NCBI GenBank assembly: GCA_043803105.1
Contig: JAZDKJ010000005.1
Span: forward strand, 1-64,000
DNA length: 64,000 bases
From: Candidatus Woesearchaeota archaeon
GTDB lineage: Archaea; Nanobdellota; Nanobdellia; Woesearchaeales; JAZDKJ01
Reading direction: 5' to 3'
Position numbers and translations under genes: made by a program. Below the pieces are notes generated by a model, which did no database searches, was not told the origin of the DNA, and saw only the letters and a program-made list of their open reading frames with translations. Position 1 is the first letter of the stretch; every line of letters starts with the position of its first letter. Positions 1-64,000 of this stretch are shown here, one piece after another.

Positions 1-2
1 AT

Positions 3-3000
3 GTTGCGTGCACGGACTGCGTTGCCTTAGGTACAGAAACCTCAAATAATTATGTTGGTGATGTTGCTGCTGGTGCCGGTTTGACCAAGAGTTCATCGGC
101 TGGAGAGGGCCAATCGGTAGATTTGGCTGTGGGCGCAGGAAACTGCATCACCGTAGGCGCAGACACAGTTGGAATTAACACGACTAATTGCAAGACGAAC
201 TGGGACACAGCTTACACACATTCGCAAGCAACAACCAACGTGCATGGACTAACCTTCACAGGAGAAGGAAGCGGCGGAGGACTGGATGCTGATACCGTGG
301 ACAGCGCACATGTCGGCAGCATCAGCCAAAACTATATCACAAAGATGGGGGCAAGCACAACACTAGGGCAGTCTGTCATTTATGATAACGGTAGCAATGT
401 CGGCATCGGGACCACGAGCCCATCTGAAATACTGACAGTCGGCGGCAACCTTGCTATTAAAGAAGTCTCTAGCGCACCAACTGCAACCTCTGGTTATGGT
501 AAAGTATATGCCAAGAACGATCCATATACAGTACTTTTGCTACATGCAGACGGTTCAACCACTTCCTTCACTGATTCTTCTGCTAGCAAGAACACACTTA
601 CTGCCTATGGTGGTGCAACCCAATCAAGCTCTAATTACAAGTTCTCAAGCGGCGGGTCAGCATCCTTTGACGGCGCCGGTGACTATTTAGCTACTAGTGA
701 TTCTTCGGATTGGGATTTTGGCTCAGGCAATTTTACGATTGATGCATGGGTTAGGATTTCTGGTTATATGTCCAATGCAACTGATATTACGCCAGCTATG
801 TCCAGCGACACTGCACCTTCCCCGTATAATTGTTCGGTGTCTCCTCCAGAAGACGGCAGCTATCCGGCCTGGAGAGCTTTTGACAACTCAATATATACTG
901 TTGGAGGGATATTTATTGGCACTGTCGGTTGGTGGAAATTTTATTTTGGCAGCAATAATGCAAAAGTTGTGAGGTGGTATAAAATTACAGGTTACAGTAT
1001 CACAACTTTCAGCCCTAATACTTGGACGTTTCAAGGCAGCAATAATGATATCGCTTGGACAACCCTAGACACGCGAACCGGTATAACGTGGACAGCTTCA
1101 GAAGCTAAGACATTTACATTGTCTGGTAATCCTAACGCATACCTTTATTACAGATTAAGTGTCTCGTCGAATAATGGCGCGGCCAATACTGCAATTTATG
1201 AACTCGAACTGATGGGCACTTTAAGAGAAACCGTTACCTCCCAATCGTCTAATCTCAGCAAGGGCTGGGCATTTGCAGTAGACAGTAAATCATTATATTT
1301 TGACTACTCAACCAACGGCACCAATTCATTTACAAAATCTGCCTCTTGGTCTCCTTCCAACAATGTTTGGTACCATGTCGCTGCAGTAAGAAGCCAAAAT
1401 AACCTTACATTTTATGTCAACGGTACAAGACAGGGTGTAAAACAAAATTTAACCGGTGTAACTGTCTACAATAGCCAGGCTCTGCTAAAGGTCGGAGCCA
1501 GGAACTACAGTGTTGCTGCTAATTACTTCAACGGTTCCATTGATGAGCTAAGAATCTCAAAAGGCATTGCAAGATGGACTTCAAACTTCACTATGCCCAC
1601 TCAGCCTTATGACGATTATGGACTTTTCTACAAAGGGTCGACAGGCACAACCAACGCCTTGATTGGAGGCAGTTCAGGCAGCACTTCCACTTCGTACTGG
1701 AGCCAAACCGGTTCTTATGTTTACTACAATTCCGGCAATGTCGGCATCGGGACGACAAGCCCAGTCTCAAAGCTTGATGTTCTTGGCAACGTAAGTCTAA
1801 ACAAGACCTTGTACGTGAAGAACGGCAATGTCGGCATCGGGACTGCGGCGCCCATAGTTAGATTAACTATTCTTGATGTTCCAGGTGTAGATTCGGAACA
1901 ACTTGCAATAGGAGCTAGTGCTGCTGATCATTTATCTATTGGTTTTATTAACATTGGAGCAACGACTGGATTTATTGCGAATACCCACAATTCGACTGAT
2001 ACTCGTTTTGATATAAGAATAAGGGGTAAGGATAGTACGGATGCGAAAGTAACAGTTTTAGGAAGTGGCAATGTCGGCATCGGGACGACTGCTCCGGTTT
2101 CGAAGCTTGATGTTCTTGGCAACGTAAGTCTAAACAAGACCCTGTACGTGAAGAACGGCAATGTGGGCATCGGAACTTCCGCGCCGTCTCAAACATTAGA
2201 TGTAAAGGGGACAGGTGGACTTCCGGCGGTTTCAGGAACCACTCAGAATGGGAATCTTAGGATTGAGAGTTCTGTGGCTTATGGAAACGTACTGGACATT
2301 GGGCATTCAGACACCTCACCGTATGGTCTTTGGCTGCAAGGCACGGATAGGACAAATTTAGCATTAACATACCCCCTACTGTTAAATCCAAACGGAGGCA
2401 ATGTTGGCATCGGGACGACTACTCCGGATCAAAAACTGAAAGTTGTTGGGAGCATCAATATAACCAATCCTGGAAACCTGTACTATGATGGTGCATTGGT
2501 TCCTTACTCGCCGCTTGTTATCAGCTCAGCAGATGAAGAGCCAATCCCAATCTGCTTGAAAGCCCAAAATGGAGACTGGGTTGGATGCATGCCAGACCAA
2601 AATTATCAATGGACTTGCGAGCAAAATATTGAGTGTGACCGAAAGATTGCCAGGATACAGGTGGCGACTGAGCTGGAAAAACTTGTAACAAACACAACTG
2701 AGCGCGTTGAAAAGCAGCGAGCGCTAAAAGAGAAAATCAGCAACAGCACCACAAGGCAAGAAATAGCTGACGCTGTTGACCAGTTTGCGACTGAAGCAAA
2801 GGTGAACCTGTCAAGAAATCTTACTGCAAGCATGAGGCAGGCGGCAAAAGGTCCGGGGAAGATTAGGCCTGTTCGAGAGAAAGCAACCACTAACGAGACA
2901 AGCAACCAAACAAATGAATCAGAGGCAAGCTCAATCGAGCTGCTGCAATCGCAGTTAGCAAATCAGCAGCAAGAGATAGATACGCTAAAGCAACAAGTAG

Positions 3001-3104
3001 AAGAGCTGAGGCTTGCTGTAAGAACTCAGGAAATGACAACCAAGGCTTATGGCAATGCGACAATAACACAAACAGACGGAATGACAACAATAAGAGTACA
3101 ATAA
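3..3104 (+). CDS. Large surface/adhesin-like protein (5'-truncated): GNVGIGT repeats, LamG/ConA-like domain with nested discoidin-like domain, C-terminal coiled coil
   Basis: Frame is open from position 3 (VACTDCVALG...), so the start lies upstream of the window. Six (G/S)NVGIGT repeats; LamG motifs LLLHADG, FTIDAWVR, WYHVAAVR, FNGSIDELRISKG; coiled coil QQQEIDTLKQQVEEL. Confidence 0.8.
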   Translation, partial: VACTDCVALGTETSNNYVGDVAAGAGLTKSSSAGEGQSVDLAVGAGNCITVGADTVGINTTNCKTNWDTAYTHSQATTNVHGLTFTGEGSGGGLDADTVDSAHVGSISQNYITKMGASTTLGQSVIYDNGSNVGIGTTSPSEILTVGGNLAIKEVSSAPTATSGYGKVYAKNDPYTVLLLHADGSTTSFTDSSASKNTLTAYGGATQSSSNYKFSSGGSASFDGAGDYLATSDSSDWDFGSGNFTIDAWVRISGYMSNATDITPAMSSDTAPSPYNCSVSPPEDGSYPAWRAFDNSIYTVGGIFIGTVGWWKFYFGSNNAKVVRWYKITGYSITTFSPNTWTFQGSNNDIAWTTLDTRTGITWTASEAKTFTLSGNPNAYLYYRLSVSSNNGAANTAIYELELMGTLRETVTSQSSNLSKGWAFAVDSKSLYFDYSTNGTNSFTKSASWSPSNNVWYHVAAVRSQNNLTFYVNGTRQGVKQNLTGVTVYNSQALLKVGARNYSVAANYFNGSIDELRISKGIARWTSNFTMPTQPYDDYGLFYKGSTGTTNALIGGSSGSTSTSYWSQTGSYVYYNSGNVGIGTTSPVSKLDVLGNVSLNKTLYVKNGNVGIGTAAPIVRLTILDVPGVDSEQLAIGASAADHLSIGFINIGATTGFIANTHNSTDTRFDIRIRGKDSTDAKVTVLGSGNVGIGTTAPVSKLDVLGNVSLNKTLYVKNGNVGIGTSAPSQTLDVKGTGGLPAVSGTTQNGNLRIESSVAYGNVLDIGHSDTSPYGLWLQGTDRTNLALTYPLLLNPNGGNVGIGTTTPDQKLKVVGSINITNPGNLYYDGALVPYSPLVISSADEEPIPICLKAQNGDWVGCMPDQNYQWTCEQNIECDRKIARIQVATELEKLVTNTTERVEKQRALKEKISNSTTRQEIADAVDQFATEAKVNLSRNLTASMRQAAKGPGKIRPVREKATTNETSNQTNESEASSIELLQSQLANQQQEIDTLKQQVEELRLAVRTQEMTTKAYGNATITQTDGMTTIRVQ
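394..2416 (+). repeat. Six dispersed copies of the 19-mer GCAATGTCGGCATCGGGAC, plus an ~110-bp imperfect direct repeat
   Basis: Identical copies at 394, 1735, 1825 and 2068; variants at 2158 (2 mismatches) and 2398 (1 mismatch). 1734-1843 is repeated at 2067-2176. Confidence 0.9.
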
Positions 3105-3113
3105 AACCAATAA

Positions 3114-4385
3114 ATGGTGAGCAAAAAGAGGATCACAGGATTGCTGTTCATTGTGATTAGCTGCAGCGCGATAGCGCTAGCTATGAACAGCACAAACTAC
3201 CAGATACCAATAATGACAACAGACTCTGGTGGAGGTAACAGCAGTTCAACGCGTTTCACAACCAAGGGATTAGTGGGCACGATAACAGGCAATGCAAGCT
3301 CAACACATTACACGAACAGACTAGGCATTTTCTATTCAACGCAGCAAGGAAACCATTTGCCAAACATAACAAGGATGAACCTAACACCACTCTCCCCAAA
3401 AACAACCGACAACCTGAATTGCAGTTTCAAGGTTGTTGACATGGATGCTGACGACACTCTTTACGCAAACTTCACATGGTACAATGGAAGCGTTGCCAAA
3501 TTCAAGGGAAGGATAGCGGTGACAAACAACACACTGGCAAGCATAAGGCTAAGCGCGGCAAACACAACACTAAACGACGTATGGAACTGCTCAATCACAC
3601 CGTACGACAGCACTGATTACGGAACCACACGGAGCAGGAAAGTAACGATAGTAAACGCACCGCCAAACGTGACACTAATCTGGCCGAACAACAACAACGA
3701 CACAACAAAATACAACAGGACACTAAGGTTCTTGTGGAACGGAATGGATGCGGATGGCGACCAACTAAACTACACTATCAAAATACAGTGCAGGGCTGCA
3801 AGCGGATGCGCTCCTTACCTGCAAAACCTTCTGCTCAATGTCAGCACAGAAAACTACACAATCACCCAAGAGCTTGAGGTTGACAAGAAGTATAACTGGA
3901 CAATAAGAGCATGGGACGGGTTTGCCTGGAGCGATTGGGCCGGTGCCTGGAACTTCACAGTTGCATCAAAGGTGGCAATCTTGCTAACCAACAATGCAAC
4001 AAGCTTTGGCACACTGAACAAGAATGAGGTCAGGAATACAACAAAGGCCGGAGACAGCTACAACCCGTTTGTCGTAAGAAACGACGGCAACATGGTCACA
4101 AACATCACAATAAAGGCAATCAGCCAGTTGTGGAAAACGGTGAGGCTGAACACAACTTATTTCCAGTTCATGGCAGGTAACGCAACCACAACGAGGAACT
4201 TCAACTGGACAGGGTCACAGATTATCTGGAGAAATGTATCAGACAAGAACAGAGCGGTAATAAAGAGATTGAATTATTCCTCGCACAAAAACAATGCTAC
4301 AATTGAGTTCCTTGTGAGGGTACCGCTTGATGAAGGGCCTGGCACAAGGAATTCAGGGCTAATCATAACAGGGGTGGCATCATGA
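3114..4385 (+). CDS. Secreted Ig/FnIII-like surface glycoprotein
   Basis: Signal peptide; many NxS/T sequons; DADGDQLNY and YNWTIRAWDG Ig/FnIII motifs; C-terminal RVPLDEGPG-strand. Confidence 0.7.
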   Translation: MVSKKRITGLLFIVISCSAIALAMNSTNYQIPIMTTDSGGGNSSSTRFTTKGLVGTITGNASSTHYTNRLGIFYSTQQGNHLPNITRMNLTPLSPKTTDNLNCSFKVVDMDADDTLYANFTWYNGSVAKFKGRIAVTNNTLASIRLSAANTTLNDVWNCSITPYDSTDYGTTRSRKVTIVNAPPNVTLIWPNNNNDTTKYNRTLRFLWNGMDADGDQLNYTIKIQCRAASGCAPYLQNLLLNVSTENYTITQELEVDKKYNWTIRAWDGFAWSDWAGAWNFTVASKVAILLTNNATSFGTLNKNEVRNTTKAGDSYNPFVVRNDGNMVTNITIKAISQLWKTVRLNTTYFQFMAGNATTTRNFNWTGSQIIWRNVSDKNRAVIKRLNYSSHKNNATIEFLVRVPLDEGPGTRNSGLIITGVAS

Positions 4386-5668
4386 AAGTGAACAAAATGG
4401 TGCTCATCCTTGTTTTCTTCCTTGCGATCAGCATGAGTATAACACTTGCCATTGGCATAAGCCCTGCAAAGACAACAATCAACTATGAACCAGGCAAAAT
4501 TGCAGCAGTCAAATTGAGGATAATCAACAACCAGCATGAAGACGGGAACTTTGCCATCTATGCAGCAGGCAACCTCAGCAGCCTAATCAAACTTGACGAA
4601 AGCATGATACATCTCAGCGCGCAAGATAATGAAAGGATCGTAAATGCCCAAGTGAGCTTGCCAGCAGGCTTGAGCGAGGGAAACCACAACCTGGAGTTTG
4701 TAGTACTGCAACTGCCAAAGAGCGTTGGAGCTGCAGAAAGCATAGAAGTGCAAGGCAATGTTGTTATCGTTAAAACAGGGAGTTCTGAAGCAATGATAAG
4801 CTCAACTGCATCTGTAATATCCAAACTTCAAATACAAGTCCCATACAAAGGGGCATACCTTGAGGCAAACCTGTACATCTCGGACTGTGTTGAGAATGGG
4901 ACAGCGAGCCTCTCGATACCTTTGTACAATCTTGGAACTGCAGGCGTGGACGTACAAGCAGACATAGTCATAAAAGATCCGTTCGGGAAAACAGCAGGGC
5001 AACTGCAGACAAAAACCGTGACAGTGCAACCTGCACAAGAGGGCAGATTGACAGCGGACTGGAATGCAAATGTGAAAGGAGGGGAGTATTATGCTTTCGT
5101 TACAATACATTATGCTGGGAAGAAACTTGAATTGAATAAGGCGTTCAGAGTTGGAGAAATGCTCGTGAGCATACAGGAGATAGACACGGGAAATTTCTAC
5201 CTCGGGCAGATAGCCAAGTTCAACATTTTCCTGAAGAACAACTGGAACCTGCAGATAAAAGACTTGTACGGAGAAGTCCGGATACACAACACTGACGGGA
5301 GCGAACTAACCAAATTCAAGACAGCATCCATAGACATTGATCCAGGAGTCATCAGCCCGATAACAGCATACTGGGACACAGCAGGAATAAACGTCGGGGC
5401 TTACGACATGAACATCATACTGCATTATTCGGGAAAGACAACAACTCAAATGACAAGAATAAATGTCAACCTTGACTCGATCCAGACAGAATCATTCATG
5501 ACGGCGGCAGTAATAGCTGAGCAGGGAAAATTCAGGTCGCAGTCGATAATGCTTGTTGTGCTCATTGCATTAATATTGGCAAGCATTGCGACAATAGTCA
5601 CGGTGAAGTATCGCAAGAAAAGGCCGCCTCAAAACAACTATAGTAACATAAATGAGGCAAAGGTATAG
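4382..5668 (+). CDS. Secreted, membrane-anchored Ig-like protein (DUF916/WxL-partner-like)
   Basis: Signal peptide then GISPAK; beta-rich domains; C-terminal TM helix and basic tail; ATGA overlap with the upstream gene. Confidence 0.65.
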   Translation: MKVNKMVLILVFFLAISMSITLAIGISPAKTTINYEPGKIAAVKLRIINNQHEDGNFAIYAAGNLSSLIKLDESMIHLSAQDNERIVNAQVSLPAGLSEGNHNLEFVVLQLPKSVGAAESIEVQGNVVIVKTGSSEAMISSTASVISKLQIQVPYKGAYLEANLYISDCVENGTASLSIPLYNLGTAGVDVQADIVIKDPFGKTAGQLQTKTVTVQPAQEGRLTADWNANVKGGEYYAFVTIHYAGKKLELNKAFRVGEMLVSIQEIDTGNFYLGQIAKFNIFLKNNWNLQIKDLYGEVRIHNTDGSELTKFKTASIDIDPGVISPITAYWDTAGINVGAYDMNIILHYSGKTTTQMTRINVNLDSIQTESFMTAAVIAEQGKFRSQSIMLVVLIALILASIATIVTVKYRKKRPPQNNYSNINEAKV

Positions 5669-5675
5669 AAAAAGT

Positions 5676-6155
5676 TCAAGAGCCGATGGAGCGGAACCCG
5701 TAATAAACCAGGGTGCCTAAAGCGACAATAAATATTGTAGTCACACAACCGACCAACTTTGAAGGAGCAAAAGAAGCCTGATGGACAGTATGAACAGGAG
5801 AGACTAATTCAATTGGTATAGAGACACCTGGAAAAAAACCTATGCCCTGGTTGTCAGAGTGATTAACTGTAAGGCTCAATTGGCCGGTGCAATGACCAGC
5901 AAGGGCATTGACTAAGAACTGTTTATTACTGTTTGGGGCTAGAACGAGTGAATTGCCTGAAAGATTAAGCGAAGGGCAATCACTGTCTACCATAACAGCG
6001 ACAGCAAAGGGATTAGGGTTGGAGACCCAAACAGAGGCTTTCTCGCCAGAGTACAGGAAGAGCCTGTCAGGAGAGACACCGAGGCCTGAGGCGCTAACCA
6101 AGGCTGACAAGAGAAACAGCATGACAAGATTTAAATGGAAAAGCCTCTTATGCAC
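5676..6155 (-). CDS. Small secreted, membrane-anchored Ig-like protein
   Basis: Likely start GTG 6155 or ATG 6122; signal peptide, GVSPDRL (compare GISPAK), C-terminal TM helix. Confidence 0.6.
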   Translation of the reverse strand: MHKRLFHLNLVMLFLLSALVSASGLGVSPDRLFLYSGEKASVWVSNPNPFAVAVMVDSDCPSLNLSGNSLVLAPNSNKQFLVNALAGHCTGQLSLTVNHSDNQGIGFFPGVSIPIELVSPVHTVHQASFAPSKLVGCVTTIFIVALGTLVYYGFRSIGS

Positions 6156-6161
6156 ATTAGC

Positions 6162-6473
6162 ATGAAAGTATTGTTTATATGCAACCAAAATCAGAATAGA
6201 AGCAAAACAGCTGAGCAACTTTTTAAGAAGAGATTTGACACAAAGTCTGCAGGCCTGTACAATGAAAAGCCAGTGACTGAAAAAGAGTTGTCCTGGGCAG
6301 ACCTTGTTGTGGTTATGGAAGAAGAACAAAGAACAGAAATCGGCAAAAGGTTTCCAAAACTTTACCTGCAAAAACGCATAATCTCTCTTGACATCCCAGA
6401 CATCTACCAATATAACCAACCTGAACTGATTAACATTCTAAAAACCAAAGTCAAACATTTAGCAATTCTTTAA
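6162..6473 (+). CDS. Low-molecular-weight protein tyrosine phosphatase family protein
   Basis: P-loop VLFICNQNQNRS (CX5R), SAG, WADLVVVME, LDIPD. Confidence 0.85.
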   Translation: MKVLFICNQNQNRSKTAEQLFKKRFDTKSAGLYNEKPVTEKELSWADLVVVMEEEQRTEIGKRFPKLYLQKRIISLDIPDIYQYNQPELINILKTKVKHLAIL

Positions 6474-6621
6474 TCTGCTGCTGTGCCTCTTCCAGAGATT
6501 GAAAAACCTTAGTCTCATGAATCCGAAGTCCGGAGGCAGTCTTTGTTAATTTGTAATGATCCTTATGGTTAGACAGCTTGAGTATGGCAACCTCCACTCT
6601 ACTGTCACCCCGATGCACCAT
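6451..6621 (-). CDS. 56-aa hypothetical protein (below the ORF-track cut-off)
   Basis: MVHRGDSRVEVAILKL...FQSLEEAQQQIKELLNV; its ATG overlaps the upstream stop (TGATG). Confidence 0.55.
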   Translation of the reverse strand: MVHRGDSRVEVAILKLSNHKDHYKLTKTASGLRIHETKVFQSLEEAQQQIKELLNV

Positions 6622-7898
6622 CAGCTAGGCCTTGCCGTTAGCATAACATGGCCTGAGTAGATGCCCTCTGAAGTGCCTTCAGGAACGAAAACCCGATAGC
6701 TCAGTTCCTTGGAATGCGCAGGAGACAGGGCTAATGCAACGTACTGCAGGCTCTCTGACAAAGGCAAAACCGAGCTCTTGAAATCAGAGGAAAAAGAAAG
6801 CTCAATATTGTGCAAATCTATTGAGCCTTGAGATGAAGTGAGGTTAGAACCAAGCACTCCAACATCAAAAGCGACATTGCCGATATTACGGATTGTCGGC
6901 TTATTTTTAGTTTTAATATCGAGGTCTCCGATGGATTGGAAAAGAGTGTTAGGCTGTGTAGTGAAATTGACTGACGCTGTATCTATAAACAGCGCAGTCA
7001 TAGGAAGGTATTCAAAGGAAACTGTTGAAGAACCAGACTTACCCTGAGAAGAGGCTGTTATGTTAACTGTGTAATTGCCAGGCGAGTCACTATATTCCAT
7101 GATAATGCTTCCGGCAAACCTCTGCTGAGAACTATTAGTTAAAGTCCTCTGCAGAGCGTAGCTCTTCCTATTTGAGCTAGCGACCACTTGGGAAATTGAG
7201 TTGTTACTCACAAAAACATTGACACTGAGATTTACAGAGACATTGGCACCAGGCATCGGAAGAATCTGGCTGCCAGACCTTAATAAGTCATCATCAGAAA
7301 CCATGAATGCAGCAACCTGAAGTGTTGGTTCTGTAACCTTGATTATGATGGTAAGGGCATCATTGCCGGCAGACCTTGGATTTGGAAGGGCTTCTGTGAA
7401 GTCAACATCATTATTGCCAGTGTCAGCATTATCAACGCGGGAGAGGCTGAAACCTTCGCGAACCAAAGCAGCAGGCGAGGACTCATAATATTCTGGAAAC
7501 TGCAAAGCACCCCAACCGACAACATCGATTATTGCGTTACTCTTCCTTAACCTACATGCATCAGGGCCGTTCTGCAAGTCGAGGTCAGTAACAAAATCAG
7601 GAGTGGGCAAAACATCAGACTCACCAATCAACAAATAGCCAGATGGCTGCAAAACATCATGCGAAGTGCCGGTCCACTCAATGGTCCAATCATTAGCGTT
7701 TGCGCCATTGCCTGTCTCAAATACATAATCCTCAAGATTGACTGCAGAGCTTGTCGGATTATAAAAGACCACAAACTCCTTACCAGAATCTGTGCCAACA
7801 GGGTTGTAGAATACCTCACTAATGATGACCCCTGAAGCAAGAGCACAATCAAATGACAAGAACAAACAAAGCAAACACACCAAAATTCTCAGATACAT
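6621..7898 (-). CDS. Lamin-tail-domain secreted protein
   Basis: Signal peptide; IISEVFYNP.G.D..KEFVVFYNP, LQNGPD, DVVGWG; RBS GAGGTGG upstream; C-terminal VPEGTSEGIYSGHVMLTA. Confidence 0.8.
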   Translation of the reverse strand: MYLRILVCLLCLFLSFDCALASGVIISEVFYNPVGTDSGKEFVVFYNPTSSAVNLEDYVFETGNGANANDWTIEWTGTSHDVLQPSGYLLIGESDVLPTPDFVTDLDLQNGPDACRLRKSNAIIDVVGWGALQFPEYYESSPAALVREGFSLSRVDNADTGNNDVDFTEALPNPRSAGNDALTIIIKVTEPTLQVAAFMVSDDDLLRSGSQILPMPGANVSVNLSVNVFVSNNSISQVVASSNRKSYALQRTLTNSSQQRFAGSIIMEYSDSPGNYTVNITASSQGKSGSSTVSFEYLPMTALFIDTASVNFTTQPNTLFQSIGDLDIKTKNKPTIRNIGNVAFDVGVLGSNLTSSQGSIDLHNIELSFSSDFKSSVLPLSESLQYVALALSPAHSKELSYRVFVPEGTSEGIYSGHVMLTARPS

Positions 7899-8003
7899 TT
7901 TCAACCACCTCAGAAAGAAATCAGGAACAGTGGTTAAAAAGTGTTACTGGAAAAAAAGACTAGAACCTACGAGAAAAACGGAAAAGAAAAGAAAAAGAAG
8001 AAT

Positions 8004-9470
8004 TTATCTCCTTCGCAGCATATAGCTTATCAAAGCAATGCCGACGATAAGCACAACAAGATAACCTAGCACTATAAGGCTTATGTACAGCACGTTACTG
8101 TTGCTTGAGGTATAGGTCACTGGCGCAGGCACTGTCGGGGTCACTGGGGTTGTCGGAGTAACCACAACTGTGGTGTTCTGAGGCTTTACCGGCTGCTGGC
8201 ACTGCGGGATTGTCAAAGACGTTCCTGAAGGGCAGGCCTTTGCCTGGTACTCATTGCTCACGATATTACCGCTGACGCATTCATAGCAGGTTATTGTTGT
8301 GACACAATCCTGCACTACCAGACTTGCTTCAGCAAAATTGTTTATGTCCTGATCCTGGAAAGCTGAATAATCAAAAAAGGTCATAACCCTTATAGAGTAT
8401 GTTCCTGCACGTTGGTCAGGGCTTATTGTTAGTGGTAAAGACTTGAAGTAGGTATCTCCTGAATTCAGGTCAATGGCCAGCTGCTGGTTCTTTATGCCCA
8501 AAGCGTCGCTCTCCCATTGAAGCACAACCTCATCAGAGTCATCATTACCAATGTTATCCAGGTTTATGTTCAGGTTGACGTTCCTGTCGCACGAAACTGT
8601 GCTTTGGCTTAAGACAGCGCTCTTTATGACAATGTCTTGGTCCTGCTTATTGACCTCAAAATCTATTGTCCATTGGTCACCGCCATTTGAATTCAGGTCA
8701 TCCTGGCCTGTGAGTGTAAAAGTCACTGTGTAAGTGTCTTCATCAATTGATGCGTCAACAGTAAAACTCAAAGACTCACTCTTGACGTTATTAGCAGAGA
8801 CAGAGCTATAATCAAGGGTGTCGCTGAGGTCAAAGTCAGAGTTCTGGCTTTCGAGATCAACAGACACGTCGCCATAGTCAAGGTTCTCACTCTTGGCGTT
8901 CCTGTTCTTGACCCTAACTTCGATTGTAAGCCTGTCACCAGGTCGAATGTCCTTGACATTGCTGCCATCTGTGTAGCCTTTCTTGGACTGTCCGTTGATT
9001 GAAACATAAACCCTGTCAAGTATAAGATTATTCTTTGCCTGCATCTGGAGCGTTGACTGGGCTGAGACTCCGCCACTGGCAGAAGCAATGATGTTCCCTA
9101 TAGTATTTACCCTATTAGATACAGGGTTTGCCCTGTTCTCAAAAAATGTGTCAAGATTTTCAGGCACTTTGGCAGTGATTACAACGCTTTGTGATGCATG
9201 GGCTGCCAAGCTTGAAATGATTGCAGGGGTGAACGTTACATTAAAATCGTTGGCTGCAGTAGAACTGAGCAGAATATTGTTCACCGAGGCATTACCAGTG
9301 TTTGTGATAGAAAAGGTGGCCTGAGTATAGGTGAACTGGTCGTCATGCTCATCAGGGTTGCTCTTAGTCTGGCTATCTCCGCCGAGAATAACGTTCGGAA
9401 TAGTCAGCGAAGCAGAAACAAAAGTAGCTAGAGCTAACAACATAACTAAACAGACAATTAAACGTTTCAT
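8004..9470 (-). CDS. S-layer-like/CARDB-type Ig-domain membrane-anchored protein
   Basis: Signal peptide, repeated Ig strands (NTGN, NIGN, AGTYSI), Pro/Thr linker, C-terminal TM helix followed by RRR. Confidence 0.7.
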   Translation of the reverse strand: MKRLIVCLVMLLALATFVSASLTIPNVILGGDSQTKSNPDEHDDQFTYTQATFSITNTGNASVNNILLSSTAANDFNVTFTPAIISSLAAHASQSVVITAKVPENLDTFFENRANPVSNRVNTIGNIIASASGGVSAQSTLQMQAKNNLILDRVYVSINGQSKKGYTDGSNVKDIRPGDRLTIEVRVKNRNAKSENLDYGDVSVDLESQNSDFDLSDTLDYSSVSANNVKSESLSFTVDASIDEDTYTVTFTLTGQDDLNSNGGDQWTIDFEVNKQDQDIVIKSAVLSQSTVSCDRNVNLNINLDNIGNDDSDEVVLQWESDALGIKNQQLAIDLNSGDTYFKSLPLTISPDQRAGTYSIRVMTFFDYSAFQDQDINNFAEASLVVQDCVTTITCYECVSGNIVSNEYQAKACPSGTSLTIPQCQQPVKPQNTTVVVTPTTPVTPTVPAPVTYTSSNSNVLYISLIVLGYLVVLIVGIALISYMLRRR

Positions 9471-9753
9471 ATTAACATACCCCCAATTTTATCATTAAAG
9501 ATAATGTTATTACTGATAAGTTATAATTGTTTTATAAAGATTTTGGTTTTTAAAAATATACATCCAAAGATATAGTTTTATTATCTGTTAGTAAACAATT
9601 TTTAATGCAAAAAAGGGGCATTCTTTAGTAAATATTTGCATAGGTTCAATCAGATTGCGGTGCAGAAAGAAAATTTGGAATGGATCGCCATAGTAACAAG
9701 GTGTTCAGCCAGCCTGCAAAGATTTATTAAGATAAAACCACAACAAGAGCAAA

Positions 9754-10197
9754 ATGAAGAAGCACTTCAGTGTACTTGACCTCCTTTGGCCATTGCTCAA
9801 GGCAATATTCTCGACAGCGGCATACTTCTTAGTGGTATTGATACTTTACCTTATAAACCTCATATTCCATAGCTCTGCGTTCTCAACAATCATCAGCGGG
9901 CTTTTCACCCTTGTGTACATAGTATTTTTCCTTGCTGTCGTATCAAGCTATGCAAACCACTTCAGAATGATTTCAGGATTGGCAATATTGGTGCCATTCC
10001 TGTTGAGCTTATCAACTACTCTCATTATATACTTCATTGCTTATATCTTTGACAGGATAAACAGCTTTCTCTCAATCGGATTCATAAGCGTGATAACAGG
10101 CTTTGTGATATACAACCTGCTGTACATATTCATCGCCATAACAGCGATAAGCTACCTTGTAGCACTTTTGGGGCCAAGAAGACATTCTAGAACTTAG
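9754..10197 (+). CDS. Hypothetical membrane protein (~4 TM)
   Basis: Hydrophobic 147-aa ORF downstream of a TATA-like TTTATTAA. Confidence 0.65.
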   Translation: MKKHFSVLDLLWPLLKAIFSTAAYFLVVLILYLINLIFHSSAFSTIISGLFTLVYIVFFLAVVSSYANHFRMISGLAILVPFLLSLSTTLIIYFIAYIFDRINSFLSIGFISVITGFVIYNLLYIFIAITAISYLVALLGPRRHSRT

Positions 10198-10212
10198 AGG
10201 CCACATAAAGAA

Positions 10213-11481
10213 TTACTGCTTCCAATAATCTAATGCCTGCCTCAGCTCATAATGATTTCTGGAATACCTCTCAAGAGAAACATTCTTCATCGTAGCTTCA
10301 AGGGCTTGGCGAATCGCTCTTGCACCTGCAAAGGCTCCTTGGGGATGACCAAACAAGCCGCCACCAAACTGGCAGATGATGTTCTTTCCCAAAAGCTTGA
10401 CAATGCTTGGCAACAATCCTGGATGAAGGCCCCCTGAACAGACAGCAAAAACAGGCTTGACATTGCCCCAATCCTGCTCAAGGGCATGAGCTGACTTTGT
10501 GGGATGGAAAAATCCTTTCTCTATCTCATCCTCAATCTCTTCAACCTCGAGAGCAGAGCCTTCCATCTTACCTACAATCGTGCCTATGTGAAGCTGGTCA
10601 ACACCGACAAGACGGCATACCTTGCTCAAGGTAAGCATTGAGATGCCATGTCGCTTGTTCCTGGTCAGGGCAGCGTGGCCTGCACGATGGCCGTGGATGA
10701 CCATATTCAAGTCAAATCCCCGTACAGTCTGCAAAGCAGACCAGCCAACAGTAAGGACATCAACCATGATATACTCGCCAGAATACTGCTTGACAAACTC
10801 AGCCCTCTTCAGCATCTCGTCAGTCTCTGCAGTAATGTTAGGCATGTAGAACTTCCTCTCTCCGGTAATTGACTCTGCCTTATCACGCATCTCCAAAGTC
10901 TTCCTTATCCTATCCTCAAAAACATTAAAGTTCTGGCTGGACAGGTTCTCATCATCCTTGACAATATCCATGCCACCAACCCATGCATCAAAGGCAACCT
11001 TTGCATGCTGGTCAGAATTAAGGCCAACCTTGGGCTTGACAATGGTGCCAACAAGAGGTCTTTTCTTGATGCCAGAAAGCTTCCTAATGCCGTCGATGCC
11101 ATAGAGAGGACCGGCAAAGGAGTCAACGATGCACTTTGGAAAGCGAATATCCTCAAGCCGCAAGGCATCAACAGCCTTCATTCCAAAAACATTGCCTGCA
11201 ACAGAGCTTAAGATCTGAGGCATGTTGCCTCGCTCAAACAATGCAGAGGGATAAGCAATCTTGACCAACCTGTTCTTTGCGTCGATACTATATATATTAG
11301 GCTTAAGCTTCTTGGCTATCTCCTTATTCATCGTGGAAAGGTCAGTCCATGTGCCAATAGAGGATTCTGCAGCAATATGCTCAGATGCCTTCTCAATGCT
11401 CATGCCGTTAGGCTCAATATAGTATTCACAGAGCAAATCATCAGAACCAGGCTTGTACTTAAGATCAATATACTCGAGCAC
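10213..11481 (-). CDS. rbcL: Form III RuBisCO large subunit
   Basis: AESSIGTW, GTIVKPKVGL, KDDEN, HRAGH, HIGT..GKM, SGGLHPG, QFGGG..GHP; catalytic residues intact. Confidence 0.95.
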   Translation of the reverse strand: MLEYIDLKYKPGSDDLLCEYYIEPNGMSIEKASEHIAAESSIGTWTDLSTMNKEIAKKLKPNIYSIDAKNRLVKIAYPSALFERGNMPQILSSVAGNVFGMKAVDALRLEDIRFPKCIVDSFAGPLYGIDGIRKLSGIKKRPLVGTIVKPKVGLNSDQHAKVAFDAWVGGMDIVKDDENLSSQNFNVFEDRIRKTLEMRDKAESITGERKFYMPNITAETDEMLKRAEFVKQYSGEYIMVDVLTVGWSALQTVRGFDLNMVIHGHRAGHAALTRNKRHGISMLTLSKVCRLVGVDQLHIGTIVGKMEGSALEVEEIEDEIEKGFFHPTKSAHALEQDWGNVKPVFAVCSGGLHPGLLPSIVKLLGKNIICQFGGGLFGHPQGAFAGARAIRQALEATMKNVSLERYSRNHYELRQALDYWKQ

Positions 11482-11495
11482 AACAACACCTCTTT

Positions 11496-12011
11496 TTATT
11501 CTTTTTCTCCTTCTGGCTCCTCGTCGTCCGAGTCATCATCAGGCTCGTCAGAGAAGAGCTCCTCAACAGTCTTCTTTTCCTTAGTCACATCATAAGATGG
11601 ATGGCCTTGATCAAGATGCGCTGGCTTTTCCTCCTCACGAGATTCTTCTGCAGGCTGCTCCTCTTCTTGCTCAGGCTCCTCTGGCTTTTTCTCGCTTAGG
11701 CCTTCTTTAGCAGACTCCTCCTCTACAGGATTCTCAGAGGGCTCGTCATAGACCTCAAGCTCGACAGGCTCTTCCTCATCTTCAGAACCATCAGAAAAAT
11801 AAATGCCGTCAGACTTAAGGTCTTCCCTTAACTCACTTTCCACCTGGTCGACCTCTTTCATAACCTCATCAGCATCAAGTGGGCGGTCTTTCCCAAGCAC
11901 AATCTCTTTAGCCTTTTCCACTGCCTCCTGCATGTTGCTTGCCAGGCCAGTGTTTCGCAGGGTGGCTGCAAGCTTATTTATCTTGTTAATACTGTCTACA
12001 TCGAGTTTCAT
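11496..12011 (-). CDS. Highly acidic, probably disordered hypothetical protein
   Basis: Helical N-terminus followed by an E/D/P-rich tail; 14 bp upstream of rbcL. Confidence 0.7.
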   Translation of the reverse strand: MKLDVDSINKINKLAATLRNTGLASNMQEAVEKAKEIVLGKDRPLDADEVMKEVDQVESELREDLKSDGIYFSDGSEDEEEPVELEVYDEPSENPVEEESAKEGLSEKKPEEPEQEEEQPAEESREEEKPAHLDQGHPSYDVTKEKKTVEELFSDEPDDDSDDEEPEGEKE

Positions 12012-12502
12012 CAGATCACCCTTGTGAAATCATCATCCCTTGTGTGAAACAACCTTGGAGCATTACCCTTCTCCACTTCGTTAAGGATCTTTCCTATGAA
12101 GAGCAAATGGTCACCTGCCTCAACTATATCTACCACTTCACACTCTAATTGGGCAACAGCCTCCGCCACTTTAGGGCAGTCAATTGCTGTTGATTCCTCT
12201 CTAGTTAAACCAGCTTTTTTAAACTTATCTATATGGCGGCCGGTGTTTCGTCCACAAAAGAGCACTTTTTCCTTTGCTGTGAAGGGCATGAAATTGACAG
12301 CAAAGCATCTGCTTTTTTTCAAGAGCTCAGCAGAGAAGCGTGATTTTCCGACAGAGATAACATACATTTGCGGATTGAACGAACAAGGCATGTGCCAATT
12401 AATGGTGATAAGATTGTCCTTAAGTGTAGGCTTTCCAAGAATGTCGACAGTTGCCTTGCATGAGACAAGCACAGTCTGGATCGGCTCGGCTGAAAAGACC
12501 AT
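12011..12502 (-). CDS. Flavin reductase-like (flavoredoxin) protein
   Basis: W.MPCSFNP, FAVN, CG..TGR..DKF, LECEV...EAGDH.LFIG. Confidence 0.85.
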   Translation of the reverse strand: MVFSAEPIQTVLVSCKATVDILGKPTLKDNLITINWHMPCSFNPQMYVISVGKSRFSAELLKKSRCFAVNFMPFTAKEKVLFCGRNTGRHIDKFKKAGLTREESTAIDCPKVAEAVAQLECEVVDIVEAGDHLLFIGKILNEVEKGNAPRLFHTRDDDFTRVI

Positions 12503-12535
12503 TAAAAGGATGAAGGCAAACTCATTTAAAAATGT

Positions 12536-13003
12536 TTAGGTAGCAAAGAAAATTGAGTCTTTATCTTCTATCAAAATGGTTTTGACCTTGAAGAGCTTTC
12601 TTACCAAGGCTGAGATTGAGTCATGGTACCTGGACTTTCTAAGAACCGTGAAAACAAACCGGGATTTTCCAACCCGGCGTATCTCTAACAAAGCCTTCTT
12701 CTTGTTCTTGAAGTTATGAATTGCTGTAACTGAAACAACAATATCAAAGGTCTTGTCCTTGAAAGGCAGGGCTTCTGCAAAAGCAAGAACCTTTTGTTTT
12801 TTTGACTGCCTTAACATTTCGAAGCTTGAATCAACCCCAATAACCTTACAATCAAAATCAGAAGAGATGCCAGTACCACAACCAACGTCAAGAAGAAGGT
12901 CTGATTTCTTTACCTTAAAATGATGCTTGATGAGAGCAAGCTTTTTTTGCTGTTCCTGGGAGTGAAGCTCGTTATAACCTTGAGAAATTGAGTTATAAGA
13001 CAT
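12536..13003 (-). CDS. Class I SAM-dependent methyltransferase
   Basis: LLDVGCGTG, GVDSS..ML, AEALPFKDKTFD. Confidence 0.9.
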   Translation of the reverse strand: MSYNSISQGYNELHSQEQQKKLALIKHHFKVKKSDLLLDVGCGTGISSDFDCKVIGVDSSFEMLRQSKKQKVLAFAEALPFKDKTFDIVVSVTAIHNFKNKKKALLEIRRVGKSRFVFTVLRKSRYHDSISALVRKLFKVKTILIEDKDSIFFAT

Positions 13004-13005
13004 AA

Positions 13006-14193
13006 TCAATCTATGCCAGCAGCTTTTGCGCTTTTATCGATATAAGATGGGATATACTTAACTTTCGTTTGAGTTGGGTTGGCAGCTTTTTGCTCAGTGG
13101 TTGAAGCGGGACCGTATCCGTAAACTTGTGTATCGCGGAAATTTTCGTCGTTATCGTCCTCTTCATCCGGTGTTGTTGGGTTTTTCCCATCGGCTAACGG
13201 GGGTTCAGCTGTCTGCGGACTGCCTGCTGGCGGAGGTGTTATGGTCAAAAATGGCTTTGGACGACCTTCGGGATAGTAAGTAGTGGTGCCGGGAGGAGGA
13301 TTCTTTGAGGAAAGAGCGTTCTTTATATCCTGCTTGTAGGCTTCTAAACCTGCCTTGTATTCTTGCCATTTGCCAGCAAACCATCCGCAAGATGCATCTA
13401 CGTCACCAGCCATTCCGGTAATGTCAGCAACAGCAGCGCCTGTTGGCGTTCCGCAGCCAGAATCAACAGGAACCCAAGCGTTTGCCTCGGCATTGTAAGC
13501 ATACAGCTTGCCATCTGCCTCATCATAGAAGAATGCGTCTTCAGGAAGATTGCCTGGACCTTGAGAGCTTACTCCTGAATCGTCAAAGGCAACGGTTGTG
13601 GGATCTTGGCCTTCTGCAGTGTAAGAGAAAGGACCTGCCTCGTAATCAAACAGTACAGTGTCGGTTGAATAAAACACAACATTGTTAGCGGATGCAAAGT
13701 CGCAAGATTGTGTACAGACCATAGTTGTGGCCTCTACGTCGAGAGTGCCAAAGGGAAATGAGGCAACTGAACCTTCCTGCAATTCGAATGAAGGAATGCC
13801 ATTATCTGCGACAACTATAACGCTACCCTCATGCAAAACAGTATCAAGATCCCCGACCTTTATAGCTGTACCGTCTGAAGTCTGTGAAATAGTGCCTTGA
13901 ACTTCACTACCTGCTGGAAGAGTAATCTCTCCGTTCGGAGTAGTCAGGATTGCCTGGTCACCTACCATGTCTACAACCAGACCATCAAAACCGTCAGTTT
14001 CAACAAAGAAACCGGTAGTTTCCTGGAATTGAAATGCATTATCTGCAGTCAGGAAGGTCTGCTCGCCTGAATCAAAAGAAAAATCTGAGCCACTATCTCC
14101 CGAAGACTCAAAATCAAAGCCTTCATCCTGTGAGTGAATTGAGGAAGCTAACAAGAGCACGACAACGGAAATGACAATAAGTTGGATCCTCAT
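13006..14193 (-). CDS. Secreted acidic hypothetical protein
   Basis: Signal peptide; beta-rich acidic body; TGAAVADITGMAG motif; Pro-rich C-terminus. Confidence 0.65.
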   Translation of the reverse strand: MRIQLIVISVVVLLLASSIHSQDEGFDFESSGDSGSDFSFDSGEQTFLTADNAFQFQETTGFFVETDGFDGLVVDMVGDQAILTTPNGEITLPAGSEVQGTISQTSDGTAIKVGDLDTVLHEGSVIVVADNGIPSFELQEGSVASFPFGTLDVEATTMVCTQSCDFASANNVVFYSTDTVLFDYEAGPFSYTAEGQDPTTVAFDDSGVSSQGPGNLPEDAFFYDEADGKLYAYNAEANAWVPVDSGCGTPTGAAVADITGMAGDVDASCGWFAGKWQEYKAGLEAYKQDIKNALSSKNPPPGTTTYYPEGRPKPFLTITPPPAGSPQTAEPPLADGKNPTTPDEEDDNDENFRDTQVYGYGPASTTEQKAANPTQTKVKYIPSYIDKSAKAAGID

Positions 14194-15485
14194 TGGACTA
14201 CCACCGTGAAGCTCTGCTTATCCACTGCTCCCTTGATGTCAACAACTATAACGGTGATATTATAAGAGCCTGATTTTGTAGGAGTGAAGGTTAAGGTGCC
14301 TGATATTGGGTTGGCAATCTTTGCCTCCTCTGGACCGTCAAAGACCATGAAGAAAAGTGTGTCATTGTTCGGGTCATTTGCTCGAAGGGTGTAAGTAAAG
14401 GTCGAGCCAAGGCTAATAACATGGTCGAGAACTGGCAAGAGAACTGGAGGCTCATTGTCTGCCTTTATATTCAAAGACAAGACAGCATAATCAAAATTCC
14501 CTTTATCGTCAAAAGCCTTGATGAGAATCTTGTGCAGGCCCTTATCTTTCAACCCTGGGACAAACTCAATCAAACCAGTGGAGTTATCAATGTTAAACAT
14601 AGGAGTGAAATCAGCAAAGTAAACACCGCTTTCAAGGGTCTTCACCTGGTAGCTGTACAGATAACTTGTGACTGCTTCCTGAGCAGCAACGGGGGCAAGG
14701 AGCTTTTTCTGATTTGAGGAAGGCCAATCAAAGCGAGAGGCAAAAGCGAAAAGGTCATTAGGATTGTCTACTGGAAGCAGGCTGATTATCATCACTCCAG
14801 AACCCATGTTTATGAGCTCTACACGGAAATTGCCTGATTTGCCCAAGTCAATGATCCTTGAAATAGGAACAAAGCCGGGCTTTTGAGTCATGAACTTGAC
14901 AATCTCAACAGAATAGTTATACAGCGAGGGCAGGGAGGAGTCAACTGTGGTCTGGAAAGAGTCAAAGCCAACAGAGACATCGCCTTTAGTAACAGTAAAG
15001 GGATATAAAACCGTGGTGGTAATTGAACCTTGGCTAAAAAAAGTCTGTGCAGTGATTGAACCCTCCTTAACATCATAACCAAGCTGCCTGAAGGCAGAAA
15101 AACCAGCTGTGCAGGAAGGCAGATTTGATGAAACAAACAAGGAAATCTGCTCGCCAATAACAGATTTTGAAGGGATGGTCACGTTACCATTATCATAATA
15201 GAACGGAACAAGCACGTTCTGCAGAGGAGTGGCAGGAACATCAGGAATGAAATAACCTGCCTGAAGAGAGACAAGGCTTAACCCATCAATCAAGGTTGAA
15301 TGCAGGCAATCATCAACAAAAGCCCTTATTGGCTGGATGTCTGCAGGAGTCTCTAGAACCTGCCTTAAGCCCTGAGAACCTTCTGATTCAATAGCAGAGG
15401 AACGCAGATAAGTGAAAAAAAGCATGGCAATAAGGACTATGGCACCAAGAAGAATAAAGATAGTCACCTGGGCTTTTTTTCGCAT
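14190..15485 (-). CDS. Class III signal peptide (pilin-like) protein with C-terminal Ig/cadherin-like domains
   Basis: Likely start MRKKAQ-VTIFILLG; NEPPVL, ANDPNNDTL, TPTKSGSYNITV. Confidence 0.75.
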   Translation of the reverse strand: MRKKAQVTIFILLGAIVLIAMLFFTYLRSSAIESEGSQGLRQVLETPADIQPIRAFVDDCLHSTLIDGLSLVSLQAGYFIPDVPATPLQNVLVPFYYDNGNVTIPSKSVIGEQISLFVSSNLPSCTAGFSAFRQLGYDVKEGSITAQTFFSQGSITTTVLYPFTVTKGDVSVGFDSFQTTVDSSLPSLYNYSVEIVKFMTQKPGFVPISRIIDLGKSGNFRVELINMGSGVMIISLLPVDNPNDLFAFASRFDWPSSNQKKLLAPVAAQEAVTSYLYSYQVKTLESGVYFADFTPMFNIDNSTGLIEFVPGLKDKGLHKILIKAFDDKGNFDYAVLSLNIKADNEPPVLLPVLDHVISLGSTFTYTLRANDPNNDTLFFMVFDGPEEAKIANPISGTLTFTPTKSGSYNITVIVVDIKGAVDKQSFTVVVQ

Positions 15486-15543
15486 CACTGGTAGGTTTTG
15501 GATAGATTTGTTTAAATAGTTTATGGTAAACTTGTGGCATAGC

Positions 15544-16353
15544 ATGGAAGAAGCCATAAAAATTCTGAAAAAGTATACAGGGCACAAGACAATAATATTG
15601 ACTGAGAGCGGAGACACTGCAATATTTGCGGCGATGTACTGCGCGAGAAAGCTTGGGCTTGGAAAGCCGAACGTATTGATACCTGACCAAGGGGGATGGC
15701 TTACTTACAAGAAATATCCTAAAATGCTTGAATTGAACGCAAAGGAATACAAAACAGAGCTCGGTATAGTAAGGATAAACGAATTGGAAACAGAGAACAG
15801 CTGCTGCCTCATATACGAGAATCCGACAGGCTATTTTGCAGAACAACCGACAAAGCAAATCTATGAAAAATGCAAGGATGATTGCTTGGTCATAGCAGAT
15901 GTTACAGGATGCATCGGTGATGAGGAGCTATGCAATGGTACATTTGCTGACATCATGGTCGGGAGCTTTGGAAAATGGAAACCAGTAAACCTTGGCTACG
16001 GAGGCTTTGTTTCATTCAAGAGAGAAGAAGACTATCTGAAGGCAAAAGAGATATTCAACACAACAAGCTTTGATGAAAGCAGACTAAATGAACTAGCAAA
16101 AAAGCTAGAGGATTGCAGGCAAAGGCTGGACTACCTTTACAAGAAATGCAGAAAGGTCAAGTCAGAATTAAAGAATCATGAAGTGCTGCACAGGGACAAG
16201 AAGGGGATAAACGTTGCAGTCAGATTCAAGACAGAAATCGAAAAGCAGGAACTTATAGAATATTGCGAAAACAATAAATATGAGTACACACTCTGCCCAA
16301 GGTACATAAGAGTGCTTGAACAGGCAATAAGCATAGAGATAAAAAGGCTGTAA
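15544..16353 (+). CDS. PLP-dependent aminotransferase-like protein (DegT/DnrJ family)
   Basis: TESGDTAI, IPDQGGW, IADV, GSFGKWKP..LGYGG. Confidence 0.7.
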   Translation: MEEAIKILKKYTGHKTIILTESGDTAIFAAMYCARKLGLGKPNVLIPDQGGWLTYKKYPKMLELNAKEYKTELGIVRINELETENSCCLIYENPTGYFAEQPTKQIYEKCKDDCLVIADVTGCIGDEELCNGTFADIMVGSFGKWKPVNLGYGGFVSFKREEDYLKAKEIFNTTSFDESRLNELAKKLEDCRQRLDYLYKKCRKVKSELKNHEVLHRDKKGINVAVRFKTEIEKQELIEYCENNKYEYTLCPRYIRVLEQAISIEIKRL

Positions 16354-16354
16354 A

Positions 16355-16765
16355 ATGGCATTGAAAGAACCAACAAGTGTGCAAGAGTGCGTTTACTTTA
16401 CCAACAGGACCATAGGCAACGGAAAGGCAATGGCATGGGTATTCAAGGAAATGTGCCCAAAATGCAAAAAAGGGACCATGGGAAAACCAAAAGATGCAAA
16501 AACAGGAAAGACCCAGATAAGAGCAAAAGAATATCGCTGCCCGAGTTGCGGATTCACCATGCAAAAACAAGAGTATGAAGACACATTAACAGCAAATGTA
16601 AGCTACACCTGCCCTCACTGTGCAAACAAGGGAGAGGCACAAGTGCCATTCAAACGAAAAAAGATAGAAGGAATTGACACGCTAAGGGCCAAGTGCAGCA
16701 AATGCGGCGGGAATATAGACATAACAAAAAAGATGAAATCAAAGGGAGAGCCTGACAACAAATAA
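16355..16765 (+). CDS. Double zinc-ribbon protein
   Basis: CPKC, CPSC, CPHC, CSKC. Confidence 0.75.
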   Translation: MALKEPTSVQECVYFTNRTIGNGKAMAWVFKEMCPKCKKGTMGKPKDAKTGKTQIRAKEYRCPSCGFTMQKQEYEDTLTANVSYTCPHCANKGEAQVPFKRKKIEGIDTLRAKCSKCGGNIDITKKMKSKGEPDNK

Positions 16766-16801
16766 ATCAGTTTTCTAACATTCTTGCAGTGTCAATAAGG
16801 A

Positions 16802-17533
16802 TCAATAATGAAGCAGACTCCGTTGTTTTTTTCCAAATTTTTCAAGGTAATTTGGAGGATTGACCTTGATGTGAGAAAAGCCAAAATCATGAAGCATCTT
16901 GTGAGCATTAGGGGTTATCTTTGGGCTTGCAAGAATTCCGCGGACATTAGCAACTCCTTTGCTCTGCTTAATTTTCTCAACGTAACGCCTTAACTGGTCA
17001 ACAGCCTTTAGGTCTGCAGCATAGCGCTTGCACTCGACAACAGTCAAGACATTATGCTTGTCAAAACCAAAGACATCAATAAAGCCGTATTTTGTCTGCT
17101 CTTCTTGTGAAACAGGCTTAAAGCCCTTTTCTATCAATCCAGGATTGGAGTAAAGCATGTCAGCCATGTCCTTTTCTGTTCCTGTAACAACAATGGAAGC
17201 ACCATCCTCAAGCTTATAGCTACCAAGAAAGTAAACCTTGGAAATCATTATGTCCATGAAATCCTTGAGCATAAGGTTCTGGGCGCGCAAAACCAAACAG
17301 CCATCCTCTAGCAGAGGATGAATTGTGGAGCCTGGCTTCATGTAATTCACAGGAGCATTGCCTGTTGGCTGGTGCACGATAATAGCATTATCAGACTTGA
17401 TAATCACGATCCTGTCGCCCTCAGGAAGAAAGCTTTCTGCACGGCCGCTATACTTTACAGAACAATTGCAGGCGATAGCTAAGGACTCATTATTGGAAAC
17501 TGCTGCCTCTATCCTCTCGATATACTTATGCAT
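16802..17533 (-). CDS. nucS: Endonuclease NucS/EndoMS
   Basis: C.V.Y.GRA.S.L, IIKSD..IIVH, GFID, VVECKR, QL.RY; C-terminal PIP box QRSLLHY. Confidence 0.92.
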   Translation of the reverse strand: MHKYIERIEAAVSNNESLAIACNCSVKYSGRAESFLPEGDRIVIIKSDNAIIVHQPTGNAPVNYMKPGSTIHPLLEDGCLVLRAQNLMLKDFMDIMISKVYFLGSYKLEDGASIVVTGTEKDMADMLYSNPGLIEKGFKPVSQEEQTKYGFIDVFGFDKHNVLTVVECKRYAADLKAVDQLRRYVEKIKQSKGVANVRGILASPKITPNAHKMLHDFGFSHIKVNPPNYLEKFGKKQRSLLHY

Positions 17534-17554
17534 AGAATGAAAGATAATTCAACA

Positions 17555-19744
17555 TTATTTATTCTTTGTGGAAATAACGTCAGCTTCATGCTTGATCCTT
17601 TCAGTATACCTGCATTTGGGAAAGCGATTACAAGCAATAAAAGCGCCGTAGACACTCTTCCTCAAAATAAGCGTGCCTTCCTTGCACTTTGGGCATGGCC
17701 TTTCCTTAAAATCAGCAGGAACACCTTTTGAAGCACAATCAGGATTGATGCAGACCTCCTGCGGCTTTTTTGCCTTCCTTATCATAATAACAATGGGCAT
17801 CTTGCATGTATCACAAACCTTGTCAGAGACCTTAACCAATCCAGTAGCTGGCAATTTGTAGGTGGTGCTGCACTCAGGGTATTTATTGCAGGCAATAAAA
17901 CGACCGAACTTGCCCTTCCTAATTATCAAGTCGCCGTTGCACTTAGGGCATTTGCCAACTGTTGTCGCAAGCCGAATAGACTCACGATTTGCCGCAGACA
18001 ACTCTTGACCTATTACAGATTCTTTCTTCTTGAAATTCTCAAGAATCTTTGTCAGAACAGATTTTGCCTCTTCAAGAATCTCTGGCTCGTTTCTCTTCTT
18101 TTCCCTAATATCTTCCATCTCCTCGTCAAAATGCCTTGTAAGCTCTTCATCAAGGATCTCAGGAATATACTTCAACAGGGTATCAACAGTCTGAATGCCA
18201 AGTTCGGTAGCCTGTATTGGAGAGCCTTGGACATAGCCCCGCTGGAACAAAGTATCAACAATCTGGGCACGAGTGGCCTTTGTGCCAAGCCCTTTCTTTT
18301 CAAGCTCCTTGATCATGGACGAAGGATTATACCTATTCGGCGGCTGAGTCTCCTTGGATACAAAGTCAACCTTCTTGACATCAAGAACATCCTTGGCATT
18401 TACAAGCGGTAACTCAGTCTCGTCAAGCTTGACATAAGGTTCGTAAAAAAGATGCCAGCCCTTCTCAACAGTGGTTGTGCCTTTCGCAAGAAATGGCTCG
18501 CCATTAAGGTCAATAGAAATGGTCATTGTCTCGCGTACAGCTGGTGCGGCAAAAGTGGAAAGGAAGCGTTTCACAATAATATCGTAGACCTTTGCCTCGC
18601 GCTCCTTTAAGGATTTTGGGGCAAGGCCTGTCGGATAGATGGCAGGATGCGCTGGGTCAGTCTTCTTGCCATTATTTGGAGTAACGGGCTTCAATTGCAT
18701 TGCAAGAACAGAATACGGCTTTTGCTTTGACAAGGCATTAAAAATCTTTTGAAAGCCGATGGCTGGAGGCAGTTCCTGAGAGCTAGTCCTTGGATAAGAG
18801 ATCAGGCCTTCAGTGTAGAGATTCTGTGCATGCTCGAGAGTCTCTTTAGGCTCGATGCGAAAGCAGCGATAACACTCAAGCTGAAGAGAGGTAAGGTCAA
18901 AGGGAAATGGGGGCTGCTGGTTAAACCTCGCAGTCTCCACCTTGGAAACAATGGCATTTCTTGCGTCCTTAACCTTTGCAAAAACCTGATCAGCCCGTGA
19001 CTTGTCCCAAAACTTGTCTTCCTGATGAGAGGCTGAAAAATCAGAGCCCTTTGAAGAGCAGAGAAGCATTATCTGCCAAAAAGGCACAGGCTTAAACGCA
19101 GATATGTCATGCTCGCGGTCGACAATAATTTTCAAGGCAGGGCCCTGGACACGGCCAATAGAGAGAATCTTGAAAACACCAGAAGACTTGATTGCAGAGG
19201 TAAGGGCACGACTCATGTTAATGCCGTAGTAGTAGTCCAGGTAGTGGCGTGTCTCACCAGCAAAGGCCTGGCCCCAATCAAGGCTCTTTGACTTTGAAGC
19301 GTAAGCATTAACAAGGTCTGGCTTTGTAAGGGTGGAGAACTTCATCCTCGATGCGTCTTTCTGCTTGCAAATGTAGCGAATAATATTGAGGCCGATGACC
19401 TCTCCCTCAACATCATAATCGCAAGCAACAGTGAAACTGTCAGCGTTCTTGGAGATTTTCTTCAACACATCAAAATACTTCTTGCTAAAATCAGAGCCTT
19501 TTGACTCCTCGTAAGAGGGTTTCCATTCAAGGTCAAAGGTAGGGTATTTGAAGCCATGCTTCACTTTTTCAGCAACTGTAAAGAGGTGGCCAACAGCGCA
19601 ACCTATCAAAATCTCCTTTTTCTTGTGAGTTAGCTCGTAATAAGGCACTCCCTTCTCGCTTTTTTTCGTAGGTTTACCGTCGGCAAGAGCCTCAGCAAGC
19701 TTCTTTGAAGCAGCGGGCTTTTCAGTTATGATAAGTTCAACCAT
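17555..19744 (-). CDS. topA: DNA topoisomerase I (type IA) with C-terminal zinc ribbons
   Basis: IITEKP, GHL, D.D.EGE, SIGRVQ, ISYPRT, HPAIYPT, GLGTKATRA; C4 ribbons. Confidence 0.95.
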   Translation of the reverse strand: MVELIITEKPAASKKLAEALADGKPTKKSEKGVPYYELTHKKKEILIGCAVGHLFTVAEKVKHGFKYPTFDLEWKPSYEESKGSDFSKKYFDVLKKISKNADSFTVACDYDVEGEVIGLNIIRYICKQKDASRMKFSTLTKPDLVNAYASKSKSLDWGQAFAGETRHYLDYYYGINMSRALTSAIKSSGVFKILSIGRVQGPALKIIVDREHDISAFKPVPFWQIMLLCSSKGSDFSASHQEDKFWDKSRADQVFAKVKDARNAIVSKVETARFNQQPPFPFDLTSLQLECYRCFRIEPKETLEHAQNLYTEGLISYPRTSSQELPPAIGFQKIFNALSKQKPYSVLAMQLKPVTPNNGKKTDPAHPAIYPTGLAPKSLKEREAKVYDIIVKRFLSTFAAPAVRETMTISIDLNGEPFLAKGTTTVEKGWHLFYEPYVKLDETELPLVNAKDVLDVKKVDFVSKETQPPNRYNPSSMIKELEKKGLGTKATRAQIVDTLFQRGYVQGSPIQATELGIQTVDTLLKYIPEILDEELTRHFDEEMEDIREKKRNEPEILEEAKSVLTKILENFKKKESVIGQELSAANRESIRLATTVGKCPKCNGDLIIRKGKFGRFIACNKYPECSTTYKLPATGLVKVSDKVCDTCKMPIVIMIRKAKKPQEVCINPDCASKGVPADFKERPCPKCKEGTLILRKSVYGAFIACNRFPKCRYTERIKHEADVISTKNK

Positions 19745-19815
19745 AATGCCGAGGACTAAAGGATTCTATAAAAACGTTGCGTTTAAGCGTAGTTAGTGGA
19801 AAATCTCAGCGGCGA

Positions 19816-19907
19816 GCCTTTTCGCAGTCAGCCTGAAGGCTGACCTGCTTTTTTTCTCCCGTGCAGGCTTGGGAGAAAAAAAGGCAGCCTGCAAGGTGCG
19901 AAAAGGC
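19816..19907. other. Structured intergenic element, linker-free four-way junction (putative ncRNA or DNA palindrome)
   Basis: P1 19816-26/19897-907 (11 bp perfect), P2 19827-44, P3 19845-87, P4 19888-96. Confidence 0.55.
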
Positions 19908-20001
19908 AAAAAAAAAGACACGCATCTTGCCAGTTTAAGCGACAGGCCATGATAAACTATATATAGTATAAAACCTAACAAAAAGGAAAAAGAGGAACAA
20001 G

Positions 20002-21636
20002 ATGAAGGTAAGTGACGCAAAAAGGATATCACAGGTAACAAGGGTTCTATTCAAGTATGGACTAGGATACGTAATAGAAGAGCTCGGGCTAAAACTGCAT
20101 CTGCCATTTTTGCATAAGATGATGAAGCACAGGTTCAGGCCTGTGGCAAAACCGCAAGAAAGGATTGTGCCAATACTTGAGGAGCTCGGGGGAACTTATG
20201 TAAAACTCGGGCAGCTTCTAAGCATCAGGCCTGACTTGATACACCTGGATATCTGCAGGGAATGCGAAAAACTTCAAGACAATGTAAAACCGTTGGCATA
20301 CACAGAAATACAGACAGTGATAGAACAGGAATTCCACAAGCCAATAAACAAGATATTCAAGACATTTCACAAGGAGCCAATAGCGTCGGCAAGCATAGGA
20401 CAGGTGCACGAGGCAACTCTGGCAGACGGCACAAGGGTTGCAGTCAAGGTGCAAAGGCCTCACATACGCGAAATAATGGCAGCAGACATTGATGTGATGG
20501 AATACTTTGCGGCCAAGATGGAACATAATGCAAGATTCAGGAAGTATCGGCCGAGACTCATAGTAGAGGAATTCAAGAGATACAGCAAGAATGAGCTTGA
20601 CTACATCCAAGAGGCACACAATGCAGAAAGGTTTTACAACAATTTCAAGGATTCAAAGAACATAAAGATACCAAGAGTGCTCTGGGACCACACAACTGAC
20701 AAGGTGCTCACCCTAGAATTCATTGATGGAAAAAAGATAAAAGACCTTAAGGAGAGCGAGGCTGAGAGGAAACGAATAGTCAAGAAAGGGCTTGAAGCAG
20801 AATTCAAACAGATATTCGAGGATGGATTCTTCCACGCAGACCTTCACCCTGGCAACATACTGCTCATGAAAGACGGCAGGATAGCCTTCCTTGACTTTGG
20901 GATAGTAGGCACAATCACACCAACAATACAGAGAAGGTCTGTTGAGCTGTTCCTTGCAATAATGGAAAAAAACAGCGTTGAAACAGCGAGGACACTACTG
21001 AAAGTGGGCATTCCAGGCAAGAACCTGGACAGGAAAAAGTTCGGCGATGAAGTGGATGATGTTGTAAACGGATGGTACGGCAAGAGGCTCTCAGAGCAAA
21101 GGGTGACACACATGCTGCACCAGCTTTTCAATGTGTGCGCTGACAACGACGTAAGGGTTCCAATCGATTTGGTGCTCTTGGGCAAGGCCCTGATAACAAT
21201 CGAGGGAACATGCCAGAAGCTAGAGCCCAGCTTTGATATTGCAAAGTACAGCGAGCCTTACCTAAAAAAAATAGTCGAGACAGAGGCAGACCATGAGATT
21301 GAGCAACTGGGAGACCTGTATAAAAGAATGAGAGGGGCACTATTAGACCTGCCTGAGAAAGTGGACAGCATAATCGCAAGACTCAAGGATCCAAAGGTAA
21401 AGGTGGACATAGACGACTCAGACATAATGAGGCTCGGGATGGAGATAGACAAATCCAGCAACAGGCTATCATACGGAATACTAATCGCAGCGCTGGTGAT
21501 TGCAGGCGCTTTGATGGCACCGATGAAACTCGGCTACGAAATAGCAGGGCTGCCTTTGGTGTCCATGCTATTTTTTGCAATAGCAGCAATCATGGGAACA
21601 ATCTTATTGTACTCTGTACTAACAGAAGGCAAATGA
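20002..21636 (+). CDS. AarF/UbiB/ABC1 family atypical kinase
   Basis: LGGTYVKLGQLLS.RPD, ASASIGQVH, VAVKVQRP, FFHADLHPGN, LDFG; two C-terminal TM helices. Confidence 0.92.
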   Translation: MKVSDAKRISQVTRVLFKYGLGYVIEELGLKLHLPFLHKMMKHRFRPVAKPQERIVPILEELGGTYVKLGQLLSIRPDLIHLDICRECEKLQDNVKPLAYTEIQTVIEQEFHKPINKIFKTFHKEPIASASIGQVHEATLADGTRVAVKVQRPHIREIMAADIDVMEYFAAKMEHNARFRKYRPRLIVEEFKRYSKNELDYIQEAHNAERFYNNFKDSKNIKIPRVLWDHTTDKVLTLEFIDGKKIKDLKESEAERKRIVKKGLEAEFKQIFEDGFFHADLHPGNILLMKDGRIAFLDFGIVGTITPTIQRRSVELFLAIMEKNSVETARTLLKVGIPGKNLDRKKFGDEVDDVVNGWYGKRLSEQRVTHMLHQLFNVCADNDVRVPIDLVLLGKALITIEGTCQKLEPSFDIAKYSEPYLKKIVETEADHEIEQLGDLYKRMRGALLDLPEKVDSIIARLKDPKVKVDIDDSDIMRLGMEIDKSSNRLSYGILIAALVIAGALMAPMKLGYEIAGLPLVSMLFFAIAAIMGTILLYSVLTEGK

Positions 21637-21645
21637 GGTGAGAAC

Positions 21646-21894
21646 ATGTTAAAACAAGCAAGAAAAGGAGTAAGAGCTGGAATCAATGCAGGAAGGAAAA
21701 TCGGAAGGCTCGCAAGAAAAGAGATTGGGAGACCGATCATCAAGAGAGCAATAAGGAAAGGGAGGTCAGTCGCAAGAATAGGCATGCGAAAGGCGAGGCC
21801 TCTAATCAGGGAAGCTATAAGAAGAGGAAAACCTGCTGCAAGAAAAGCGATCGGCATAGCAAGAAAAGAGGCAAAAAAAGTCTTTAAAAAATAA
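21646..21894 (+). CDS. Small, very basic protein with 11-residue repeats
   Basis: RBS GAGGTGA; 31 of 82 residues are K/R and 3 are acidic; A-ending codons as in neighbouring plus-strand genes. Confidence 0.75.
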   Translation: MLKQARKGVRAGINAGRKIGRLARKEIGRPIIKRAIRKGRSVARIGMRKARPLIREAIRRGKPAARKAIGIARKEAKKVFKK

Positions 21895-21939
21895 AAATTT
21901 TTTTTCTTATGGAAAATTTCGACAGAAATTTTACATTCC

Positions 21940-21994
21940 AAAAACCGCAGGATTAAAAACCTTGGGCTTCAGCCCAAGGAATAATGCGGTTTTT
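21940..21994. terminator. Nested palindrome between convergent genes (bidirectional terminator or REP-like element)
   Basis: AAAAACCGCA...TGCGGTTTTT enclosing CCTTGGGC-TTCA-GCCCAAGG. Confidence 0.5.
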
Positions 21995-22001
21995 GTTATT
22001 C

Positions 22002-24149
22002 TTAAACACACTTGCCGCTGAGGCAGACAGTGGTTCCGTTGCAGATGTAACTACTGCTTGATGGAGTTGAACCCGCGCAATAGTTCTCGAGAACCTGGTT
22101 GCGGACGTTGACAAGGCAGTGATCCCTAAAAGAGTAATTGCTGCCCTGGCGGTAGCCGGTGACTGTTCCCTCAACTTTGAGATTGACTCCAAGATCATTA
22201 TCAGCACAGGAGTCTGGCTTCGAGGCCTCAAAACAGTCGTGGTGCTGGCTTCCACTTGAGGCACCACCAACCACAAAAGGCATTGCATTCGGGTCTGAAT
22301 ATAGCGCAACCCCCCAACTACAGGTTGGGTACTTTCCAGTATTAACACTGCAGTAGTTTGGCATGAGCGACCTGAATATCTGGTCTGTGCAGAGCTCCTT
22401 TGCCTGGTTAAATCCCTGGACAAGTCCGAGCTTGTATTTGGCATAGCGCAGATCAAGGTCCGGGGCATTGTAGCTTGGCGTGCCAGTTATTCCACCAAAG
22501 TTCTGATCCCAAATGCCGGCTTCTGCAATACATGCAGCATAAACTGGCAGCAATTCCGTACATGTACCGTCCACGCAATTAGCGCATCTCTCAGTTGTTT
22601 CGGTATATTGCGCACCATAACAATAATACTCCTGAATGTTTACGCCACCATCTGGCAGAGATATGCACCTGTCAGTATATGTGAAGGGGAGGCCGTTATA
22701 ATAGCCGCCAACTGTCCCTCTTGTGGCAAAGTTTTTTCCACCATCAGTGTCATTACATAAATAATTTATTGACGATTTGCATTGTCCGCTTACGCAGCCA
22801 AATGGACAGTTCTGCACCAATTGATTGCTCTGGGTGTAGAAACATTTGCCTGAGCCGCACTGATAGTCGTAGAAAGTTTTATACAAAGACGAACCCTGGC
22901 AATAAACCGGGCCCCATTGGTCTGTGCCGCAATTCTCAGGCTGGCTGCTCTTCTCTGAGCCGACACACCAGTATTCCATCACAGTGTTGGAGTCCACACA
23001 ATAATCATTATTACTGTAGGCAACATTGTTGAAGTAACCTGAGACGCTGCCATAAGTCATCTTGTTGTCTCCATAATCTGTCTCTTGGCACAAATTTGGC
23101 TGGGGCTGTCCTGGCAGACAGGCACCGTTATCACAACCATAATCACAGGCTTGCACGAATTGGGAAGTCAAGAGGTAGCCACATGCTCCGTTGTCACAAT
23201 AGTAGTCAAGGAAATCCCTGTAAACAGAACTGTTCAGGCAATAGGATGGGGTGTAGGAATCAATGCCGCAACCGGTAGTGTTGCTCGAAGCCACGTTTCC
23301 AACGCAGAAATACTCGATTACGTCAGCGGGGTTTGCGCAAATATCAGTCTGGCTGTAAGGATTGTTGTTAAGGTAGCCTGAAACAATTCCCTTGACTCCT
23401 ATAACAGAGCCTCCATCAGAGTCAGCACAGGAGTCAGGCTTTGGTGCTGCACTACATATGCCATTGGTGCAGCCGTAGTTGCACGTCTGAACAAGCTGCT
23501 TTGAGGTAGAGTGACTGCACACACCTGCACTGCAGTAATAATCAGTAAAGTCATTATAGACAGAACCGTTCAGGCAGTAGTCAATGCTATGGGCGTCTAC
23601 ACCACAACTAATCTGCGCGGCTTGCTTGGTGCTAGCTGAACAGTAATATTCGGCAATCGTCCCAGAGTCAATACAATAGTCGGCATTGCTATACCAGGAG
23701 TTGCTAAGGTAACCAGAGACAGTTCCCAGAACCTCAATGATATTTCCGCCGTCTGTATCACTGCATGAATTGGGATAACCGCAGTCAACAGGGCAGGATG
23801 CGACTGTCTCTCCACCTTCACAGACTCTGTCACCGCAGTTGGACTCATCGTTGTCAGTTAGAGAAGCGCAACCTGCGTCTTTCATATCAACCAGCTTATC
23901 ACCATCATTATCCAGGCCATCATCGCACTGGACGTTGAGGTTTAACTCGCTGTTATCTGTTTTTGAGGAACAACCAGGATCACTAGGAAAGTCAATCCTT
24001 CCGTCGCCATCATTATCCACTCCGTCCTTGCACTGAGCTACAGCTTTTACAGCTGAGCCTGAAATCAGGTTTTGGTTTGCAAACAAAAAAACGCAGACAA
24101 CAAAAACCAAAAAAACGGAAATTAGAATAACCTTAGAATTATCTTTCAT
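22002..24149 (-). CDS. Cys-rich secreted repeat protein
   Basis: N-terminal TM; two CxDGxDNDGDxxxD repeats; about five C.D(S/T)DGG...G.VSG...D.C...EY.C modules; RBS AGGAGG. Confidence 0.75.
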   Translation of the reverse strand: MKDNSKVILISVFLVFVVCVFLFANQNLISGSAVKAVAQCKDGVDNDGDGRIDFPSDPGCSSKTDNSELNLNVQCDDGLDNDGDKLVDMKDAGCASLTDNDESNCGDRVCEGGETVASCPVDCGYPNSCSDTDGGNIIEVLGTVSGYLSNSWYSNADYCIDSGTIAEYYCSASTKQAAQISCGVDAHSIDYCLNGSVYNDFTDYYCSAGVCSHSTSKQLVQTCNYGCTNGICSAAPKPDSCADSDGGSVIGVKGIVSGYLNNNPYSQTDICANPADVIEYFCVGNVASSNTTGCGIDSYTPSYCLNSSVYRDFLDYYCDNGACGYLLTSQFVQACDYGCDNGACLPGQPQPNLCQETDYGDNKMTYGSVSGYFNNVAYSNNDYCVDSNTVMEYWCVGSEKSSQPENCGTDQWGPVYCQGSSLYKTFYDYQCGSGKCFYTQSNQLVQNCPFGCVSGQCKSSINYLCNDTDGGKNFATRGTVGGYYNGLPFTYTDRCISLPDGGVNIQEYYCYGAQYTETTERCANCVDGTCTELLPVYAACIAEAGIWDQNFGGITGTPSYNAPDLDLRYAKYKLGLVQGFNQAKELCTDQIFRSLMPNYCSVNTGKYPTCSWGVALYSDPNAMPFVVGGASSGSQHHDCFEASKPDSCADNDLGVNLKVEGTVTGYRQGSNYSFRDHCLVNVRNQVLENYCAGSTPSSSSYICNGTTVCLSGKCV

Positions 24150-24195
24150 GGGACAATCGCCTCCTTTTTAAACATATATCCAAATATCCAATCAT

Positions 24196-25176
24196 CTAAA
24201 CGCAGGCACCGTTAAGGCATTGCCTGGTATTGTTCATGCACGGAACCTGAAGGCCAACAGGTGTTGTGCCCTGGCAGATATACTCATTCAGGTCAGTTCC
24301 AGTATAACAATAGTCAGGATAAGAGTAGTGAGTTCCTTGGAAATATCCGGACACACTGCCCTTAACTGTGATGACAAAACCTCGGTCAGTGTCATTGCAG
24401 CTGTCAGGCGGAACAAAGCACGCGCCTGCGACACAACCAAGGGGGCAGTTCTCCAAGAGCAATGGGCTCACCTGCTTTTGGCAAGCGCCAAGGCTACAAG
24501 AGAAATGATTGAAATCCTGGTAAACAGATGCTCCTTTGCAGTATTTTGCGCTGTAAAAATCAGCGCCACAACTCAACTGAGAGCTTTGAAGGCTTGAACC
24601 AGAGCATGAGTATTCAAAAATTGTAAGGCCGTCAACGCAATAGTCAGAGTTGTTGTAAAAGGCAGTATTGAGATAACCGCTTGCATAGCCTCGGACAGAA
24701 ATAACATTGCCTCCATCAGAGTCAGCACAGATGTCAGCGACAGGAGGGATAATGTTGCAGACTCCTGCATCACAGCCATAATCACAGGTAGTTACCAAGT
24801 GTAGGGTAGTGGTCTGTACGCAAGCGCCTGCGGAGCAAGATTTCTCAATGAAGTCCTGGTAAACTGAACCATCCTTGCAATAATTTGAACTGTAACCATT
24901 GATACCGCAGCCAGCATTGTAATAGCTTGCCACTGAACCACCGCAATAATACTCCTTTAAAGTCTTGGAGTCAAAACATGTATCAACAAATGAGTAAGGC
25001 TTCTTGTTGAGGAGGCCTGAGACAGTGCCTTGAGCAAGAATCATCTTGCCGCCGTCAGAGTCAGAGCAGGTATTCTTTATGACAGCATTGCCTACGAAGC
25101 TGGGCTTTGTGAAGCTGATGAATGCAACAAGACCAACAAAAACAACAGCAAAAAGAATTTTGTCCTGATTCCTCAT
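24196..25176 (-). CDS. Cys-rich secreted repeat protein (paralog)
   Basis: Three C.DSDGG-type modules; RBS AGGAGG. Confidence 0.75.
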   Translation of the reverse strand: MRNQDKILFAVVFVGLVAFISFTKPSFVGNAVIKNTCSDSDGGKMILAQGTVSGLLNKKPYSFVDTCFDSKTLKEYYCGGSVASYYNAGCGINGYSSNYCKDGSVYQDFIEKSCSAGACVQTTTLHLVTTCDYGCDAGVCNIIPPVADICADSDGGNVISVRGYASGYLNTAFYNNSDYCVDGLTIFEYSCSGSSLQSSQLSCGADFYSAKYCKGASVYQDFNHFSCSLGACQKQVSPLLLENCPLGCVAGACFVPPDSCNDTDRGFVITVKGSVSGYFQGTHYSYPDYCYTGTDLNEYICQGTTPVGLQVPCMNNTRQCLNGACV

Positions 25177-25252
25177 TAAGGTTCGCCTCCTTTTGTTCTA
25201 ATCAGAGCAATGCCACAAGATTGATATTTAAGCTTTGCTATTTATAAAGGAA

Positions 25253-26116
25253 CTAGTTGCAGTTGCCATTAGAGCAACTTTTGTCACAGACAGAAGCAAG
25301 TTTTGGGGCTGTAGCATTAATGCATGCTCCACCAACGCAGGTATAGTGAGTAAACATTGAGTAGACATTGTTGCCTTGACAATAGCGGACAGTGCCAGAG
25401 TCTGTAGGACAAGCAGTTTCCTGCTTGCTATAAGCATTCCCATGGCAGGAATACTCCACAAGGGTGTTCTCCTTGCAGAAATCTGAATAGCGATAGGGAG
25501 AATTGTTGAACAAACCTGAGACAATGCCTTTTACTGATTTGTCAAACCCTCCATCAGAATCATTGCAGGTGTCAGAGCCAGAAGCCACGACTGTCTCAGC
25601 TGGGGGCTCTTCAGGGTTGATGCAGCGAGCATCCTCGCAGCCGATCCCACAAATCTGCAAAATGCGCCGCTGCTTTACAACTGTGCAGATGCCCTGTTCA
25701 CAACCTGGAGTAAGGGTATCCTGGTAGAGAGCGGTGGCGTTGCAATACTTAATAGTCTGGGCCTTGCCCTCGCATGAAATGTTTTGTTCTTGGGCTGAGA
25801 CATTAGAACAAAAATACTCTCGTAAAATATTTTGGCTGATGCAATTGTCAACAAATGAAAAGCTCTTGTTATTCAAGAAACCTGAGACAGTGCTTTTGGT
25901 CTCCTTGACTGCACCGTTATCAGAATCGAGGCATGAATCAACATGACCGCAATCCTCTGGACATGAATCCTGAGTCTCAGAAAGGCAGACACCGTCACCG
26001 CAACGAGGGCCGACTGGCTGTTGAGGCACCTGTTCAGCAGTCTTTACAGGCTCTTTGGAGCATGCAACAACCAGGAGCAAGAATGCAACTGACAACGCCA
26101 GCATAATGTTTTTCAT
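25253..26116 (-). CDS. Cys-rich lipoprotein-like repeat protein (paralog)
   Basis: Lipobox-like LVVAC; CGDGVC..ET..SCP.DC; two C.DSD modules. Confidence 0.7.
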   Translation of the reverse strand: MKNIMLALSVAFLLLVVACSKEPVKTAEQVPQQPVGPRCGDGVCLSETQDSCPEDCGHVDSCLDSDNGAVKETKSTVSGFLNNKSFSFVDNCISQNILREYFCSNVSAQEQNISCEGKAQTIKYCNATALYQDTLTPGCEQGICTVVKQRRILQICGIGCEDARCINPEEPPAETVVASGSDTCNDSDGGFDKSVKGIVSGLFNNSPYRYSDFCKENTLVEYSCHGNAYSKQETACPTDSGTVRYCQGNNVYSMFTHYTCVGGACINATAPKLASVCDKSCSNGNCN

Positions 26117-26192
26117 CAGCAACGACAAATCTTGAACAGGCTTAAATAATTTTCCATACCTTTATAAACATCCAGACCTTCTGAGGCGCACC

Positions 26193-27200
26193 ATGGAAGA
26201 ACAATTCAAGAAGATATTATTGGAGAAAAACGCACTACCAGACATATTAGGCCAGGACGAGACAAAAAAACAGCTCAAGTCAGCATTGCTGATGGGGCAT
26301 CATGTTATAATAGTCGGGCCTCCTGGCACAGGAAAGACAACACTAGCAAAGAATGTGGCAAAACTACTGCCTGAAATCACTGTGAATGATTGCCAATACA
26401 ACTGCGACCCTAAGCAGCCATTATGCCCCAATTGCCTCACAGGCAAAAGCATGAAGACAAAGAAAATTGTAGGAGAAGAAAGATTTGTCAGGATACAAGG
26501 CAGCCCAGACCTGAACTCAGAAGACCTTTTGGGAGACATTGACCCTACCAAAGCAATAAAATACGGGCCGCTTAGCATAGAGGCTTTCACGCCTGGAAAA
26601 ATATTCACTGCAAACAATGGCGTATTGTTCTTTGACGAACTGAACAGGTGCCAGGAAAAACTGCAGAATGCGCTCTTGCAGGCGCTTGAGGAGGGCAAGG
26701 CAACCATCGGAAGCTACAGCACTGACCTTCCTGCAAACTTCATATTCATAGGAACAATGAACCCTGAGGACACAAGCACAGAAAAGCTCTCGGACGTGTT
26801 CCTGGACAGGTTTGATTTGATTTATATGGGATACCCTGAGACAACCGAAATAGAAAAACAGATAGTGAAGAAAAAGGCAAAGAGACTGGGGCTGGAGTTC
26901 CCAGAACTATTGCTTGAGGTCTCACTTGATTTCATAAGGGAGCTTAGGAACTCTGATAAGCTAGAGAAAAAACCAAGTGTCCGAGCGTCAATAAACCTTT
27001 ATGAGAGAAGTGAGGCAAATGCTTTCCTTGACGGAAGGAAAACTGTAGGCATCAAGGACATAGAGGATGCGATAGTCTCTGTGATAGGCCACAGGATAAG
27101 GATGAAGCCAAGCCTGCAGTTCCTGCAGGACCCGCTCGAATTCGTGCGCAAGGAATTCAAGCAGTTTGGTCAACACATCACAAAGGGTGGTGGCCTTTGA
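26193..27200 (+). CDS. ChlI/MoxR-like AAA+ ATPase
   Basis: GQDE.K, GPPGTGKT, CQYNCDP, LFFDELNR, GTMNPED, LDRF. Confidence 0.88.
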   Translation: MEEQFKKILLEKNALPDILGQDETKKQLKSALLMGHHVIIVGPPGTGKTTLAKNVAKLLPEITVNDCQYNCDPKQPLCPNCLTGKSMKTKKIVGEERFVRIQGSPDLNSEDLLGDIDPTKAIKYGPLSIEAFTPGKIFTANNGVLFFDELNRCQEKLQNALLQALEEGKATIGSYSTDLPANFIFIGTMNPEDTSTEKLSDVFLDRFDLIYMGYPETTEIEKQIVKKKAKRLGLEFPELLLEVSLDFIRELRNSDKLEKKPSVRASINLYERSEANAFLDGRKTVGIKDIEDAIVSVIGHRIRMKPSLQFLQDPLEFVRKEFKQFGQHITKGGGL

Positions 27201-28377
27201 CAGGTCACCAACAGACGTTCTAGAATTCTCAAAGGCTGAAGAGCTAAGCGGCAAGCTAAGAAGCCAAAATGAAGAAGAAAAACTTATGCACTCAGTAGTG
27301 GAGAACGACGCAGACACAGTCAAAGACGGAAAACTGGTGAGCGCTGCCATAAACCAGGGATTCTCAGGGTTCCAACCTGACATGATGTTCGAAAAACTCA
27401 CAAAGGAGTACAGCATGGCAGAACAATTGTACGGGGAGAAACTGATAAGGCTGGTCAGCGGATACGAGCCAGGATATATCAAGAGAAACATCAAGGTGCC
27501 TGAATTTCGGAAAGAACTGAAAAAAAATGTCTCGGATAGATTTGAGCATCTGACGGCAGAAGGGCTGGTCAGCAGAGATGGAGAGATCACAGAAAAGGGG
27601 TTCAGCCTGGCATCGATAATGCTCTATGTGGAAGAGATTGAGCGGATGACATCAAAGGGATTTTTCGGAACAAAGCCCTCCAGCAGGAAATCAAGCCATG
27701 GAGACAAACAAGACGTCAGAGAATACAGGAAAGGTGACAGGTACAGAAACCTTGCAGTAAGGCAATCACTAAGGACAGCAATAAGAAGAGGGCATGAAAT
27801 ACTCAGAAGAGAGGACTTGAGAACATTTGAAAAAACAAGCAAGGGATCGATACAGATAATCTACGCCATAGATGCCTCGGGCTCGATGAAGGGAGAAAAA
27901 ATAACAATGGCAAAAAGGGCTGGAATAGCATTAGCTTACACTGCCATAACAAACAAAGACAAGGTCGGGTTGCTGGTTTTTGGGACAGAGGTAAGGAGCG
28001 CAATAGAGCCGACACTTGACTTCATGAGGCTCATCAGGAGCATAACAGCAGTGCAGGCATCAAGGCAGACAGACATAAGCAAGACAATACAGAAAGCAGC
28101 CGGACTATTCAGCGCAGACAGAGTGACAAAACACCTAATAATATTGACAGACTGCCTGCCGACAATAGGAAAAGAGCCGGAAAAAGAGACAATCGAAGCA
28201 GCAGGGATGGCGCGGGCAGCAGGGATAACAATATCATTAGTTGGGATAAAACTTGATTCTGCAGGCAAAAGACTTGCAGAACACCTTGTAAAAATAGGCA
28301 AGGGAAGGCTCTATATCGCACAAAGCATAAAAGAGCTAGACATGATTGTGCTAAGGGACTATTACAGCAATGCATAA
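27166..28377 (+). CDS. VWA-domain protein (ChlD-like partner)
   Basis: MIDAS DASGS, TDIS, ILTD; REYRKGD..RN motif; overlaps the ATPase gene. Confidence 0.85.
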   Translation: MVNTSQRVVAFDRSPTDVLEFSKAEELSGKLRSQNEEEKLMHSVVENDADTVKDGKLVSAAINQGFSGFQPDMMFEKLTKEYSMAEQLYGEKLIRLVSGYEPGYIKRNIKVPEFRKELKKNVSDRFEHLTAEGLVSRDGEITEKGFSLASIMLYVEEIERMTSKGFFGTKPSSRKSSHGDKQDVREYRKGDRYRNLAVRQSLRTAIRRGHEILRREDLRTFEKTSKGSIQIIYAIDASGSMKGEKITMAKRAGIALAYTAITNKDKVGLLVFGTEVRSAIEPTLDFMRLIRSITAVQASRQTDISKTIQKAAGLFSADRVTKHLIILTDCLPTIGKEPEKETIEAAGMARAAGITISLVGIKLDSAGKRLAEHLVKIGKGRLYIAQSIKELDMIVLRDYYSNA

Positions 28378-28409
28378 GGTTTTTATAATTCCAGGCAAAC
28401 GCAAAGGAT

Positions 28410-29012
28410 ATGAAGATACTGGCTTTTGTGGATATGCACAGCAGCTACAGTTCGTTAGCGGCAATCATAAAAAAATCAGCGGAGTGCGACATGATTGTAT
28501 GCGCAGGAGACATAAGCGAATTTGAAAGGAATATAGACCATCTGATGTACAAGCTTGCAGCATTACAAAAACAGGTGCTGATCATACCAGGAAACCACGA
28601 GTCAGGGGAAGGGCTGAGGCAGCTGTGCAAGAGCCACGAGAACATATTCTACCTAAATGGCAAAATTTTTGAGACAGGCAACCATATATTTGCAGGAATA
28701 GACGGAAACGGGTTTGCAATGCGAGATGCACAATTTGAAATCAAAGCAAGGGAAGTTGAAAAATCCATAGAGAAGAAAAGAACAACAGATTCAAGGCTGG
28801 TGGTAGTCACCCATGCTGCACCCTACAAGACAAGGCTTGATTTGCTCTTCGGAAAGCATCATGGCAATGAAAGCGTAAGAGGATTTATTGAAAGACTAAG
28901 GCCAAACATCGCAGTATGCGGGCACTTCCACGAAAACCAGGGAAAACAAGACAAGATAGGAAACAGCCTAATAATAAATCCAGGGCATGACGGGAGGATA
29001 GTGGAAATATGA
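28410..29012 (+). CDS. Metallophosphoesterase (Icc-like)
   Basis: D.H, AGD, GNHE, TH, GHFHE. Confidence 0.9.
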   Translation: MKILAFVDMHSSYSSLAAIIKKSAECDMIVCAGDISEFERNIDHLMYKLAALQKQVLIIPGNHESGEGLRQLCKSHENIFYLNGKIFETGNHIFAGIDGNGFAMRDAQFEIKAREVEKSIEKKRTTDSRLVVVTHAAPYKTRLDLLFGKHHGNESVRGFIERLRPNIAVCGHFHENQGKQDKIGNSLIINPGHDGRIVEI

Positions 29013-29419
29013 GCTACCTCTCTAGGACATGCCATTCGGAAGAGCACAAGATAAGCTGCGTGTGTGGATGCATAGATGACATAACGTACGTTAGATACAC
29101 TACAGATAAAATAAAGGAGAGGATAATGGCTCATACCCAAGGGGTGAGGACAGACGCTGACATCTGCAGGCACCTGATTTATGACGAGAATTATCTGATT
29201 GCATGCAAACGCCATCCCATGGTTAACGAGAGAATAGAGAAGAGGAGCTGGATATTCTGCAAAAGGAAATTCTTGTGCAAGCCAGCGCGGGAATTCCAAG
29301 AACTAACAGAGGAAAGTCAGGACGAAGTGCTTAAGGCAATCTCAAGACTACGGTTAGACCCGTTCGAATACGCGCAAATAATGATGAGCGGGGTTGGGCT
29401 CAAGTTTCTAGGACAATAA
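29009..29419 (+). CDS. Hypothetical Cys/His-containing protein
   Basis: ATGA overlap with the upstream gene; 136-aa ORF. Confidence 0.55.
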   Translation: MSYLSRTCHSEEHKISCVCGCIDDITYVRYTTDKIKERIMAHTQGVRTDADICRHLIYDENYLIACKRHPMVNERIEKRSWIFCKRKFLCKPAREFQELTEESQDEVLKAISRLRLDPFEYAQIMMSGVGLKFLGQ

Positions 29420-30304
29420 AACTACACGGCTCTCCTTTTTCTCATCCTTTATGGATAAGCCTGATTCTTTAGCAATCAATTCTGCAAACTGCTTAACCTC
29501 AGAATGCAATGGCATGTTCGCCATTGACAACCTTTGCCTTGAAGAGCCCACAAACATATAACCCTTGACCTCGACAAAGTCAGGGTCTGCACGGGCAATA
29601 ATTTTTGCATAATCCTCTGGAGCAAGCATGTTCAAGCCCTTGATCATGGTCAGGCGAAGAACTGTCTTAGTATTTTTCTTTAGAGACTTTAAGATAGTCA
29701 GGCTTTTTTGCTGACGAGTCCAAGCATCCTTATAAGCAGAGCGCACAATCTTCTTGTAGAGGCTTTGGTTAGGAGCCTCGATAGAAATGTAAAGCTGGGT
29801 CGGAGGCTCGATCTTTGCCAACCTTGCCGGGAGAAGGCCATTAGTAACGAGAAAAGTGGTCTTTTTCATGGAATGAAGAATCTTTATGAGCTCGTTCAAC
29901 TTGGGATAAATGGTCGGCTCGCCTGAAAGCGAAATGGCATAGTGCTTTGGAAACTGAGCTTCCTTGAACTTTGATTTGTTCACATCAGGGTCGCCGCCAA
30001 AGCCTGACAAGAGTTTTCTTTGCGCGATGACAGAATTCTCTACAATCTTTTGAGGGTCGTCAGGAGTATTCATCCTGATCCCTGAGACAAGGTCTATCTC
30101 CCTCCAGCAATAGACACACTTGTTCTGGCAGAAACCAATGCTAGGGCTTATCTGGCAGCACAGATGGCTCTGGATTCCATAAAACTGCTGCTTGTAACAG
30201 AAGCCATTGTCCTTCAAAGACTTTTTTGTCCAGGTGCATAGCTTCACAGCACTATGATCGCCTACAAAAGCATAACCCTGGTTTTGCAACAAATCCCTGA
30301 GCAT
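29408..30304 (-). CDS. taw1: 4-demethylwyosine synthase (radical SAM, tRNA modification)
   Basis: HSAVKLCTWTK, CYKQQFYGI.SH, CQNKCVYC, AISLSGEPT.YP, EVKGYM..G.SR.RL. Confidence 0.92.
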   Translation of the reverse strand: MLRDLLQNQGYAFVGDHSAVKLCTWTKKSLKDNGFCYKQQFYGIQSHLCCQISPSIGFCQNKCVYCWREIDLVSGIRMNTPDDPQKIVENSVIAQRKLLSGFGGDPDVNKSKFKEAQFPKHYAISLSGEPTIYPKLNELIKILHSMKKTTFLVTNGLLPARLAKIEPPTQLYISIEAPNQSLYKKIVRSAYKDAWTRQQKSLTILKSLKKNTKTVLRLTMIKGLNMLAPEDYAKIIARADPDFVEVKGYMFVGSSRQRLSMANMPLHSEVKQFAELIAKESGLSIKDEKKESRVVLLS

Positions 30305-30356
30305 AGCAAGAGAGCAAATACAAAACTATATAAAGTTTCAGGCCTGAATAGATAAG

Positions 30357-30878
30357 ATGATCGAGACATACAAAACACTTGAAGGGAGCAAAGAGTTCAA
30401 AGGCTGGAAGGCCAAGCACAAACAATGGTTCCTGTCCCACATTTTCACGCTGGATGAAGGAGAATCACAAATAGGGTTTGCTGACCTAAAAGGAGAGAAA
30501 ATAACAACATTTCTGGTAAAGGGAGGCAAGACAACAATAGAGCAGACAGACGAGATATTCAAAGAGCCAGAAAAAAAACTTCTTGAGTTGGACCTAGACA
30601 AAGTTAAGATTAGCCAGAAAAAAGCGCTCGAGAATGCAAGCGAGCTGCAACAAAAAGAGCATTCGAAGCACTCTGTAATCAAGAAGATAATCATACTCCA
30701 AAACCTTGAGATAGGGCAGGTATACAACATAACCTTTGTGACAAACACATTTCACACGCTCAACATAAAGGTGGATGCCCAAAGCGGAGAAATAGTGGAA
30801 GAGAAACTGAGCTCAATCTTTGACATGGCACAGGAGCAAAGCAAAAAAGACAAAGAAAAGGTGGATTACATAGGGTAA
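30357..30878 (+). CDS. Hypothetical protein (PepSY-like C-terminus)
   Basis: YNITF...NIKVDAQSGEI. Confidence 0.6.
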   Translation: MIETYKTLEGSKEFKGWKAKHKQWFLSHIFTLDEGESQIGFADLKGEKITTFLVKGGKTTIEQTDEIFKEPEKKLLELDLDKVKISQKKALENASELQQKEHSKHSVIKKIIILQNLEIGQVYNITFVTNTFHTLNIKVDAQSGEIVEEKLSSIFDMAQEQSKKDKEKVDYIG

Positions 30879-30914
30879 ACTATATATTACATGATATATT
30901 TTTTGAAATATATC

Positions 30915-31793
30915 CTAAGAACTATATTTCTGGATAAAACTTGCAACTATCTCTGAGACCTTGACTAGATTGTCCAAAGACAGATTGGACGGAATATCGT
31001 TGTTGGTGTGGATAACCTTGGCAAAATTTGGCAGCCATAGAAAACCACCATCATAGCGAAGACCAATATTGTGGAAACTACCTATGCTCACAACCGGAAG
31101 GTTATAGCGAGCAAATGACAATGCATCGTTACCAGAGTCAACAACATAAGCCTTGACAAGGTTGTGGCCAAAGGCCTCTGCAACTGAAATCAATCTGTTG
31201 ACGATGCCTTCATCGCAATACGTAAACTCCTTGAATTTGGATCGATCATTGCTATGGGTTTGGCAGAAAGCTTTTGAAACACATATATCTGAATTAGAGC
31301 CAATACTGTCAATGCAAATCACATATTTGGGCTTGGGAGGCTTGCAGGAAAGGATATTTGCAAAACGCTCTGAGCCACCAAGACTATGCTCTTCGAGGTC
31401 AGTGCTTACAAAGAGAAGTCCAAGGTCTTTGTCCTTGAAGAATTCTGCCAACTGCAACAGCACAGCAAGGCCTGAGGCGTTATCATCAGCACCCTTGCCT
31501 GCACGGTAGTCATGATGGGCAACAAGCAAAATTTCAGGTTTTTTTGATTTTGAAAAATAACCGTTCTGGCTACGGAAACCCAAAAACGGCACTCCCTCAA
31601 AGGTAGTCTGATAACCGAGGTCAGCAAACCTTTTGGCAACAAGATGCAATCTTGCACTTGAAGCATTAACATAATCCCTGAATTGCACAATACTGCATTT
31701 TGTTATATCATATATCTCACTGTCCAGGAAAGGCGAAACATTACAAATATCATTAAGGTGAGCCTCTAAAGTGCTTGCGCTAATATTTGGCAT
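30915..31793 (-). CDS. M28 family metallopeptidase
   Basis: AHHD, GADDNASG, EE..LGGS, ID.IG, HT..D. Confidence 0.85.
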   Translation of the reverse strand: MPNISASTLEAHLNDICNVSPFLDSEIYDITKCSIVQFRDYVNASSARLHLVAKRFADLGYQTTFEGVPFLGFRSQNGYFSKSKKPEILLVAHHDYRAGKGADDNASGLAVLLQLAEFFKDKDLGLLFVSTDLEEHSLGGSERFANILSCKPPKPKYVICIDSIGSNSDICVSKAFCQTHSNDRSKFKEFTYCDEGIVNRLISVAEAFGHNLVKAYVVDSGNDALSFARYNLPVVSIGSFHNIGLRYDGGFLWLPNFAKVIHTNNDIPSNLSLDNLVKVSEIVASFIQKYSS

Positions 31794-31826
31794 GGACAGA
31801 GCTAGTCAGCAGTCGCTTTAAAAAGC

Positions 31827-32459
31827 TTACCTGCGCCTTGCAAATAAGACATAGGAATAGATAGCAGGAATTAAGGCAGCCAAGACAACAGCAGCAACAA
31901 AAATATAGAAAGTGTAAGTGGGCAAAAAAAGGCTGATAAGAGAAACAAAGGCAGCAATCATGAAAAGTATTGAGGCAAGCGTGTGTGTCTTTTTCCAGAC
32001 ATAATCGCTGGAAAGTGTCCAAGGGGTTCGAATGCCCACAAACCAATTTCGCCTTGACTTGCGCATAATAAAACCCATGATTAAGAAAAGGACAGCAAAA
32101 GCAGGAACAATAAGTGCATTCATGTTGTAAGTAATGCCAAGATTCCAAACAATAGTAAGAACATAAACATATAGGAGGAACAAGATTATGACAAGGACTA
32201 AAAGGTCATAATAGGCCAAGAACTTCTTAATATTTTTTTTCAAGGGATCAATCAAAGGAATCACAAGGAAAAGTATCCACAATCCGGTAATAAGGAAAGG
32301 AAGCCCAAAAAGGCCCCAAAACCTGGGAAGATGGCCATTAACCTGGCCTTGAGAGTTCCAGTGAGATGCAATCATAGCAGGCATCGAGGGATAAAAGTAA
32401 ATTGCCAAACCATAAGAGACAAGCACAAAGAACAACAGAAGCCACAAGGTTTTCCTCAT
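31827..32459 (-). CDS. SdpI family/DUF1648 membrane protein
   Basis: ASHWN..GQVNG, NWFVGIRTPWTLSS..VW.KTH. Confidence 0.88.
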   Translation of the reverse strand: MRKTLWLLLFFVLVSYGLAIYFYPSMPAMIASHWNSQGQVNGHLPRFWGLFGLPFLITGLWILFLVIPLIDPLKKNIKKFLAYYDLLVLVIILFLLYVYVLTIVWNLGITYNMNALIVPAFAVLFLIMGFIMRKSRRNWFVGIRTPWTLSSDYVWKKTHTLASILFMIAAFVSLISLFLPTYTFYIFVAAVVLAALIPAIYSYVLFARRR

Positions 32460-32600
32460 AACAACTACCAAGCAAACTGATTATATTAATGTTTGCACAC
32501 ATCAGGTAAAATAGTTCACTTCCAAAAAAGAACAACACTTCTTCTGGAAAAATTTTCTTGGCAAGCTAAAAAACAATAATTCGAGGATTATACAAGTCCT

Positions 32601-32655
32601 GTTTCATTTGGAAGAGATGCGTTTCCTTTGGAAATACGATTTCTTCCAATGGAAG
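32601..32655. promoter_or_regulatory. Three tandem palindromic TTC(C/A)nnnGGAA boxes upstream of the nrdD operon
   Basis: TTCATTTGGAA at 32603, TTCCTTTGGAA at 32623, TTCCAATGGAA at 32644; spacing 20-21 bp. A weaker copy lies at 32539. Confidence 0.5.
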
Positions 32656-32815
32656 ACCTTGGTGAAATCGACCAAATAAAAGTCCTTAAACAAAAGAAAG
32701 CAAGAAGAAAGCAGTTCTCCATCTACCCTCATGTTTGTTGCAGAATATATTTTGAAAGTTGATATTACTTAAATATGAGTGAGTACAAAAGAAGAGGTTG
32801 CTTTTTTTAGGTGAT

Positions 32816-35110
32816 ATGGTGTCCACAGCAGAAGTAATAAAGGCAAATGGCAAGCGTGAACCTTTTTCTGAAGAAAAGCTAAGCTTTGCACTGGCAAGGG
32901 CTGATGTGCCGAAAAAAGATATAGACAGGATTGTAGCAGAAATAACACAGAAGGTGTACAATCTTATTCCAACAAGCCAGCTCAGAAAGTGGGTAATTGA
33001 TGAACTCGATAAGATAGACCCAAAATACAGCCATGGGTTCAAGTATAAGAAAAAAGAAGTCCATGTAGTAGGCGGTTTTGGGATATCACAGCTAAAAGAC
33101 GTCTATGAGACGTTCCAGAAGCAAAAAATCGTTGATTCTCTAATCAGGGAAACAGGCATGCCACAAGAGGTTGCGGAGGAAATAGCAAACGAAGCAGAGC
33201 ATTTCCTAATCGAGACAGACATACGAAACATCTCAGGATCGATGATCAGAGAGATAGTCAACTACATACTGATCTCAAGAAACCTGGAAAAGTATTATGC
33301 AGACTATACGAAGATCGGCATGCCTGTTTTTGAAATAACCAGACTGATGAGCAGAGCAAGCCATGACAACGCAAACCAGCAGTACAACCCGGAAACAGTG
33401 CACAAGCTAATCGCTGACACAATATCCAGGAGCTACTCACTCACAAAAGACCTGCCACAAAGGCTAAGGGACGCTCATATACATGGGGAGCTGCACATAC
33501 ATGACCTGGACTATTTTTCAACAAGACCTTTCTGCTTCTCTTATGACCTGAGGTTCTTCCTCCAGCATGGGCTAAAACCAGACGGAACTGGAGTACACGC
33601 TGCAATGGCTGGGCCGGCGCAAAGCGCATCAGTTGCAATACTTCATGCAGCAAAGATTTTGGCATGCGGCCAAGTCAATTGCGCAGGAGGCCAAGGATTC
33701 AACTGGTTCAATGTGATACTTGCTCCGTACCTGAGAGGGCTTGACTACAAGCAGATAAAGCAGATGGCGCAGATGTTCATATACGAAATGAGCATGATGT
33801 ATGTTTCGCGCGGAGGGCAGGTTGTATTTTCAAGCATAGACATAGAACCAGGAATACCGAAAACACTCGCAAACGTTCCAGCAGTGCAGCCAGGAGGAAA
33901 GGTAAGCGAGAGAGTAACTTACTCTGATTACCATGACGAAGCAAACAAGTTCTTCAGGGCAATCACAGAGGTGTACAACAAAGGAGACTTTAATGGCAAG
34001 CCTTTCAGCTTCCCAAAATATGAGCTAAAGGTCTCAAAGGAAGACTTCAGCAAATACCCTGAAGAGATGAGGCTTGTAAGCGAGCTAGCTGCAAAGAACG
34101 GCGCACCATACTATTTTGTGCAGCAAGACTATCTGCCAGAATACAGCTGCTACCAGTGCTGCGCATACCTGATGCCATTATCAGAACAGAACACAGACGA
34201 TGATGTTTTCAACGGGACAGTAAGGGGCGGAGGGCTTCAGGTGGTGACAATTAACCTGCCGCAAATAGCTTATGAGGCAAAGGGAAATGATGACAAATTA
34301 TTCACACTCCTCAGAGACCGCATGGACAAAGCAAAAGAAGTGATGCACATTAAACAGGAGATAATTCGAAGAAGAATGGAGCAAGGCCTGCTGCCATTCC
34401 TATCACAGCCTATAGACAACAAAGGCACCCCCTATCTACTAGTGGACAAACAGGGGCTGGAAATAGGAATGGTAGGCCTTAATGAAATGCTTAAGGCGCA
34501 CATAGGGAAGGAACTGCACGAAAGCAAAGAGGCATGGAGCTATGGGCTAAAAGTCATACAGAGAATGAAAGAAATCGCAGCAGAATACAAGAAAGAGACA
34601 GGATACCTTTTCGGAATATCAAGGACTCCGGCAGAGACAGCAGCATACAGGCTTGCAAAGATAGACATGAAAAAATACCCTAATGCTGTAGTGCAGGGAG
34701 ACAAGACAACAGAGGCTGTATATTACACAAACTCGACACACATAAGACCTAGCGCAAACGTTGCACTAGGTGAAAGGATAAAGACAGAGGGAAGCTTTCA
34801 TCCATTGCTTGACGCCGGCGCGATGAGCCATGTGTGGCTCGGAGAAGGAGCACCTGACCCAGAATCTATTACAAAACTTACTGAAAGAATAGCCAGGAAC
34901 ACACTTACAAGCTACTTCGCTTACACAAGAGACCTCACGATATGCAACAACTGCTTATTCACTGTCGCAGGGGTGCTGCACACATGCCCGAAGTGCAAGA
35001 GCAAAAACATAGACTGGCTATCAAGAATCACAGGATATTACCAAAGAGTAAGCACTTGGAACAAGGGAAAAAGACAGGAATTCCTTGATAGGCAGAGGTA
35101 CACCTTATGA
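32816..35110 (+). CDS. nrdD: Anaerobic (class III) ribonucleotide reductase, copy A, two ATP-cone-like domains
   Basis: HIHDLDY, GGQG, YQCC finger loop, TINLP, TPAE, YYTNS, CxxC...CxxC, glycyl-radical loop RITGY; RBS AGGTGA. Confidence 0.93.
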   Translation: MVSTAEVIKANGKREPFSEEKLSFALARADVPKKDIDRIVAEITQKVYNLIPTSQLRKWVIDELDKIDPKYSHGFKYKKKEVHVVGGFGISQLKDVYETFQKQKIVDSLIRETGMPQEVAEEIANEAEHFLIETDIRNISGSMIREIVNYILISRNLEKYYADYTKIGMPVFEITRLMSRASHDNANQQYNPETVHKLIADTISRSYSLTKDLPQRLRDAHIHGELHIHDLDYFSTRPFCFSYDLRFFLQHGLKPDGTGVHAAMAGPAQSASVAILHAAKILACGQVNCAGGQGFNWFNVILAPYLRGLDYKQIKQMAQMFIYEMSMMYVSRGGQVVFSSIDIEPGIPKTLANVPAVQPGGKVSERVTYSDYHDEANKFFRAITEVYNKGDFNGKPFSFPKYELKVSKEDFSKYPEEMRLVSELAAKNGAPYYFVQQDYLPEYSCYQCCAYLMPLSEQNTDDDVFNGTVRGGGLQVVTINLPQIAYEAKGNDDKLFTLLRDRMDKAKEVMHIKQEIIRRRMEQGLLPFLSQPIDNKGTPYLLVDKQGLEIGMVGLNEMLKAHIGKELHESKEAWSYGLKVIQRMKEIAAEYKKETGYLFGISRTPAETAAYRLAKIDMKKYPNAVVQGDKTTEAVYYTNSTHIRPSANVALGERIKTEGSFHPLLDAGAMSHVWLGEGAPDPESITKLTERIARNTLTSYFAYTRDLTICNNCLFTVAGVLHTCPKCKSKNIDWLSRITGYYQRVSTWNKGKRQEFLDRQRYTL

Positions 35111-36756
35111 ATCTCAAGCTGATCGAAGAAGAGCAGAGCTCTGACGGAAGAAAGGGATGGCCATGCGCAGTACATGACAGGATAGCCTACCCTAAAGAGA
35201 AAAAAGCGAGCGAAGCAAACGTTACTGTAACATTCCTATGGACAATGAGAGACGAGGTGCTGCCAAAACTAGAGAAAAAAAACCTAGCGCTTGCAAGCAA
35301 CTTCTACACGCCAGCCGGCCTTGTAGGCATGGTAAGGAACATACTTGGCAACCCATACATAAGGTATATAATATTGTTGGGTGAAGAATATGCATCGAGA
35401 GCAGCTGACGACCAGAAAACAGAATTGACATCAGCAAACGCGTTACGGGCATTCTTTGAGAAAGGGATTGACAAGGACAGAAGAATAGCGGGCTTTGAGA
35501 ACTCAGTGCACTTTGACAAGAACATACTTACAGAGATGATAGAACTAGTGAGAAAGAATGTGGCGCTGATCGACCTGAACAAGAAAATGCCCAAGGCAAG
35601 CTTGCTCGAGAAAATAAGCGAAGCAAACAGGTTGATAACCAGCCTTGAGAAAAAACCAGCTTTCATGGAAAAACCGGCTGTGTTTGAATATGAGAAAACA
35701 ACAGAGGCAATGCCTTACGAGGGAGGCCCAATAATCATACATGGCAATAAGATACCAGAAACATGGGTTGAGGTAATACACAATATATATAGGTACGGAA
35801 GGCCAAACCTGATGAACGCAAACACAGACAGGTGGGTAAAGGAAATCAACAATCTGGTGGCAATAATTCATGAACCACAAAGCATTGACTTAGCCCTGAA
35901 CCCGTTCCTTGTGCCGATGACAATGGAGAAAATCGAGGCGTACAAAAAGGAGGTATTATCACCAATACTTCCTGCAGGAAAGGCATACACCTACGGAAAC
36001 AAGCTAAGGGCATACACATGCCTAGGCCAAGACGTGAAGAGACTAAGGAATGCCACAGAATACAAGGACTTTGAGTTCGGGCAAGGGCCACATGTAGACG
36101 CAAATGTGAACTACATAGGAGAGATATGCGAGGTAGACCAGATAGCTGACATAGTAGAAGTGCTTAAAAGAGACCCTTACTCAAAGGCATGCGTAGCAAT
36201 CACATGGCATGTGCAGGACGAACTTATGAGAAAACACAAGAGCAGCCCGTGCCTTGCGATAATGCAGGCACTGGTGCAAGACGAAAGACTACAGCTAATG
36301 GTCTTTTTCAGGAGCCATGACATGGTACAGGGATGGCCAGAGAACGCTTACGGCTGCGCAGCAATACAAAAATTCATAGCAGACGGCATAGGAATTGAGA
36401 CTGGCTTACTCACAATAATATCAGGAAGCGCACACGTGTATGCACACTACTATGCGCAGGTAGAAGAGATGCTCAAGAAGCACAGAAGGCTTACGGTTGA
36501 CTACAAGGACCCAAGGGGAGACTACACGATAGATGTGAAAAACAAAAAAATAATTGCCACACTAGTTGATGCAAACAACGGGAAAGAGCTCGAAAGATTT
36601 GAGTCGGCAACAGCGCTCGAGTGCGCAAGAAAAATAACAGCAGCAAACAACTTCAACGCACAGCACGCAGCATACCTAGGGATAGAACTATCAAGAGCAG
36701 AACAAAGCATAAGAAACAACATTGCCTACAGGCAGGACGCAGAAGATGAAAGCTGA
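35107..36756 (+). CDS. thyA: Thymidylate synthase fused to an N-terminal MtrA-like and a C-terminal DUF4346-like domain
   Basis: YTYG.(K/R)L, SPCL, FRSHD...GWPEN, SAHVY; N-terminal LWT...RNILGNPYIRYIILLG; C-terminal DPRGDY...AYLGIELSRAE...YRQD. Confidence 0.8.
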   Translation: MNLKLIEEEQSSDGRKGWPCAVHDRIAYPKEKKASEANVTVTFLWTMRDEVLPKLEKKNLALASNFYTPAGLVGMVRNILGNPYIRYIILLGEEYASRAADDQKTELTSANALRAFFEKGIDKDRRIAGFENSVHFDKNILTEMIELVRKNVALIDLNKKMPKASLLEKISEANRLITSLEKKPAFMEKPAVFEYEKTTEAMPYEGGPIIIHGNKIPETWVEVIHNIYRYGRPNLMNANTDRWVKEINNLVAIIHEPQSIDLALNPFLVPMTMEKIEAYKKEVLSPILPAGKAYTYGNKLRAYTCLGQDVKRLRNATEYKDFEFGQGPHVDANVNYIGEICEVDQIADIVEVLKRDPYSKACVAITWHVQDELMRKHKSSPCLAIMQALVQDERLQLMVFFRSHDMVQGWPENAYGCAAIQKFIADGIGIETGLLTIISGSAHVYAHYYAQVEEMLKKHRRLTVDYKDPRGDYTIDVKNKKIIATLVDANNGKELERFESATALECARKITAANNFNAQHAAYLGIELSRAEQSIRNNIAYRQDAEDES

Positions 36757-38812
36757 GAACGGAAAAACACTACTAACAGCATTCGGTGACATAGGAGAGC
36801 TATCACAAGAGAAGATAGAGGGATCACTGCTGAAAGAGACATCAATAGGACAGGAAAAGGCGCATGCAATAGCACAAGAGTCGTACGAAGAACTCGTAAA
36901 AATGAAAGTGCCAAAAACAACAAACCTTGTAAGAGAGGTAGTGTGCATAAAACTCCTTGAAAACGGGCTGGAAAAAGAAAACAAGGAATATGCAAGACTG
37001 GGCATGCCTGTGTATGACATAAAGAAGACCATATTCGTGAAAGACAAGGAGAACGCAAACACAAATTATAACCTTGACTCAATCCACAAGAAACTGGCTG
37101 ACTCTATATCAAGCCAATACACTCTGTTCTATTTATTACCGCCTGAAGTAAGCAAGGCGCACATGACAGGACAACTGCACATACACGACCTTGATTATTT
37201 CCCGACAAGGCCGTTCTGCTTCGAGCATGACATACGATTCTTCCTAAAAGAGGGATTCATGTCAGACGGGAAAGGCGTACACACCGCTGTTTCCGGGCCT
37301 GCAAAGTCGCTTGCGGTTGCATTGATACATGCAGCAAGAATATTGATACTGAGCTCAACATACTTCTCAGGAGGCCAGGGGTATGATTCGCTGAATGTTT
37401 TCCTCGCGCCTTATGCAAAAGGCCTCAGCTTTGATGAGCTCAAACAGGCAATACAAGCATTTGTATTTGAACTGGACCAGTTGGATGTAGTGAAGGGAGG
37501 GCAGACACCATTTACCTCGGCATCACTTGAGTTCAACATACCAAAATACCTGAAGGACATCCCTGTAGTACTGCCAGGGGGAAAACAGACAGAAAAAGAA
37601 AGCTATTTTGATTACCAAGACGAATCAAGAAGGCTAATTGATGCATTCACAGAAGTGATGATGAGGGGAGATTATGCAGGCAAGAGCTTCCACTTCCCAA
37701 AACCAGAATACAAAATCAGAAACGAGACACTGAAAGACCCAAGCGCAGAAGACACTCTGGCGAAAGTGCACAAATTGGTGGCAAAATACGGAACACCCTA
37801 CTTCCTGAACATGGCTGCACCGTACATGCCTGAGGCATTGCAGAGCCAGTGCTGCAGGTACTTCCTAAGACCTGACGGAGACTTCTGGGATGACATCAAG
37901 ACAGGAACGGTTCGAGGCGGAAGCATACAATCAGTAACAATAAACCTGCCGAATGTGGCATACCAGGCAGGAGACGAGTCAAGGATATATGAAGTGATAG
38001 ACCAGAGGCTTGCATTATGCAAGAAAGTGTTTGATGTTAAAAGAACCTGCATCAAACAGGTAATGGAATCGGGAAACGCATCATTCCTGACAATGGACTG
38101 CTATGGAAAACCATACTACAAGCTTGACAAGTCAACAAACTCTGTCGGATTTATCGGGCTAAACGAGATGGTAAAATCCCTGACAGGCGAGGAACTGCAC
38201 GAAACAGACTCTGCGTGGAAACTGGGATTAAAGATAATAAAATACCTTTCAGACAAGATAGATGAATACAAGGAAACCACGGGAGAGAGATGGGGAACAG
38301 TGCAGACTCCAGCAGAGTCGGCAGCATACAGGCTGGCAACACTTGACCTAAAAAATTTTGGGAGCAAGGCAACAGTGTGCGGGAATGTAAAGGAAGGCGA
38401 TGTATACTACACAAACTCGAGCCATGTAAACTATGGGGCAAACATACCCTTGTTCACAAGGCTAAAAATCGACTCAAGCTTCCATCCACTGGTTCAAGGC
38501 GGGGCAATATCGCACATATGGCTTGGAGAAGCAGACCCAGACCCTGGAGCATTGCTAAAGCTCACCAAGAGAATATGCACGCAAACACTGACAAGCTATT
38601 TTGCGTACACCAAGGACACAACATACTGCCACAGTTGCAAAAGAACATTTGGCGGAGTGTTTGAAAAATGCCCGAACTGCAAAGCAAGCGGAGACACAAT
38701 ATCATGGTATTCAAGGGTCACAGGATACATAACGCCGGTAAAGAGCTGGAACAAGGGAAAACTGCAGGAATTCCTTGACAGGAAAAAGTATGATATAGGA
38801 AAGGTGAGCTAG
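36746..38812 (+). CDS. nrdD: Anaerobic (class III) ribonucleotide reductase, copy B
   Basis: HIHDLDY, SGGQG, SQCCR, TINLP, TPAE, YYTNS, CxxC...CxxC, RVTGY. Confidence 0.93.
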   Translation: MKAENGKTLLTAFGDIGELSQEKIEGSLLKETSIGQEKAHAIAQESYEELVKMKVPKTTNLVREVVCIKLLENGLEKENKEYARLGMPVYDIKKTIFVKDKENANTNYNLDSIHKKLADSISSQYTLFYLLPPEVSKAHMTGQLHIHDLDYFPTRPFCFEHDIRFFLKEGFMSDGKGVHTAVSGPAKSLAVALIHAARILILSSTYFSGGQGYDSLNVFLAPYAKGLSFDELKQAIQAFVFELDQLDVVKGGQTPFTSASLEFNIPKYLKDIPVVLPGGKQTEKESYFDYQDESRRLIDAFTEVMMRGDYAGKSFHFPKPEYKIRNETLKDPSAEDTLAKVHKLVAKYGTPYFLNMAAPYMPEALQSQCCRYFLRPDGDFWDDIKTGTVRGGSIQSVTINLPNVAYQAGDESRIYEVIDQRLALCKKVFDVKRTCIKQVMESGNASFLTMDCYGKPYYKLDKSTNSVGFIGLNEMVKSLTGEELHETDSAWKLGLKIIKYLSDKIDEYKETTGERWGTVQTPAESAAYRLATLDLKNFGSKATVCGNVKEGDVYYTNSSHVNYGANIPLFTRLKIDSSFHPLVQGGAISHIWLGEADPDPGALLKLTKRICTQTLTSYFAYTKDTTYCHSCKRTFGGVFEKCPNCKASGDTISWYSRVTGYITPVKSWNKGKLQEFLDRKKYDIGKVS

Positions 38813-39061
38813 GTGAAACTGATAGTATACTATGGAAAGAGCTGCCCAAAATGCCCGGCAGCAAAAAAAGTGGCAAAAGAGGCAGCTGCAGAAAAAAAGC
38901 TTGAATATGAAGAAAGGGACATAGAGCAGAACATGATAGAGGCATTGCAGCTTCAGATAGCGTCAACACCGAGCATAGTGCTGGACAACGAAGTGCTGTT
39001 CAGGAGCGAGGCTCCAAGCAAGCAGGAACTTTTGGCTGAGATAGAAAAGAGGTGCGATTAA
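38813..39061 (+). CDS. Thioredoxin/glutaredoxin-like redoxin (NrdH-like)
   Basis: CPKC, cis-Pro motif STPS; abuts nrdD copy B. Confidence 0.88.
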   Translation: MKLIVYYGKSCPKCPAAKKVAKEAAAEKKLEYEERDIEQNMIEALQLQIASTPSIVLDNEVLFRSEAPSKQELLAEIEKRCD

Positions 39062-39135
39062 TGACAGTAAGCTACAAGACAATACGAGAGAACAAGACGC
39101 TCACAGAATTTGTGGAGGAGGAAGAAGAATCTTAA
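39061..39135 (+). CDS. Putative 24-aa peptide MTVSYKTIRENKTLTEFVEEEEES
   Basis: RBS GAGGTG about 6 nt upstream; TAATG stop/start overlap; fills the operon gap. Confidence 0.5.
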   Translation: MTVSYKTIRENKTLTEFVEEEEES

Positions 39136-39162
39136 GGTGAAGTAGATTGAGCGGGGTGCTAA

Positions 39163-39918
39163 ATGCAGGCATACATAGGGGGCATAGTCCAGATGAGCAC
39201 AGTGGACTGGCCAAAAAACGTATGCACGGTTGTTTTCTTCGCAGGATGTGACTTCAACTGTCCATACTGCCAAAACTCCACAATAATAGAGTTCAAGGAA
39301 GAATTCTTGAAGGATCTGAAAATAGTAAAGGAGGACATAAGGAAGAACCTTGACTTCATCGATGCAGTTCTTTTTTCTGGAGGAGAGCCATGCCTGCAAA
39401 GAGGGCCGTTGCTCGAACTCGCATCGTACGCAAAGAAGCTGCACCTCAAAGTAGGCATTGAGACAAACGGGTCAAAGCCTGAAGTGATAATGAACATGTT
39501 GAACGAAGGGCTTCTTGACTTTGTCGGCCTTGACATCAAGGCACCGCTAAATGATGTCAAACTCTTTGAGAAAGCGACTAAGTCGCAAACCTTCTTCAAG
39601 ACAACTGACGAGGTGGTGCAAAACCTCAGGCAGACACTAATGATTTTGAAGCAGAACCAAGACAGGCTGCAGATAGAGATAAGGACAACAATATGCCCTG
39701 GGATAACCTACAAGAAAGAGGACTTACTCGCAATAGCAGAGGAGATAAAAGAGCTAGACTGCAGGTGGTCACTGCAACAATTTCGGCCAGACATAGGGAC
39801 AATACTTGACCCAATGCTAAGGAATGTCAACTCTCCGACAAAGGAGTTCCTTGAGAACATGAAAGAGGCTGTCCTGAAGAAATACCACAACATGAGGATT
39901 GATGTGAAGGCGGTTTGA
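39163..39918 (+). CDS. nrdG: Anaerobic RNR activating enzyme (radical SAM)
   Basis: S.VDWP, GCDFNCPYCQN, SGGEP, ETNG, DIKAP, EIRTT. Confidence 0.9.
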   Translation: MQAYIGGIVQMSTVDWPKNVCTVVFFAGCDFNCPYCQNSTIIEFKEEFLKDLKIVKEDIRKNLDFIDAVLFSGGEPCLQRGPLLELASYAKKLHLKVGIETNGSKPEVIMNMLNEGLLDFVGLDIKAPLNDVKLFEKATKSQTFFKTTDEVVQNLRQTLMILKQNQDRLQIEIRTTICPGITYKKEDLLAIAEEIKELDCRWSLQQFRPDIGTILDPMLRNVNSPTKEFLENMKEAVLKKYHNMRIDVKAV

Positions 39919-39998
39919 GAATAAAAGGAGAACCATAAATAATCCCATCTTGTTGAAAGATGTGAAATTTTCTATGTACGCTAAATTAATCTAACCAT

Positions 39999-40721
39999 CT
40001 AGTAAACAGGATGATAGAAAGAAACAATTGTGTCTCCCGGTTTTGAGATGATATCTACAGGAGCCCTCAGATATTTTGATGCCATCTTCACAAAGTGCAA
40101 GCCAAAACCATCTCCTTTCTCAGGAATAGACCTCTGGAAATAGTACTCTGGAGATTCTGGAAATGGCCTGCCAGCATTTCTTACTTTGAATACGATAAAA
40201 TGGCTGTACTTGGTTGCATTTTCAGGAATAAAAACAGAATGGTCTGGAAAGACTGAAGGCTCAACAGCAACCTCAATTGCCTTCCCAAAATCTGGAGAAG
40301 ACCTTTGTGCTGACCCGCCGTTCTTTACGAGATTAAAGACAACGCTGTGCATGAGAGGCCTAAGCGTTAGGAAACGCGGCACTTCTTGAACTGAACCTTG
40401 GAGAGGGACATCATAAGATATCTGGCCCATATCAGAAATGAGGCGTTCAATACTAGCCTTGTCCAACCTTGTGTTGTAAAAAGCGTCAGTGAGAAAAATG
40501 CAATCATACTGGCTAAGAGCCTCAATGACTGCCTCGCCGCAAGATAAATGATCAAGAACAGCATGATATTGTTTGCTGTCAAAATCCTTACCTCCAAATT
40601 TGCAAGCAGCAGGCATTTGACTTAGCACAGCAAAATATGTCATAGAATCATGACCACATAACCTTGGTAAGCTTAGGCGTTCTTCAATTGTCAAAGGGTT
40701 GTTAAGCTCGACTTCTTTCAT
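39999..40721 (-). CDS. Histidine kinase-like/HATPase_c protein without a sensor domain
   Basis: H-box-like GHD, N-box FNLVKNG, VRNAG, G2 box GFGL. Confidence 0.65.
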   Translation of the reverse strand: MKEVELNNPLTIEERLSLPRLCGHDSMTYFAVLSQMPAACKFGGKDFDSKQYHAVLDHLSCGEAVIEALSQYDCIFLTDAFYNTRLDKASIERLISDMGQISYDVPLQGSVQEVPRFLTLRPLMHSVVFNLVKNGGSAQRSSPDFGKAIEVAVEPSVFPDHSVFIPENATKYSHFIVFKVRNAGRPFPESPEYYFQRSIPEKGDGFGLHFVKMASKYLRAPVDIISKPGDTIVSFYHPVY

Positions 40722-40785
40722 GACACAGGAAACGCGATTAGGTCTTTTAAAGGTATTCCCAGAACAACAACTATTTATACCATAT

Positions 40786-40986
40786 TTAAGCAGTCTGTGC
40801 TTCCAAAAGCGTTTTTTTGTTAACTATCTTGCTGGCGTTCAATATTTCAAGGCCCAGCAATTTACCCTTTTCATCCAAATCAAGAATAATATCTTCCTTG
40901 AGCTCAACAGTCTTCTTTACTGGTCTGGGAGGATACTCCAAATAGATATAGGCTGCGTCAACTTCCTTGTCATATTCGAATTTCAT
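40786..40986 (-). CDS. DUF2283 family (antitoxin-like) protein
   Basis: YD.EVDAAYI, IILDLD..GKLLGLEILNAS. Confidence 0.88.
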   Translation of the reverse strand: MKFEYDKEVDAAYIYLEYPPRPVKKTVELKEDIILDLDEKGKLLGLEILNASKIVNKKTLLEAQTA

Positions 40987-40990
40987 GGTC

Positions 40991-41038
40991 TTAAATAACG
41001 GTAACTATCTTTATAAAAGTTTCTTCTTCAGTATAGAC
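40991..41038 (-). pseudogene. Remnant C-terminus of a DUF4258-like toxin
   Basis: VYTEEETFIKIVTVI* ends 4 bp before the DUF2283 start; an in-frame TAG lies directly upstream. Confidence 0.4.
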
Positions 41039-41138
41039 CTATGGGAGGTGATTGCATTATACAATGTGAGCCTTAGAAAGAAAAGCAACAACATTCCTTG
41101 CGACAACTTTTTATACCACTCATTACTGAAAGCTTATT

Positions 41139-41924
41139 ATGAGCCAATACAAAAAAAGAGCGGCTGAGAAAGTGAAGGCTGCAAAAAAGGCTGAACCTAT
41201 CAATATTGACAAGGAGAGGGCTGAGGCAAGACAGGCATATCATTCTGAGCAGCACATAAAAAGCGGAAGCAATCTGAGAGACTTCATACTGGGCTTCAAT
41301 GACGGACTTGTCAGCATATTCTCGCTTTTAACTGGAGTTGCAGGAGCAAACGTCTCACCTAAGATAGTAATACTCGCCGGATTTGCAGGCCTATCGGCAG
41401 GGGCCACATCCATGGGATTGAACAACTACATATCATACAAGTCACAAATAGAGTTTTACAAGAGCGAGATAGAAAGAGAAGAGAACGAGATAAAGAGAGT
41501 GCCCCAAAGGGAAAGAGAGGAGATCTGTGAAATATACAGGAAAAAAGGATTCAAGGGAACAGAACTGGAAAGGGTTGTGGCAAGGATATGCTCAAACAAA
41601 AAGGTATGGACAAAGGTCATGGTTGAGGAAGAGCTGGGATTAATCGAAGACAAGTTTGACAGCCCGGTAAGGATAGCAATAATTACAGGGCTCGCATTTA
41701 TCCTTGGTGCAATGATACCGATAGCCCCGTATCTTTTCATAAGATCAGCTTCTACTGGATTTATGCTGTCCATAACATTCAGTATAATCTTCATGTTCAC
41801 TGTTGGGGCTGCAAAAACAGTAATAACCAAGAAGTCCTGGCTGAGGTCAGGGGCTGAGATGATATTAGTAGGAGCTGTATCTGCAACTGCAGCATTTTTT
41901 ATCGGAAGGCTGTTTACACTATGA
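41139..41924 (+). CDS. VIT1/CCC1 family metal transporter
   Basis: LRDFILG.NDGLVS, AGA.SMG, EREE..EIY..KG, EELG. Confidence 0.9.
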   Translation: MSQYKKRAAEKVKAAKKAEPINIDKERAEARQAYHSEQHIKSGSNLRDFILGFNDGLVSIFSLLTGVAGANVSPKIVILAGFAGLSAGATSMGLNNYISYKSQIEFYKSEIEREENEIKRVPQREREEICEIYRKKGFKGTELERVVARICSNKKVWTKVMVEEELGLIEDKFDSPVRIAIITGLAFILGAMIPIAPYLFIRSASTGFMLSITFSIIFMFTVGAAKTVITKKSWLRSGAEMILVGAVSATAAFFIGRLFTL

Positions 41925-42394
41925 AAGTAAAATACTTCAGCTTTGGGGCAACATCTGCTGTAATCACAGGGCTTGCGGTGATAGTTGGCTTTAGCGGAAC
42001 AGCAAATGCAAAGATAAGCATCATTTCAGCACTACTCCTTATTGCTATAGCGGACAACATCTCAGACTCTTTCGGGATACACGTACACGAGGAATGCCAA
42101 AGCAAGTCAATCAAGGAAAACAGGCGAACAACATATACAAACTTCTTGACCAGGATCTTGGTTGTGGCAGTCTTTGTCATTTTTGTGCTGAGTCTGCCGA
42201 GCACACTTGCTATCGCATTATCCATAACCTTTGGGTTGCTGGTGATCACGTGGATGAGCTACGCAATTGCAAAGCAGCAGAAAGCCAAAACTTACAGGGT
42301 GATATTCCATCATGTCTTGTTAACAGTAGTTGTTATGACAGCGAGTTTCATCTTGAAAGAAGTGGTTTCCGGAGGGATTCAGAGATTCTTGTGA
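41921..42394 (+). CDS. VIT1-like short membrane protein
   Basis: SFG.TS, IAIADNISDSFGIH..EE; ATGA overlap. Confidence 0.7.
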   Translation: MKVKYFSFGATSAVITGLAVIVGFSGTANAKISIISALLLIAIADNISDSFGIHVHEECQSKSIKENRRTTYTNFLTRILVVAVFVIFVLSLPSTLAIALSITFGLLVITWMSYAIAKQQKAKTYRVIFHHVLLTVVVMTASFILKEVVSGGIQRFL

Positions 42395-42449
42395 CGGTGT
42401 AGCAACACTATATTCACCAAATTTCTTGACGTTTTTTTCAAGGTTTTTC

Positions 42450-42659
42450 TTAACTCATAGAAATGGCCTTGTGCTTACATGCGGAAACGCAGGCACTGCA
42501 CTCTATGCATGTTTTGGGATCAAGCACAACACGCTTCTCTCTTTTCAAGGCACCAACAGGGCATGCCTCAACGCAACCGACACAGGCAGAGCCGCAAGAG
42601 CAACTCGAGCATTTACCATCCTTCCAGCAACATTTTTTATAATCAATAACTATTGGCAT
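42450..42659 (-). CDS. 2[4Fe-4S] ferredoxin with Cys-rich insert
   Basis: CVGCVEACP and CIECSACVSAC. Confidence 0.85.
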   Translation of the reverse strand: MPIVIDYKKCCWKDGKCSSCSCGSACVGCVEACPVGALKREKRVVLDPKTCIECSACVSACKHKAISMS

Positions 42660-42700
42660 GAAATCACACTCTTAGGGTACTTAATATAGTTTTTCATCAA

Positions 42701-43159
42701 TCACCAATATTGGATTTCTATCATCTCCTCACAAAAACCTAAATCGGCATGGGGGCGGATTTTCTTATAATTCCTGGAAAAGACAAGGTGCGGGTTTACC
42801 TGTTCCACGAACAGCTGAACAGATTGCTCATAACCCCGCTTGCACACTTCGCGAGTATCATAACCGCCAAGCTGGCAGGCTTCAAGAACTGGGCATGGAT
42901 TCCTTGAATGCCAAATAATCTTCTCCCTGTTCTCAAAAACAACAGGGGCTTCAAGTGTCGTAACATCAAGCTTTGCCATCAAGAGAAGATAAGCCCGGCG
43001 AACATCAGTAATTGCATCAGGGAACATATTCCAATGTTCTGCAAGCCATGCGAGGCGCTTTGTGGAAAGCTCTTGATTTATTGCAGACCAGTTGTTGGTC
43101 TTGATTGCGAGAGTAATCTTTTCGAGAGTTTTTTGGACTATGTCATCTGTTACAAGCAT
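42701..43159 (-). CDS. Hypothetical Cys-containing (probable metal-binding) protein
   Basis: NPCPVLEAC, DTREVC, RNY..IRP...CEE. Confidence 0.6.
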   Translation of the reverse strand: MLVTDDIVQKTLEKITLAIKTNNWSAINQELSTKRLAWLAEHWNMFPDAITDVRRAYLLLMAKLDVTTLEAPVVFENREKIIWHSRNPCPVLEACQLGGYDTREVCKRGYEQSVQLFVEQVNPHLVFSRNYKKIRPHADLGFCEEMIEIQYW

Positions 43160-43239
43160 GGAACAGTGAAAGCAAAAGAGGCTTATAAAACTAACCCGGC
43201 AGACAGAATTAAATAGTGGATTAATCAATTAAAGGAAAA

Positions 43240-43590
43240 ATGAAAAGACCCAACACCAATCTCTTGCTGTACTGGAGCCCTCGTATTTTGGCGATAATGT
43301 TCATAATATTCATCAGCCTGATTGCATTGGATTCTTTCGGTGCTTCTGGCACATTCTGGCAGAAGACAGGCAATTTTGTTGTTCACCTGATTCCATCCTT
43401 CATCCTTATAGCAGTTTTGGCCATCTCATGGAAGCACGAACTAGCTGGAGCAGCAATCTTCATTTTGTTTGGGCTTGCCTACATCAGCATGATGAGGAAC
43501 TTTCCTGTGCTGGTGTACATCATGATTTCGGGGCCTGCAATCGCAATAGGAGTACTTTTCCTTGCAAACTGGTATAAGCGAATGAACTAG
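43240..43590 (+). CDS. Small membrane protein
   Basis: W.PRILAI, HLIPS; about four TM helices. Confidence 0.7.
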   Translation: MKRPNTNLLLYWSPRILAIMFIIFISLIALDSFGASGTFWQKTGNFVVHLIPSFILIAVLAISWKHELAGAAIFILFGLAYISMMRNFPVLVYIMISGPAIAIGVLFLANWYKRMN

Positions 43591-43645
43591 AGAAGCGAAA
43601 TTTATTTAAAGCATGATTGTTGCTGATATTTTTTTGGGTGGTATT

Positions 43646-43948
43646 ATGACAACATTCTATGGGCGCGAAGTGCCGCCAAGCGAAGGAGAGATGGGCTTCT
43701 TCCAGAAAGCTGGCAACGGTTATGTCTTCATTTCGGTTGACGAAAAGACTTATGAAGGATTGGCAAAACACAAGCCGATGCCTGCCTTTTACGAGGAAGT
43801 GACTGAATTGAGGCTCAATGCAGAATGCCAAACCAGTTGGAAACCTGATTCCATGTTAGGCATTGAAATGACCCCAGCAGCTATTCAAAAAATAGAGAAC
43901 CTTGCGCAATGGACCTCACAAGTAGTAGAGGCACTTTCAGGGAAGTAG
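43646..43948 (+). CDS. Hypothetical protein
   Basis: GGTGG RBS before ATG 43646 (alternative start 43613). Confidence 0.55.
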   Translation: MTTFYGREVPPSEGEMGFFQKAGNGYVFISVDEKTYEGLAKHKPMPAFYEEVTELRLNAECQTSWKPDSMLGIEMTPAAIQKIENLAQWTSQVVEALSGK

Positions 43949-43952
43949 CTGC

Positions 43953-44429
43953 ATGGTTTTTACACAGGAATTCGAAAAGCTGGAGCAATTGACTGATAAG
44001 GCTTATGAGCTATTAATCCCGAGCATTATAAGACCGGCCGTGACAAAAACCCAAAGAGCATTAAACTTTTTTAAGAACGGATTCTATACAGAACTAAACA
44101 GAACAGCCACAAAATACCATTCCAAACCGCTCGAATGGACGATTGGAAGCGAAATTGGGAAACAATTCAACAGAATTGCGCTGCCCTTTATAGTTGGTGG
44201 CTTGACAGCAAAAATGGCGTATAAGGTTGCTGTAAACAAAGGAATGGGGATTCAGCTTGTGCCACAAAAGCTTGAAATAAACCCGCTAACGCAGGCATTG
44301 CAGGTTGAGACTACTTCTTACCGGGAAATTGTGCAAATATCAGCAGAATTGTTTCACAGCCACAACTTTGCTGAGCTTGTCTCTGCATTAAACTATGTTT
44401 CACAACAATATCCTTTAACCAGGACATAG
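43953..44429 (+). CDS. Hypothetical protein
   Basis: 158-aa ORF 4 bp after the previous stop. Confidence 0.55.
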   Translation: MVFTQEFEKLEQLTDKAYELLIPSIIRPAVTKTQRALNFFKNGFYTELNRTATKYHSKPLEWTIGSEIGKQFNRIALPFIVGGLTAKMAYKVAVNKGMGIQLVPQKLEINPLTQALQVETTSYREIVQISAELFHSHNFAELVSALNYVSQQYPLTRT

Positions 44430-44447
44430 AGACTTCTTGAGTAAAAA

Positions 44448-45191
44448 CTATTGATGAAGAAGGCTCTCAAGCACAATCCTTGTGGCAGTGCCTTTTGGAG
44501 CGCGGGATTCTTCTATATCTTGTCTAGAAAGCTTGGGAACATTCTGGACACGGTCGCTTATGCCAAGAAGGGCAGCAACAGCATTAAGATTTTGGTCAGC
44601 ATAATCAATGACGCGTTGGACGGTGGCTTGAGGGATATGGCCAAGAGACTTGCCGCCTTTGAATACATACTCAGGCAAAATTGTCTTGCATCCATCAAAA
44701 TGAGATGGTGTGGCAAGGTAAATGCGACCGTCAAAAACCTCTTTATCATCAGCAAAAACAGAATATGCGCCAGTGTTTATAGGTGCAAAATCATAAGTAG
44801 CAAGAAATTCAGAATATTTCTTGAAGATTTTTTGGTCATCTACAAGAGAAAGCTCATAATCAAACCTTCGGTAGCCATGGTCGGGCTTTCTTACTTGTAA
44901 CTCAAAAAGCTGATCTGTTCGTTCCTTACCTTTGGATATGGATAAATATTCCAATTCGAGAAGAAAATTTGTCTTGTCAGGAGCACTGAGGCTTACACCA
45001 TATAATCGGTTATGGGAACCTTGGGCTTTACAGTCGCGGACAAGCTGCTTTTTCTTGTATGCAATCTCCCAAATCTGGTCCATCAGTGCAGCTCGCTGAT
45101 AAGACCTTGAGGGCTTGGCCTGCACATGACCAACTAACAAATGCTGCGCTACTAAACCTAAAGCCGCCTTCAGAACTGTCCTTCTCTCCAT
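44448..45191 (-). CDS. Hypothetical protein with twin-arginine-like signal peptide
   Basis: MERRTVLKAALG...VQA. Confidence 0.6.
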   Translation of the reverse strand: MERRTVLKAALGLVAQHLLVGHVQAKPSRSYQRAALMDQIWEIAYKKKQLVRDCKAQGSHNRLYGVSLSAPDKTNFLLELEYLSISKGKERTDQLFELQVRKPDHGYRRFDYELSLVDDQKIFKKYSEFLATYDFAPINTGAYSVFADDKEVFDGRIYLATPSHFDGCKTILPEYVFKGGKSLGHIPQATVQRVIDYADQNLNAVAALLGISDRVQNVPKLSRQDIEESRAPKGTATRIVLESLLHQ

Positions 45192-45322
45192 TCGTTAAAA
45201 AATTGCGCAGGAATTTAAGAAGATTATGGAATCAATACATCTCAGGAATCGAGATATTTTCTATATAGAAAATAATAAAAGGTACAAAACCTTTTAAAAA
45301 CAGTAAGAAATTCTGCAGGAAG

Positions 45323-47083
45323 ATGAAAAAACAGCTAGCGTTAATGATTCTGTGCTTGTTGCTCTTGACAGGAGTTGCATCAGCAAAGCAAGGCCACCTT
45401 GTGCTCCTGGCAGTCCACCAGGAGGACGGAGAGCAAATAGGCGCAACAGCTGACCTTAACCTTGAGATAAAGCCTGGAAACGGCAACGTGTACCTAAATA
45501 CAGTACCGTTGACACGAATCGATACGCAGATTTCTACAAGATTTGCAAAAGACATAGCCTGTAGCTATCTTGACATGGACTGTAGGGGATATGATTTCTT
45601 CTACAGTATAAAAGCTGACTCGAGCATAGTAGGAGGACCAAGCGCTGGTGCGGCAACAACAGCACTCACAGTATTCCTCTTAAACAACATGAAGTATGAT
45701 GAAAAAATCATGGTAACAGGAACGATCAACTCAGGAGGAATAGTGGGGCCTATAGGCGGACTGGAGGCAAAGCTTCAGGCAGCATCAAAAGTCATCGGAG
45801 CCAAAAAGGTGCTAATACCAATGGGAGAGAGATTCATCAAGGAAGGAAACCAGACAAAAGACGCTGCGGTCTACGGCCAGAACCTCAGCCTTGAAGTTGT
45901 TGAGGTTGCAACAATAGATGATGTTGTGTACGAGTTCACAGGCAAACACATCAAGCCAAAAGAGCAAAACCTGACAATTGACCCAAGCTATCTTGACACA
46001 ATGAAAAACCTTGCAACACAGCTATGCAACAGAACGGGAATGCTAGCCAACCAAGCACAGGAGAAGACGGGGCTTGCCACAAGACTAGGAAAACCGTACA
46101 TAGACAATGTCAAAGCAGGAAAAAACCTGACAGCGAGGGGAAGGGTTGCAATCAACAACAGCTTCTATTATTCAGCAGCATCATACTGCTTTGGAGCAAA
46201 CGTCAGATACCAAGAGATCATACAAAGGACCCTAAACGGAAGCGAACTTGCAGATGCAATCAACGAAACAAATGAGAGCATCAAGATATTTGAAAAGGAA
46301 CTTGTGGCAAGGCAGTTGAATACTATAACAGACCTGCAGGCATTCATGGTTGCATCTGAGCGGCTAAATGAAGCAAAGGAGCAGCTCGGGCTGGCAGAAA
46401 GACAGAATAATAGTAAGGCAGAATATCTTGCGCTTGCAATAGAGAGGCTGCAGAGCTCACATGCATGGAGCAGGTTCTTTGGAAACTCTGGAAAAGAGTA
46501 TATACTAAACCAAGAGGTGCTAAAAGGCTCGTGCCTGGCAAAGATCGCGGAGGCTGAAGAGAGCTACCAGTATGCCACACTATACTTACCAAACCTGCTT
46601 GACTCAGCTGCAACAGATATCAGTGATGCGTACAAGTTCTTAGCCAACAAACAATATGCGCTCTGCCTTTCAAAGGCATCAAACGCAAAGGCAAACGCGA
46701 ACTCTGTCTTAGGCGTAATCGGCGTGCAGGAAGACCAAGTGGAAACATTGATCGACGAAAAGCTTGACGTAGGCAAACAGCTCATAATAAAACAGGCAAA
46801 AGACAACAGCTTCCCAATACTCGGATATAGCTACTGGGAATATGCAACTTCGCTCAAGGCTTATGATAAGTATTCAGCACTACTGTATTCTGAATATGCG
46901 CTGGAGCTCTCAAACCTGGACATATATTTCCAGAAAAAACAGATGATAAAGATTGAGATAGACCCGACCTTTTACTGGGTGTTTGCACTCGGATTATTCA
47001 GCGGGATACTCATTGGTTGGAGAATCAAGGCAGGGCATCGCAGCGGGAAGAGTAATAGGAGCCGCAAGGTTGGGAAAAAATAA
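45323..47083 (+). CDS. Archaeal S16 (Lon C-terminal-like) secreted serine protease
   Basis: Signal peptide, GGPSAG (Ser), TGTIN.GG.VGPIGG..AK (Lys), helical domain, C-terminal TM helix. Confidence 0.88.
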   Translation: MKKQLALMILCLLLLTGVASAKQGHLVLLAVHQEDGEQIGATADLNLEIKPGNGNVYLNTVPLTRIDTQISTRFAKDIACSYLDMDCRGYDFFYSIKADSSIVGGPSAGAATTALTVFLLNNMKYDEKIMVTGTINSGGIVGPIGGLEAKLQAASKVIGAKKVLIPMGERFIKEGNQTKDAAVYGQNLSLEVVEVATIDDVVYEFTGKHIKPKEQNLTIDPSYLDTMKNLATQLCNRTGMLANQAQEKTGLATRLGKPYIDNVKAGKNLTARGRVAINNSFYYSAASYCFGANVRYQEIIQRTLNGSELADAINETNESIKIFEKELVARQLNTITDLQAFMVASERLNEAKEQLGLAERQNNSKAEYLALAIERLQSSHAWSRFFGNSGKEYILNQEVLKGSCLAKIAEAEESYQYATLYLPNLLDSAATDISDAYKFLANKQYALCLSKASNAKANANSVLGVIGVQEDQVETLIDEKLDVGKQLIIKQAKDNSFPILGYSYWEYATSLKAYDKYSALLYSEYALELSNLDIYFQKKQMIKIEIDPTFYWVFALGLFSGILIGWRIKAGHRSGKSNRSRKVGKK

Positions 47084-47170
47084 CAGAATGATTATAAAAC
47101 CCAACTCGCAAGCTTTTTTTGCTCACGCAAAAAAACCTTGGAAAAATAACCAATGATTATAAAACCCAAC
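47073..47170 (+). repeat. ~31-bp direct repeat flanking a hairpin
   Basis: GGAAAAA(A)TAAC..AATGATTATAAAACCCAAC at 47073 and 47140; TTTTTTTGC-TCAC-GCAAAAAAA lies between. Confidence 0.75.
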
Positions 47171-47303
47171 AAGCATCTCCGAAGAGATGCTCGTCGGGAA
47201 AAAGAGGTGATCATGAAGGGTTTTTAAAACCCGGCAGCCACCCTTTGCAGGACAGCTGCAGGGAAAAAGAGGTGATAGATTGTGAAGCACCCCCAACCCT
47301 ATC
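47160..47303 (-). ncRNA. Putative small RNA with four hairpins and two AUCACCUCUUUUUCCC motifs
   Basis: Minus-strand BRE/TATA (AAAAGTTTATATA, 47340-47328); 15-bp stem with two G-U pairs and a cUUCGg loop (47165-47198); repeated 16-mer; U-rich 3' flank. Confidence 0.55.
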
Positions 47304-47387
47304 TTTACTATAGAGTGGTATAACTAATATATAAACTTTTCGATGTTGTATCATTCAAAAGTGGTAACTAAGTAATACTATTTCATA

Positions 47388-47912
47388 ATGAAACAAACTC
47401 AATGCCTAAAATGCCACAGAAAGGCAGAGGCTCTTCTGCTTTGCAGAGCCTGCTTTGGCACAACAATAGAGAAAAGAATAAGGAAATATGTCAGAATCAA
47501 CAAGATATTCTCAAGGGGTGACAGAATAGCAGCAATAGGAGAGATAAACCAGTACCTAATTCCAAGAATAATCCCTGGGTTGCCTGTAAGGATATTCAAG
47601 AAAGAGCAAAAAGGGACAAAGGTTATAAGGAACTGGACAGCAGATGATGAGGCATGCGCGTTCCTTGAACAGGTGTTTACAGGAAAAAAGAGCAAGAGAC
47701 CACTGTCAATAGTGAATTGGACTACTGACAAAGAACTTGAGAGCTTTGCGAAATTCAAGGGCTTGAAGTTCAAGCCAAACAAGAAAAACCAGGATATACT
47801 TAAAATGTTAAACACACTTGAAGAAAAACACCCTGAAACAAAATTCTCCCTGATAAAGAGCAGCCAAGAACTGGAAAGGATTGGGATAAAGCGGAAAAAA
47901 TTGATTTCTTAA
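47388..47912 (+). CDS. Hypothetical protein resembling a reduced TtuA/Ncs6-like fold
   Basis: N-terminal CxxC...CxxCF..IEKR, WTADD, PL...DKEL..FA, L..LE.KHP. Confidence 0.55.
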   Translation: MKQTQCLKCHRKAEALLLCRACFGTTIEKRIRKYVRINKIFSRGDRIAAIGEINQYLIPRIIPGLPVRIFKKEQKGTKVIRNWTADDEACAFLEQVFTGKKSKRPLSIVNWTTDKELESFAKFKGLKFKPNKKNQDILKMLNTLEEKHPETKFSLIKSSQELERIGIKRKKLIS

Positions 47913-47951
47913 TGTATCAAGCTTAATAGGCAGGAACAGTTGGGCAATCTG

Positions 47952-48881
47952 ATGAAGCGATTTTTAGTGCTTACCTTGTTGTTGATTAGCGGATGCACTG
48001 GAGATGTTGTACATCAAACCCCTTTTGAAGCCACAAAAGAACCAAAGGTTTATTTCTGCCCTAAAGACAACTGTACTGCAAGATTGGTTGAGCTGATAGA
48101 ACAATTTGCATCAGCAGACTGTGCCTTATATAACCTGCAATCAAAGGAGATAATCGAGGCTTTAGGGAAGAAGCAAAGCAGATTAATCATTGATGATATT
48201 TATGCTAACAAGAAGCTCAATCTAAACTACATAAGTGATGATGGCAAACAGATAACACATAACAAATTCTGCGTCTTTGACGCAAGAACTGTATGGACAG
48301 GAAGCTTTAACCCAACAGAAGAGGTTGACAACAACAATGTGGTTGTAATCCAATCAAGGTATTTGGCTGCAAATTATGAGCAAGAGTTTGATGAGATGTG
48401 GAACAGGGTGTTCGGAGGAGGAAAGAAAACTGAAAACCCCATGATTGTAATAAACGGAAAGATGGTAGAGAATTATTTCTGCCCAGAGGATAGCTGCAAG
48501 GCGCATGTGCTAGAGAACCTTGCAAGAGCAAAAAGCAGCATACGCTTCATGGTTTTCTCGCTTACAGACAAGGAGATAGCACAGATGATTGTGGAAAAAT
48601 CAAGGAACGGATTAAGAGTGCAAGGAATCATGGAGAAGCAGCGCATCAATATGAAGTATGAGCAGTACAAATACCTGAACTCAAGCGGAGTAGAGGTAAA
48701 GCCCGACAAGAACAAGCACCTGATGCACAACAAGGTCTTTATAATAGACAATGAGACAGTCATAACAGGAAGCTACAACCCGACACAGTCAGGCAATGAA
48801 AGGAATGATGAAAACATACTGATAATACACGACAGGGAAATAGCGAAACAATATGTGGAGGAATTTGAAAGGCTTTGGTGA
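47952..48881 (+). CDS. Phospholipase D/nuclease family protein
   Basis: Two HxKxxxxD motifs (HNKFCVFD..TGSFN, HNKVFIID..TGSYN); lipobox-like ISGC. Confidence 0.9.
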   Translation: MKRFLVLTLLLISGCTGDVVHQTPFEATKEPKVYFCPKDNCTARLVELIEQFASADCALYNLQSKEIIEALGKKQSRLIIDDIYANKKLNLNYISDDGKQITHNKFCVFDARTVWTGSFNPTEEVDNNNVVVIQSRYLAANYEQEFDEMWNRVFGGGKKTENPMIVINGKMVENYFCPEDSCKAHVLENLARAKSSIRFMVFSLTDKEIAQMIVEKSRNGLRVQGIMEKQRINMKYEQYKYLNSSGVEVKPDKNKHLMHNKVFIIDNETVITGSYNPTQSGNERNDENILIIHDREIAKQYVEEFERLW

Positions 48882-48945
48882 GGGGCAGTGCAAAACTGAG
48901 CACAAAACAAATTATTTAAATACATTGAAGGTCTCCATCTATATA

Positions 48946-49467
48946 ATGAAATACATTATCACAGGAGGGCCTTGCACAGGAAAGACCACTATCATCAATG
49001 AGCTGAAGAAGCTCAAATTCAGCACAGTGCCTGAACTGGCAAGAAAGGTAATAACAAAAGAGCAGAAGAAGGGAAAAAAAGGGATATTGCCATGGACTGA
49101 CCTAAAAAGCTTTGAATTGATACTCATACAAGAGCAGGTAAGACATGAGAGCAAGACAAAGAAGATGCCAGTGTTCCTGGACAGAGGGTTGCCTGACATA
49201 ATCGCATACTCAAAGCTTGGCAAGGTGAACCTGCCAAAAGAGATATTCAGGCATATCAAGGAAGCAAAATACACAAAGGTATTTTTCCTCGAGCAGCTAA
49301 CCTTCTTCGAAAACGATGCGCAAAGGTTTGAGGCAAGCAAGAAAGAGGCAGACAAGGTGCATAAGACAATACACCAAACCTACAAGAGGCTTGGATATGA
49401 AATAGTGAGAATACCGCCAGTAAGCGTACAGGAACGAGTAAAGATAATTCTTGAACAATCAAGGTAG
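48946..49467 (+). CDS. AAA_28/NadR-type P-loop ATPase
   Basis: ITGGPCTGKTT, E.AR, LDRG.PD..AY. Confidence 0.85.
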   Translation: MKYIITGGPCTGKTTIINELKKLKFSTVPELARKVITKEQKKGKKGILPWTDLKSFELILIQEQVRHESKTKKMPVFLDRGLPDIIAYSKLGKVNLPKEIFRHIKEAKYTKVFFLEQLTFFENDAQRFEASKKEADKVHKTIHQTYKRLGYEIVRIPPVSVQERVKIILEQSR

Positions 49468-49508
49468 AGTTCAAAAAGTATTTATATGATTGAAAAAAAG
49501 AGCAACAT

Positions 49509-51050
49509 GTGGCAGAGGAATCAAAAAAAGGAAGGTATGAGGCCAAGCTCTACCAAAAACTGTCAAGGCCTGAAGACAAGAAACAGGTAGCAATAAAGGA
49601 AATAAGCAGGGTATTGAATGACATAGAAGAATCAAACAAGACAAGAAAAATAATCTACTTCTCAAACATCTGCAAGAAAAACATCTTCGATAGCCTTGGA
49701 AAAAAAGTCGGAAGGCTAAACGACCTGGCAATATCTGGCGGGGAGAGGTTCCCTGAGGTATCGCACATACAGCTTGAGAAAGACAAGACTTTGATAAAAT
49801 GGCAAGAAGTGAAAGAGTTTGAGCATGTAATAAGGCTTGAGAAACCATACGAGAAGACAGAAAAAAGAGCAACCAGCACTGAAGACATACTGTTGAACGA
49901 GCATATACTTGACAAGCAGGTTGTTGACGTAAACGGGCTAAAAGTAATCAGGGTAAATGACCTTGCGCTAACCTACATAAAGCAAAAGCTGGCTGTGGTG
50001 AGCATTGACATAGGCACAAGGTCAATATTCAGAAGACTAGGATTTGAAAGACTGGGGGAAATGCTACATGCAACAGACCACCCTATTCCTTGGGACACCA
50101 TAGAGCCGTTAACAAGCTCTCTAGAGAAGGTGCATCTGAAAATACCTTGTCCAAGAGTTGCGGACCTGCACCCAGCTGATGTCGCAGAATTGTTTGATGA
50201 GCTAAGCCACAGGGAAAGAAGAACACTACTTAGGTCGATGAAAAGCGAGACAGCAGCAAGAGTGCTACTGGAGTGCGAGCCAGGGGTGCAGCAATCAATA
50301 CTGAAAGGGCTAACCTCAAGAAGGATTGCATCCATTGCAGAGAAAATGCCTGCAAACGATGCAGCAAACCTCTTAAGCGAGCATGACAGGCTTAACAGGA
50401 TACTTCGGGCAATGAACAAGGCTTTGGCAATAGAACTGCAAAAGGCACTTTCGTACAAGCCAGGAACTGCCGCAAGGTACATGGACCATTGCATCAGCGT
50501 AAGACAGGATACAACAATAAGGAACACAATCGAGGAGATAAGGCAGAAACAGGAGCACCCGGACAACTTCTATTATGTATATGTCACAGACGAAGAGGGA
50601 GCACTCACCGGGGTAATCTCGCTAAAACACCTGATACTTGCAGACCCTGAGGCAAAGGCTGAAGACATAATGGTGATAAAGCCTTACAGCGTAGAGCTCA
50701 GCGAACCCTTAGAACTTGCCACAGAGCTATTGACAAAATATGACCTCATGGCAATACCGGTTGTTGATATTTCTGGCAGGCTGCAGGGAATGATAAACAT
50801 TGAAGCAGTGCTGGATGTGGCAATAGAAAGGACAAAGGCAAAAGAGCCTTTCGAACTAACAGAAGAGCAGAAAATCCAGTACAATAAGAGGTTCAAGAAT
50901 TATTACCTGGCGCTTGTCAGAGACGTAGGACAATTCCTAAGGGACCTTGAGCCATTGAAACTAAGGAGAAAAAATGGTGAAAATAGACAGGACCCAGATC
51001 ATGCTAATTCTGAGCATAATCGGGCCTGGAATAATAACAGCAAACGTTGA
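49509..51050 (+). CDS. MgtE N-terminal/CBS-domain protein with PRC-barrel-like region, no TM domain
   Basis: ILDKQVVDVNG.KV.RVND, LHPADVAE, YVYVTD..G.L.GVISL, YDL.AIPVVD. Confidence 0.85.
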   Translation: MAEESKKGRYEAKLYQKLSRPEDKKQVAIKEISRVLNDIEESNKTRKIIYFSNICKKNIFDSLGKKVGRLNDLAISGGERFPEVSHIQLEKDKTLIKWQEVKEFEHVIRLEKPYEKTEKRATSTEDILLNEHILDKQVVDVNGLKVIRVNDLALTYIKQKLAVVSIDIGTRSIFRRLGFERLGEMLHATDHPIPWDTIEPLTSSLEKVHLKIPCPRVADLHPADVAELFDELSHRERRTLLRSMKSETAARVLLECEPGVQQSILKGLTSRRIASIAEKMPANDAANLLSEHDRLNRILRAMNKALAIELQKALSYKPGTAARYMDHCISVRQDTTIRNTIEEIRQKQEHPDNFYYVYVTDEEGALTGVISLKHLILADPEAKAEDIMVIKPYSVELSEPLELATELLTKYDLMAIPVVDISGRLQGMINIEAVLDVAIERTKAKEPFELTEEQKIQYNKRFKNYYLALVRDVGQFLRDLEPLKLRRKNGENRQDPDHANSEHNRAWNNNSKR

Positions 51051-52209
51051 CAATGACGTGGGCGGAATAGCCACTTACTCGCTGGCAGGCTCGAATTTTG
51101 GATATATGCTCCTGTGGAGCCTGGTGCCGATAACAATACTTCTCATAATAGTGCAGGAGATGTCTGCAAGGATGGGGGCTGTGACAGGCAAAGGCCTTGC
51201 GGACCTCATAAGAGAGAATTTCGGGCTGAAAATAACCTTCTATATAATGATTGTATTAATATTCGTAAACCTGGCAAACACACTATCAGAATTCGCAGGA
51301 GTGGCAGCAGCAGGAGAAATATTCGGGTTAAGCAGAGTGATAGCTGTGCCAGTTGTGGCAATAGGAATATGGCTGCTTGTGGTAAAGGGAAGCTACAAGT
51401 CAGTCGAAAAAGTCTTCTTAGTTGCGTGCCTTTTCTATCTCTCATACATAATCTCAGGAATACTGGCTAAACCAGACTGGGCAAGTGTGGCAACCAATAC
51501 AATAGTGCCTAGCTTTCAGTTCAACACACCTTACGTGATGATGCTCATCGGGCTGATAGGAACAACAATAGCTCCATGGATGCAGTTCTACCTGCAATCA
51601 TCAATAGTTGAGAAGGGCATAAGAAAAGAAGACTACAAATACTCAAGAATAGACGTGATAACAGGATGCATAATAACTGATGTGGTTGCGCTTTTCATTG
51701 TGGTGGCGACAGCAGCAACAATCTTTCATGCTGGCGGGAGCATAAACAGCGCAGCAGATGCAGCAATAGCGTTAAAGCCACTTGCAGGAAAATGGGCAAG
51801 CTATCTATTTGCATTTGGTTTACTTAACGCAGGCATATTTGCAGCATCAATCCTGCCCATATCGACAGCATACTCTGTATGCGAGGGAATGGGCTGGGAA
51901 TCAGGAGTGAACAAGAGTTTCTCTGAAGCAAAGGCATTCTACGTGTTATACACAGCAATGATAGCTATAGGAGCAGGAATAATCATGATTCCTGGGCTTT
52001 CGCTAGTAAAAATAATGTATTATTCCCAAGTGCTCAACGGAATACTTATCCCAGTGATACTAATATGCATGCTAAGGCTTGTAAATAAGACAGAGCTGAT
52101 GCATGACTACAAAAACTCCATGGCACTGAACATAATCACCTGGACGGGTGCGATACTTATAATAGGGGTAACTGTGCTAATGTTTGGACTCAGCCTATTT
52201 ACTGGTTAG
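50974..52209 (+). CDS. NRAMP family divalent metal transporter
   Basis: GPGIITANVDNDVGGIATY, QEM.AR.G.VTGKG, GTTIAPW. Confidence 0.9.
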   Translation: MVKIDRTQIMLILSIIGPGIITANVDNDVGGIATYSLAGSNFGYMLLWSLVPITILLIIVQEMSARMGAVTGKGLADLIRENFGLKITFYIMIVLIFVNLANTLSEFAGVAAAGEIFGLSRVIAVPVVAIGIWLLVVKGSYKSVEKVFLVACLFYLSYIISGILAKPDWASVATNTIVPSFQFNTPYVMMLIGLIGTTIAPWMQFYLQSSIVEKGIRKEDYKYSRIDVITGCIITDVVALFIVVATAATIFHAGGSINSAADAAIALKPLAGKWASYLFAFGLLNAGIFAASILPISTAYSVCEGMGWESGVNKSFSEAKAFYVLYTAMIAIGAGIIMIPGLSLVKIMYYSQVLNGILIPVILICMLRLVNKTELMHDYKNSMALNIITWTGAILIIGVTVLMFGLSLFTG

Positions 52210-52216
52210 AATAAAA

Positions 52217-52837
52217 ATGGGAAACTTTATCGATGCAATCAAGAGGCCTTTCACAGAAGTTGGAAAGCTGGCAATCGGAACACTATTGCTAATAATACCC
52301 TTTGTGAACATGGTTAGCGGAGTATTCGCCTACGGTTATATCCTAAGGTGCGCAAGAACCAAACAAGGGCTTCCTGCATGGGACAATTGGGAAGAGCTGT
52401 TCGTTGACGGCGTAATCTTGCCAGTGATCATACTTATCTATGCAATTCCTTTTGTGGGCGTTTTGCTGTTCACAGGGTTTGAGGCATTGAAGAGCGTGCT
52501 AACCGGGGAAACAGCGGGGCTCGGAAAAAGCCTTGTAATATTAGCAGGTGTAGCTCTATTGACTGCATACATCATTCCATCTGCATTGCTAAGCTATTCC
52601 AAGAATAGAAGATACTGGGAGAGTTTTGGTCCAAGGGTTTTCATAAACGCAATAAGAGCTGATTACCTTAAAGCATGGATGGCTGCGGCACTGTATGCAA
52701 GCATTGCAGGAATAATCGCGAGTTTAGCTATATTCTGGAGCTGGTCAACATTTATCCTGCCCATGTTCCTTGGCAGCTTTGCAGCAGTAGCTATAGGCAT
52801 AAGTGCTATAACAATGGTATCAGAAGGATTTCAATAA
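52217..52837 (+). CDS. DUF4013-type membrane protein
   Basis: AIKRPF, GY..R, LPAWDNW.ELF.DG. Confidence 0.75.
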   Translation: MGNFIDAIKRPFTEVGKLAIGTLLLIIPFVNMVSGVFAYGYILRCARTKQGLPAWDNWEELFVDGVILPVIILIYAIPFVGVLLFTGFEALKSVLTGETAGLGKSLVILAGVALLTAYIIPSALLSYSKNRRYWESFGPRVFINAIRADYLKAWMAAALYASIAGIIASLAIFWSWSTFILPMFLGSFAAVAIGISAITMVSEGFQ

Positions 52838-53496
52838 AATTCTACTTCCCCTTTCAGGTAAACACCTTGATGAAGCTTGACAGGCCTCCATGAATCGAAA
52901 ACAAGATTTGCCTTAAGCCAATCAGCAAGCTCCTTGGGGTTTCCGATTGTGGCAGACAAACCGATAAGCTGCATATCAGGCAAGAGCTGCCTTAACATTG
53001 TAATCAGTATCTCAAGAGTAGGGCCTCGGTCAACATCATTCAGCAGATGGATCTCATCAACGACAACCAGAGAGACCATAGAGAGCCAGGGTGAGCGATG
53101 CCTCATCAGGGAATCAAGCTTTTCAGCAGTGCAGATAATCAGGTCATAATCAGCAAGATAACTGTCAACAGAATCGATGTCGCCAATGGAAAGGGCAACC
53201 CTGAATAGATGGCCATACTTTTGCTTGAACTCCTTAAACTTCTCATTAGCAAGCGCTTTCAAGGGAACAATATAGACTGCCTTTGCCTTGCGTTCAAGAA
53301 TAGCCTGTGAAAAAGCAAGCTCTGCAACAAGGGTCTTTCCAGAGGCAGTGGGAGTACAGACAAGTTGGCTCTTTCTGTCAAGCAAGCCGTTTTCTATCGC
53401 CTTGGCCTGAGCTGGCCTCAAGTCTGCAATACCCTGGCTTAACAGGACATCGAAAAATTCCTTTGGAATCCTGCCCTTTATATCGTCCAGTTTCAT
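52831..53496 (-). CDS. Hel308/Ski2-like DEAD/DEAH helicase, N-terminal RecA domain only
   Basis: Q motif LRPAQ, PTASGKT, VPLKALANEK, TAEK.D, DEIH, RGPTLE, LSAT, WRPV.L; stop immediately after. Confidence 0.85.
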   Translation of the reverse strand: MKLDDIKGRIPKEFFDVLLSQGIADLRPAQAKAIENGLLDRKSQLVCTPTASGKTLVAELAFSQAILERKAKAVYIVPLKALANEKFKEFKQKYGHLFRVALSIGDIDSVDSYLADYDLIICTAEKLDSLMRHRSPWLSMVSLVVVDEIHLLNDVDRGPTLEILITMLRQLLPDMQLIGLSATIGNPKELADWLKANLVFDSWRPVKLHQGVYLKGEVEFY

Positions 53497-53514
53497 GAAC
53501 CAACAGAAGAGCAA

Positions 53515-54198
53515 CTATCTTAAAAAACTTGCGTAGAAAGACAGGGCCTTGGAGATATCGTCCTTTGCAAAGTCAGTCCATGGCTTGCCAGAAAAATAGA
53601 CTGTAGAACTGGCAGAATCCCACAAAAAAATGCCTCTTGTGCAGTTCTGGCGCCCGGTCTTTATTATCAAATCTGGAGGAATAAAATAAGAGGAATAAAG
53701 GTTCTCCTTGACATGCTCTTTACCAATGGCAGAGGGATCGAGCTTGCCCTGCTTAACAAGCCTCGCAATCACTTGGGCAGAGGCCACAATCTCCCCCTGG
53801 CCATCATAATTGACGCAGAAATTAAGGAAATGCCTGTCATAATCGCGTGTAAGATCAAGCACTGCCTTTATTGGGTCAACTACTCGACCGGGGAGATCAT
53901 ACCATTTGCCTATAACAGAGACCTTCACCTGGTTCTTGGTTATGTAGTCCCAGCTAGAAAGCACCTTGAAGAACTGGCTCAAGCCGTCCATGGCCTGCGA
54001 AAACTCTGCAGTTTGCTTGGAGGGCTCTGGCAGAAGAAGAAAACTCACGACAGGAATCTTTTGCTTAAAGCAAAACATTGCAATCTTGCCGACAAGTGCA
54101 TAATCGCGCTTGACTTCATCAGATGAATCTTCGCAAACAATCGCAATGTGCTTTGGCAAGGGTGATGTCCTGAGGAGATTCTTCAAATCCATAAGCAT
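53515..54198 (-). CDS. cis-prenyltransferase (UppS) family protein, degenerate active site
   Basis: PKHIAI, NYDGQ.EI, PDLII.TG, FLW; lacks the DGNRR P-loop. Confidence 0.75.
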   Translation of the reverse strand: MLMDLKNLLRTSPLPKHIAIVCEDSSDEVKRDYALVGKIAMFCFKQKIPVVSFLLLPEPSKQTAEFSQAMDGLSQFFKVLSSWDYITKNQVKVSVIGKWYDLPGRVVDPIKAVLDLTRDYDRHFLNFCVNYDGQGEIVASAQVIARLVKQGKLDPSAIGKEHVKENLYSSYFIPPDLIIKTGRQNCTRGIFLWDSASSTVYFSGKPWTDFAKDDISKALSFYASFLR

Positions 54199-54242
54199 GG
54201 TTAATGGAAAAATCTTTAAAAGCTTTGTCGTTACGAAAGAGA

Positions 54243-55088
54243 ATGATAGCAATTATCGCGATTCTTGCGCTAGCCATCGCTTCTTATACAGACCTAAAAA
54301 CAAGAGAGGTACCTGACTGGCTAAGCTTCTCGCTCATAGCGGCAGCGAGCGGTTTACGGATAATCATATCAATCATCAGCTGGGACCTTACACCAATAAT
54401 TGATGGATTTTTTGGAGCACTATTGGGCATTATCCTTGCCTACATGATGTTTTACTCAGGACAATGGGGAGGGGGAGATAGCAAGATGCTCATTGGGCTT
54501 GGAGCGCTGATAGGACTTCAGTTCAGGGCCACAAGCACGCTCGTCGGCTTCCTAGTCAACCTCTTGTTCATTGGCGCATCATATGGACTTTTGTGGAGCA
54601 TAGGGCTTGCAATAAAGAACAGAAAAGAGTTCAAGAAGCAGGCAAAAAACTATACTGATAGCAGCTTTTTCAAGAGAATGCGAATAGTGACTGTGATAAC
54701 TGTAGCGATGTGCATGTTTGGGGCGCTGTTTTCTGCAGACAGGATAGTAAGATTAATACTAATAGTGTTCGCAGGATTCCTCTTCATCATGCTTTACCTG
54801 TGGATGTTCGTCAAGGTAGTGGAAGGGGCATGCATGCTAAAATGGATAGAGCCAAACAAACTCACAGAAGGGGACTGGATAGCAAAGCCAGTGTTTTCTA
54901 AAAACAAATACTTGTGCGGGCCAAAGGACCTTGGAATAACGAAAAAACAAATCGCAGAATTGCAGAAGAACAAGAAAATCAAGAAGGTGCTGATAAAGGA
55001 AGGAATACCGTTTGTGCCAAGCTTCCTATTGGCTTACATATTCACAATCTGGCTGGGCAACATCGCCCTCCTAATGCTTGGAGCCTAG
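54243..55088 (+). CDS. A24 prepilin/preflagellin peptidase
   Basis: DLKTREVPD, GGGDSK, EGDW, IPFVP. Confidence 0.9.
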   Translation: MIAIIAILALAIASYTDLKTREVPDWLSFSLIAAASGLRIIISIISWDLTPIIDGFFGALLGIILAYMMFYSGQWGGGDSKMLIGLGALIGLQFRATSTLVGFLVNLLFIGASYGLLWSIGLAIKNRKEFKKQAKNYTDSSFFKRMRIVTVITVAMCMFGALFSADRIVRLILIVFAGFLFIMLYLWMFVKVVEGACMLKWIEPNKLTEGDWIAKPVFSKNKYLCGPKDLGITKKQIAELQKNKKIKKVLIKEGIPFVPSFLLAYIFTIWLGNIALLMLGA

Positions 55089-55945
55089 AAATGCATATTC
55101 TTCAATCTCGCTACCCTGGCATCAATCGACGGGTGAGTTGAGAACATGGATGCAACACCCTTTGCAGTAAAAGGATTTGCAATGAACAAGTGAGCAGTTG
55201 ATTCTGTTGCGCCAAATGCGCGCAAGGGCTTATTCTTGATATCAGAATCAAGCTTCTGCAATGCTGAAGCCAAAGGCAATCCGGTGTGCAGGGTTCTTGC
55301 AGCAGACTCATCAGCCTGGTATTCCCTGGAGCGGGAGATTGCAAGCTGAATAATCATCGCAATGATGGGTGCAACTATAGCCAACACAAGGAGTTCAATA
55401 AGATTATTACCTTGACGATCATTATTGCCTCCAAGACCTCCAAAAATGGCGCCAAACCTTGCCATCGCGGCCACGTAGGAAATGACTCCTGCAATAGTTG
55501 CAGCTATTGTGGAAATCAGAATGTCGCGGTTCTTCACATGAGAAATCTCGTGGGCAACCACACCGCGGAGCTCTTCAGTGGAAAGCAGGCGAATAATACC
55601 TTGAGTGAAGGCAATGGATGCATGACTTGGGCTCCTGCCTGTAGCAAAGGCATTTGAGTGCTCTGTCGGTATTATGTAGACCTTGGGCATCGGAATGCCT
55701 GCCCTATTGGCAACGTCACGAACAATCTTGTATAGCTCTGGCTGCTCCCTTTCAGTCACTGGCTGTGCCTTATAAATCCGCAAAACTATCTTGTCAGAGA
55801 ACCAGTAGATTCCGAAGTTCAAAAGAAGCGCAATAACAAAGGCGATTGTAAGGCCAGAAGTGCCGCCGATGAAATAACCTATCCCTAAGGCTATAACAGT
55901 CAGAATAGTAAGGAAGAAGACTGTCTTCAATTGGTTAAAGGCCAT
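55085..55945 (-). CDS. htpX: Zinc metalloprotease HtpX
   Basis: NAFATGR, HEISH, SRSREY.AD, STHP. Confidence 0.92.
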   Translation of the reverse strand: MAFNQLKTVFFLTILTVIALGIGYFIGGTSGLTIAFVIALLLNFGIYWFSDKIVLRIYKAQPVTEREQPELYKIVRDVANRAGIPMPKVYIIPTEHSNAFATGRSPSHASIAFTQGIIRLLSTEELRGVVAHEISHVKNRDILISTIAATIAGVISYVAAMARFGAIFGGLGGNNDRQGNNLIELLVLAIVAPIIAMIIQLAISRSREYQADESAARTLHTGLPLASALQKLDSDIKNKPLRAFGATESTAHLFIANPFTAKGVASMFSTHPSIDARVARLKNMHF

Positions 55946-56182
55946 GGTGTTTGAGAAAATGTTCTTGCTTATAAAAATTATGCTTAAGGATTAAGCTGAA
56001 GGCTATGGAATTTCGGTCCGATGCTCAAAATCTTAGCTTCTTAAAGGAGATTTTCCTGTTTTCTGACAGAGGGCTTTTTTAAGCAGGTCTTCCACAAAGA
56101 AACTGAATTGAAAACCTTATCAAGCGGCATTTGTGCGGAAGAGAAACAGTTAAATAGTAGTAAGTTATACCTTACTAATAGC

Positions 56183-56449
56183 ATGGAATTCGCCATAGCA
56201 AAGATCAGCACAAAGGGCCAAATCGTAATACCAAGCGGGCTTCGGAACAGCATCAGCAAGGGAGACGAGTTTCTGATGGTCAAGGAGCGCGACAAGATAA
56301 TCCTCAAGAGTGTTAAGGGACTGGCAACTGACCTGGTGGAAGACTTCAAGTTTGCAGAAAAGGTTGAAAAAGCCTGGACAGATCACGACAAAGGAAAGTT
56401 CAAGAGACGTTCCAAAGATGATTTTCTTGAAGAGCTAAGGGCATGCTAA
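56183..56449 (+). CDS. AbrB/MazE family antitoxin
   Basis: ISTKGQIVIP..LR, GD; overlaps the toxin gene. Confidence 0.85.
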   Translation: MEFAIAKISTKGQIVIPSGLRNSISKGDEFLMVKERDKIILKSVKGLATDLVEDFKFAEKVEKAWTDHDKGKFKRRSKDDFLEELRAC

Positions 56450-56691
56450 CAATTGAGCACAGCAAGAACTTCTTGAAGGCAGTCTGCAAGATCAAGAACT
56501 CGGCCTTGAAAGACAAGGTCAAGAAGCAGATTGAAAAGGTGTCAAAGAATCCTGAGATAGGCAAGCCGATGAAATACTCAAGGAAGGGCACCCGGGAGCT
56601 ATATATCGGTGCGTTTCGCCTGGCCTATGCTTATATTGAGAAGGATGCCACCTTGGTATTTTTGGAACTTTACCACAAGGACGAGCAATAG
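56443..56691 (+). CDS. RelE/ParE family toxin
   Basis: NPEIGKPM, RE..IG.FRL.Y, YHKD. Confidence 0.85.
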   Translation: MLTIEHSKNFLKAVCKIKNSALKDKVKKQIEKVSKNPEIGKPMKYSRKGTRELYIGAFRLAYAYIEKDATLVFLELYHKDEQ

Positions 56692-56722
56692 CTTTATAAA
56701 AAGTACTTATCTTGCATAATTC

Positions 56723-57375
56723 ATGAAATTCGGCGCAATATTTGACTTTGATGGTTTATAGTTTACACAATTGAGATTGTCTGGCAGTCCTTTAACGAGG
56801 TCTTGAAGCCTTATGGAATCCATTTCGGGGAAAAAGATATAAGAAAGTACCTAGGCTACTCTTTAAGGGATCAATTAAGAGTATGGAAACAAAAGTATGG
56901 TATTGAGCTTGACTTTGCAGAATTTGCCAATAAATCTGGAAGAATACAGTACAAGCTGATTAAAGAGCAGGTAAGGGTTGAAAGCGGGCTAACAAGACTT
57001 CTTGATGACCTAAAAAGGAACAGGGCGCCAATAGAAATTGCCACAAACTGGACCAGGGAAAGCACAGAGAAAATACTTGACATACTCAAGATTCATGACT
57101 ATTTTCTAAACATAGTAACTGCCTATGAAGTGCCTAGGCACAAACCGTATCCTGATATTTACCGTACAGCAAGTAAGAAGATTGATATGAAACCTGCCAG
57201 TTGCATAGTGTTCGAGGATTCTGCAGACGGAGTAAGGGCAGCAAAGGCAGCAGGCATGAAGTGCATCGGGAAACTTCATAAATACAATAGCGCAAGGGGG
57301 TTGCATGAAGCGGACTTACTGATTAGCAGCTTTTCGGAAGTGAATTATGACAAGCTAGCTGAGATGGCCAAATAA
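56723..57375 (+). pseudogene. HAD family phosphatase, frameshifted near 56756
   Basis: ATG 56723 reads MKFGAIFDFDGL* (motif I). The remainder (IVYTIE...KPYPD...FEDS..GV.AA..AGM) is in another frame. Confidence 0.75.
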
Positions 57376-57481
57376 GTATAGGAATCCTCCATAATTATCT
57401 TACGAAAGATATTTAAGCAGACATCATTTATTCAACACAAAATATAATAAGACAATATAACAAAAACATGAGGGGTGCAAC

Positions 57482-58039
57482 ATGGTAAACTTGCTTTTGT
57501 GGATACCAATAGGAATAGTTGGCATAATTCTGCTGTGGCTTATCTTCGCATACAACAGGCTGATAATCCTTAGGACAAGGATTGACAATGCATGGTCGCA
57601 GATAGACGTGCAGCTCAAGAGAAGGTATGATCTGATACCAAACCTAATTGAGACAGTAAAGGGATATGCAAAACATGAGAAGGGTGTTTTTGAGGCAGTC
57701 ACAAAGGCAAGAACTGCATTCATGAAAGCAGGAAGCCTTGCAGAAAAGGCAAAGGCTTCGAACCAGATAACGAGCGCATTAAAGTCATTGTTTGCGGTTG
57801 CGGAAAGCTATCCAACACTAAAGGCAAACGAGAACTTCATGCAGTTGCAAGAGGAGCTTTCTGGCACAGAATCAAAAATAGCGTACTCAAGGCAGTTCTA
57901 CAACGACAATGTGATGAGCTTCAACCAGTCGATAATGACATTCCCGACAAACTTGATAGCAAACATGTTCAAGTTCGTGCAAAGGGAGTACTTCAAGACA
58001 GCGGAAGGGGAAAAGAAGCCAGTCAAAGTAAAATTCTAA
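57482..58039 (+). CDS. lemA: LemA family protein
   Basis: YN.L, IDVQLKRR.DLIPNL, AE.YP.LKA, R.FYN..V, FP.N. Confidence 0.93.
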   Translation: MVNLLLWIPIGIVGIILLWLIFAYNRLIILRTRIDNAWSQIDVQLKRRYDLIPNLIETVKGYAKHEKGVFEAVTKARTAFMKAGSLAEKAKASNQITSALKSLFAVAESYPTLKANENFMQLQEELSGTESKIAYSRQFYNDNVMSFNQSIMTFPTNLIANMFKFVQREYFKTAEGEKKPVKVKF

Positions 58040-58040
58040 G

Positions 58041-58937
58041 ATGCAGACAGCATATGAAAGGATCAGCGCGAACAAACGCGCTACCTTCATTCTTATAATA
58101 TTGTTTGTGATAATAGTGGCGGCGCTGGGCCTTGCAATAGGCGCATTCTTCAACAACCCTATATTCGGATTAAGCATAGCAGCAATGCTATCAATAGCAC
58201 TAACACTATTCAGCTTCTACGACGGAGACTCTGCAGTGCTGAGCCTGAGCAATGCAAGGCCTGCGACAAAAAAAGAGTTCCCATACCTGGTAAACACAGT
58301 GGAAGGCCTGTCAATCGCCGCAGGGATTCAAGTGCCAAAAATATATGTCATAGAAGAGAACTCGATAAATGCGTTTGCAACCGGAAGAGACCCAAAGCAT
58401 GCATCAATAACAGTCACTACAGGAGCAACAAAGAAACTGAACAGGGCAGAGCTGGAAGGCGTTGTGGGACATGAGATGAGCCACATAAAAAACTATGACA
58501 TAAGGCTGATGATGCTGGTTGTTGTCCTTGTAGGCATAACAGCACTACTTAGCGACCTCATACTTAGGACTCTCATCTATGGAAAAGGTAACCAGAGCAG
58601 GGAAAAAGGAAATGGGGCAGCAATATTCCTGGTTGTAGGGCTGGTCTTGGCAATACTATCGCCGATAATTGCTCAATTGATAAAACTCGCAGTATCAAGA
58701 AAAAGAGAATTCCTTGCCGATGCTGACGGAGCAATGCTCACGCGACACCCTAAGGGACTCGCGGATGCGCTAAAGAAAATAAAAAACGATGATGACAAGA
58801 TTGTGGATGCTGCAAACAAGGCAACAGCACACCTGTTCATAGAAAACCCGCTGAGGCAGCATGAAGGCTGGGTGAACTCGCTATTTGAGACGCACCCTCC
58901 GATAGACCAGAGGATTAAAGCGCTAAATGCTATGTGA
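58041..58937 (+). CDS. htpX: M48/HtpX-family zinc metalloprotease
   Basis: NAFATG, HEMSH, SRKREFLAD, THPP; follows lemA. Confidence 0.88.
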   Translation: MQTAYERISANKRATFILIILFVIIVAALGLAIGAFFNNPIFGLSIAAMLSIALTLFSFYDGDSAVLSLSNARPATKKEFPYLVNTVEGLSIAAGIQVPKIYVIEENSINAFATGRDPKHASITVTTGATKKLNRAELEGVVGHEMSHIKNYDIRLMMLVVVLVGITALLSDLILRTLIYGKGNQSREKGNGAAIFLVVGLVLAILSPIIAQLIKLAVSRKREFLADADGAMLTRHPKGLADALKKIKNDDDKIVDAANKATAHLFIENPLRQHEGWVNSLFETHPPIDQRIKALNAM

Positions 58938-59292
58938 GATTCTTAAGGTACTTAGACAATCCTTCAATCTGCCTGACCTTAGTGTTCTTGAAAAGGAACT
59001 CACGAAAATAATTGTCAACAGTCACTTTACGCTCAGAGAGGTCCTTTTTTAACCGTGAGTAGAGAGAACGGCCTGTCCTGTCTAGGTCAGTAAGAATAAC
59101 AACATCCTTTGAAAGAGCAACAACCTGCTCAACTACAGAATAAAGGGGTTTTTTGTTCAGGACAACAATGGCGTTAGAAATCCCCAGCTCCCTCAAGGAG
59201 CGCTCGTCTTTTTTGCCTTCAACTACAATCAATTTCCGGCTATTGTCAAGCTTTAACAGGAAGAGCTGCAGATCTTCTTTTGCACAGGACAT
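58930..59292 (-). CDS. Small Toprim-domain protein
   Basis: IVVEGKKD, ILTDLD..G, IEG. Confidence 0.85.
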   Translation of the reverse strand: MSCAKEDLQLFLLKLDNSRKLIVVEGKKDERSLRELGISNAIVVLNKKPLYSVVEQVVALSKDVVILTDLDRTGRSLYSRLKKDLSERKVTVDNYFREFLFKNTKVRQIEGLSKYLKNLT

Positions 59293-59338
59293 GCATATAC
59301 ATAATAATTATATAGTATAAATTGTTTGTCAATTACAT

Positions 59339-60610
59339 ATGCTCACTCTAAGCACTTTGCTGAAGTACTACAAAAGGGAGGATATACAGAAGGCTATAGT
59401 GCAAAACGCAAAGAACAGGGAAGTGGCGATAAGATTTGGGGAGAGCGGTTTTGGCAAAAGGCCGGATGTTCTTAATTATCCAAGAGACATAGTTGAATTG
59501 GCAAAACAAGGGGCAACATCAATCCACATCTCAGAAGAGCACTGGAAAAACCCCCTGGTCTTGATGCCAAACCTAAGAAAGCAGGAGCTTGACGATATGC
59601 GAACAGGTTGGGACCTGGTAATAGACATCGACTGCCATGTGATGGAATACTCGCAACTGGCAGCACTATTGGTTGTTGAGGCGATGAGGCATCATGGAAT
59701 CGATGCAATTAGCTGCAAGTTCTCGGGAAACAAGGGATTTCACATAGCAATACCTTACAGCGCCTTCCCCAAAAAAGTGCAGGGATTCGATTCTCGGCTT
59801 CTTTTTCCAGACGGTGCACGAAGAATAGGTGTTTATTTGAGAGAAATAATAAAAGCACCATTGAGCCAAAGGATACTGGAGCACGAAGGAGGCAACATAG
59901 GGGCAATAACACAAAAGACCAACAAGACAAAACAGGAGATATTCAGGCAAGACAAGACCATAAACACCGAGGCATTCCTGGACATAGACACTGTGTTAAT
60001 TTCAAGCAGGCACATGTACAGGAGCGTATACTCGCTAAACGAGAAATCAGGGCTTTCGAGCATACCAATAAGGCTCAAAGAACTTGAAACATTTAGCCGC
60101 GAAACGGCAAAACCAGAGAATGTGGCGGTTGAAGTGCCATGGCTAAAAGATGGGGATGCTGGAGAAGCGAGCAAGCTCTTCACATCAGCATTCGACTTCA
60201 AGCCAGTGATCAGCACAGAAGAAAAGGCAGGAGCAAAGGTCTACAAGGAACCTGAGGGAAAGGTCTCTGAAGCGAACTTTGCCCCATGCATAAAACAGAT
60301 AATGCTGGGCTTGAATGACGGAAGAAAACGGTCTGTGTTCATTCTGCTAAACTTTCTTACAGCATGCGGATACAGCTATGATGAAATAAAAGAGCTCTTA
60401 ACAGCCTGGAACAAGAAAAACAATGAACCACTAAAAGAAGTCAACCTGCTCTCGCCAGTAAGATATCACCAGGAGCACAAGAAAAAAGTGCTGCCGCCCA
60501 ACTGCTCGAGCAGCTATTACAAAGACATAGGGGTGTGCAGGCCTGACAACCTTTGCGGAAAGGTCAAGAATCCTGTCAATTACTCGAGAAGGAAGGAAAA
60601 ATACAAATAA
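59339..60610 (+). CDS. priS: Fused DNA primase small and large subunit (PriS-PriL)
   Basis: DLVIDID, KFSGNKGFH, RH..R..YS; C-terminal PC..DGRKR..PPNC..C..C..KNP Fe-S domain. Confidence 0.85.
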   Translation: MLTLSTLLKYYKREDIQKAIVQNAKNREVAIRFGESGFGKRPDVLNYPRDIVELAKQGATSIHISEEHWKNPLVLMPNLRKQELDDMRTGWDLVIDIDCHVMEYSQLAALLVVEAMRHHGIDAISCKFSGNKGFHIAIPYSAFPKKVQGFDSRLLFPDGARRIGVYLREIIKAPLSQRILEHEGGNIGAITQKTNKTKQEIFRQDKTINTEAFLDIDTVLISSRHMYRSVYSLNEKSGLSSIPIRLKELETFSRETAKPENVAVEVPWLKDGDAGEASKLFTSAFDFKPVISTEEKAGAKVYKEPEGKVSEANFAPCIKQIMLGLNDGRKRSVFILLNFLTACGYSYDEIKELLTAWNKKNNEPLKEVNLLSPVRYHQEHKKKVLPPNCSSSYYKDIGVCRPDNLCGKVKNPVNYSRRKEKYK

Positions 60611-60738
60611 TTCTGGCTTGAAAAGGGTATTAAAGGTTATTTCATGCCTTTATGTTAACCTATTTAACATGGGTGCAATGGGCTCAAGTCAGACAGAATC
60701 GCTTCAAAATGGCAAATCACTCACAGTGATTAGTAAGC

Positions 60739-60877
60739 TTTATAAACAAACTGAAATCCCATGAGCCTATAATAACGTGTTTAAAGAGGGTTTAAACACA
60801 GACGCCTGAAGAGAAGTTCTTTTCAGTACACAGGGAAGACTTGTTTCTCAAAAGAACTAGGCGAAAGCAGGTAAACA
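60739..60877 (+). promoter_or_regulatory. TATA box and structured 5' leader of the ribosomal protein operon
   Basis: TTTATAAA at 60739; hairpin 60777-99; stems 60803-07/60859-63 and 60815-23/60850-58; RBS AGGT. Confidence 0.55.
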
Positions 60878-61831
60878 ATGGCAAACATAAGATCACCACG
60901 CAGGGGCTCGATGCAGTTTTATCCTCGAAAGAGGGCAAAGAGCATAATCCCGAGGATAAACCACAAGGTCATCACAGCAGGTTTTGACGAGTTCGCAGGC
61001 TACAAAGCAGGCATGACACAATTGATGGTTACGGATAATGGGACAAACTCGATGACAAAGGGAGAGGAGATAGTGATGCCAGTAACCGTCATTGAATGCC
61101 CGCCAATGAAAGTGATGGGGATAAGGCTTTACAAGAACAATATCGCGGTAGGGCAGATGAACGCAGAACAGCTGAACAAGCACCTAGACAAAAGAATAAG
61201 AATGCCCAAGGCAAAGCAAAAAGAACAGACAAAGGACTTTGACTTCTTAAGGTTACTAGTGCATACTCAGCCGTACCTGACAACAATAGGCCAGAAGGCA
61301 CCGGACGTATTTGAGGTGTCGATGGGTGCAGGCAAGGAGGAGCAGCTAAAGAGAGCAAATGAGCTCCTCGGAAAAGAGATTATAATCAACAATGTATTCA
61401 ACGAAGGAGAACAGTTAGACATCCACTCAATAACAAAGGGAAAGGGCTACCAAGGACCTGTAAAAAGGTTTGGGATAGGATTAAGGTCACACAAATCAGA
61501 AAAGACAAAAAGGGGTCCTGGAAGCCTGGGTGGCTGGAGTGCACAAGGACATGTGATGTACAGGGTCGCGCACGCAGGACAGATGGGATTCCACCAAAGA
61601 ACAGAGTACAACAAATGGCTCCTTAAGATAGGAACAGAGCCAAAGAAAATCAACCCAAAGGGCGGATTCTTGCACTACGGAATAATCAAGAATAATTATG
61701 TTCTCGTCAAAGGCTCAATAGGAGGGCCTGCAAAAAGACTAATAATCATGACAAAGGCCATAAGGCCACGCAAGCAAACACCAAAAGAGGCGCCGTCAAT
61801 AGAATACATCAGCCTCGAGTCAAAGCAATAA
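60878..61831 (+). CDS. rpl3: 50S ribosomal protein L3
   Basis: PRRGS..F.PRKRA, GYKAGMT, TKGKG.QGPVKR.G, AGQMG.HQRTEYNK. Confidence 0.97.
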   Translation: MANIRSPRRGSMQFYPRKRAKSIIPRINHKVITAGFDEFAGYKAGMTQLMVTDNGTNSMTKGEEIVMPVTVIECPPMKVMGIRLYKNNIAVGQMNAEQLNKHLDKRIRMPKAKQKEQTKDFDFLRLLVHTQPYLTTIGQKAPDVFEVSMGAGKEEQLKRANELLGKEIIINNVFNEGEQLDIHSITKGKGYQGPVKRFGIGLRSHKSEKTKRGPGSLGGWSAQGHVMYRVAHAGQMGFHQRTEYNKWLLKIGTEPKKINPKGGFLHYGIIKNNYVLVKGSIGGPAKRLIIMTKAIRPRKQTPKEAPSIEYISLESKQ

Positions 61832-61832
61832 G

Positions 61833-62618
61833 ATGGAAGCCACAATACTAAAAATCAACAACCAGGAAGCTGGAAAAAAGAAACTTCCGAAGCAGTTCGA
61901 AGAGGTAGTGAGACCAGACCTGATCAAACGGGCAGTAATGTCAATAATAAGCAGGAAAAGGCAAGCCTATGGGTCAAAGCCTGAAGCAGGACAGAGGGCG
62001 AGCGCAAAGCTTTCAAGAAGAAGGCGCGACTACAAGGGAAGCTATGGACTTGGAATATCAAGGGTACCAAGAAAAATACTCTCACGCCGAGGCACAAGGA
62101 TGAACTGGGTAGGAGCGGTATCGCCAGGAACTGTAGGAGGAAGACGGGCACATCCGCCAAAGAGCGGCAAGGACTGGGAACAGAAAATCAACAGGAAAGA
62201 AAACCAGAAAGCGATAAGATCGTGCCTTGCGGCGAGCGTATCAAAGCAATGGGTGGAAAAGAAACCAGCCACATTCCCTTTCATAGCAGAAAAACAGCTT
62301 GAGCAAATAACAGAAACCAAGACACTCAAGCAGGCACTAAATGCATACGGAATAGAGTACGACTTTGAAAGAAACATCAGGGTAGGAAAGGCAAAAGCCA
62401 GAGGAAGAAAATACAAATCAGGGAGAGGAACACTGATAGTAGTTTCAGGACAATGCCCACTCATAAGGTCAGCAGCAAACCTCAAAGGGATAGAGGTCTG
62501 CGACATACACAAGATAAACGCTGAACTGCTTGCACCGGGAGCAAAACCGGGAAGGCTGACGATATACACAGAGGCAAGCATAGAAGCACTAGAAAAGGAA
62601 AAACTCTATGAAAGCTGA
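61833..62618 (+). CDS. rpl4: 50S ribosomal protein L4
   Basis: RPDLIKRAV, GGRRAHPPK, KINRKE, LAPG..PGRLT. Confidence 0.97.
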   Translation: MEATILKINNQEAGKKKLPKQFEEVVRPDLIKRAVMSIISRKRQAYGSKPEAGQRASAKLSRRRRDYKGSYGLGISRVPRKILSRRGTRMNWVGAVSPGTVGGRRAHPPKSGKDWEQKINRKENQKAIRSCLAASVSKQWVEKKPATFPFIAEKQLEQITETKTLKQALNAYGIEYDFERNIRVGKAKARGRKYKSGRGTLIVVSGQCPLIRSAANLKGIEVCDIHKINAELLAPGAKPGRLTIYTEASIEALEKEKLYES

Positions 62619-62868
62619 AGTCGCAATCAAGTATCCACTGAGCACAGAAAAATCGCTCAGGCTAATGGAATCACAAAACAAGCTGATATTTGTTGTAGAC
62701 CAGGCAGCAACAAAACAGGATGTCAAGAAGGCAATAGAGGAACTATTCAAGGTAAAGGTATTAAAGGTCAATACCTACATAGCCATGGACGGAAAGAAAA
62801 GGGCTTATATAAAACTCAGCAATGAGACACCGGCAATAGACATCGCGACTAACCTAGGATTGATGTAA
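62608..62868 (+). CDS. rpl23: 50S ribosomal protein L23
   Basis: P..TEK, N.L.F.V..ATK..VK.A.E.LF.VKV..VNT, KRAYIKL. Confidence 0.96.
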   Translation: MKAEVAIKYPLSTEKSLRLMESQNKLIFVVDQAATKQDVKKAIEELFKVKVLKVNTYIAMDGKKRAYIKLSNETPAIDIATNLGLM

Positions 62869-62870
62869 AA

Positions 62871-63584
62871 ATGGGAAAGAATCTAGTACAACAGGCAAGA
62901 GGAAAGGGAGGTCCTAGATACAGATCTCCGGGGTTTAATTTCAGGGGACAGGCAAAACACCTAAGCCTCGGGAATGAGCAACGCCAGGGGATTTTGGCAG
63001 ACCTAGTGGACTGCCCAGGCCACTCCGCACCGCTTGCAATCATAAAATATGGCACAGTAGAAAACCTGACAATAGCGCCTGAAGGAATCAGGGTCGGAGA
63101 AAGAATAAGCGCAGGGCCGGGAAGCGAGCCAAAGCGTGGAAACACGCTGGCATTAAGGGACATACCTGATGGAACACTCATCTATAATATAGAATCACAG
63201 CCCGGGGATGGGGGAAAGTTCTGCAGGGCATCAGGCACAGCAGCAAGAGTAATAGGAGAAGTTGGCGGAAGAATTATGGTCGAGCTGCCTTCAAAAAAGC
63301 AAAAACCGTTCCAGCCAGACTGCAGGGCGAGCATAGGAACAGTTGCAGGAAGCGGAAGGGTGGAAAAACCATTCCTCAAGGCAGGAGCGAAGTTCTATGC
63401 AATGAAGGCAAAGAACAAGCTTTACCCAATAACATCAGCAAGATCACAAAACGCAGTAGACCATCCATTCGGTAACAAGCGCTCAGCGCGAAAGGCAAAG
63501 CAGAGGCCTGCGCCAAGGAATGCGCCACCTGGAAGAAATGTAGGAAAACTGCATCCAAAAAGAACAGGGAGGAAGAAGAAGTAA
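62871..63584 (+). CDS. rpl2: 50S ribosomal protein L2
   Basis: MGK...QARGKG, PGDGGK..RASG, N.VDHPFG, APPGR.VG. Confidence 0.97.
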   Translation: MGKNLVQQARGKGGPRYRSPGFNFRGQAKHLSLGNEQRQGILADLVDCPGHSAPLAIIKYGTVENLTIAPEGIRVGERISAGPGSEPKRGNTLALRDIPDGTLIYNIESQPGDGGKFCRASGTAARVIGEVGGRIMVELPSKKQKPFQPDCRASIGTVAGSGRVEKPFLKAGAKFYAMKAKNKLYPITSARSQNAVDHPFGNKRSARKAKQRPAPRNAPPGRNVGKLHPKRTGRKKK

Positions 63585-63587
63585 ACC

Positions 63588-63965
63588 ATGGCAAAGAAAG
63601 AGTTTACCTATCACGGCAAGACACTAGAAGAGCTGCAGAATATGAGCACAAGCGATTTTGCAGCAATAACAACCTCAAGGATAAGAAGGACTATAAAGCA
63701 TGGATTCACAGAAGAGGAAAAAAAGCTGCTCAAGAACCTCCATAATGCGAATGTCGAGACGCACTGCAGGGACATGGTGATACTACCTATAATGGTCGGA
63801 AAGACAATCAAGGTGCACGACGGAAAAACCTTTGTGCCTGTAAGGGTAGAAAAGGAAATGCTCGGCCATGTGCTTGGAGAGTTCGCAATGACAAGAAAGA
63901 AAGTGTCTCATAGCGCACCAGGAATAGGCGCAACAAAATCAAGCTCAAGCATATCAGTAAAGTAA
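63588..63965 (+). CDS. rps19: 30S ribosomal protein S19
   Basis: F.Y.G.TLEEL, THCRDMVILP.MVG, MLGH.LGEF..TRK.V.H. Confidence 0.97.
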   Translation: MAKKEFTYHGKTLEELQNMSTSDFAAITTSRIRRTIKHGFTEEEKKLLKNLHNANVETHCRDMVILPIMVGKTIKVHDGKTFVPVRVEKEMLGHVLGEFAMTRKKVSHSAPGIGATKSSSSISVK

Positions 63966-63966
63966 A

Positions 63967-64000
63967 ATGGGAACATACAGATACTCAACAAACACTGAAA
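63967..64000 (+). CDS. rpl22: Probable 50S ribosomal protein L22 (3'-truncated)
   Basis: MGTYRYS... directly after rps19; assigned from conserved gene order only. Confidence 0.7.
   Translation, partial: MGTYRYSTNTE

Follow-up and report, generated by a model that had tools for sequence, protein, structure and literature searches.

As judged from its sequence, the locus at 47 kb of the window (the whole stretch of 64,000 nucleotides analyzed here) is a small non-coding RNA gene of a family without earlier description, one that is nearly universal in its class. The class consists of small-genome archaea of the DPANN type, and the organism carrying the locus is itself of the symbiotic type. The unit of the family is a single-stranded pyrimidine seed, (AU)CACCUCUUUUU(CC), followed by a variable hairpin and a short U tract; the base of this hairpin is formed by the CC(C) of the seed and a 3' GG(G), the rest of the hairpin being variable in sequence. 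In the window two such units stand in tandem behind one regulated-looking BRE/TATA promoter. The anatomy of the gene, its conservation, the covariation of its stem, the strand on which it lies and its complementarity to ribosome-binding sites in use were all read directly from the genomes. In the openly searchable literature we found no paper that reports an RNA of this type from DPANN, Woesearchaeota or Nanoarchaeota, and the literature searched describes no regulatory RNA for uncultured genome-reduced archaea of this kind.

The features of the locus are collected in Table 1. The predicted start of transcription lies about 23 nt past the TATA box, at 47305-47303 of the minus strand, and agrees with the earlier note on this DNA, which had placed a minus-strand BRE/TATA about 25 nt before 47303. 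Over 82 family promoters the upstream box has the consensus tttGTTACYACTYTAAAATACT and ends approximately 12 nt before the BRE, while the box between the TATA element and the predicted start is, by its sequence, a possible operator; the two boxes of the family promoters read TTACYACTYTAAAAT / TACTAYTCTATAGTAGTAACA. The idea that these boxes are specific to the RNA was rejected because related boxes occur at other promoters, such as that of a leaderless signal-peptidase-like gene (C8:2567, minus strand). A same-strand TTTAWAWA was found within 200 nt upstream of 95 of the 106 family modules, compared with 77 of 1070 random control positions. With a BRE/TATA at the right distance and a 3' hairpin followed by a U tract, the locus has, in terms of sequence signals, what a transcription unit of its own would need, and these signals support an RNA gene on the minus strand that is driven by a separate promoter and closes with a terminator-like 3' end.

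Two anti-Shine-Dalgarno motifs had been claimed on the minus strand, and both proved to be exact copies of the 16-nt AUCACCUCUUUUUCCC (= ATCACCTCTTTTTCCC). Allowing up to two mismatches, the window holds three matches to this motif, a number reached in 0 of 100 shuffles, and the whole genome of 1,564,226 bases (1.56 Mb) holds only the two exact copies at the RNA locus. Each motif is followed by a hairpin with a CCC/GGG base and then by a U tract. The second hairpin (47198-47165) has 15 bp, G-U pairs included, and a UUCG loop, just as had been described; U4 comes after each hairpin, and a U5 run stands further on at 47146-47142. The covariance model that we defined here from the seed, the covarying hairpin and the U tract (called R1) scored 57.2 bits for module 1 (E = 8e-16) and 62.3 bits for module 2 (E = 2e-17). 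The predicted folding energy is -64.3 kcal/mol for the minus strand (z = -5.7) and -49.2 kcal/mol for the plus strand (z = -3.7).

Folding predictions treat the two motifs differently. The GGGGUG of the leader is predicted to pair with the CACCUC of motif 1 with a probability of 0.98-1.0, whereas motif 2 has a mean predicted unpaired probability of 0.91, so that at this locus only motif 2 would be exposed and motif 1 would be masked. The earlier view that two motifs are displayed is consequently retained for motif 2 alone; likewise, the hairpin proposed before the first motif is no separate hairpin, the pairing that exists there being the one between leader and motif 1. The bounds first given to the element (47160-47340) were too narrow, as it continues past 47160. 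Beyond that point there are a 24-nt tail, present twice as a direct repeat (47175-47152 and 47110-47087), and a third hairpin (47140-47109), an inverted repeat with T7/U7 on the plus strand and A7 opposite. The sequence of this 3' extension suggests that it is likely a two-way terminator common to the RNA and the convergent gene.

Table 1. Features at and around the RNA locus (positions in the window)
Feature	Position	Strand	Basis or remark
p586, convergent neighbour	45323..47083	+	Lon S16 protease the sole recognised domain; Pfam Lon_C E = 5.7e-8
3' extension: tail AUAAUCAUU, U5 run, third hairpin, second tail copy	47087..47156	-	Direct and inverted repeat
Module 2: AUCACCUCUUUUUCCC 47211-47196, hairpin 47198-47165, U4 47164-47161	47157..47219	-	Covariance model R1
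Module 1: AUCACCUCUUUUUCCC 47276-47261, hairpin 47263-47230, U4 47229-47226	47222..47284	-	Covariance model R1
5' leader with G-rich GGGGUG (47293-47288)	47277..47304	-	Predicted pairing to CACCUC of motif 1
Box between TATA and predicted start, ATACCACTCTATAGTAAA (possible operator)	47305..47322	-	Sequence and family consensus ACTAYTCTATAGTAGTAACA
TATA box TTTATATA	47335-47328	-	BRE and TATA together 47328..47342
BRE cgaaaag	47342-47336	-	Consensus archaeal promoter element
Upstream promoter box GTTACCACTTTTGAATGAT	47350..47368	-	Letters read directly; similar boxes also elsewhere in the genome, at a few promoters
p174, divergent neighbour	47388..47912	+	N-terminal CxxC...CxxC; weak NcsA/TtuA-like similarity at C-terminal end

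Of the 151 genomes searched within the same order, 138 gave R1 matches (107 of the 115 of high quality), and so did 29 of the 34 that represent other orders of the class, with one to four copies per genome; the carriers that bear names are titled Woesearchaeota, Nanoarchaeota or Pacearchaeota. The strongest 107 of the 111 matches, which come from 98 family loci, scored 46-73 bits and the remaining four 27.5-42.6 bits, while sites in five unrelated genomes, chosen beforehand because they contain the exact seed by chance, scored 22-41 bits. Over 106 sequences the stem cells are paired in 90.1% of cases against 66.0% after shuffling, and the covariation score is 0.716 against 0.248; 0 of 500 shuffles reached the observed score, and slid controls came to at most 0.252. 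Covariation in relatives, one of the checks that the earlier note had proposed, is therefore present: 11 of the 12 stem pairs show changes on both sides, in a family that spans the class. The wobble pairs had been said to fit the minus strand only, and this extends to the family, where G-U pairs outnumber A-C pairs in the stems by 190 to 17, which places the structured RNA on the minus-strand side, that of the seed.

The seed itself is a stretch of 13-16 nt that is invariant over the class. In the alignment of 106 members 15 of its columns are invariant, partly fixed by the search pattern, and CACCUCUUUU is also kept in the matches obtained by blastn and by the model; a variant seed, CGCCUC, occurs in one genome (G093). 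The spacing between TATA box and seed shows two clusters, one of 18-24 nt (17 modules) and one of 29-30 nt (12 modules), and in these short forms the seed lies at or beside the 5' end. Among 39 long-form relatives, 17 have a G-rich stretch in the leader near its 5' end. We rejected the idea that leaders mask the seed internally throughout the family, since the mean leader-seed pairing of these 39 long forms (0.39) is close to that of shuffled leaders (0.34), strong as the pairing is predicted to be at the 47 kb locus.

The locus was compared with several known classes of RNA. The Rfam scan, also proposed in the earlier note, returned no match to a known family: with Rfam 15 the whole window gave none at gathering scores, and by E-value the best hits on 46950-47450 reached 9-21 bits against gathering scores of 42-141. 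C/D box sRNAs carry a C box (RUGAUGA) near the 5' end and a D box (CUGA) near the 3' end; neither box is among the conserved columns of the 106 members, and the CAUGAUCA of module 2 is not conserved, so that this identity was ruled out. A plain intrinsic or bidirectional terminator was ruled out by the 15 invariant columns of the seed and by the promoter that 95 of the 106 modules possess. A fragment or pseudogene of 16S rRNA was ruled out as well, because the SSU rRNA model has no match in the window, helices 44 and 45 have left no trace before the motif, and the one 16S gene of the genome lies on another contig with its own tail.

The likeness to the 16S tail is nevertheless real. The 3' end of the genome's own 16S reads ...GGAUCACCUCC followed by U8, and seed and tail have AUCACCUC in common, as the earlier note had stated for the canonical 16S end, with a U run coming next in both the RNA and the 16S. 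They differ in that the RNA motif is preceded by a promoter and not by helices 44 and 45, and in that one C of the 16S tail is absent from it, the seed having U in place of the second C. The precursor tail with its trailer (...AUCACCUCC and then U4-U8 in G000, G093 and G114) likewise differs from seed plus U run by a single C. Co-variation between seed and 16S tail was rejected: the 16S 3' end was found in two of five genomes, and G093, the carrier of the CGCCUC variant, has a normal tail. A U3-like role, in which the seed would pair with the pre-16S leader, was rejected too, since next to the 5' end of 16S the leader is paired to the trailer and not to a Shine-Dalgarno-like stretch; the best seed duplex in this leader (-14.5 kcal/mol) lies some 400 nt before 16S begins.

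AAAAAGAGGUG, the ribosome-binding context that this lineage favours, is complemented exactly by the conserved core CACCUCUUUUU. The 11-nt complement AAAAAGAGGTG, at a spacing of N4-9 before ATG, occurs at 636 sites in 136 of the 151 genomes, compared with about 21 sites for the backwards control; in the same genomes AAAAGGAGGTG, the best fit to 16S, precedes ATG 80 times (55 genomes) and AAAATGAGGTG 110 times (70 genomes). Behind 26 of 30 sampled AAAAAGAGGTG sites there are ORFs of at least 65 aa, among them RuBisCO, two 2-hydroxyacid dehydrogenases, PfkB, POR, a PPDK/PEP-utilising enzyme and an H+-PPase. On such sites of its own genome the duplex with the seed is calculated at -17 to -19.5 kcal/mol and that with the 16S tail at -9.7 to -16.5 kcal/mol. 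Complements of at least 9 exact nt to the seed are present in 10 of 23 start regions of rbcL orthologs, as compared with 13 of 137 Shine-Dalgarno-led genes of the genome under study. Of the GAGGTG ribosome-binding sites that had been listed in the window, those of the 21646 gene and of rbcL (11481, minus strand) were confirmed. The locus therefore combines a motif predicted to be accessible (motif 2) with complements that stand before ATG starts in use.

Taking these results together, we consider it the most likely reading, and a somewhat probable one, that the small RNA uses its seed to mask AAAAAGAGGUG-type ribosome-binding sites in trans and so represses translation. The seed would pair with purine-rich sites of the type AAAAAGAGGUG(AU), forming a duplex longer and more stable than the one between site and 16S 3' tail, and the 30S subunit would be kept off the mRNAs bound in this way. 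The transcription of the gene, the in vivo pairing, the regulon and the direction in which translation changes are what we infer from such comparisons. The earlier proposal of a trans-acting RNA that occludes ribosome-binding sites gains in part: the promoter, the conservation, the complementarity to used sites and an Lsm/Sm gene in the genome speak for it, and it loses the second displayed motif.

Several observations count against a masking role. The best target candidates in the genome (MarC, PurD, a KaiC-like ATPase, a DNA methylase, an integrase-like protein and proteins of unknown function) are functionally mixed. The AAAAAGAGGTG context is independent of the presence of the RNA: 15 genomes are without the motif and 13 without the RNA, with two genomes in common and hence no association, and G054 has no R1 match yet contains 10 AAAAAGAGGTG sites. 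An A-rich stretch before the Shine-Dalgarno is also typical of strong, unstructured starts, and therefore the complementarity could be a by-product of the look of such sites. The invariance of 13-16 nt over the class exceeds what pairing with many mRNAs needs, motif 1 is predicted to be masked at the 47 kb locus, and the seed variant of G093 has no matching change in the 16S tail.

As to individual targets, a search of the genome by eye found, outside the locus, no complement of the full 16-nt motif (up to two mismatches) beside a start codon. The neighbours p586 and p174 were rejected as targets, neither having a complementary or Shine-Dalgarno-like site upstream. A single conserved target was rejected in view of the mixed candidates and of RuBisCO, which is present in just 34 of 101 genomes of the order and therefore cannot explain the family.

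Whether the seed acts on mRNAs or is a copy of the ribosomal end made for a protein has also to be weighed. Under the latter explanation, which we regard as unlikely, the RNA would mimic the 3' end of 16S or pre-16S and titrate or regulate the protein that binds it, candidate partners being factors that act on the 16S tail in small-subunit maturation or initiation (a Dim2/Pno1-like KH protein, the Nob1 endonuclease), an Sm-like protein or a nuclease directed at the anti-Shine-Dalgarno. Archaeal Dim2 binds the GGAUCACCUCC fragment, the genome has an Lsm/Sm gene, the identity over AUCACCUC and the one-C distance from precursor tail and trailer both fit a mimic, and the class-wide invariance is easier to reconcile with a conserved partner, be it a protein or the ribosome, than with many mRNAs. 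Yet the h45 hairpin that precedes the tail is absent, the hairpin of the RNA being on the other side of the motif, and at the one position that differs (U for the second C) the seed has precisely the base called for by the favoured ribosome-binding context. Another RNA could be the partner, an sRNA or leader with GGGGGUG or GAGGUG serving as sponge or in cross-talk, and this we hold to be very improbable: the predicted pairing of motif 1 with the leader and the G-rich stretches of 17 long-form leaders are in its favour, whereas leader-seed pairing is no feature of the family, a second conserved RNA with the complement was not found, and the genome's own pre-16S leader holds none.

The arrangement of genes around the RNA invites explanations of a different sort. 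Homologs of p586 are found in 50 of the 98 family loci (43 immediately downstream and convergent, five overlapping the RNA modules on the opposite strand), with most gaps at 16-250 nt and identities of 37-54%; homologs of p174 are found in 21 of the 98, always upstream and divergent at gaps of 72-334 nt. An element acting in cis on the Lon-like p586, either antisense or as a shared terminator that controls its 3' end, with the anti-Shine-Dalgarno likeness incidental, would account for this neighbourhood and for the two-way appearance of the third hairpin. It is a quite improbable reading in our judgement, given that a p586 homolog is missing from 36 family loci whose downstream side offers 1500 nt or more, that genomes carry one to four copies, that the RNA has its own strong promoter, and that neither antisense nor terminator would fix a single strand of 13-16 nt while the stem varies; p586 is a conserved partner in gene order and not part of the RNA. 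The earlier note had also offered the opposite strand, where the motifs would be ribosome-binding sites of the micro-ORFs MKGF and MKHPQPYLYYRVV. Both ORFs exist at good spacing from GAGGTGAT, an ATG follows GGTGAT within 0-6 nt on that strand in 28 of 107 modules, and five closely related short forms encode similar peptides of 20-21 aa. Nevertheless 79 of the 107 modules lack such an ATG, the peptides (1-39 aa) show no conservation, the reading frames of the similar five run across the conserved promoter, and the G-U to A-C ratio and the direction of the promoter point to the minus strand, leaving this alternative largely refuted and scarcely credible.

The masking role, if correct, links the family through its seed directly to translation initiation. 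Being present in about nine-tenths of the genomes searched across the class, the family ranks among the most widely conserved archaeal small RNAs beyond the housekeeping ones, and its minimal form of 55-60 nt offers a testable handle on the control of protein synthesis in organisms with very few transcription factors. R1 is ready for use in annotating metagenomes for the RNA and in searching metatranscriptomes for it. A ribosome-binding context that fits the RNA better than the 16S tail would, if true, be of general interest for the evolution of Shine-Dalgarno usage. One may go further and imagine a free-standing copy of the anti-Shine-Dalgarno, tuned by one base to the favoured context beyond the 16S itself, which once induced from its operator-flanked promoter would out-compete 16S and shift translation from Shine-Dalgarno-led genes (many of carbon and energy metabolism) to leaderless mRNAs. 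That symbiotic archaea with reduced genomes should switch their translational state in this way across the lineage, possibly in connection with host contact or energy supply, is in our opinion rather doubtful.

Two of the known systems are precedents for the masking proposed here. The sRNA41 of Methanosarcina mazei is, according to a review, an archaeal trans-acting sRNA proposed to mask ribosome-binding sites, also inside polycistronic mRNAs (PMC5867862). Being intergenic, archaeal and a proposed repressor of translation by masking, it resembles our RNA; it is known from one genus in contrast to a class-wide family, Rfam gave no match, and our seed is a copy of the 16S tail placed at or near the 5' end. 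RsaE is reported to bind Shine-Dalgarno regions by duplicated identical C-rich motifs and to block initiation, with targets in central metabolism (PMC6158497). RsaE/RoxS of Firmicutes thus shares with our RNA its conservation, a duplicated motif and, by that account, metabolic genes, which are among the sites sampled here; it belongs to bacteria and has no sequence relation to our RNA (no Rfam match), and its motifs are loops of the CCCC type and not a 16S-tail copy with a U run. Similar in size and in scale of conservation is Yfr1, reported as an RNA of 54-69 nt nearly ubiquitous in cyanobacteria with an unpaired, ultraconserved, pyrimidine-rich stretch of 11 nt, ACUCCUCACAC (PMC2190773). Yfr1 is bacterial and without sequence relation to our family, and its unpaired stretch is reported between two stem-loops, whereas the minimal form here consists of a 5'-terminal seed and a single hairpin.

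Examination of the intergenic stretch between two plus-strand genes, p586 (45323-47083) and p174 (47388-47912), leaves us in very little doubt that it holds a genuine conserved RNA gene, whose elements are read on the minus strand. The arrangement proposed in the earlier note, namely a minus-strand promoter followed by two motifs like the 3' tail of 16S rRNA, hairpins and U tracts, was confirmed from the sequence with one correction. We call the motif the seed, and a seed with its hairpin and U tract a module.

Elements of the small RNA locus, in order of reading
Feature	Position	Strand	Basis
Upstream box GTTACCACTTTTGAATGAT	47368-47350	minus	sequence
BRE/TATA, cgaaaag-TTTATATA	47342-47328	minus	sequence
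Second box ATACCACTCTATAGTAAA	47322-47305	minus	sequence
Predicted transcription start	near 47305-47303	minus	sequence
G-rich leader, with GGGGUG at 47293-47288	between start and first motif	minus	
First motif AUCACCUCUUUUUCCC	47276-47261	minus	exact 16-mer
Hairpin 1, then U4	47263-47230 (hairpin)	minus	
Second motif AUCACCUCUUUUUCCC	47211-47196	minus	exact 16-mer
15-bp hairpin with UUCG loop, then U4 and tail AUAAUCAUU	47198-47165 (hairpin)	minus	
U5 run	between first tail and third hairpin	minus	
Third hairpin	47140-47109	minus	
Second tail copy	47110-47087	minus	

The two 16-mers are exact repeats with a spacing of 65 nt, and so are the two 24-nt tails. Allowing up to two mismatches, the motif has three matches in the window, a number reached by 0 of 100 shuffles, and its only two exact copies in the 1,564,226-base genome are those of the RNA locus. 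The earlier note had both motifs on display, which holds for the second (mean unpaired probability of 0.91 in the partition function) but not for the first, whose CACCUC is predicted to pair with the leader GGGGUG (probability 0.98-1.0). The tails form a direct repeat (AATGATTATAAAACCCAAC..GCA on the plus strand, 47087-47175) with the spacing of the seeds, and T7 stands on one strand of the hairpin at 47109-47140 and A7 on the opposite one; judged by its sequence, this 3' part resembles the remains of a third module and may now serve as a two-way terminator.

A blastn-type search over 40 relatives, drawn one per family from the order of the window genome, matched the region around module 2 in many of them; these loci share the promoter followed by ATCACCTCTTTT(T)CC, then a hairpin that differs in sequence, and GGGTTTT. 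Scanning one genome per prokaryotic species for the exact pattern gave at least 118 loci; the 118 matches listed comprise 68 titled Woesearchaeota, Nanoarchaeota, Nanobdellota, Nanoarchaeia or Pacearchaeota, 32 "uncultured Methanosarcinales archaeon", 16 bacterial, one Methanolobus and one unspecified archaeon. Among the matches listed, the stretch from CC to GG has a folding energy of -10 kcal/mol or lower in 72 of the 74 of Woesearchaeota/Nanoarchaeota type, 35 of 35 titled Methanosarcinales, 5 of 16 bacterial and neither of the remaining two (Methanolobus, unspecified archaeon). The Methanosarcinales titles are doubtful because those loci share promoter boxes and neighbour gene with the family: all 32 (L026, L040, L042, L043 and others) have the same RNA, promoter boxes and Lon-like neighbour as Woesearchaeota-titled records, and the title is probably a mislabel. 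The locus in a record titled Candidatus Staskawiczbacteria bacterium (L127) is likewise a complete member of the family, its promoter and seed being accompanied by a hairpin of -20.4 kcal/mol; probably the contig is archaeal and ended up in a bacterial bin.

The covariance model of the RNA unit (R1) gives 62.3 and 57.2 bits for the two modules of the window. At E <= 0.001 it finds the RNA in 138 of 151 sampled genomes of the order (135 of 148 without three genomes flagged unpublished, G112, G121 and G132), with one to four matches per genome; the matching genomes account for 107 of the 115 of high quality and cover 130 of the 143 genera, and 123 genomes have matches at E <= 1e-8, as counted from the table. 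Other orders of the class, in a phylum-level sample, have matches in 29 of 34 genomes. The named loci hold 111 matches, the strongest 107 at 46-73 bits and four extra at 27.5-42.6 bits; weak matches need cautious reading, since chance exact-seed sites score 22-41 bits in five unrelated genomes, which were picked for holding the exact seed by chance and are no fair measure of false positives. In divergent members CACCUCUUUU(U)CC is retained while the flanks vary, and one genome has a CGCCUC variant of the seed.

Conservation and covariation in relatives, which the earlier note had named as a check, speak clearly for a structured RNA. In an alignment of 106 modules, 11 of the 12 pairs of the consensus stem keep pairing through two-sided changes, 90.1% of stem cells are paired (66.0% when shuffled) and the covariation score is 0.716 against 0.248 in shuffles, none of 500 reaching the observed value; sliding one arm by 1-3 columns gave at most 0.252. 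Stem pairs include 190 G-U against 17 A-C, which identifies the strand carrying AUCACC as the structured RNA; at the window locus the folding energy is -64.3 kcal/mol (z = -5.7) on the minus strand and -49.2 kcal/mol (z = -3.7) on the plus strand. The Rfam scan, also proposed earlier, gave no known family at gathering scores anywhere in the window and only noise in the RNA region at the E-value threshold, and the openly accessible main texts that we searched describe no such RNA in these archaea. The family is real, well supported and apparently undescribed.

Of 106 modules, 95 have TTTAWAWA no more than 200 nt upstream on their own strand, as against 77 of 1070 random positions of the same loci. 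The TATA-to-seed distance has two clusters, one of 17 modules at 18-24 nt and one of 12 modules at 29-30 nt. As archaeal transcription starts about 23 nt after the TATA box, the seed of the short forms stands at or a few nt from the 5' end of an RNA of about 55-60 nt; long forms, the window locus among them, have a leader of 20-60 nt. The consensus of 82 promoters, tttGTTACYACTYTAAAATACT ... aaAACCGAAAGn-TTTAWATA-ttAGTtctACTAYtcTAtAGTAGTAACA, thus has two related boxes flanking the core promoter, TTACYACTYTAAAAT upstream of BRE and ACTAYTCTATAGTAGTAACA between TATA and start (47305-47368 in the window; loci L022-L139), which suggests regulated transcription and looks like the site of a putative transcription factor. 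Some other promoters of the window genome have related boxes too (the ...TAGTAGTAACAaaatc-GAAA arrangement, for example, at C6:451514, C6:436030 and C12:169766), so that a factor binding them would not be private to the RNA. The same two boxes stand in a promoter at C8:2567(-) with an ATG 19 nt after the TATA box; its transcript looks like a leaderless mRNA encoding a membrane protein of signal-peptidase-like sequence, and its first codons give UAUUGGGGGUGG, similar to the small-RNA leader.

Genes led by a Shine-Dalgarno (SD) site are a minority in the window genome, given that AGGTG stands 3-10 nt before the start codon of only about 137 of 1586 long ORFs. Over the same 151 genomes of the order, with each pattern followed by N4-9 and ATG, AAAAAGAGGTG has 636 matches in 136 genomes (about 5% of those listed being antisense of the RNA gene itself), AAAAGGAGGTG, the continuous complement of the 16S tail and U run, 80 in 55, and AAAATGAGGTG 110 in 70; the backwards control for AAAAAGAGGTG has about 21, as counted from the table. 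The favoured context thus complements CACCUCUUUUU base for base. ORFs of at least 65 aa follow 26 of 30 sampled AAAAAGAGGTG sites and include RuBisCO, two 2-hydroxyacid dehydrogenases, a PfkB kinase, pyruvate:ferredoxin oxidoreductase, a PPDK/PEP-utilising enzyme, an H+-pyrophosphatase, an ODP lactamase-fold protein and DUF3467, with no Pfam match for 17 of the 26. The rbcL gene of the window carries aataaaaaGAGGTGttgttGTG, and an exact seed complement of at least 9 nt precedes 10 of 23 rbcL orthologs with readable upstream sequence, compared with 13 of 137 SD-led genes of the window genome. On such sites the predicted duplex energy is -17 to -19.5 kcal/mol for the seed and -9.7 to -16.5 kcal/mol for the 16S tail. 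No one target family could account for the class-wide RNA; RuBisCO is present in only 34 of 101 genomes. A weak R1 match (19966-19995, minus strand, 16.9 bits) lies antisense to the region in which a 544-aa gene begins (start at 20002; aaaaaggaaaaagaggaacaagATG); this gene is itself among the best predicted seed partners of the genome at -18.9 kcal/mol.

We lean slightly toward a trans-acting RNA that would mask AAAAAGAGGUG-type ribosome-binding sites, its two modules offering either a pair of seeds, as RsaE does, or a free seed alongside a masked one; as a mechanism for the family this is plausible from sequence. The earlier note's occluding RNA is thus upheld in part, in that the RNA gene is conserved and its seed complements a ribosome-binding context in use, but motif 1 is predicted to be masked. 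Against masking, the context also occurs in genomes lacking an R1 match (10 sites in G054, for example), absence of the RNA and absence of the context do not track each other, strong start sites also have A-rich, purine-rich leaders, and the best candidate targets in the window genome are functionally mixed. A search for public sequencing runs covering the locus listed none. A protein-binding mimic of the 16S or pre-16S 3' end is unlikely. In the window genome 16S ends GGAUCACCUCC, with eight U after it, and the single base separating the seed from 16S is the one that fits the favoured context.

That the RNA acts as a cis element tied to p586, whose only recognisable domain is a Lon S16 protease, appears improbable. 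Of 98 family loci, 50 hold a p586 homolog, which is directly downstream and convergent in 43 of these and overlaps the modules on the opposite strand in five more, and 36 lack it despite having 1500 nt or more of downstream sequence; neither p586 nor p174 has an SD-like site. Pairing with another RNA we rate as rather more improbable still, and plus-strand micro-ORFs, the alternative in the earlier note, lie opposite the structured strand and are hardly credible.

The proposed masking RNA would work like M. mazei sRNA41 (review PMC5867862) and RsaE/RoxS (PMC6158497), RsaE having two seeds as the two modules would provide, and cyanobacterial Yfr1 (PMC2190773) is alike in size, lineage-wide spread and an ultraconserved unpaired pyrimidine stretch. 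The family belongs to none of these, having no Rfam match and no sequence relation.

The gene order Lon-like p586, convergent small RNA, divergent p174 is kept. Homologs of p174 occur in 21 of 98 family loci, always upstream and divergent, and from the positions of both genes p586 -> <- RNA, p174 -> seems to be the ancestral site, with extra copies elsewhere. The p174 protein has CxxC...CxxC at its N-terminus and, towards the C-terminus, a stretch with faint likeness to NcsA/TtuA (E = 0.003 and 0.55), with no recognisable PP-loop domain.

Outside the window, the 16S gene of the same genome (contig C8; L021) is interrupted right after ...TTGCACACACCG by about 0.87 kb (about 151655-152520), and its canonical last 48 nt or so (AAGTCGTCACAAGGTA...GGATCACCTCC) resume near 152529. 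The Rfam 16S hit covers model positions 1-1478 and ends at 151702, which hides the interruption. The insert holds a 169-aa ORF with the LAGLIDADG-like motif LVDGEGSF, pointing to an intron that carries a homing endonuclease.
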